Assembly (NCBI GenBank): GCA_001275005.1
Contig: JWZX01003164.1
Location: forward strand, 1-33,660
Direction: 5' to 3'
Source of the DNA: Chrysochromulina tobinii
Taxonomy: Eukaryota
DNA: 33,660 nt
The position numbers and the translations under genes are program-made. Positions within the stretch are counted from its first letter, which is position 1; the number at the start of each line of letters is the position of its first letter. The notes beneath the pieces were generated by a model. The model worked only from the letters and a program-made list of their open reading frames with translations. It had not been told where the DNA came from and searched no databases. Positions 1 to 33,660 of this stretch are shown in pieces.

Positions 1-456
1 GGGACGGGCGTGGGGAAGGCGACGCTCGGCGCCGTGATCGAGCGCGTCGCCGTGCTCGTCGACGGTGGGCACGGACGTCGCACCGCTCAGGTCGCCCTAC
101 AAGCGCGTTGCCGTGCCGAGCGTGGGCACGTGCGTGGTATTGCAGACAGGCGACGCCGACGGCGTCTGAAACAGAAAAATCGAAACGGAAACATCAAATA
201 GGTTCCAAAAAAGGGCTCTATCGAATGAAATGCATGCGACTTTGGTAGAGGGGCTACCGGCACCAGCGTGTCCCCAGACGCTCATCTTCGGCCGACCGAA
301 GGCCACACACCGGCCCAAGGCAACGCACGCGTGAGCGCGTGTACTCACACACCCACCCCTTTCCGACGTATAGTTACGGGAGAAACGGCAAGCGGGAGAT
401 GTGTCGGTGATCGCGTTCGGATCGCCCCCCACCCTCGCTCCTCTCCCCGCACCGCC

Positions 457-1209
457 ATGCAAGGAAGCCTGCTCCTCTGCCTCTGGGTACCCTTGGCATC
501 GGGCCTGGCGTCAGGCCTGTCGGCACCGATGCGCGGCAGCACTCGTTTTTTCCTCGATACGGCGGTGCGCGAAGAGCTCACACAGCTGCTGCCGCTGGGC
601 ATGTTCCACGGCGTCACGACCAATCCTACCATTCTTCAGCGCTCAGGGGTTCCCTGCACCGTCGAAGCGATACACGAGCTCGCCAAGGACGTGTACGAGC
701 TAGGCGCGCAGGAGTTCATGTGCCAGGCATGGGGGTCCACTGCCGACGAGATGTTTGTCAAGGGCATAGCGCTCGCCACACTGCCGGGCTTCCCTGCGCC
801 GGTCATCAAGGTGCCGGTGACGCCCGCGGGCGTGGAGGCGGCCGCGCAGCTACAAGCCAATGGCGTTCGCGTGTGCCTCACCGCATGCTACGCCTCGTCT
901 CAGGCCCTCGTGGCTGCTTCCCTTGGTTGCGAGTACCTGGCTCCTTACCTAGGAAGGATGACGGATGCTGGCAAGAACGGCTTCGGAGAGATTGCGAAGA
1001 TGCAGGAGATTGTCGACGGCTTGGGCGCCTCGACACGCATCTTCGTGGCGTCCATCCGCACCGTTGACTCCATGGCTGAGCTTGCCACACTTGGACTCAA
1101 CACATTCACCTTCTCGCCCGACATTGCCCGCGCGCTGTTCGTCGAGCCTCTGACCATAGAGGCCGCGCGCGCCTTTGAGGAGGCTGCAGCGAGCAATCAA
1201 GGCGAGTGA
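457..1209 (+). CDS. Transaldolase-family enzyme, fructose-6-phosphate aldolase (FSA)-type, with N-terminal signal-like leader
   Basis: ATG in good context (accgccATG at 457). Motifs FFLDTA, GVTTNP, Schiff-base VIKVP, YLAPYLGR and ASIR. Hydrophobic leader MQGSLLLCLWVPLASGLA precedes the domain. Confidence 0.9.
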   Translation: MQGSLLLCLWVPLASGLASGLSAPMRGSTRFFLDTAVREELTQLLPLGMFHGVTTNPTILQRSGVPCTVEAIHELAKDVYELGAQEFMCQAWGSTADEMFVKGIALATLPGFPAPVIKVPVTPAGVEAAAQLQANGVRVCLTACYASSQALVAASLGCEYLAPYLGRMTDAGKNGFGEIAKMQEIVDGLGASTRIFVASIRTVDSMAELATLGLNTFTFSPDIARALFVEPLTIEAARAFEEAAASNQGE

Positions 1210-1338
1210 TGTGGTTTCCGAGTACGGCCGCCCACGTGTGGAAGAGCTTGTGTGTAAAGCCTTGTTAACAGCCAATTCACACCTCCAAGTAGGCATTTAT
1301 CGCGCCAAGACGGACCGCGCCACCGAGTCACATTCGCC

Positions 1339-4195
1339 ATGGAGTTCGACGAGGGCTCCATCTTCTACTCCAATCAGGAGCGCGGCGACGGCGCGCGGGC
1401 GGACACAGAGTCACCGGCGTCGGCGCGGATCAAGTACTTTCAGTTCATCCGCACCTACCGTGAGGGCAACGTGTTCATCTACCGCGACAAGCTCCGGCAG
1501 GCGGTGAGCCTCGGCATCCCGGAGCTCGAGGTGGACCTCGACCACGTGATGGCATGGGACGATGTGCTCGCGGACGACCTGCAGGAGCGCCCGGCCTTCC
1601 ACTTGCCGCACTTTGAGCAGGCAGCGCTCGAGGCGGCCAAGTCGATGGACATCCTTGACCCGGAGGCGCTCGACATGCCCTCGTTCCAGATCACGCTGAT
1701 GTCGACGAAGAAGCGGATCACGATCCGCGAACTGGTCTCGTCGCAGGTGTCGCGCGTAGTCATCATCCCGGGTATCGTCATCTCGTCGTCCAAGGTCAAG
1801 GCCAAGGCCACGAAGATCTTCGCGCAGTGCAAGGGCTGCCAGACAACTACGCAGGTCCCAGTGCGCGCGGGCTTTGGCGGCGCCAACCTGCCGCGCAAGT
1901 GCGCCCAGGTGCGGCAGCCGGGCGAGGCGCCGTGCCCGCTCGACCCGTACGCGATCGTGCCCGAGAAATGCCAGTACGTCGACATGCAGACGTGGAAGCT
2001 GCAAGAGGCGCCCGAGATGGTGCCCACGGGAGAGATGCCGCGCTCAGTCATGCTGTCCGTCGACCGAAACCTTGTGGACAAGGCGATCCCGGGCAACCGC
2101 GTGACGGTGACGGGCATCATGTCGATCATGTCCAACGTGGGCAAGGGCGGGCCGGGGGGCGTCGCAATCCGAACACCCTACCTGCAGGTGCTCGGCGTGC
2201 GCCATGGCTTCGAGTCGCTCGACGTCACGGGCACGTCGCTCTCGGTCTTCACGGCGGCCGAGGAGGAGGCATTCCACGCCCTCGCGCGCGGCGAGGACAT
2301 CTTTACGCGGCTGAGCAACTCGATCGCGCCCTCGATTTACGGGTCGGAGGACGTCAAGAAAGCTCTCGCGTGCTTGCTCTTCGGCGGCGCGCGCAAGGAG
2401 CTCCGAACCTGAAGACGGCCTCTGAGTGCCACTGAGTTACCACTGAGTGCCACTGATTGCCTCCCTCATTGCATGCAGGTGCGCGCAAGGAGCTCTCCGA
2501 TGGCGCCCGCCTGCGAGGCGACATCAACGTGCTGCTGCTGGGCGACCCTTCGGTGGCCAAGTCGCAGTTCCTTAAGTTTGTCGAGAAGGCGGCGCCCATC
2601 TCGGTGTATACCTCGGGGAAAGGCTCCTCCGCCGCCGGCCTGACCGCCACCGTCACGCAAGACTCGGCCAGCCGCGAGTTCTATCTCGAGGGCGGCGCGA
2701 TGGTGCTCGCGGATGGTGGCGTGGTCTGCATCGATGAGTTCGACAAGATGCGCGAGCAAGACCGAGTTGCGATCCACGAGGCCATGGAGCAGCAGACGAT
2801 CTCGATCGCAAAGGCGGGCATCACCACCGTGCTCAACTCGCGCACCTCCGTCCTCGCGGCCGCTAACCCCACGTTCGGCCGGTACGATGCCGAGAAGAAC
2901 GCGGCGGAGCAGGTCGACTTCCAGTCAACGATCCTCTCGCGCTTCGACATGATCTTCATCCTGCGAGACGAGTATGACCTCGAAAAGGATCGGACGCAAC
3001 GGCTGCATGCAAGTGCTCACCACGGCGCCCTCTCCTCCCCACAGGTACGACCTCGAAAAGGATCGGACGCTCGCGGCGCACATCCTGAAGATCCACGTGC
3101 AAGGCACGTCGACGGTACGGGAGCCGGCGGAGGGGGAGCTCGACGTGCTCATCGCCACTGATGACCTCTGAGCGCCCTTGATGGCGTCCCTCATCAGGTA
3201 CGGGAGCCGGTGGAGGGGGAGCTCGACGTGCTGCAGCTCAAGCGCTACATTGCGTACGCGCGCGCCAAATGCTCGCCTCGCCTCAACGAGCAGGTGAGTG
3301 CCACTGAGTGCCACTGAGTACCACTGAGTGCCACTGAGTGCCACATATGGCCACTGATGGCCACTGATTGCATGCTTGCTGCTCGACCTCGCCAAATGCT
3401 CTCCTCGCCTCAACGCGCAGGCGCGCGAGGTGCTGCAAAACTACTACGTGGCGGTGCGCCAGGGGCTCGTCCAGGAAGATGCGGAGGCGGAGCGCCGCGG
3501 ACGCGCGCCACGCGCCGTGCCGATCACGGTGCGCCGGCTGAAGGCGATCGTGTCTGATGGCCTCTGATGACCTCTGATTGCCCTTGATGACGTCCCCTCA
3601 TCAGGTGCGCCAGCTCGAGGCGATCGTGCCTGATGGCCTCTGATGACCTCTGATTGCCCTTGATGACGTCCCCTCATCAGGTGCGCCAGCTCGAGGCGAT
3701 CGTGCCTGATGGCCTCTGATGACCTCTGATTGCCCTTGATGGCGTCCCCTCATCAGGTGCGCCAGCTCGAGGTGATCGTGCCTGATGGCCTCTGATGACC
3801 TCTGATTGCCCTTGATGGCGTCCCCTCATCAGGTGCGCCAGCTCGAGGCGATCGTGCGCATCGCCGAGTCAGTCGCCAAGATGCGCCTGTCGCCGGTGGC
3901 CACCGAGGACGATGTGCAGACGGCGATCCATATGTTCACCGTCTCGACGCTGCGCGCGGCCAAGATGGGCGACATCGAGATCGAGGGCGTGAGCGAAGGT
4001 GCAGAGCGGACAGCTGAAGAGCATATCCGGAAGCGTGTGCAGATCATGATGGCGGTCAACGTCTCCAAATTGCTCGGCGATCTCAACGATCAGGGCATCG
4101 ACCGCGCCGTGGCGCAGCGCGCGCTCAATGCGATGGTGCGACAGGGAGATTTCCAGGAGGTGGCGATGGGCAAGAAGGTCAAGCGCCTGCGGTGA
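1339..4195 (+). CDS. MCM5: DNA replication licensing factor MCM5; exons 1339-2386, 2479-2971, 3045-3114, 3198-3293, 3421-3528, 3833-4195 (~725 aa)
   Basis: Zn finger CKGC..C..CPLDPY, Walker A GDPSVAKS, Walker [23 protein letters not shown], arginine finger [16 protein letters not shown]. The joined exons total 2178 nt and stay in frame. Confidence 0.95.
2387..2478 (+). other. MCM5 intron 1 (GC-AG, 92 nt), repeat cassette plus 15-nt exon duplication
   Basis: Removal restores [11 protein letters not shown]. gcgcgcaaggagctc occurs at 2389-2403 and 2481-2495. Body has ccactgag repeats and ends gcatgcag. Confidence 0.75.
2972..3044 (+). other. MCM5 intron 2 (GT-AG, 73 nt), GCATGCAAG..CTCACCACGGCGCC..CCCCACAG family
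   Basis: 26-nt duplication 2972-2997 vs 3045-3070 (1 mismatch). Removal restores [16 protein letters not shown]. Confidence 0.85.
3115..3197 (+). other. MCM5 intron 3 (GT-AG, 83 nt)
   Basis: 35-nt duplication 3115-3149 vs 3198-3232 (1 mismatch), followed by a ctgatgacctctga..ccctcatcag cassette. Confidence 0.85.
3294..3420 (+). other. MCM5 intron 4 (GT-AG, 127 nt), exon duplication at its 3' end
   Basis: Donor cag|GTGAGT and tandem gccactgagt repeats. The last 31 nt (3390-3420) copy the upstream exon end 3263-3293 with 2 mismatches. Confidence 0.88.
3529..3832 (+). repeat. MCM5 intron 5: four tandem 76-nt units, each GT...AG
   Basis: Units 3529-3604, 3605-3680, 3681-3756, 3757-3832. Each is a ~24-nt exon copy (gtgcgccagctcgaggcgatcgtg) plus a ctgatggcctctgatgacc..cctcatcag cassette. 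Removal restores [12 protein letters not shown]. Confidence 0.9.
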
Positions 4196-4795
4196 GTGCG
4201 GGCGCCGTGGCGGGCGCCGGAGCGGCGGCGCGGCCGAGGCGGAACACGGAAGACACAGCCGGAATGGAGGAAGCGTATTTACGGAACGCGGTCTGGCGGG
4301 GCGCCCCCTGCGGTGTGGCCCACGCGGCGAGCGTCGCAGCGCCGGCGGGTTGACCATCTGGTTGACCACGAGGCTTGCCGTGTCCGGACTCCGGCGAGAC
4401 GTAACGCGAGCCCAGTACTGGGTCTCAGTCGGTGCCTCGCCGTCGTGGGGAGGTCGTGGACGATCGTGCGCGCCCGGCGTTGCGGCATCCGTCCACGGCA
4501 CGCCACCCGCCTCATGCCGCGGATACCACAACGATTACTCATGAGTGCATGGATATGTAATTAAACAGGAAAAAACCAAGGGGGCACACAATTTATCAGA
4601 TCATCATTGCGTCGAGAGTCGGAGAGTTCACAGCCGCCGCCGCCGCCGCCACCCTTCCGCATAATGCATTCGCACGGTCGCTTTCCGCTCTTCCGTTCCA
4701 CCACGGCCACCAACTCCTCCTCGTCCTCGTCGTCTACCAAGAGCGCTTCCGCCACCACCGCGCCGCCGCTGGCGCCTGCCCGCGCCGCCGGGCGC

Positions 4796-6313
4796 TCACG
4801 CCTCCTTGTCCTTCTTCTTCTTCTTCTTCTCCTTCTTGTCGTCGTCGCCGCCCTCGTCATCGTCGTCGCGCTTCTTCTTCTTCTCCTTCTTCTCCTTCTT
4901 CTCGCTGTCCGCGCCCTCCTCCTCCTTGGCCGCCTTCTTGGCCGCCTTCTTGGCCGCCTTGGCCGCTGCCTCCGCCGCCTCTGCTCCCATGCTCGAGTCC
5001 GCAGCCGTGCTGTACCCTCGTCCGCTGTCAGCCGCCGCGTACATCGTGACCATCGGCTGCTTGGGTCCGCCGTTGGGCACCGCCGCCGACGGGGCCGCCG
5101 GCATCCTGCCCTCGAGCATGCGCATCCGCTCCTCGACCTTGAGCCGGCCGTCGATGCCGATCGTGGCCGTGCTCGTCTCGCCGAGCGCGTCCACGCGGAT
5201 GGAGAGGGCACACTTGGCAGCGAGCACGCGCGAGATCTTGCCCTTGTGCTTGGGCTGCGCCTGGCCGACTAAGGAAGCATGGTAGATCAAGCCGTACTTG
5301 GGCGTGTCGTGCTTGGCCTTGAGGGCGCGGAAGAGCGCCTTCTCCGCGCCCAAGATCTGGACCGTCGAGGCCGGCTGCTTCGCCAAGTTCATCAGCGAGC
5401 CCGCATGGGCGATCAAGCGCGCACCGACGAGCTCGCCCACCATCACGGACAGGTTGGGTGCGATGGCGTTCATCCTATTTTTGAGGTATTCCCACAGCTG
5501 CGCGCGGTACTCGGAGAGCGAGATGACCTGCTCCGTGAGCATCAAGATGTTCTTGATGTCCTCGCCGCTCACCTCTGTTCCCATTGAGATCTCGGCCGCC
5601 TCCTTCATCTCGACCTCAATCTCCTCCGCCAAGATGCTCGAAAAGTCCATCGTCTTGCACTTGGTGCGCACGCCCATGTGCCGGATGACCTTGGCGTACA
5701 TCAGGTTGTCGGGCACAATCTTGCCCAGCTCGGGGAAGTGCCAGCCGTACCACTCCTTCAGGCGCATCGCGTACGTGTTGAGCTCCTTGTCGAGGTCGTC
5801 CAGGAGCCCGATGGCCTGGATGATCATCGTGTCCACCTTGTCCGGCGAGAACTTGAGCTTGTAGCGCGAGAGCGAGTGGGCCAGGCCGATCTGCATCGAG
5901 CGCAGCTCCGGGCCGGTCGTGCCCTCGAGCAGGCCCTCGATCTGCGACCGCAGGCCGCGCATCAGCTGCATGACACCCTCGTCCCACACGCACGGAATAT
6001 CGAGCTTCTCCTTGATCGCGTTGCCCAGCTTTGCGTCCGCGACCGCAAGCGTCTCCTGCACCTCACTCGACACGCAGTTCTTCTTCAGGAACTTTTTCAT
6101 CCCCGAAGACAGCTTGCCCTCGACGAGCGCGGTCGCTGACTGCAGCGCCTCGGCGGTGTCAAGGAATTTGCTGAAGGCCTTCAGCGAAACCAATTTGTGC
6201 GCCGAGTCGATATCCGAAAAGGACTTGTTGAGCGAGTCCGGGTCCTTGAGCTTCTCGGGCTTCTTCAGCGAGAAGAGCGCGTGCCCGGCCGGCGTGTCGA
6301 AGAGGACGAGCAT
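4796..6313 (-). CDS. NOP58: Nucleolar protein 58, box C/D snoRNP core protein (505 aa)
   Basis: N-terminus [69 protein letters not shown], and a KKE-rich tail. Confidence 0.95.
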
Positions 6314-6320
6314 GAGCCCG

Positions 6321-6370
6321 CTGAAAGAGAGAGAGGCACGTCTCCGGGCCGCGCGCCGAGATGAGCGTAC
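6321..6370 (-). other. Possible 50-nt 5'UTR intron of NOP58
   Basis: Minus strand gtacgc...ctctctctctttcag ends 7 nt before the ATG. Confidence 0.4.
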
Positions 6371-6660
6371 CGGTAAACTTGAGGAAAGGCCTGTGAAACG
6401 TAGCAAGTTTTCTCGGTCCCTAGCCATCCAACGCGGATGTAACCCCTGTGCGTAGGGTCCATTCGGCGTACTAGAGTCGGCGTGCGCGTCGTCGTTTGTA
6501 CATCAAGAGCAGCGGCGAAGCCCACCCGGCCTCCGAAGTGGATGTGGCTCCTGTGCTTAGGGCTCTCGTACGGTACCCGGTATACGCGTCGCCTGTGTTG
6601 GTGGTTTATATGCATGGGAACTTCTCCGTATTTTCCGATTCCATCGAAGATTTTTGCACA

Positions 6661-9318
6661 ATGGCGGCCCTGTCGACGATCCTCGCCGCCGCCAGCTTGG
6701 GCTACCTGGCATCGTTCACGCCGTCGCACGGCGTCCAGCGCACGCCGTCCTACAGCGTCCAGCGCATGCCGATCGTGTCAATGCAGACGGGCGGCGGCGG
6801 CCTCAACGGCGCGGCCATCGCCGTAGCGGCCCAGGCTGCGACCGCCGTGATGGAGGAGGTGTCCAAGTCGGTTGCCGACAAGGGAATCGACGCGCCCGAG
6901 GCCAAGAGCTCCTTCGTCTCCATGGACACGGAGCGCGCGGGCCTTGTCGACGATGAGGGCCTACCGCTCATCTACGACAAGGACGCCATCCAAAAGTACT
7001 GGGCAGCCCAAAGCGGCGCGCTGCAGTCGCGGTGGCTCGAGTTCCTCGGCGTGACGGTGCCGTTCCTGACGCGTGTGGCGGGGCTGCTGATCTCTGGCGG
7101 CACGGACAAGCTGCAGAGCAACGCGCGCGACCTCGCGCGCGACGCGCGTGTCGGCATCGAGAAGCTCGGGCCGACGTACATCAAGATGGGACAGATGCTG
7201 TCGGTGCGACCGGATGTGCTGCCACAGGAGGCGCTCGACGAGCTGCAGATCCTGCAGGACGGCGTCGAGGGCTTCGAGCGCTCGGTGGCCGTCGCGATGG
7301 TCGAGAAGGAGCTCGGCCGACCCTTGATGGACGTCTTTGAGGAGTTTGGCGAGAATGCGGCCGCGGCGGCCTCGCTCGCTCAAGTGTACCGTGCCAAGCT
7401 ACGCTCGACGGGCGAGTGGGTGGCCGTCAAGGTGCAGCGGCCGGGCGTGCAGGCGCTCGTGTCCAAGGACCTGTACGTGCTCCGCCGCGCCGCCGAGATC
7501 TACCAGGGCCTGATCACGCGCTTCGCCCCACAGCAACGCACGAACTACGTCGCGCTACTAAACGAGTGGGCTGTGGGGTTTTACACGGAGCTCGATTTCG
7601 TCAACGAGGCGTCGAACATGAAGCGGATGGCCGAGGTGCTGCGCGAGGCGCAGGTGGTCGACGTGATCGTGCCGCGCGTGTACGACGAGTACACGACGCG
7701 CCGCGTCCTCGTGTCCCAATGGATCGATGGTAAGAAGCTCTCGGACTGCGAGCCGTCGGAGATCAAGGAGCTCATCGAGATTGGGCAGGAGTGCTTCCTG
7801 GTGCAGCTGCTGCAGGCCGGCTTCTTCCACAGCGACCCGCATCCTGGAAACCTGCTCCGGCCCCACGACCAGAGCGTGGGCCGGCTCGCTCTCATCGACT
7901 TCGGGCTCGTCGCGCGCATCCGACAGGAGGAGATGGACTCGATGGTCTCAGCTATCGTGCACCTCGCCAACAAGGACTACGCGGCGCTTGTGGATGACTT
8001 CATCAATCTCGAGATCTTGCCGAGCGACTGCAACCGTGGCAAGGTGATCCCGCTGATGGACAAGGCCCTCTCGCCCTACGTCAAGGGGGGTGGCGCCAAG
8101 CGCTACGAGGCCGAGCTCAAACAGATGTACGGCATGGACGGGACGATGGACGCAACTGTCGGGGGCTTCCAGGCCATGACGCAGGACCTGCTGACGGTGC
8201 TCAACGACATCCCCTTCTCAATCCCGCCCTACTTTGCGCTGCTCGCGCGCGCGGTCGTCACCCTCGAGGGCCTCGCCCTCTCCGTCGACCCCGATTACGG
8301 CCTCATCATCTCGGCATACCCCTTCGTCGCGCGCAAGCTGCTCTCGTCAGATCGACCTGAGCTCCAAAAGGCGCTCATGGAGGTGCTCTATGCCGGCAGC
8401 AGCTCGCTCGGCAGCGGGACGAGCCGCGGCGTCGTCACGCCGACTCGCCTCGCGTCCCTCCTCAACTCTGCCGCCGGCATCGTGGCGAAGAAGCAAGGCC
8501 AGGCCTTCGTCGACCTCGATGCGGTGCCGGAGACGGGCATCTCGCCCTCGGAGGCTCTCGCCTATGTCCTCTCCGAGGGAGCGGCGTCGCTGCGCACGCT
8601 GCTCGCGACGGAGGCCGAGACGGCGGCGGACCTGCTGCTGCGCCAGGCGCTGCGCAAATCCGTGCCCCTCATCGCCGCTGCCATCCCACAGCCACCTACG
8701 CTGCCATTCCTACCGGCGCCGCCTGAGCCTCTCTCGCTTCCGTTGCCGCTACTGCTGCCGACCCCCGATACGGGACTGGGCGGAGGCTTCAGACCGCTGC
8801 TGACGAGCGGCCAGCAGGTGCTCGACGCCCTCGCGCCGCCACTCAGCCGTGAGGAGGAGCTGTACGCGATCTCGCTCGTGGACCTCGCGCGCTCCTCCCT
8901 GGGCGAAGAGGCGGCCGCACTGCTGAACGGAGAGCTCGCTCAGTCGCCGCTCGCGGCGGTCCGCACCGCACTGCCACTGCTCGAGCTGCTCGTCGACGCT
9001 GCCGAGGCCGACGCCCGAGACGGCGTGTCCAACACGCCGCTGCTGCAGCTGGCCAAGCAGGCGATTAGCTTGCTGCGGGCTCTGCCTGCCAACCTACCCA
9101 CCCCTTTTGCCGGTACGCAACTCCCATTTGGGCGTGGCAGTGGCGCACCCACGCCCGCGGCCCCGGCGGCCACACGCACGCCCGATGCGACGGCGGAGCT
9201 CAGCGCGTCAGTGGCGGCGCTCGCACCGGCCCAGAAGGCGGCCATGCAGCACTTCCTTTCGCAGGTGGGCGGCGGGCTGCGCGGGAAGCTCGACGCACGG
9301 CTCGTCGCGTTGCGGTAA
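6661..9318 (+). CDS. ABC1/UbiB (ABC1K) atypical kinase, probably plastid-targeted
   Basis: LGPTYIKMGQ, AAASLAQVY, VAVKVQRP, FHSDPHPGN, DFG. Leader MAALSTILAAASLGYLASF resembles a signal peptide plus transit start. Confidence 0.92.
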   Translation: MAALSTILAAASLGYLASFTPSHGVQRTPSYSVQRMPIVSMQTGGGGLNGAAIAVAAQAATAVMEEVSKSVADKGIDAPEAKSSFVSMDTERAGLVDDEGLPLIYDKDAIQKYWAAQSGALQSRWLEFLGVTVPFLTRVAGLLISGGTDKLQSNARDLARDARVGIEKLGPTYIKMGQMLSVRPDVLPQEALDELQILQDGVEGFERSVAVAMVEKELGRPLMDVFEEFGENAAAAASLAQVYRAKLRSTGEWVAVKVQRPGVQALVSKDLYVLRRAAEIYQGLITRFAPQQRTNYVALLNEWAVGFYTELDFVNEASNMKRMAEVLREAQVVDVIVPRVYDEYTTRRVLVSQWIDGKKLSDCEPSEIKELIEIGQECFLVQLLQAGFFHSDPHPGNLLRPHDQSVGRLALIDFGLVARIRQEEMDSMVSAIVHLANKDYAALVDDFINLEILPSDCNRGKVIPLMDKALSPYVKGGGAKRYEAELKQMYGMDGTMDATVGGFQAMTQDLLTVLNDIPFSIPPYFALLARAVVTLEGLALSVDPDYGLIISAYPFVARKLLSSDRPELQKALMEVLYAGSSSLGSGTSRGVVTPTRLASLLNSAAGIVAKKQGQAFVDLDAVPETGISPSEALAYVLSEGAASLRTLLATEAETAADLLLRQALRKSVPLIAAAIPQPPTLPFLPAPPEPLSLPLPLLLPTPDTGLGGGFRPLLTSGQQVLDALAPPLSREEELYAISLVDLARSSLGEEAAALLNGELAQSPLAAVRTALPLLELLVDAAEADARDGVSNTPLLQLAKQAISLLRALPANLPTPFAGTQLPFGRGSGAPTPAAPAATRTPDATAELSASVAALAPAQKAAMQHFLSQVGGGLRGKLDARLVALR

Positions 9319-9577
9319 TAGACGATTGCGCGTTACAGACGACGTCGGCATGTCACTTCATGGAAGCGCGGGCGCAGCGGTACTAATGGTAACTTGTCGT
9401 TCCCGGCGCCCGGCTCAGTCCAGCTTTTTACACGTACCTACGTTTAATAACAAATAAGTTTTTCAGTTTCACGCGCGCATCAACCGAACGCATTGTACCG
9501 TACGTTGATCTCTGCATCATCGGATTGTAGTGTACTGAGTACTCCGCTCAGAGCGACGAGAGTATCTAACTATATGA

Positions 9578-12500
9578 TTAAGTTGTCGAAATGCCATCCG
9601 CATCCCGCTCGGCCGTTAGCTCCTTCCGCTGCTTCTGCGCATCGACCATGCGCATATTTTGCTGCTCCACGATGGCTGGCTCCTCGTCTGCCGTCGCTTG
9701 CAACAATCGCTTCTCCGCCTGCAGCTTCTGCCTCTGGTAGTCTGCTTCAGCCTGGTGCTTTCGCACATTCGCCTGCACTCTCGTGGCGGCATCGTTCTCT
9801 ATTTTGCTATGGTCGGGGTGCACCCCAGCGTCCGTCTTCTCCTCCTGCACCACGGCGGCTGGCTCCTCGTCTGCCGTCGCTTGCAACAATCGCTTCTCCG
9901 CCTGCAGCTTCTGCCTCTGGTAGTCTGCTTCAGCCTGGTGCTTTCGCACATTCGCCTGCACCCCCTCGACGGCGTCGTTCTCCTTCTTGCTCGGGTCCGC
10001 CTTGACCTCTGTATGAGGGAGGGCGGCGGCCACGGAGGGCGAACGACTGGCCTCCAGGCGAACGAATCGCCACTTTGACTTATCCACGACACGCTCCCAG
10101 TATGCGTCGCCATCCCTAGCGATCTGCTCCAGCTGCTCGAGGCGGCCACTGTCCTGAGTCATGTGCTCATTATTGTAGAGCCTGAAAAACTCGAGCTTCG
10201 TACACTGCTTCTCAACAAGCCACGCCGGTGGCACCGTGCCGGTCAATTGGTTGTTGGTAAAATCCACTTTTTCGAGCGCCTGGCAGTTTGCGAGCGTGTC
10301 CGGAATTGCACCGCTCAGCTGATTGTTGTTGAGGAACAATTCCTTTAGCTTCATCAGGCCCGCGTCCTTGTGCAACCGCTTGAGCTCGTCAAGCCGTGCC
10401 TCATCCTCTTTGCCCATCTTGGAGCCGCTATTCTTTGCCTCTTCTTTCCGTTTCGTGAGATCTTTCATCTCCTCCTTCTCCCCGCCCGACAGGCCACCGA
10501 ACCTAGATGGGATGCTGCCCTTCAGCTTGTTGTTGTCCAGACAGAGGCGCTCAAGGTTTTTGAGCTCGCCGAGCTCTGCAGGCAGCTCGCCAGTGAGCTC
10601 GCAGTAGTTGAGGCTCAAGTTTTTGAGCTTCGTCATGAATTTGAAGGCCCTCGGGATCATACCTTTGAGGCTATTATAGCCCAGATGCAGGGTCTCCATT
10701 TCTATACAGGTCGCGAGCTTCTCTGGGAGCGTGCCGTGCAGTCCACGGCCCTTGAGGTTGAGCGTACGCAGCCGGTGGCAATGGAGCTGCTGGTCCCGCC
10801 GGGCGATGAGCAGGTCGTGCAGCGAGCAGTCCTTAAAGTCGTTCATCTTTGTCTGCCGCGTCAAATCCTTGATAGCAGGCCAATGTTTGCCCTTTTCCCC
10901 CTTCCACGTTTTCTGCCATGCAGCCGAATTGCCTGCCAGCGAAAGCTCAAGTAGCGGGCACTCGTCCTTCTGCAGCAGCTCTTGTAGCATTTTTTGCAGC
11001 TTCTCCCGAAGCCCATCGGCGAGCGTTGAGTTGGAGCACTTGAGGTGGAGCACAACGCCCTCACCCGCGCGACGAAGTGCTTGCTCAGTGAGCTTGCCCT
11101 GATGCTCAACCGTCACCGGCTCGAGAGCACCGAGGATGCGCGCTCCCTTGTACAGCACGTGAAGATCGTGCTTGAGGTCAAAGAGTGGCTTGACGTGCAG
11201 CTGCAGCTCGGCGATGATCCAATCCGAATCCTCGAGCTTGAGCCACAGGTTGAGAAGGATGTCGCGGTTCCCACCGGCTTTGATTGCGTCGTAGTCGGGA
11301 TTGATGCGATCCTTGGCGCGGCAGACAATTGCGCGAGACAATTGATCCGAGTCCCCTTGATAGCCATCGTGGTCATCGTCGGTCGAACGTTGCAGCTCGC
11401 CGTCGGCGCCGCTGGTGAGGAAGCTCAAGGCGACAGCCATCGCGTGCAGGGACGGAAAGACAAGGGTGCAACGCACGAGGTCGCAAAGCTTCCTGTAGTT
11501 GCCGGCATATTCTTCAGCAACCTTGGCGCAGCAGCGCGGTACGCCCTTGATTGAAGCCCCCCCCTCGTCTGTCACCTTGTCCTTCGCTTTTGGGCACGTT
11601 TTTTCAACATGCGTCTTAACCGCGTCCATAACCTTCTCGAGCACTGGAACGGCTTTCTTCGCCTTGTGGATCAACGCCAGCAGAGTGTTGAGAGCATCGT
11701 CGGCGCCGGCGCCACTGGGTTGCACCATATCCACCTTGAGCTTGTTCACCTCTTTGCAGCGCACCTTCATGTACTCGAGTGCGTCTTCCGTGATTGCCGG
11801 TGCGCCCTCCTCGATGCGCTGCTTCTCGTCTTTGCGCAGCTTTGCGTACGCTGCGTTGAAACGGAAGACCGACTGGTTGAGGAGCGGCCTGTACTGCGAG
11901 ATCGCGTTGTCACGCCGTTCAGGGTAGCTCTTCTCCATCTTCTCCAAGTCCTTCCTCTTCTCCGAAATTTTCTTCTCGAGCTCTGTGATGTCTTCGTTGT
12001 GATGAGTACGGTCTTGCTCGCGCATCAACTCCGTGCCCATTTCCTTCATCTCCTTGAGCTGATGCGCGAGTTCATTGATGGTGGTCCTCATCCGAGTCTG
12101 CGCGTTGAGCATCGCCGAGCATTCTTCCACGCACAATGCCACAGGCGCAACGGACTTGCTCAGGTTGGACGGATCGAAGTGTTTGAGCAGCGTGTCAGCA
12201 TTCAGAGGGTCGGGTTCCACTTCCTGCTGCTGCTCTTCCACCTTCGGCGGTTGATGTTCACCGTCTCGCGAGGAGGCGTCGGATCCTTTGACTGAGTGCA
12301 AGGCCACCCAAGTCTTGTCCTGAACCGAATGGTCGAAGAGGAACAGCTCGTCTCCTTCCTGGAGCTCCTTTTCGAATTCTTTGTGATGCGATCGGTCCAC
12401 TTGACCCGGAAGGACCTGCCCGTTCGCCGCGTCCGGGAACATGTTGTCAAACTCTTTGCGTACGAAGCCCGCGTTGACATCCCGCCCTGTTTCGAGCGCG

Positions 12501-13873
12501 CGCATGCGGCCTCGGCTGTACACCATCTCCCAGGGCGCAAAGCAGCCGCAGACAAAGACCTGGTAGTTGTGGCTCGTGCGCGCGCGACGCATCACTTCTC
12601 TCAGGAACTTGTGTGGATCTTTGCCCATTGTGTCGTAGACGACATGGTAGCCAGCGACGAACGCACGATCAACAAAGGCGTCCGTCATCTCCTTCTTTTT
12701 GAACGGCTGCCAGAGCATCTTCTTTCGCACGAGGAACTGCGAGCGCATGGTGGCGCTCGAGAGCGCCAGGTAGTGACCGTCGACAGAGAACCCGTCCTCT
12801 TGGAACTGGCCGTCGGGCGAAATCCACTTTGTAGGCTTCAGCCGGTCGCCATACTCCTCCTGCACCGACTTCAACTTCGCTGCGTGAGCCCCGGAGATGC
12901 ACAGGCGGTACTCGCGGCAATACATGCGGCAATCATCGGGGTCGAGGTGGACAAATTCCTCCGGCGACCATCGCTTGAGCCTGTATAGCTCCTTGAGCGC
13001 GTAGCTCTTGCCGCATCCAGGCGGGCCATACATTATGATCAGCCGCGGCCTGTCTTTCTGAGGAGCCTGTTTCCCCTTCGTGACGTCCGTGTAGTACTTC
13101 TCCGCATCCTCAAGATCTTCGACGATGTCGATCGCGCCGCCTAATTGAGTCGCGGCCTCGCTTAGGTCGACGATGGAGTAACGTGCGAGGTGCACCACAG
13201 CGTCCGTCTTCTCCTCCTGCACCACGACGGCTGGCTCCTTGTTTGCCGTCGCTTGCAACAATCGCTTCTCCTCCGTCTCCGCCTGCAGCTTCTGCTTCTG
13301 GTAGTCTGCTTCAGCCTGGTGCTTTCGCACATTCGCCTGCACTCTCGTGGCGGCATCGTTCTCCTTCTTGCTCGGGTCCGCCTTGACCTCTGTATGAGGG
13401 AGGGCGGCGGCCACCCTGGGCGGCTGCCCGCTTGCTGCCGCTGGCGACGCCCTGGTGATGCCCACGAGCTCAGTCAGCTGCCGGTTGGGTTGCTGCTGAT
13501 CGTCCAGCTTGCTGCGCAGCTCATCGAGCATGCTGCGCAGCTCACGCTTGCCACGTTCGGATTCGTCGAGCTGTCCCTGCAGCTCTCGATTCCGCCCCTC
13601 CAGCTCCTGCACCCGTGCCTGTAGAGCCTGAAACGGTCCTGAGGCATTTGCGACCCCGACGGTGAAGTCGTTGCCGTCAATTGACTCGCCTTCGATGCGG
13701 CGCAGCGCTCTCACCGGCTGGGATGGAAATAGATCGAATTTTGCAAAATCGACAACTTGCCGCACGCGATCGGGCAGTTTCCCAGTCCAACGCCTCAGGA
13801 ACGCTTCGTCGCGCGCGTATTCGCGCGCGCCGCCGCCGCGCTCATCGGTTGCTTGAGGCTCAATTGCGTCCAT
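9578..13873 (-). CDS. Large multidomain protein: coiled coil + IQ-like, zeta-toxin-like P-loop kinase, RelA/SpoT-like nucleotidyltransferase, LRRs, IQ-like repeats
   Basis: Uninterrupted ORF, first in-frame ATG at 13873 (start uncertain). Kinase motifs IIMYGPPGCGKS..LDPDDCR..VVYDT..R..TGR. Nucleotidyltransferase motifs K..R..K..DLVR..GNRD..ELQLH. LxxLxLxxNxLxGxIP repeats. Confidence 0.8.
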   Translation of the reverse strand: MDAIEPQATDERGGGAREYARDEAFLRRWTGKLPDRVRQVVDFAKFDLFPSQPVRALRRIEGESIDGNDFTVGVANASGPFQALQARVQELEGRNRELQGQLDESERGKRELRSMLDELRSKLDDQQQPNRQLTELVGITRASPAAASGQPPRVAAALPHTEVKADPSKKENDAATRVQANVRKHQAEADYQKQKLQAETEEKRLLQATANKEPAVVVQEEKTDAVVHLARYSIVDLSEAATQLGGAIDIVEDLEDAEKYYTDVTKGKQAPQKDRPRLIIMYGPPGCGKSYALKELYRLKRWSPEEFVHLDPDDCRMYCREYRLCISGAHAAKLKSVQEEYGDRLKPTKWISPDGQFQEDGFSVDGHYLALSSATMRSQFLVRKKMLWQPFKKKEMTDAFVDRAFVAGYHVVYDTMGKDPHKFLREVMRRARTSHNYQVFVCGCFAPWEMVYSRGRMRALETGRDVNAGFVRKEFDNMFPDAANGQVLPGQVDRSHHKEFEKELQEGDELFLFDHSVQDKTWVALHSVKGSDASSRDGEHQPPKVEEQQQEVEPDPLNADTLLKHFDPSNLSKSVAPVALCVEECSAMLNAQTRMRTTINELAHQLKEMKEMGTELMREQDRTHHNEDITELEKKISEKRKDLEKMEKSYPERRDNAISQYRPLLNQSVFRFNAAYAKLRKDEKQRIEEGAPAITEDALEYMKVRCKEVNKLKVDMVQPSGAGADDALNTLLALIHKAKKAVPVLEKVMDAVKTHVEKTCPKAKDKVTDEGGASIKGVPRCCAKVAEEYAGNYRKLCDLVRCTLVFPSLHAMAVALSFLTSGADGELQRSTDDDHDGYQGDSDQLSRAIVCRAKDRINPDYDAIKAGGNRDILLNLWLKLEDSDWIIAELQLHVKPLFDLKHDLHVLYKGARILGALEPVTVEHQGKLTEQALRRAGEGVVLHLKCSNSTLADGLREKLQKMLQELLQKDECPLLELSLAGNSAAWQKTWKGEKGKHWPAIKDLTRQTKMNDFKDCSLHDLLIARRDQQLHCHRLRTLNLKGRGLHGTLPEKLATCIEMETLHLGYNSLKGMIPRAFKFMTKLKNLSLNYCELTGELPAELGELKNLERLCLDNNKLKGSIPSRFGGLSGGEKEEMKDLTKRKEEAKNSGSKMGKEDEARLDELKRLHKDAGLMKLKELFLNNNQLSGAIPDTLANCQALEKVDFTNNQLTGTVPPAWLVEKQCTKLEFFRLYNNEHMTQDSGRLEQLEQIARDGDAYWERVVDKSKWRFVRLEASRSPSVAAALPHTEVKADPSKKENDAVEGVQANVRKHQAEADYQRQKLQAEKRLLQATADEEPAAVVQEEKTDAGVHPDHSKIENDAATRVQANVRKHQAEADYQRQKLQAEKRLLQATADEEPAIVEQQNMRMVDAQKQRKELTAERDADGISTT
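9826..10033. repeat. ~210-bp intragenic repeat (copy of 13198-13412; a partial third copy at ~9668-9798)
   Basis: Near-identical nucleotide copies encoding VAAALPHTEVKADPSKKENDA..VQANVRKHQAEADYQ..QEEKTDA. Confidence 0.9.
13198..13412. repeat. N-terminal copy of the IQ-like intragenic repeat
   Basis: Matches 9826-10033 apart from a 9-nt indel and a few substitutions. Confidence 0.9.
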
Positions 13874-14200
13874 CCAACGAAAGATCACGGAAGGCGGTGT
13901 GAACGTTACCGGTACATGTATCGGTAGCGCGATACACGCGCTGTCTTCAATAGTACCGAGGGCGGGAAAAGCGGGGAGAAGTTCCTGGAAGACTCCTGGA
14001 AGTACATTTAAGGAACGGTCCGACGGTTACGTAAGATCTTCCGTCGTACCTACAGTTTGTGGCCTTTGCCCCCGGCATGCATGATTCGGATCCGCTTTCA
14101 ACACGTTTCGTGAGAATTGTCGGTTTCGTGCATTCGTGTGCGGCTCCGCCTCGGCGGGCTCCTTAGACTCCTTAGCAGCGTGTGACGGCCACTGCTTCAG

Positions 14201-16466
14201 ATGGCGGCGCCCGATCTGGCAAGGCACCCGACCAGCAAATTCTCCCATGGGAGAACGTTGATCACTCAGCTAGAGACCGAGCCGAGCGCCTACGTTCAAT
14301 CCTACCTCGCCGCCGCCGGGCCACCTACAGAGATGTACATGGATGCGCTACGATCTGGCGGCAGCCTCAACATATTGCCATACGGGCGCAAGGGCCATTG
14401 GCCGGAAAGGCGCTTTGAGCAGTCTCTGGCGAAGGTGATGGCTCCACAACCACTGATCAACCATCCTCAAACGGTGTCGGCACCATCTATCGGGAAGCAC
14501 GCCGCCAGACAGGTCTCGACTGAACCAGCTGTTGGCAGGCACAACGTGTCGAAGAAGACTGCCCTCGTACCATCGGCCTCCATGCCAGCTCACAAAGACC
14601 GTGACGGTGATGTTTCAGTCGTACTTTCGAAGAACGACCGACACTCGCACAGCCTCCTTGAGCGCATCGATGAGCTCCGTGTGCAGCGCGGAGGTGCTCC
14701 AAAGATGCTGACGGCACTCTCGCATGCGGGGGCGAAATGGCTCAAAGTCAAGCAGCAGGGGGTTGCTTCGATCGCAGCGCTGCGCGTGCTGCGGGACGAC
14801 ACCCTCCAAGGGGCGTCTCGAGGGGCGTCCAGGGATCGCATTCTACGTCCGCTACTGATGCGCAAGGAGCTGCTCAAGCTCAGCGCGAGCGCCCCCAATT
14901 GGTGGAAGATGCCAGAAACGTCCGTGGAGGCCGCCGAGCGCTTCGATACGAAGCACCGCGCAAGAAGTGCAAGGGCAGACCAGCTGTGCATACTCTCGCG
15001 CAAGGCGACAAGCCCTCGCGACGCGCTGGCTCTCAAGTTTGACGAAGCTTTATTCGCCGTGCGCACCAATCGCTACTTTGAGCTCCGGGCTGTTGCACCT
15101 GCCGAGAAGGTGATCCCTCGTGCGCGCAGACCCAAGGAAGGGAAAGTGATCGAGCCCAAGCCCTTTGATGTGTACAAGAGCATCTGGGAGCCGAGACGCA
15201 AAGACGCCGATTCGAGAGACGTGTACGACACGGACGAGGTGGAATTTAATCGCTTCAGCATCGATTGGGAGGAGCTCCTCAGACTCGGCATCACCAAGCT
15301 CATATTAATGCACGACGATGGCGGCGACGACGGGGTCGAGGATGAGGACGGTGATGGAATCCCGGACGAGGTGGAGGACGTGGGCATGGTGCTGTGGAAG
15401 ATCCACGATGTGCTGAGCAGCATCTACACGTACTACTCAATTCAGAGCGGCAGCATCTCCGATGGCATCGGCCTGAATGCATGGACGGACTTTACCGATG
15501 ATTTCAACTTGGTCTCCAAGACGAGCCAGTTTTGCCAGCGCAAAGACGTCGACTTGATCTTCATCGAGGTGAATGCGAAGTCCAAGTTGGCCGCGCGCGA
15601 GATTAAAAAGCAACCGTCCACGCGCGAGCTCGCAGTAGACGGTGGCGGCGAGCTCTCCCTTTCGCGCCTAGAGTTCTACCAGGCCCTGGTGCGCCTGGCG
15701 ATCTGCAAGTATGTGAAGGGCGGCGAAATCCCGGACGTTTCGGATGCGGTCGAGCGGCTGGTCTCCACCGACATCATGAATCGAGCTATCGCCCTTGAGT
15801 CAAGGAATCGAGAGCATCTCGTCGTCGACGCCAACCTCTTTCGAGCGCGCTATGCCTACACAAAGCCAGTCTGCACGGTGCTCGAGGCAAACTTGCCATC
15901 GCTCGAAACTCTGTACGACGCGCTCTGCAACAGAAGTTACGCCCGCATGAAGCCTCGAGGCTCGAAGGATCGACTCGCAGTGGGAGAGTGGTTGGGCTTT
16001 CTCGTACGAATCGAAGCTCATCGGCAAAGATATTTCGGAGCGCGATGCCATGTTGTGCTTTGCCTTTTCCAGAATGGTCGTTGTGGACACTAGAACAGAG
16101 ATTGGAAAGCGGCGCGACGCGATGATCCAGTTCCAAGGCTTTATGGAGGCTTTGTGCCGTGCCTCGACGCTGAAAGCCCTGCCGACGGCGGCCGAGCTCA
16201 AGGCAGCAGGTTGCGACAACGCGCCTCAGTGGATCGAGGAGAATCACGACAAGTACATGGCCATTCTGAGCACGCGGGGAACGCCATGGGGCATCGATCC
16301 CGTTCGGCCAGTTGAAGAATCGCTGCAGATGGTGCTTGATATTGTGCACCATGCGGTCGCGAAGACGACCTCAAGCGCCCAGGCTGGTGACATCTCAGTT
16401 CGCAGTCGCGTCGTCTCGACAGAGCAGGCCATGCGATTTGTGACGAAGCTCAAGGGAAGGGGTTAA
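14201..16466 (+). pseudogene. Uncharacterised helical/EF-hand-like protein interrupted by a 1-nt frameshift near 16004 (pseudogene or assembly error)
   Basis: First frame reads ...GEWLGFL and continues in the next frame as (YES)KLIGKDISERDAMLCFAFSRMVV...FQGFMEALCR, which echoes the earlier LSRLEFYQALVRLA segment. Confidence 0.6.
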
Positions 16467-16666
16467 GGCTTGAACCAGCCGTGTGACAACCGCGGAACTG
16501 CTATCCGGGAAAACAGAGCTACAGCCATGGAACACTTCATGACACTTTCAACCGAGGGAGCGAGCATGCATTCCTCTTTTATCCTGTGAGCTGTGTTAGA
16601 AAAATACGATTTCGTTCATGTTCACTTTTCGTAGGGAAGTTGCTGGAGGCCGCCAGGTCAGACACG

Positions 16667-17698
16667 ATGCATCGGCTTCTTGTTGTATTACAAGCCATTG
16701 CACCAGCAATCGGGTACCATGAGTCATACTGGAAATCGTCAGATGGATCACCAAGGCCAGTGACAGTGCCGCAGAGAGAGATTTCGGAGGTGCGCAAGCA
16801 GTACATGCCAGATAGTCCTAAGTGGCGGCGTCTGCCCAAGTCATTTGTAATTGAGCCGAGCTCCTGCGCGAATGCAAGCGGCACGGCGGTGGGTGCATTT
16901 TCCGCTCGCTACAATTTTGGTTGGACAAAGGCCGAATCAAATGTCCACAACATAGCACATCAAGCAGCACAGTCTGCGGTCCGTTCGTTCAGTCCGCAGC
17001 ATTACTACCAGGACCCGCTGCACCGCGCGTCAGCGTCGGGGATGGGATCGGATCTGGGCGTGCACACAGAGGCCGACCGCACCTGGCTCATCGAAATCAT
17101 CCGACGATTTAATGTGACGACCATGATCGACGTGCCATGTGGCGATGTCAATTGGCAACTGGGTGCTTGGGAGACTGACTCGCTCACCGCGTACATTGGT
17201 CTCGACATTGTGCCGCATCTGATCGAGCTCAACGCTGCTCGCTTCGCGCACCATTCCAACAAGCAATTTGCGCCGTGGGATTTTGCGGCATGCGCACTGC
17301 CTCAGATTGTTTGGCCGAAGGAGAGCCCACAATCCCCCGACCTGGTACATGCTCGTCACGTGCTCAACCACATGCCAACTGCCCGTGCTGCCAAAGCCGC
17401 ATACCACCTGGTGACGAGCGGCGCGCGCCTGGTGGTTACAAGTGGCGCCTACACCGAGCAGAAGCAACGGCCAGCAGCGCAAAAGAATGTGCGAGAGGGC
17501 GAAATGTGGGAAAATAACATGGCAGCAGCACCGTTCTTTTTCCCTGCTCCGACTTCGTGCAACAATTTCGGCATGTGCGCTTGGGAATTTGATGACGAAT
17601 CCAGGGCCCTGTGGAAGGCTCGTTTCCGAAAGCTCTCTCGTGAGAAAGAAAATGGTGGTCAGCTCTCCCTGAAGAACAGCTCGAAGATCGCGCACTGA
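16667..17698 (+). CDS. Class I SAM-dependent methyltransferase with signal-like leader
   Basis: SGMGS, MIDVPCGDVNW (motif I), YIGLDIV, DLVHARHVLNHM. Hydrophobic N-terminus MHRLLVVLQAIAPAIG. Confidence 0.8.
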   Translation: MHRLLVVLQAIAPAIGYHESYWKSSDGSPRPVTVPQREISEVRKQYMPDSPKWRRLPKSFVIEPSSCANASGTAVGAFSARYNFGWTKAESNVHNIAHQAAQSAVRSFSPQHYYQDPLHRASASGMGSDLGVHTEADRTWLIEIIRRFNVTTMIDVPCGDVNWQLGAWETDSLTAYIGLDIVPHLIELNAARFAHHSNKQFAPWDFAACALPQIVWPKESPQSPDLVHARHVLNHMPTARAAKAAYHLVTSGARLVVTSGAYTEQKQRPAAQKNVREGEMWENNMAAAPFFFPAPTSCNNFGMCAWEFDDESRALWKARFRKLSREKENGGQLSLKNSSKIAH

Positions 17699-18064
17699 GC
17701 AACCATTCAGATCTACCGGATGCATGAGATGCACTGGAACCATGGCTGGACGACAGATTTGACATTCTTCGTGTACTAGACAGCGCCTAGGACCGCTGTT
17801 TGACGTCGTACTACTTAGTATGTAGTGGGAATCTAACAATAAATAATCGAGAAATACGACGACGGAACGCGCCGGCGTGCTGCGTGCGTGTGCTGTACCT
17901 GTAGTGCACTGAGATGCGTGCACACTGCGCGGCCGCGCAAACGAACAACAACCAGAGCGGTGGTGCTGCGCCGCCGACTGCGCGGGGCCCGGGACATTCG
18001 GCGTCGCGAGTCGCTTACCGGTCGCTTACCGGTTACTCCCCATTCGGTGTCGCGAGTCGGCCGA

Positions 18065-21000
18065 CTAGACCCACGTCGCACGCGGCGCCACATCCGCTGG
18101 TACCCATTCGCATACAAGCTCAACGCCTTCTGGCAGACGCACGGGCTTCATGGCCTTAGTCGGGGGCCTCGGAGGCAAGTGCGGGAGCGGCAGGGGTGTG
18201 AAGGCCGACGGGTGTGAAGGCAGGGCAGCGGCCGCCGAGGCGCTTGCCCGTTCACTTGCCCGTGCCGAGCCGTTGGAGCTGGCTCGCTTGAGCTCGCTTG
18301 AGCTCGCCTGAGCTCGCTTGAGACGTAACCACGCCGGCGCGCTCGCGAGGACGCGCGGGCGCTCGAAGGCGGCCCCTGGCAGCTCGGCGGCAGCGCTGAG
18401 GAGGGCGGGGTAGAGTGCCATCAGCTCGCCGCGTCGCGCTGCCTTGCGTGCCAGCATGGGGCCCTCGGCAGCCCTCGCCACACGCGCCATCCTCGCCGGT
18501 GCTGCCGTCACCGCCTGCCCCTCAGTCGCTGCCCCCTCCGGTGCTGGCATCGCCTCGCGGGCGACCACCTCGTCCTGCGCCAAAGCGTCCTCCTGGGCGC
18601 TCGCGTCCTCCTGGGCACTCGCGTCGTCCTGAGCACTCGCGTCGTCCTGAGCGTCCTCGTGCAGGAGCCGCCTCGCCAGCTCGATCGCGGGCCCAAGGCA
18701 TCCGCCAGGCGCCAAGTGCTCTGCCAGTGCCGCTGGAGCGAGCTCTGTAACTGCCGCGCTGGGCAGTACGAGCCCTGCGATGATCGGCGAGGGTAATGGA
18801 GAGGCACTTGAGCACGGTGCCCGGAGCACGCCTCGAGGTGCACTTGCCGCACTTGGCGCACTTGGCGCCGCTATGCTCAGGCGGACGGTGCCGTCGTCGG
18901 TGCCGACCGGCTGGAGCTGCGCGCTCAGGAAGGCGACAAGCTGGGAGGACCTCGGGGCATGCTCGAAGGGGTACTCCCATGTATAGTCAGGGCACGAGCC
19001 ATCGGCGTACCTGGGAAGTCATCAGAAGTCATCAGGAGTCATCAGGAGTCATCAATAGTCATCAGGAGCCATCAAGAGTCATCAGGAGTCATCAGGAGTC
19101 ATCAGGAGTCATCAGGAGTCATCAGGAGTCATAAAGAGTCATCAAGAGTCATCAGGAGTCATCAGGAGTCATCACGAGCCATCTGCGTACGTCTGCACCG
19201 TCCAAAGCACGCCCCGAAGGAACTCGGCGGCGGGCGCCAGGTCTTCGTCAGACGCGGGTGTGAAGGCAGACGTGGGTGTGAACCCACGCTCCTCCAACGG
19301 CCGCGGCACGGGCGGCTCACAGGCTTGTGCTCCGTGATCTGAGCCGTTGGATCGTTCGATCCGCTCCACCGCCTCCACCGCCTTCACCGCAAAGGCGCCC
19401 AACCGCTTTTGCTCAAGACCCACCCCCACAGAGGCGGCCCGTGCGGCTGATGGCGTCATCCCCTCAGCCGACACGAGCTGGCTAGCAGCTGCGGTCGCCA
19501 CCTTATGGATGTCTTTGAGCACCAGGACCAAGGCGAGTAGCAGCGCACACTCAAAGGTTTTACGGCTCGGCTCGAGCAAGGCGCTCGCTGCAAAGCGCCG
19601 TGAGCGCCGCACGGCGCGGTAGGCTGACCAGCATCGCTCAAAAGTCGCCTCACGCACTTTGGGCAGGTAATCATTGCCCATCAGGCACGAGAGCACGATG
19701 AGGTCGAGCGGTGGAATCGATGGACTCGGGTTCGTCAATGGGTTCGTCATCATCAGTGGACTCGATGGACTCGATGAACTCGATGGAGCGGCTGCATCCG
19801 CCGGGGCGGCGCCCAATACGGCGCTCGAGCCAGCTCTAGCGCCAGCGGCTCCAGCGGCGCGCGCACGGGACGGCCTGGCCGCCGCCCAGCGCGCGTCCGC
19901 GCTGCGGCCGTAAAAGTCCTCAAACTCTTGCTTCGTGTAGCTGCGCCCGTCGGAAGGATCGATGCGCTTCTCGACGCCCACGACGGCGCCAGTGCCCACG
20001 ACGGCGCCGGAGCCCACGATGGCGCCATGGCTGAGCCCGAGGCTCGCGCACAGCGCATCGAGGGAGATGAGCGACGTGGGCTCCGAACTGGAACGTGGTA
20101 GCTCACGTAGCACGGACACCTGCGAACCGTATTGGGCGAGCGCGTGAGAGGAGCCCGACGCAGAAGAGCGGAAGTGGAGCCCATCAGAGAGGCAATCAGA
20201 GGTAATCAGAGGTAATCAGAAGTGGAGCCCATCAGAGGCAATCAGAGGTAATCAGAAGAGGAGCCCATCGGAGGTAATCAGAGGTAATCAGAGGTAATCA
20301 GAAGAGGAGCCCATCAGAGAGGCACTCAATGGTCATCAGAGGCGCGAGATGTCGGCGGATTTGATGAGGGAGGCAATCAAAGGTCATCAGGGGAGAAGTG
20401 GAGCCCATCAGAGGCCGTCGGAGCGAATCCGAGTCCTCACCTGCCAGCTTGGAGAGAGGGTGAGCGCCTGAAGCACGAGGTCGCCGTCCTGGCCTACCAA
20501 CACGACGCTGCTCCTTCGCGCCGCGGACGGCGAGGCTTGCGTGCGCGAGGCGCCGCGCCCAGCCTCGCGAGCATCGCTCGCCCGGCCGCGCTGCTCGCGC
20601 TGTGCGCGCGCTTGCTCGATCTGACGAAGCGCGCCGAGCAACTTGATCTCACCCTCTCCCGCCACATCGGAGCCGGACATCCAAAACGTGAGGCCGCGCG
20701 CTCGGTAGGCCGCGAGCTCGGCACAACAAAAGTAGAGCATCGCGTTCTCGAAGTCGTCCATAAAGCGCGTGCCCGGCGTGATGGCCAGGCTCGAGACGGC
20801 TTGCGCGCCCTTTTTCTTCGACGATGCGGCCTCCTTGTTGAACGTCTTGCGGCGGCGTTTCAGCTGCGTGGCGAGCTTTGCCAGAGGCGCCGGGCCGTCG
20901 ACCGCGAGGAGGACGACCGAGCCCGGCACAACGCGGCGCAGCGTGGAGTGCAATTTCGAATAACACAGCTTGATTGCATCGTCCGAGCTCGTGGCGCGGC

Positions 21001-21208
21001 GGAGCGCCGTGTGCAGGATGGCATTCATGTCAAACGCGACCACCGACGCGGAGAAGCCATCGGGCACCTCGATGAGGCACTCGGGCGCGGTTTCCGTGAC
21101 CCACGTGCAAAAGCCAGGCACGCCCGCCGTGGGCACAGTCACACGTGGCGGGGCTCTCGGCGCAGCGAGCACGAGGTGCAGGACGCTCGTCGGCACGGGC
21201 CACAACAT
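18065..21208 (-). CDS. XRN-family 5'-3' exoribonuclease (nuclease core); exons 21208-20441, 20119-19191, 19010-18065 (~880 aa)
   Basis: GVPGF, FDMNAILH, AVDGPAPLAK, ITPGTRFM, GEGEIK, QDGDL, MGNDYLP, W..Y..GSCPDYTWEYPFEHAP. Exons join in frame. Confidence 0.88.
18570..18660 (-). repeat. Coding 18-nt tandem repeat (QDDASA/QEDASA)
   Basis: About 5 copies in the low-complexity C-terminus of the XRN-like protein. Confidence 0.75.
19011..19190 (-). other. XRN intron 2 (GT-AG, 180 nt), tandem TGATGACTCC 10-mers plus 18-nt exon duplication
   Basis: 19173-19190 vs 18993-19010 (1 mismatch). Acceptor ttcccag|gtacgcc. Removal restores QTYADGSCPDY. Confidence 0.88.
20120..20440 (-). other. XRN intron 1 (GT-AG, 321 nt), CTCTGATTAC / CTGATGGGCTCC repeats
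   Basis: Donor cag|GTGAGG, acceptor ttcgcag|gtgtcc, phase 0. Confidence 0.8.
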
Positions 21209-21476
21209 ATCGGGAATCGTGGCGAGGGGTGTGAAATGGCGGGATCACGTCTATTTTGAATTCAAGGTACAGCTGTCGATCCGGATACATGTATATTCCC
21301 ACCCTACTCCCTCTTCGCCCTTGGGACATGGGTAAAGCACTCAGTTTGTGTTTGAATTCCCGTATCCGGTCGACTCTGAGCGCGCCCGATTGCCTCACCG
21401 AGGTGCCATGCCACCACACCCGCCCGAGCTATAGATCTGGCCTCCCTCCGGTTGCGCTTCATGCCCGAGAGCATGT

Positions 21477-23663
21477 CTACCGCCTACGACCCCCCGGGCC
21501 GTGTCCACCGCACCCGCAGCAGCGGCCACACATATGATGCTGGCAACGGAGCGAGCGCTGGTTTTGGCAGCGAACGCGCCCGTTCTCTAACAGTCCTCGA
21601 CAAAAGCTGGGATTCCGTGGTGGTAGCGCCGGACGGTCGTCCTCCGCACCCCGTGCGTTGCCAGGAGCGGGCTGGACGACGGCGGCAGCGTTCGCGTGTG
21701 CCACGATCCCCGTAAAGAGGCCGCACTCGCACCCTGGGGTCCCGTGCGTATTGTTAGCGGTCGGGGCGGTCGAGCGGTACGCCACGCCACAGGCGTAGCA
21801 GAAGGCGCAGCCACACCGGCACTCGACGAAGTTGCATTGGTCTTGGCCCTGTCGTTCGACAAGCTCACGGCAGCGCGGGCACGAGCGAAGGCCCTTGTCA
21901 CGCGCGTGTTGCAGCAGGGCGATATCCTCGGCCTGCCGCAGGTGAGCTGGCAGGTTCTGGAAGGTTACGCAGTCCAACGCCTCATGCCACGGCACCCCAC
22001 AACGAACGCAGAGCGGCTTGTGGCAGTGCGAGCATTGGGCGCGTGGCCAGCCATCGATCTCACCCTCCTCGGGGCGTTCGAAGACGGCGGAGCATTCGCG
22101 GCTTGGGCAGTAGATTCGCTTCTCGACCGGGATGATCGAGATGGCTTGCGCTTGGCGAAGCTTGCTGAGCGCGACGCTGTGAACACCGAGCAGCTCTTCA
22201 CACAGAGCGTTTGTCGCGCGGCCACCGCAGTCCGGGTGGACACACTTGACGAAGGCTGAGCGTTGATTGTCGGCTTCCTTCTCGCAGTATGTGGTCATGC
22301 ACGGCCGGCACACCCAGTGCTGACACTGGGCTGCGCCTAGCGCACCGCCGGAGCTGCTTGCACCGCCGCTGGGGCCGGCAGCGCTGCCACACGCGCCGCT
22401 GGCACCCGCGCCGCTGGCACCCGCGCCGCTGCTACTCGCGCCGCGGCCATCGGCTGCAGCCTTGCTTGCCAGCACTGCGTCGGGAAGCTCACAGCAGACG
22501 CACTCCTCCGGATCCTTAGTCTCCAGGCAAATGAGGCACGCCATCACGAGGACGGGCTGCTTGCGCTTTCGGGAGGCAACGCTCGCGACGACGCTCGTGG
22601 ACGGCGCCGGCATGCGGCGCAGCACTATGATGCGCGAAGGGTCGAAGACACAATCCTCCTCTAGACCGCTCGGCACCATCCCACAATGGGGAGGCACCCA
22701 CGCCGTGTCGTACCCGTGCTGAGACCACGTCCGCCGCATCGGATGGTCGGGTGCGTCAATCTTCTTCACCCGTCCCACGCGGACGAGGCACTTGAGGATG
22801 ACCCTACCCGTCGTGTCGCCACGTGGTACGTCGAGCGGGTAGCGCGCAGCCTTGTTGACGTCACGTGACATGTACACGCCGCGCCCCAGCATCCCATCGG
22901 CAGATGGCACGAACCCGTGCTTCTCAATTTGTTCAGCCGCCTCCGGGTGGGTGCCGTGGTACATAATGTAGCGACGACCGTCGGCGGGCTCCTCATTCGG
23001 CTCGAGCGCCGACTCGAGCGCCGACTCCTCGTCACCGCGCTGGGGAGGAGGCCGCGCAGCGTCCTGTCTGAGGGGCCCGTCGTCTGCGCGCCTCTTCCGC
23101 CCGCGCCCATCGGCACCCCCGTCGTCCATCTGAGCCGCGCGGGCGGCCTCTTCGGCCGCCTCTTTTGCGGCCGTCGCTCGCGCGGCGACGCGCACAGCAT
23201 CCGCGAGCATCCGGCGCAAGGGTCCGTCGCCACCGGCGTCCGGGTGCTCGATCAGGTCGCCTCTCTGTCGCCATTCATTCTCCGGGCAACTGTCGAGTCT
23301 CCGGGCGAGCTCCTTGTCCCGTTGTGCAATCTGATGCTGCAGATGGGCCGCTTGTTGGAGTTCCCCGGCCACGGCCGCATCGGCGGCAGCCACGTGACGG
23401 GCAGCATGAATGCGGCGAGCGACCACGGCGTCGCGCGCAGTGGCGACAGCGGCAATGCTTTCTGCTAGCGCACGCTGCTCTGCTAGGGCATCATGGTCCT
23501 CAATGCCTTCTTCGAGTCCCATAGCCACCTGTTGGGCATACGCCTCGTCGTGTGCGAGTATTTGCTGACGCAGGAGCTCCTCGTGCTGGAGCTCGAGGGC
23601 GTACTCATCGTGATACTCATCGGCGGTTAGGTCGACGACTCCGGGAACAGCGACTTGCATCAT
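21477..23663 (-). CDS. Gig2-like ADP-ribosyltransferase (PARP-fold) domain fused to RBR (RING1-IBR-Rcat) E3 ubiquitin ligase, with C-terminal Cys/His finger
   Basis: ART domain MYHGT..GF..S.DGMLGRGVYMSRD..KA.RYP..GYDTAWVPP.CGMV.SGLEEDCVFDP. RING1 CLIC..HWVCRPC..C..PDC. IBR YCPSREC..C..C..LC..C..PWH..C. Rcat CPRC..CNFVECRCG..FCY.C. Confidence 0.88.
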   Translation of the reverse strand: MMQVAVPGVVDLTADEYHDEYALELQHEELLRQQILAHDEAYAQQVAMGLEEGIEDHDALAEQRALAESIAAVATARDAVVARRIHAARHVAAADAAVAGELQQAAHLQHQIAQRDKELARRLDSCPENEWRQRGDLIEHPDAGGDGPLRRMLADAVRVAARATAAKEAAEEAARAAQMDDGGADGRGRKRRADDGPLRQDAARPPPQRGDEESALESALEPNEEPADGRRYIMYHGTHPEAAEQIEKHGFVPSADGMLGRGVYMSRDVNKAARYPLDVPRGDTTGRVILKCLVRVGRVKKIDAPDHPMRRTWSQHGYDTAWVPPHCGMVPSGLEEDCVFDPSRIIVLRRMPAPSTSVVASVASRKRKQPVLVMACLICLETKDPEECVCCELPDAVLASKAAADGRGASSSGAGASGAGASGACGSAAGPSGGASSSGGALGAAQCQHWVCRPCMTTYCEKEADNQRSAFVKCVHPDCGGRATNALCEELLGVHSVALSKLRQAQAISIIPVEKRIYCPSRECSAVFERPEEGEIDGWPRAQCSHCHKPLCVRCGVPWHEALDCVTFQNLPAHLRQAEDIALLQHARDKGLRSCPRCRELVERQGQDQCNFVECRCGCAFCYACGVAYRSTAPTANNTHGTPGCECGLFTGIVAHANAAAVVQPAPGNARGAEDDRPALPPRNPSFCRGLLENGRVRCQNQRSLRCQHHMCGRCCGCGGHGPGGRRR

Positions 23664-24013
23664 TAGGGATGGGCGACGCGACTTCTATGGGATGAACAAG
23701 GGCTGAGAGAATCGCAGTGTGCCTGGCACGCGTGCTGTGAATTAGAAAAAAAGGGTTCACAGCCCCCAATGTTATAGCTCGAAACCCAAGACACCGGACC
23801 GGCGTACATACACGAGTCAAGCTCCCAGCCAGCTCCTTCTGTCCTAGCAAGCAAGCAAGGTACTTGTGTTGTTTCGACTTATTTAGCTTGCTTGCTTGCA
23901 GTCAGTCAGTTTCGTCGCGGTCCCCCCACGCTAGACGCTTCTGTCCTTCATGTCCGTCTACTCGAACTCTCTAACACACACGCAGGCCGAGGCGTGTGCG
24001 GTGTGGGCCTTAC

Positions 24014-27000
24014 TCACTTGGTCTTAACGGGTGTGGCGGACGCCGGTACCCCAGCGCTCTTCTTGGCCTTGACCGGTGTGGCGGCCGCGGGAGTGCCAGC
24101 GGCTGCACGCCCCCCCCGCGACACGGTCTGCTCGAGCTCACCCACGCGTGCGACCACGCGCGTGAGCTTCAGGTGCAGGCTGCGGTACGTCTCCCACGCG
24201 CGCTTGACAATGGCCTCGTCCATCTCCGCAAAGGGCGCCGGGCCCTTTTTGACGTCGGCGGCGGGCTTGGCGTCCGAGAGCTCTGTGGGGAGTATTTCTC
24301 GCAGCCGGTGCACCGCTGCGTCGACGTCGTCTACCTCCGCGAGGAGCGTGGTGCGCTCCTGCATACAGCCCGCGAGCAGTGCGCCCCTCGGCATGGCAGA
24401 GAGCCCCGAGAGCAGCGCCGAGTCGGGCGCCGAGAGGAGCGCCTTCGTCGCCTCGAGGCAGCTCGTCACGTGCACTTCGGCCTCTTGCCATTCACACTGG
24501 AGCAAGTCGCGCCGCAGCACCTTGCTCGCGTCGTATCGGGCGAGAGCGGGCGGGGGGAGCGAGGGACTCAAGAAGCCCACGGCAGCGCCCCTATTAGGGC
24601 CCATAGAGCGACCCTGCTGCCCCGCGCCCGACACGGCGCTCGAGGACGCGGCGGTGGGAAGCGTGACGCCGAGGAGTCCATGGACCTCCATCACCGTCAC
24701 GAAGAGAGCCGCCGTGATGCCAGGGTCGGCGGGCGTGGACATGCCGGCGGGAGCCGACGACGATGCGTAGGCTGCCGCGAGGGCATCTGCGCTCGCCGCG
24801 GCGCCTGCGCCGCTGCCCTCACGAGCGCCGTCTCGAGCGCGCGTCTCCGCGCTCAGGTCGATGCATTCTCGGAAGGCATGGAAGATGCTTTCCTCGGAGG
24901 CAGTCGGGTGGAGGAGGAGGACAAGTTGAGTGAACTCGTCGAGCGAGATGTGGCCATCGTTGTTCACATCGGTGGCGCCGAAGAGGGTGCTCGCGGCCTC
25001 GCGCAGAGACTCCCGCGCCGCCTCCCAATGATCAATCGTGAGCGCCACGAGCGCATCCACGTCCACGACCAACTTGCCCCTGCGATTGACCGCGAGCGCC
25101 TCGGCCGCCGACACGATGCCCTCGAGCGTCTCGGGATGCACGCTGGTAGTTGGCGCGAAGAGAGTCTTGAGGACCTTGACGGCGGTGGTGCGCAAGCAGA
25201 GCATCTGCATGCCGCCCTCGCCCGAGCCGTCGCCGATGGGCAGCTTCAGCTCCGCCTGCGCCGACGCCGGCATGTGACTGAAGGCCGCGTTGTACTCGGC
25301 GATCGCGGCGTGCATCTCGGCGTACAGGCAGCAGACCACCTCGGCGGTCGCCTCTCGCACGCGGTCGCTCTGAGGGGTGCTGAGCAGCCCGCAGACCTGT
25401 GGGGGAAGGGGTGCAGGCGCCGTGGTGAGCGCGTGCATGCTGGGAGGGGCGCTGAGCCGGCCCACAGGCGCCGTGGTGAGCGCTTGCATGCTGGGAGGGG
25501 CGCAGACCTTGGCAAACGTAGCGCACCGCTGCGCGACCGACGCGTCGTGACGAGCGGACCCGACGCGCGCGTCTCCGCTCGACTGCGGCGGTGTCGACCA
25601 TTCAATCGACGACTGGATGAGAGCGATCAGATTGCGCTCCGCAATCGACCGAAGGCCGTAGGTCTGGAGGCAAAAATCATACGTGAACGAGCTGAGCGGC
25701 TCGGCGGGTGCGCTGCCCTGCTTCTCGAGGTAGATCTGCAGGATGGTGCGCGCGGTGACCCGGGGCGGCCAACGGCCCGCGCGCTGCCCAGAGCGACTCA
25801 GAGCTAACATTCGCTCCATCGGCGAGTCGGCGTGACCCACGGCGCCGGCACGGACGGCGAGCCGCTGCCGACGCTCCTCGATCGCCCGCTCGAGCTCGCC
25901 CGTGCCGTCCGTTTGGGTCGTCGCTTCGCTCAGTTCGGGCCGAACAATGGTCATGTACCCGGAGGGGCCGGCGACGCCATAATTCTCGACCTCCCCCCAT
26001 AAATGGATCAAGCGATGGCAGTTGGTCGCGTTGACCTCGGTGAGCTCCGCGCCCTCCATCGCCTCCTTGAGGAAGACCTCGATGTCGCGCACGCGCTCGC
26101 TCACGCCCGAGGTCGCGTCATCGATCATCTCCTTCCTTCGTTCTCCTTCCTTCTTCTTCTTCGTCGAAGGCGGCGCGGGCGCCGGCGCGCTCCCTTCGGC
26201 GCTCGCTACGGCGCTGCCTTCGGCGCTCGCTACGGCGCTACTAAAGAGTGTCTTTGCCAAAGCGGAGCGGGCTAACGCTCCGCCCCGGCCGCTGCTCAAG
26301 CCGCCGCCGCCACCGCCGCCACCTTCTCCCCCTCTTCCTCCTCCTCCTCCTCCTCCGCTGCCACCACCACCGCTTCCAGCGCCTTCGCCGCGGCCGTTGC
26401 GACCGCCGCTCATCATCTCCAACGTCTGCTGCAGCTGCTGGCGGTAGCGGCGGGCGTCGTCAGCGGAGGCCTGCGCCTTCTTCTCGACATCCCGTAGCAG
26501 CCGGTCGCGCTCATCAAGTCGGCTGTTCAGCAGTGCTACCTGCTTCTCCGCGGCCTCGCGCTGCTGCTGGTGGAATCTCGCCTCGCTATCTGCAAGGTCG
26601 GCTCCATTTTTGGTCGCGGCGTGCGCCTCGCGCTCGCGCGCGAGACGCGCCTCCTGATGCTGTACCGAACGCTTGAAGAGCTGGACGAAGCCCTGAAAGA
26701 GCTGTCCGCACAGTTCCGAGAGCGCCGGCGAGTGCACCGTAAGCTGCACGGCGAGCTCCTGCATGCACAACGTGTATAGCTGGCTCTCCTCAATGAAGCC
26801 CGCGTCGCTGATGCTGCCGCGGGCGCCGTGCTGACGGGAGGCGCGAGCGGTGAGCAAGGCCACCATCTGCCTCAGCTGCTGCACGTCGTGCGAGTGGCCC
26901 GCAAAGAGCCGCTGCCGGCCCTCCGGGCCCTGCTTGCGAGAGAGCGTATCTGAGAGGGCGTGCAGCTTATCGCTCACCGTGAGAGGAAGGATGGGCGTGC

Positions 27001-27130
27001 TTGCCGTCCGTTTGATGCCAGTGAGCAGGCCCAGCGAGAAGGTGGCAGGTTGCATGGACGCGGAGCCAGGGCTCGCAGGCGTCGCGGCGCCGCCCGAAAC
27101 CTCATGATGGCGCTGCTGCGAGGCGGCCAT
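24014..27130 (-). CDS. Coiled-coil EF-hand protein, possibly ciliary (axonemal dynein light chain-like N-terminal segment); exons 27130-25508, 25396-24014
   Basis: ATG at 27130. LY..CMQELAVQLTVHSP segment, coiled coil, IYLEK..F..TYGLRSIAE, EF-hand DVNNDGHISLDEF. Confidence 0.7.
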   Translation of the reverse strand: MAASQQRHHEVSGGAATPASPGSASMQPATFSLGLLTGIKRTASTPILPLTVSDKLHALSDTLSRKQGPEGRQRLFAGHSHDVQQLRQMVALLTARASRQHGARGSISDAGFIEESQLYTLCMQELAVQLTVHSPALSELCGQLFQGFVQLFKRSVQHQEARLAREREAHAATKNGADLADSEARFHQQQREAAEKQVALLNSRLDERDRLLRDVEKKAQASADDARRYRQQLQQTLEMMSGGRNGRGEGAGSGGGGSGGGGGGGRGGEGGGGGGGGLSSGRGGALARSALAKTLFSSAVASAEGSAVASAEGSAPAPAPPSTKKKKEGERRKEMIDDATSGVSERVRDIEVFLKEAMEGAELTEVNATNCHRLIHLWGEVENYGVAGPSGYMTIVRPELSEATTQTDGTGELERAIEERRQRLAVRAGAVGHADSPMERMLALSRSGQRAGRWPPRVTARTILQIYLEKQGSAPAEPLSSFTYDFCLQTYGLRSIAERNLIALIQSSIEWSTPPQSSGDARVGSARHDASVAQRCATFAKVCAPPSMQALTTAPVGRLSAPPSMHALTTAPAPLPPQVCGLLSTPQSDRVREATAEVVCCLYAEMHAAIAEYNAAFSHMPASAQAELKLPIGDGSGEGGMQMLCLRTTAVKVLKTLFAPTTSVHPETLEGIVSAAEALAVNRRGKLVVDVDALVALTIDHWEAARESLREAASTLFGATDVNNDGHISLDEFTQLVLLLHPTASEESIFHAFRECIDLSAETRARDGAREGSGAGAAASADALAAAYASSSAPAGMSTPADPGITAALFVTVMEVHGLLGVTLPTAASSSAVSGAGQQGRSMGPNRGAAVGFLSPSLPPPALARYDASKVLRRDLLQCEWQEAEVHVTSCLEATKALLSAPDSALLSGLSAMPRGALLAGCMQERTTLLAEVDDVDAAVHRLREILPTELSDAKPAADVKKGPAPFAEMDEAIVKRAWETYRSLHLKLTRVVARVGELEQTVSRGGRAAAGTPAAATPVKAKKSAGVPASATPVKTK
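25397..25507 (-). other. In-frame 111-nt intron, same cassette family as MCM5 intron 2 (cassette doubled)
   Basis: aag|GTCTGCG...(GCATGCA.GCGCTCACCACGGCGCC)x2...CCCCCACAG|GTCTGCG. Confidence 0.8.
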
Positions 27131-27362
27131 GTCCCGTGAAACCGATGTAAACCCGCGTGTCGCTTTGTTTTTCACCGCGAAAGGTTACATGTACATGTAC
27201 TGTGGACACCCAGGACACCGCCCGGCGTGGAAAAAATTGCTCTCAGTCAAATTTGTTCCGTTTTTGGGTCTAAACTTGGGCGACACAGTTCTCTGTTTCG
27301 CGGAGCTTGCGGCGAGGCAAAGCTCGCGGCCTTTGCCGCCTCTCGAGCGCCCCTCCCGAAGC

Positions 27363-28508
27363 ATGCTACGGAGAGTAGCGGCCCACGCCGAGGAGGGGCG
27401 TGGGGCGAGTCGAGGGGCGAGCCCCTCGGACGCCGCCTTTTTCGACTCCGCCGACGACATGGATTTGCTCAGCCTCCTCGCAAACTCGCCGACGGCCAAA
27501 GCGCTCGGCATGGGCTTCGATCCAAAGAGCGTGAGCTCCGGATCGATGATGCGGCAGTTTGTCGACCAGCTGGCGCGCCTCGACGGCACCGACTCACCCT
27601 CGCCCGTGCCGTCCGGTGCCCCCCCGCGGTCGCCGTCGCCCAAGTTACCCTCTAAGTTGACCAAGCTGCCACACGGTGCAGTGCGGCCGACGCCCGGGCG
27701 CAGCATGTTCCGCAGCGCGTCGCCGTCGCCGACGGCTGGGCGCAGCATGCTCGGCAGCACGTCGCCGTCGCCCACGCACGGGCACAAGGCGACGGCGTCT
27801 AAGACGCCCCCAACCGCGTTGACATACGAGAACCTTAGCAACAGGCGTGCCCAGTTCCTTGACGCCTGCGCGCAGCTCGAGGCTTTCAGGGACCGGTTTG
27901 CGCAGGGCGCGTGCATCATAGGGAATGGCCGGAGCGTCCTCGGCGTGGGCGCGGGGCCGCTCATCGATCGGTTCGCGACGGTGGTGCGCTTCAACGATTA
28001 TGTGACCGTCGCGGAGCCCGTCGGCCCCAACGCGCCCCGACCTGACTACCGGTCCGACGTGGGGGAGAAGGTGGACCTTTGGGTCGTCTCCGATTGGACC
28101 TGCGTCAAGCTGATCAACAAGTATCCGGAGCGCACGATGCCGGTGCTGATCGCGACCCCGTACTACTTTATGGGAAAGCCGTACTACAAGAAGAGGCGCG
28201 CCGAGCTCGAGCAAGACCTGACCGAGGAGCAGCTCGCTCGGTGCACCTTCATCCCAATCGAGGTGGTCAAAAACCTCGTCGAGGCCAACCACTTTGGCGA
28301 CCGTTGGCCGTCGTCCGGCCTGATCACAATCGCTTTCTTTGTGAGCCAGGGCATACGGCCAGTGCTGCACGGGTTCGACTTTTTTAAGGCGATCGACGGC
28401 AAGATCCACTACATGGAGGATACGCACACGGCCAACCACCATGCGGATGAGGAGGAGCGGATCTGCCGTGAGCTTGTCAGGGCTGGGAGCGTGAGCTTTC
28501 TCGTCTGA
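27363..28508 (+). CDS. Glycosyltransferase family 29 (sialyltransferase-like) protein with Ser/Pro-rich N-terminus
   Basis: Sialylmotif L-like CIIGNG.S.L...G..ID....VVRFN..DVGEK, S-like PSSG..LHGFDF, HY and HHADEE. Start uncertain (upstream in-frame ATGs at 27129 and 27189). Confidence 0.8.
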   Translation: MLRRVAAHAEEGRGASRGASPSDAAFFDSADDMDLLSLLANSPTAKALGMGFDPKSVSSGSMMRQFVDQLARLDGTDSPSPVPSGAPPRSPSPKLPSKLTKLPHGAVRPTPGRSMFRSASPSPTAGRSMLGSTSPSPTHGHKATASKTPPTALTYENLSNRRAQFLDACAQLEAFRDRFAQGACIIGNGRSVLGVGAGPLIDRFATVVRFNDYVTVAEPVGPNAPRPDYRSDVGEKVDLWVVSDWTCVKLINKYPERTMPVLIATPYYFMGKPYYKKRRAELEQDLTEEQLARCTFIPIEVVKNLVEANHFGDRWPSSGLITIAFFVSQGIRPVLHGFDFFKAIDGKIHYMEDTHTANHHADEEERICRELVRAGSVSFLV

Positions 28509-28644
28509 GAGGCGCCGTCCCGAGCGCCGGGGTCCCGAGCGCCGACCGCGGCTTGAAGAGCGGTAACCACCGCGCGAGCCCGCGCGACATCTCCTTGCCC
28601 AGTGGCAGCGGTGAGCGCGCCCTATTGTCCCACCCGCCGAACCT

Positions 28645-28841
28645 TCTCCTCATGGAGCCGCGGATCTCCTCATTTGAGATATGGATCTCCTCATTTGAGA
28701 TAGGGATCTCCTCATGGAGCCGCGGAGACCTGAGCGACACTTACGTGTCAATTGTGCCGTGAGACGGGGCCCTGCACGCCCTGACACTTACGTGTCCTTT
28801 GCAGATCTATTGTGCCGTGAGACGGGGCCCTGCACGCCCTG
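28645..28841. repeat. Short tandem and direct repeats downstream of the GT29 gene
   Basis: ctcctcat units x4, gacacttacgtgtc x2, and a 33-nt direct repeat at 28751-28783 / 28809-28841. Confidence 0.8.
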
Positions 28842-29604
28842 CTCGTCGGCACGCATGTTATGAGCATGTTATGAGCGCGGCCTTCGAGGCGCGCGCGCGT
28901 GGGCGGGCGAGACGGATAGAGACCATACAGTGCGAGCGGGCGGGCGGGTGCGAGGCCCGGCGAGAGAGTGTGCTGCCCGGGTGTCTAGACGGTGGCTCGG
29001 AGGGGTGAGCGGCGCCACCAGCCAACAACCAGTGACTGGGGTTCGAGAAAAAATCAGCGCGGGGGGTGGAGCGTACACTCCCGGTGGCGAAAAGCTTGAT
29101 CTTGAAGATCGGACGTCGGGAAGATCAAGATGATCTTGCTAATAATTTGCAATTTTTTCCTTCGCTATCGATTGACGTTAAGTCTTAGGATTCTGGATTG
29201 TAGATTGACGATTCGTTCGCCCCTCGCCCATGTTTTACTTCGCTTACTTACTTAACTTACTCGTTCGCCCCTCGCCCCTTCGCCGCTTCGGGCATTTTTG
29301 ATATTTTCGGGGGCGGCCACTCCTGTCCGTTCGTTTCGAGTGATGGGGATGCGGCGCGTGAGTGTCAGAGTCAATCAGTTACACTGGGGGAGGTTCGAGG
29401 AGTGATTCACTTGGGCAGGCACTGTGGAATCTCATTTCCCCACAGCATGCAAGCCAGCCCGTCCAAGTGCTCACTTATAGATTCCCCAGGATCCGTTGAG
29501 GCTTTCGCAATGTCGAACACGCTCTCAATCGATTGACGCTCGGCTCGCTCGGACGCGACCAACCTTCGGTCTTCCTTCACTGAGTGTTGGATATTCGCAA
29601 CGAG

Positions 29605-31695
29605 ATGGCCTCTACGTTCCTCGCCCACGGCACTATCGCCCAGCTCTCCAAGTCCAACGCCCACGCCAAGACGACCGTCGACCAATGGGCCGTCTGCATT
29701 CTTGACAAGGACGGGGCGCAGCCCACCCTCGAGGGCACCTTCGCCGTCTTCAACGAGAAGCTGGAAGCCGAAGCCTTCCTCGCCGCGCACGACGCGTGGG
29801 CCGACAACCCCACCGTCCCGCCGTCCGCTGCCCCATCCGCCCACACTTTCAATGGCTTCGTCGTCACTTTGGCTCGCAAGAAAGCGGATCTTCACCATCT
29901 TTCCGCCAACTGGACAGACTGGTGCACCCCGGGCGCGGCGCCAGCGCCCGCGCTCGACCCCTTCCTCGGCCGCCTCGTCAAGATCCTCGTCAAAGACCCG
30001 GCCGGCGCCTTCGTTCACGTCGTCGCCACAGTCGCATCCAAGGACATCGCCTCCGACGTCTACACGCTGTCGTACAACCTGAACGGAGTGAACTCCGACT
30101 GCGAGTACACCGCAGCGCAACTCAAGGATTGGTGCAAGCGTTTTCCCGACGCGCTGCAGAGCGGCAAGGCCCCTGCCGCATCGCCGCCCGCACCAGGCGC
30201 ATCCGGAGCCGGCTACTCGATCGTGTTGAACCCCACCTTCGACCCCCTTCTTGGCCTCATCAAGAAGCTCACCGTCTCGACTAAGTTCGGTGACCCTCAC
30301 ACGATCGACGCCAGAGAGGCTCTGACGACGCTCATCGGCCGGCACGGGGACAGCTCCCCCTTCGCGAAGCTCACCCTCACCGTCCAGGGCGCCGCCGTCG
30401 ACGACGCTCCCGGCGGCCCCATCCACTCCATCGTCCACGGCCTCCACGCTCTGAACGCCGAGCTATCCTCGTTCGTGCCCCTCCACCCCAACCGTTTTCT
30501 CTGGCCCTCTGACTCGGCCAAGAAACTCGGAGAGGCGTTCGCATCGGTCTTCAACCGCGGCAACCCCTCTTCGCCTCAGCACCCCCTCGCGGAGGTGCTT
30601 AAGACCAAGGCGATCGACTCTAGCGAATGGGACAAGCTCCTCGCCGATCACTGGATGATCACCGTCGATCCCGCCCGTCACGTCTTCGCCCAGTCCAAAC
30701 GGCAAGACACCTACATCATGACCGGCATGCTCGAGCACTTCCTCCGGCGCACCACCTCCGCCGCCGCTCTCGCCGCCCTTGATGCCAATCAGGACAGCGG
30801 CTCGCTCCTCCTCCTCGTCAGCGAGTTGGCAGCACCCAAGTCCCAACCATTTCCGGCCCCTCAGACCCCTGTCAACATTCAGAACCCGTTTCAGATTCAA
30901 CCCGCTCAGAACCAAGCTCAGCTCTCGGCCTTCCAGCTCCAGTTGCTCCAAGGGCATCAGGCTGGAGTCCAAGTTGTCCTCAACGACAAGAAAACAGCTG
31001 ACACGTCGAGGGACGTGCTCCAGCTGCGCTCGGATGCACAGGCGTTGGCTCACGACCCCCTCGCCTCGGCCGAGCTCGAGACCCTCATCAAGATCAGGGC
31101 TGGCGGCGACGGCAAGCTGCTCGAGGACGCCGTCAAGGCGGTCACGAGCCCGAAGCTCAAGCGCCTTCTCGCCTCCGAGGGCGACGAACTCACGAAACAC
31201 TTGCAAGGTGCGCTCCCCCAACTCGCCATGCACATCGATTCAATCCGCTGCAAGCTCGAAGAGCGAATGCAGGCCGCGATCACGGGCGGGGCGACGGCCT
31301 CGCTCACATCGCGGCAAAAGCTGGCCATCAGGGCCGCTCGCTGCGGGCACCTTCGGCGCCTGCACCTTTTCCATCTCATCGACGAAGACGACTGCGGCAC
31401 CAAGGAGGCGCCGCTTGCACAACTCGGCAAGTGGAACAAGGACAAGCAGAAGGCAAGCCTGGCTCTGGCCTTTCGCCAGCTGGAAATGATCCTCCAGTTT
31501 AGCAACCCCTCCATGGTCGGCGAAGTTATGTCCTTCTTCAGCCGCCTGCAAACCCGCCTCGCGGCCCTCGTGGACTCCGGAGGCCGCTGCCGTCTTCGCC
31601 TGGGCTATCTTGACCTCGAGGGGGCTGATCGCCTCGAGTTGGCCCTGGTGTGCGCCCTGAGCTTGGTGTTTGAAACACTTGTCGCCTGCGGTTGA
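29605..31695 (+). CDS. Putative retroelement ORF1 (gag-like position), unknown protein
   Basis: Long ORF with ATG at 29605, a Q/P-rich linker and no recognisable catalytic motif. Confidence 0.6.
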   Translation: MASTFLAHGTIAQLSKSNAHAKTTVDQWAVCILDKDGAQPTLEGTFAVFNEKLEAEAFLAAHDAWADNPTVPPSAAPSAHTFNGFVVTLARKKADLHHLSANWTDWCTPGAAPAPALDPFLGRLVKILVKDPAGAFVHVVATVASKDIASDVYTLSYNLNGVNSDCEYTAAQLKDWCKRFPDALQSGKAPAASPPAPGASGAGYSIVLNPTFDPLLGLIKKLTVSTKFGDPHTIDAREALTTLIGRHGDSSPFAKLTLTVQGAAVDDAPGGPIHSIVHGLHALNAELSSFVPLHPNRFLWPSDSAKKLGEAFASVFNRGNPSSPQHPLAEVLKTKAIDSSEWDKLLADHWMITVDPARHVFAQSKRQDTYIMTGMLEHFLRRTTSAAALAALDANQDSGSLLLLVSELAAPKSQPFPAPQTPVNIQNPFQIQPAQNQAQLSAFQLQLLQGHQAGVQVVLNDKKTADTSRDVLQLRSDAQALAHDPLASAELETLIKIRAGGDGKLLEDAVKAVTSPKLKRLLASEGDELTKHLQGALPQLAMHIDSIRCKLEERMQAAITGGATASLTSRQKLAIRAARCGHLRRLHLFHLIDEDDCGTKEAPLAQLGKWNKDKQKASLALAFRQLEMILQFSNPSMVGEVMSFFSRLQTRLAALVDSGGRCRLRLGYLDLEGADRLELALVCALSLVFETLVACG

Positions 31696-33660
31696 GAAAG
31701 TGCGGGCGGTTGTGGTGCTCATCTCCACTGGTGTTTCGAGCATGGCGCTGCGACGACGATGACGACTACGACCTCGACGGCTCCCCTGACCTCTGCGATC
31801 CCTGTGATGTAGAGCTCGGACAGCAGCTCAAGTCCGTCAAGGCCAAGGACTTTGGCGACATCTGCTACTCGCAGATGGGAGGAAAGGACGAGCTCAGGAA
31901 CATCCCCGTCCTCGACATGCGCCGCCCATCGATCCTCTCCAACCCCTTTGGCATGGGCAAGGACGAGTCCAAGCGCAACCTCGTCTGCGACGCCTACCAA
32001 GAATGGTGGCGCCGCCGGACGGTCACCGTCGACGAGATCTGCGTGCAGTTTGGTATCGTGCGTGCCAACTCCTGGGACGGCCTCGAGATCGCCGCCTCCG
32101 AGCTCCGCGTTCGAGGCCTCAACCAGCTGGCCCAGATCGTCTCCAAAGGACATCGGATCGCCGCCGGCTGCGCCTGCCCGGCAGACAAGAGATGCCACAC
32201 AGAGCACATCAGAAGCATGGTCGCCGACCAGGCTCGGCTCCTACGGTCCAAGAGCGACAGCACGCAGCTCGTCGAACCACCGGCGAACGACAAGTACCTG
32301 ATCCTCTTCGCCGGCGACAAGCTCGCCGCAGGCCGGCTCGCCGACCAGATTCGCCTCAAGGATGACGAGGCGTCGGTCGAGGAGTACGACATTCGAAACG
32401 ACACGCATCAAGATCTTTGCGACGTCGAGCTGCAGCTCAACATCCTTAGCCGCATCCTCGACGGAGAATTCAAAGCAGTTCACATCGCCGTGCCCGAAGG
32501 CTCGTACGCCGTCGTGCGCGGGGTGCAGATCCGCTCAAAGGCGCAAGCTCGTGGCGTGCTCGGCGAAGCAGGCCCCGGCGATAAGCTCAGCAAGTACCTG
32601 CGCAAGCACAACGACCTCGCCGACTTTGCCGCCCGCGTTGCGGCGGCCGCTGACAAGAACGGCACGTTGTGGAGCATGGTGAACCCGGCCGAGCACGGCG
32701 ATCCCGGATCGCCGGCCTTCGACCCCGAGCACGCCGATTGGGGCCAGCTCTGGCAACAGCCCGCGATCATCGAGCTCGTCAAGGGCGGAGCCAAGAAGAC
32801 CTTGGTCCCACTGTGCAAGTGTGGCTCCCCCTTTGGCGTCTACGTCGACGTGCTCACCTCCGCCAAGATGCCCAACCTCTTTCTTACCAGCGAACTTCTC
32901 TGCGACCATGTGATCCACGAAGAGTTTCCAATTCTCGAGGACCACCGCGGCGAAGACAGGCCGCCAAGGACCGCCTACCTCCCGATCGGCTTCAACGTCC
33001 TTTTGGCGCGTGCGATGGTCGGCGAGCACCGACGCAGCTCATCGAAAAAGTCCTCCAAGACCCCATCCTCGTCCAAGGGCAACATGCACGTCGGCTCGAC
33101 TCGACCGCATGCGATCGACGGCGGCCACGCCGACCAACTCCCGACCCCGCGCATTCACAAGCTCGGCAGTCTGCGCTGCTTGGAGCCCGAGCTCGACAGC
33201 GTGCTCCTCGTGGAAGCACTGCCGCGCTCGAACATTCCGAGAAGAACTGAGCCCGACCTCGCCCCGGTGCGGCCTGAGCCGCCGGGCCCGTTCACCACAG
33301 CTCAGCTCATTCCGCTCGCAGTGCAACAGCAAGTGCTACAGTTTGCCAGCGAGGTCACCGAGGTGCTCAGAAGGGCAGATGGCGGCGCCAACGGCTGGCG
33401 CGTAGCTCGCAAGCTCCGCCCAACCCCGATGGCTTTCTCCGAGGCCGAGGCCCTCAACGAGTGCGGCTGGGGCTTTGCCTGGAGGCGCCGCGACGCCCAA
33501 GCCCCTCTCACTCAGGAGTCGCTCTGGGATGCCATCCGGCCCTCGTCGTACCCCGATGACCACCCCTGCGCCGGGCAGCCTAATCTGATCAGCGCCGAGC
33601 GCTTCTCAGAGCTCGCCGCGGCCGAAGATTTCCCCGACAAGCAGGTCACCTCGTGGATCC
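31674..33660 (+). CDS. Putative retroelement ORF2, open to window end: DUF4326-like domain plus degenerate C5 DNA-methyltransferase-like domain
   Basis: Absent from the ORF track because it has no stop in the window. Manual translation is open from 31674 (first ATG 31875). RRPSILSNPF..R..VCDAY..GCACP..RCH.EHI, then YLILFAG..YDI..DL..VHIAVPEGSY..MVNP..LW..C..CDH..H..AYLP. Confidence 0.75.

What the first reader, a model, noticed from the sequence alone, without database searches (positions are those of the whole stretch)
21477..23663. Gig2-type ADP-ribosyltransferase fused to an RBR E3 ligase: candidate algal antiviral effector
Seen: the domain at ~22625-22970 has HGT, GVYMS and SGLEEDC motifs, followed by RING1-IBR-Rcat and preceded by acidic helices resembling ubiquitin-binding UIM/MIU motifs (DEAYAQQV, DKELARRL). 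Established: this motif string is typical of Gig2, the virus/interferon-induced PARP-fold family of fish and amphibians, which is usually stand-alone. ADP-ribosylation coupled to ubiquitination is an antiviral theme (PARP9-DTX3L). Inference: one polypeptide that ADP-ribosylates and ubiquitinates targets, possibly against giant viruses. Rcat keeps the catalytic Cys but has F in place of the usual His (CNF vs CNH).
Basis: partly seen in the sequence, partly recalled or inferred. Interest (0 to 1): 0.82.

Follow-up and report, generated by a model that had tools for sequence, protein, structure and literature searches.

The report
Algal ADP-ribose writer fused to ubiquitin ligase
A freshwater alga has one transcribed gene that joins a relative of a fish virus-induced ADP-ribose-adding enzyme to a ubiquitin ligase, so a single protein likely puts both tags on the same target; a role against viruses is possible but untested.

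Summary
Window 21477-23663 (-) is one uninterrupted 728-codon ORF: acidic helices with MIU-like motifs, a Gig2-family ART domain (aa 223-351), RING1-IBR-Rcat and a Cys-rich tail. One DNA contig spans it; RNA contigs tile it without introns and bridge the ART-RING1 junction. The ART is 55-68% identical to its best vertebrate Gig2 domain matches, folds like PARP/tankyrase (pLDDT 95, Z 12.3) and keeps H236-Y264-E336. Its nearest kin are not fish genes but a WWE-membrane-Gig2 family with a named haptophyte member (99/99). The host is most likely Chrysochromulina. The fusion was found in only three clusters (74-98% identical) and in none of my paper searches. Both enzyme domains show purifying selection (pN/pS about 0.1; linkers 0.84; small counts). 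The CNF motif does not imply a dead ligase: unfused RBRs share it, and HOIL-1 has Trp there. Best reading: a one-chain ADP-ribosylation plus ubiquitination writer (inferred). Nothing here supports an antiviral role beyond analogy. A new domain combination of two known families.

The parts
21477..23663 (-). Whole intronless ORF, 728 aa, MIU-like helices + Gig2 ART + RBR + Cys tail
   Evidence: DNA contig spans it; RNA contigs tile it
23229..23630 (-). N-terminal acidic/Ala-rich helices (aa 12-145) with 4 D-x2-h-A-x2-h motifs and one h-A-x2-LQ-x-E motif; predicted ubiquitin-binding (MIU-like); last motif plus W-x3-GD-x-IE-x-P shared with a Gonium RBR
   Evidence: AF2 helices pLDDT 60-77; 4 motifs vs 0.11 in shuffles, pattern chosen after the fact; alignment A1; no Pfam UIM hit
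22611..22997 (-). Gig2-family ADP-ribosyltransferase domain (aa 223-351); H236 (22958-22956), Y264 (22874-22872), Y275, E336 (22658-22656)
   Evidence: Pfam PARP; Gig2 hits; model pLDDT 95.3; PARP/tankyrase fold; column conservation
22227..22538 (-). RING1 (C376, C379, C447, H449, C452, C455, C474, C479) split by an insert
   Evidence: ligand spacing read; aligns with green-algal RBRs and ARIH2 from aa 445; Pfam RING models do not score it
22332..22487 (-). Gly/Ala/Ser low-complexity insert in RING1 (aa 393-444); not an intron
   Evidence: read through by RNA contig X11 record 1 (21415-22481, 0 gaps); shorter similar inserts in Gonium and Chlamydomonas RBRs
21969..22109 (-). IBR domain (aa 519-565, C6HC)
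   Evidence: Pfam IBR aa 514-565
21723..21881 (-). Rcat/RING2 (aa 595-647): predicted catalytic C610 (21836-21834), F612 in place of His, HGTPGCxC extension
   Evidence: alignment to ARIH2; CNF and HGTPGC kept in 20 of 20 full fusion members held and in unfused P0099, P0279
21501..21602 (-). C-terminal Cys/His-rich tail (aa 688-721), possible extra zinc finger
   Evidence: cysteines kept in P0003 and P0004; no meaningful Pfam hit at E 10

Best explanation
This is one transcribed algal gene in which a Gig2-family PARP-fold domain sits inside an RBR ubiquitin ligase, and the protein likely ADP-ribosylates a target and then ubiquitinates that same target. Shown: architecture, fold, conserved catalytic residues, transcription across the join, purifying selection on both domains. 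Inferred: the ART uses NAD+ (H236-Y264-E336) to add ADP-ribose, probably mono; RING1 binds E2~Ub and Rcat C610 takes ubiquitin as a thioester and discharges it, most likely on lysine because the +2 His is missing; the N-terminal MIU-like helices bind ubiquitin and would hold or activate the enzyme on already tagged substrates; the outcome would be turnover of the target. Origin, inferred: an ART from the WWE-membrane-Gig2 family was inserted between the N-terminal helix and RING1 of an algal-type RBR, within the Chrysochromulina lineage. A defence role is my guess at about 0.3.
For: One ORF and one DNA contig. RNA contigs of 3 of 4 runs laid bridge ART to RING1 (records 11, 19, 24), X14 record 22 bridges the helices to the ART, X11 record 1 runs from the RING1 insert past the stop; silent stretches are empty in RNA runs. 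ART fold: pLDDT 95.3, tankyrase-2 Z 12.3, rmsd 2.2 over 122 residues; H, Y, E columns kept in 79, 80 and 78 of 81 rows. All RBR zinc ligands and C610 present; kept in 20 of 20 full fusion sequences. pN/pS ART 0.10 (2 vs 6 sites), RBR core 0.08 (2 vs 7), linkers 0.84 (9 vs 4). Gonium RBR P0096 shares the N-terminal motif, RING1 insert and IBR-Rcat linker but has no ART. ART nearest kin 99/99. RBR His is not essential family-wide; HOIL-1 has W462 there (PMC9834252, passages).
Against: No activity was measured, and I saw no paper showing NAD+ transfer by any Gig2 protein (PMC3617106 says the function of the conserved parts is unknown). Fusion shows proximity, not a shared substrate; no substrate-binding domain is evident. 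The full-length model has pTM 0.26 and gives no ART-RBR contact. No single RNA contig spans the whole ORF. Polymorphism counts are small and come from 3 loci and 1 RNA run. The N-terminal match to Gonium is modest (score 85; 4 of 2000 shuffles as high). E336 is placed on the catalytic Glu by range arithmetic and recalled PARP numbering, not by a residue-level superposition.
Confidence: 0.5

Rival explanations
1. Both domains are active but the ART is a regulator: it ADP-ribosylates the RBR itself, the E2 or ubiquitin, switching ligase activity with NAD+ or stress, and does not mark the ligase's substrate.
For: The ART sits directly before RING1, 22 residues away, where RBRs carry regulatory elements; RBRs are commonly allosterically controlled (PMC9834252, passages). 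Both domains are under constraint.
Against: No predicted ART-RBR contact (low confidence); Gig2 domains elsewhere occur alone or in tandem, so they do not need an RBR partner.
Confidence: 0.2
2. The RBR attaches ubiquitin as an ester to the ADP-ribose that the ART has just written (hybrid ADPr-Ub), using a distal His such as H640 as the base, as HOIL-1 uses H510.
For: HOIL-1 has an aromatic residue at the +2 position and a distal His that enables O-linked transfer; HOIL-1 and RNF216 ubiquitinate maltose in vitro (PMC9834252, PMC11962058, passages). HGTPGC is kept in all fusion members. ADPr-Ub is a known mark made by Deltex ligases (PMC12687431, passages).
Against: CNF and HGTPGC are also in unfused RBRs without an ART (P0099, P0279), so they are not an adaptation to the fusion. 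H640 may simply be a zinc ligand (recalled RING2 pattern). Loss of the His favours lysine over hydroxyl in HOIL-1 (PMC11962058).
Confidence: 0.12
3. A dedicated antiviral effector against giant viruses, induced on infection like fish Gig2 (first reader's view; compatible with the best explanation, scored as a function claim).
For: Fish gig2 genes are interferon-induced and one protected cells from virus (PMC3617106, abstract). C. parva has lytic giant viruses that carry several E3 ligases (PMC6459981, PMC12085832, passages). Lineage-restricted fusion.
Against: No expression contrast available. No sign of diversification in the ART. Neighbours are ordinary genes (XRN, EF-hand protein, Nop56-like, MCM). 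The two CpV genome papers have no hit for 'ADP-ribos' or 'PARP' in the main text. Nearest ART kin are membrane-anchored WWE proteins of unknown role.
Confidence: 0.3
4. One half is catalytically dead: a His-less RBR scaffold, or an ART that only binds NAD+/ADP-ribose.
For: F612 replaces the usual His; RING1 carries a 52-aa insert and is not scored by Pfam RING models.
Against: C610 and all zinc ligands kept; Rcat is the best conserved region (91% in P0004); complete H-Y-E set; purifying selection on both.
Confidence: 0.12

Closest known systems
Gig2 (GCRV-induced gene 2) family of non-amniote vertebrates
   Same: ART domain 55-68% identical to the best vertebrate domain matches, same HGT / GVY / EEDC motifs; 89 of 100 hits are named vertebrate proteins carrying this domain.
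   Different: Vertebrate members are single or tandem units (PMC3617106), some with Ubl, CARD, kinase or caspase fusions; none seen with an RBR. This ART lies outside the vertebrate group. No interferon system in algae (own knowledge).
WWE-membrane-Gig2 proteins (named member: Haptolina brevifila, P0160)
   Same: Nearest ART relatives, 64-72% identity, joined at 99/99.
   Different: They have WWE and hydrophobic segments, no RBR; not characterised in the papers I saw. P0160 itself was left out of the trees because its domain is interrupted.
RBR E3 ligases; nearest named are Gonium pectorale and Chlamydomonas incerta RBRs (Plant II-like: no Ariadne, RWD or helicase domain)
   Same: RING1-IBR-Rcat, catalytic Cys, RING1 insert, LPAHLR-x-AED linker, N-terminal ARRL motif.
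   Different: No ART in those proteins; CNH rather than CNF. Subfamily not tested by phylogeny.
PARP14/PARP9-DTX3L, PARP7-DTX2, tankyrase-RNF146; PARP10 (UIMs); Dictyostelium U-box-Macro-PARP; fungal clade 6A PARP-E2
   Same: Coupling of ADP-ribosylation and ubiquitination, in complexes or in one chain (PMC12687431, PMC2964712, passages).
   Different: These use RING, U-box or E2 modules and classical PARP domains; none joins a Gig2 ART to a thioester-forming RBR.

Membership tests
Gig2 family | High sequence similarity over the whole basic unit (PARP-signature-like N part plus conserved C part) | tested here: met
   55-68% identity over 117-129 aa to best vertebrate domains; 132 representatives at E<=1e-30
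Gig2 family | Nested among vertebrate Gig2 genes | tested here: not met
   Groups with WWE-membrane-Gig2 type, 95/85 and 99/99; family member, not a vertebrate-clade orthologue
Gig2 family | Virus or interferon induction | not testable with these tools
   Only assembled contigs, no infection contrast
ARTD / PARP-fold ART | Diphtheria-toxin-like ART fold | tested here: met
   Foldseek PARP2 E 2.2e-6, TMq 0.71; tankyrase-2 Z 12.3, rmsd 2.2, 122 aligned
ARTD / PARP-fold ART | H-Y-E triad | tested here: met
   H236, Y264 align with PARP3/PARP12 HGT and G-x-Y motifs; E336 starts a strand and, if the range ends are ungapped, falls on PARP1 988 and TNKS2 1138 (catalytic numbers recalled)
ARTD / PARP-fold ART | NAD+-dependent transfer | not testable with these tools
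   needs assay
RBR E3 ligase | RING1-IBR-RING2 zinc ligands in order | tested here: met
   RING1 split by an insert
RBR E3 ligase | Catalytic Cys in RING2 | tested here: met
   C610 aligns to the CNH cysteine of ARIH2
RBR E3 ligase | Catalytic His two residues after the Cys (common, not universal) | tested here: not met
   F612 in 20 of 20 fusion sequences; HOIL-1 has W462 there (PMC9834252)
RBR E3 ligase | Ub-thioester formation | not testable with these tools
   needs assay
Plant II RBR subfamily | Phylogenetic placement in Plant II | not tested
   too few named RBR sequences held; best named hits are chlorophyte RBRs; Atlas Streptophyta IBR cluster at 0.75 is a lead only
MIU/UIM ubiquitin-binding helices | Helical motif with central Ala | tested here: inconclusive
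   helical in model; motif enriched over shuffles but pattern recalled and chosen after seeing the sequence; no Pfam or Atlas hit

The most novel reading that the evidence does not exclude
A single-chain writer of the hybrid ADP-ribose-ubiquitin mark: the Gig2 ART ADP-ribosylates a viral or host target and the His-less RBR esterifies ubiquitin onto that ADP-ribose through its own thioester, an independent algal invention of the PARP-Deltex output used in defence against giant viruses.
Probability: 0.08. Interest if true: 0.88.

Novelty: new variant of a known kind. Interest (0 to 1): 0.56.

Why it matters
In animals ADP-ribosylation and ubiquitination are coupled by separate proteins. A natural 728-aa chain with both catalytic centres intact is a compact system for asking whether an RBR can act on ADP-ribosylated targets, and for giving the Gig2 family its first biochemical read-out. 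It also shows that Gig2 domains are a mobile module in protists, repeatedly joined to ADP-ribose readers and ubiquitin-system parts. If induced by Chrysochromulina viruses, it would be a named defence effector in a culturable alga-virus pair.

Tried and rejected
Mis-assembly or chimeric ORF: rejected. RING1 insert as an intron: rejected. DNA carry-over in RNA runs: unlikely, since X11 and X14 have zero depth in all 6 bins of 13800-17777 and all three RNA runs in the 4 bins of 31038-33660, where DNA depth is 84-236; no spliced joint was listed as a positive control. Transfer from fish: not supported. Viral or prokaryotic origin: viral contigs gave no relative of the full protein and one distant ART at 27% (L001); prokaryote genomes gave one 36-residue match (L009); these pattern scans are insensitive. 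Other Gig2-RBR fusions: none among the best 150 of 923 representatives, 100 hits, 6 or 1; 773 representatives were not seen and candidate lists were capped. Fusion rows were not one clade in the free trees, but one origin is not rejected (p-AU 0.42). Full-length AlphaFold model too poor to use for domain contacts. Atlas: leads under 0.9 or nothing. No host genome held, so copy number and paralogues were not checked. No complex prediction was run: no algal ubiquitin or E2 was held. Earlier-findings look-ups found no report of this fusion. The RBR review by Eisenhaber was not held; paper supplements were not read and could list such architectures.

Full report
Observation. Window 21477-23663 on the minus strand is one open frame of 728 codons. 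Pfam finds IBR (E 1.1e-12) and PARP (E 1.4e-6) above their cut-offs, and the C-terminal third aligns with human ARIH2 (E 3.3e-6). The order is: helical N-terminus (aa 12-145), linker, ART (223-351), RING1 split by a 52-aa Gly/Ala/Ser insert (376-479), IBR (519-565), Rcat (595-647), Cys-rich tail (688-721).

The join is real and transcribed. One contig of DNA run X1 covers 20273-23807 without differences (this run may be the source of the window). Seven metagenome loci hold the gene at 99-100%, three of them (L004, L005, L008) as distinct syntenic variants. Six of 20 listed runs are RNA runs holding 70-80% of the words; I laid five of the six. In one search, contigs of X12, X13 and X16 (3 of 4 runs) run from the ART into RING1, and X11 record 1 runs from inside the RING1 insert past the stop with no gap. 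X14 record 22 joins the helices to the ART. No joint is listed in the ORF. No single RNA contig spans the whole gene. Two long flanking stretches are nearly empty in the RNA runs while covered in DNA, so carry-over of DNA is unlikely. Contigs give no strand or level.

Host. The neighbouring ABC1 kinase clusters at 90% with a protein named Chrysochromulina parva, so the window is most likely from this freshwater haptophyte genus. Neighbours are ordinary eukaryotic genes.

The ART. Of 100 hits, 89 are named vertebrate proteins matching the ART only, 5 are unnamed ART-only proteins, 3 are RBR-only and 3 have both domains. Domain identity to the best vertebrate Gig2 matches is 55-68%. A model from an 81-row alignment has pLDDT 95.3 and matches PARP2/PARP1 by Foldseek and tankyrase-2 at Z 12.3, rmsd 2.2 over 122 residues. 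H236, Y264 and E336 are kept in 79, 80 and 78 of 81 rows. The aligned ranges place H236 and E336 on PARP1 862 and 988 if their ends are ungapped (catalytic numbers recalled). In trees of 79 and 38 domains chosen from 243 held, the fusion ARTs join a set of WWE-membrane-Gig2-type proteins at 95/85 and 99/99, apart from vertebrate Gig2 (bootstraps had not fully settled). Within that type Pfam finds WWE in P0160, P0244, P0262, P0326 and weakly P0094, not in P0092 or P0093; several tree rows are fragments; the named member P0160 (Haptolina) was not in the trees. Zhang et al. (PMC3617106; abstract and passages) already noted Gig2-like ESTs in Emiliania and Karenia and state that the function of the conserved parts is unknown. 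Among 30 proteins scanned, Gig2 domains are fused to WWE, PBZ, ubiquitin-like, CARD, kinase-RNase and caspase domains, so 'usually stand-alone' is too narrow.

The RBR. All zinc ligands are present and C610 aligns with the CNH cysteine of ARIH2. The best named relatives are Gonium and Chlamydomonas RBRs, which share a shorter RING1 insert, the IBR-Rcat linker and, in Gonium, the last N-terminal motif, but have no ART (N-terminal score reached by 4 of 2000 shuffles). This suggests that the ART was inserted into an existing RBR. CNF is in 20 of 20 full fusion sequences held and in unfused P0099 and P0279, so it predates or is independent of the fusion. In RBRs the Cys is essential while the other triad residues vary; HOIL-1 has W462 at this position and uses a distal His510 (PMC9834252, passages), which is needed for O-linked but not lysine transfer (PMC11962058, abstract and passages).

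N-terminus. Four D-x2-h-A-x2-h motifs occur against 0.11 in shuffles, plus YALELQHEE. The MIU pattern is recalled and was chosen after seeing the sequence; PMC2699339 (passages) confirms only that MIUs bind ubiquitin through a key Ala. Pfam and the Atlas give nothing. Ubiquitin binding is a prediction.

Selection and range. Against P0004, identity is 74% in the ART, 91% in Rcat and 55-59% in linkers. Variants from three loci and one RNA run give pN/pS 0.10 for the ART (2 vs 6 sites), 0.08 for the RBR core (2 vs 7) and 0.84 for linkers (9 vs 4); counts are small. The fusion was seen in three 90% clusters of 35, 25 and 4 members, fragments included, and in only one of the best 150 of 923 representatives. 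It looks lineage-restricted, within the limits of capped searches.

Mechanism. I commit to a coupled writer: the ART ADP-ribosylates a target, the RBR ubiquitinates the same target through C610, probably on lysine, and the helices bind ubiquitin (0.5). Rivals: ART as regulator of the ligase (0.2), ester-linked ADPr-Ub writer (0.12), one dead half (0.12). Every catalytic step is inferred. The antiviral role (0.3) rests on analogy with fish Gig2 and on the existence of C. parva viruses rich in E3 ligases (PMC6459981, PMC12085832; passages); neither paper's main text mentions ADP-ribosylation or PARP.

Novelty. Paper searches for Gig2 with ADP-ribosyltransferase, RBR-PARP fusion terms and Gig2, RBR, haptophyte and ligase terms listed nothing that describes this fusion; I saw listings only for most of them, and the library lacks most subscription papers. 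PARP domains fused to U-box, UIM or E2 modules are known (PMC2964712, passages), and PARP-E3 coupling in trans is well studied (PMC12687431, passages). PMC2904391 (passages) was used for RBR subfamily definitions; PMC5512222, PMC9503650, 10.1101/693333 and 10.1101/2025.07.01.662619 (passages) class Gig2 as ART-related without data on activity in the passages seen. I cannot exclude unpublished PARP-RBR entries in databases. Verdict: a real, undescribed combination of two known enzyme families; interest 0.56.

Noticed in passing
P0329 (Lampetra planeri) and P0140: Lamprey Gig2 domains are fused to tandem ubiquitin-like domains ending in RLRGG, like ISG15; an ART that could itself be conjugated, and an independent link of Gig2 to the ubiquitin system.
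   Followed up: partly
P0160, P0244, P0262, P0326, P0094: A WWE - hydrophobic segments - Gig2 family (named member Haptolina brevifila); nearest kin of this ART; not seen in the papers searched.
   Followed up: partly
P0239, P0158, P0161, P0208, P0277, P0278: Other Gig2 fusions: three PBZ fingers; CARD plus kinase; kinase plus RNase (2-5A type); caspase; TPR-Sushi-SRCR. Some may be gene-model read-throughs.
   Followed up: no
window 21501-21602 (-): C-terminal C-x-NQ-x4-C-x-H-x2-C-x2-CC tail recalls the SHI/STY-type zinc finger (recalled; Pfam gave no such hit at E 10).
   Followed up: partly
window 9578-13873 (-): 1431-aa ORF with a zeta-toxin-like P-loop kinase domain and C-terminal LRRs, lower GC than its neighbours; a central stretch looks RelA/SpoT-like by eye (recalled, untested). 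Possible sensor-effector protein.
   Followed up: no
window 18065-21244 (-): XRN 5'-3' exonuclease gene directly downstream on the same strand, in several frames separated by repeat-filled stretches.
   Followed up: no
window 30358-33660: DNA depth doubles and many variant bases appear, with no RNA cover; ORF 31674-33659 has a DUF4326 hit. Likely a multi-copy mobile element.
   Followed up: no
L001:5001-5342: Distant ART domain (27%) inside a long protein of a viral contig, likely a polyvalent-protein ART.
   Followed up: partly
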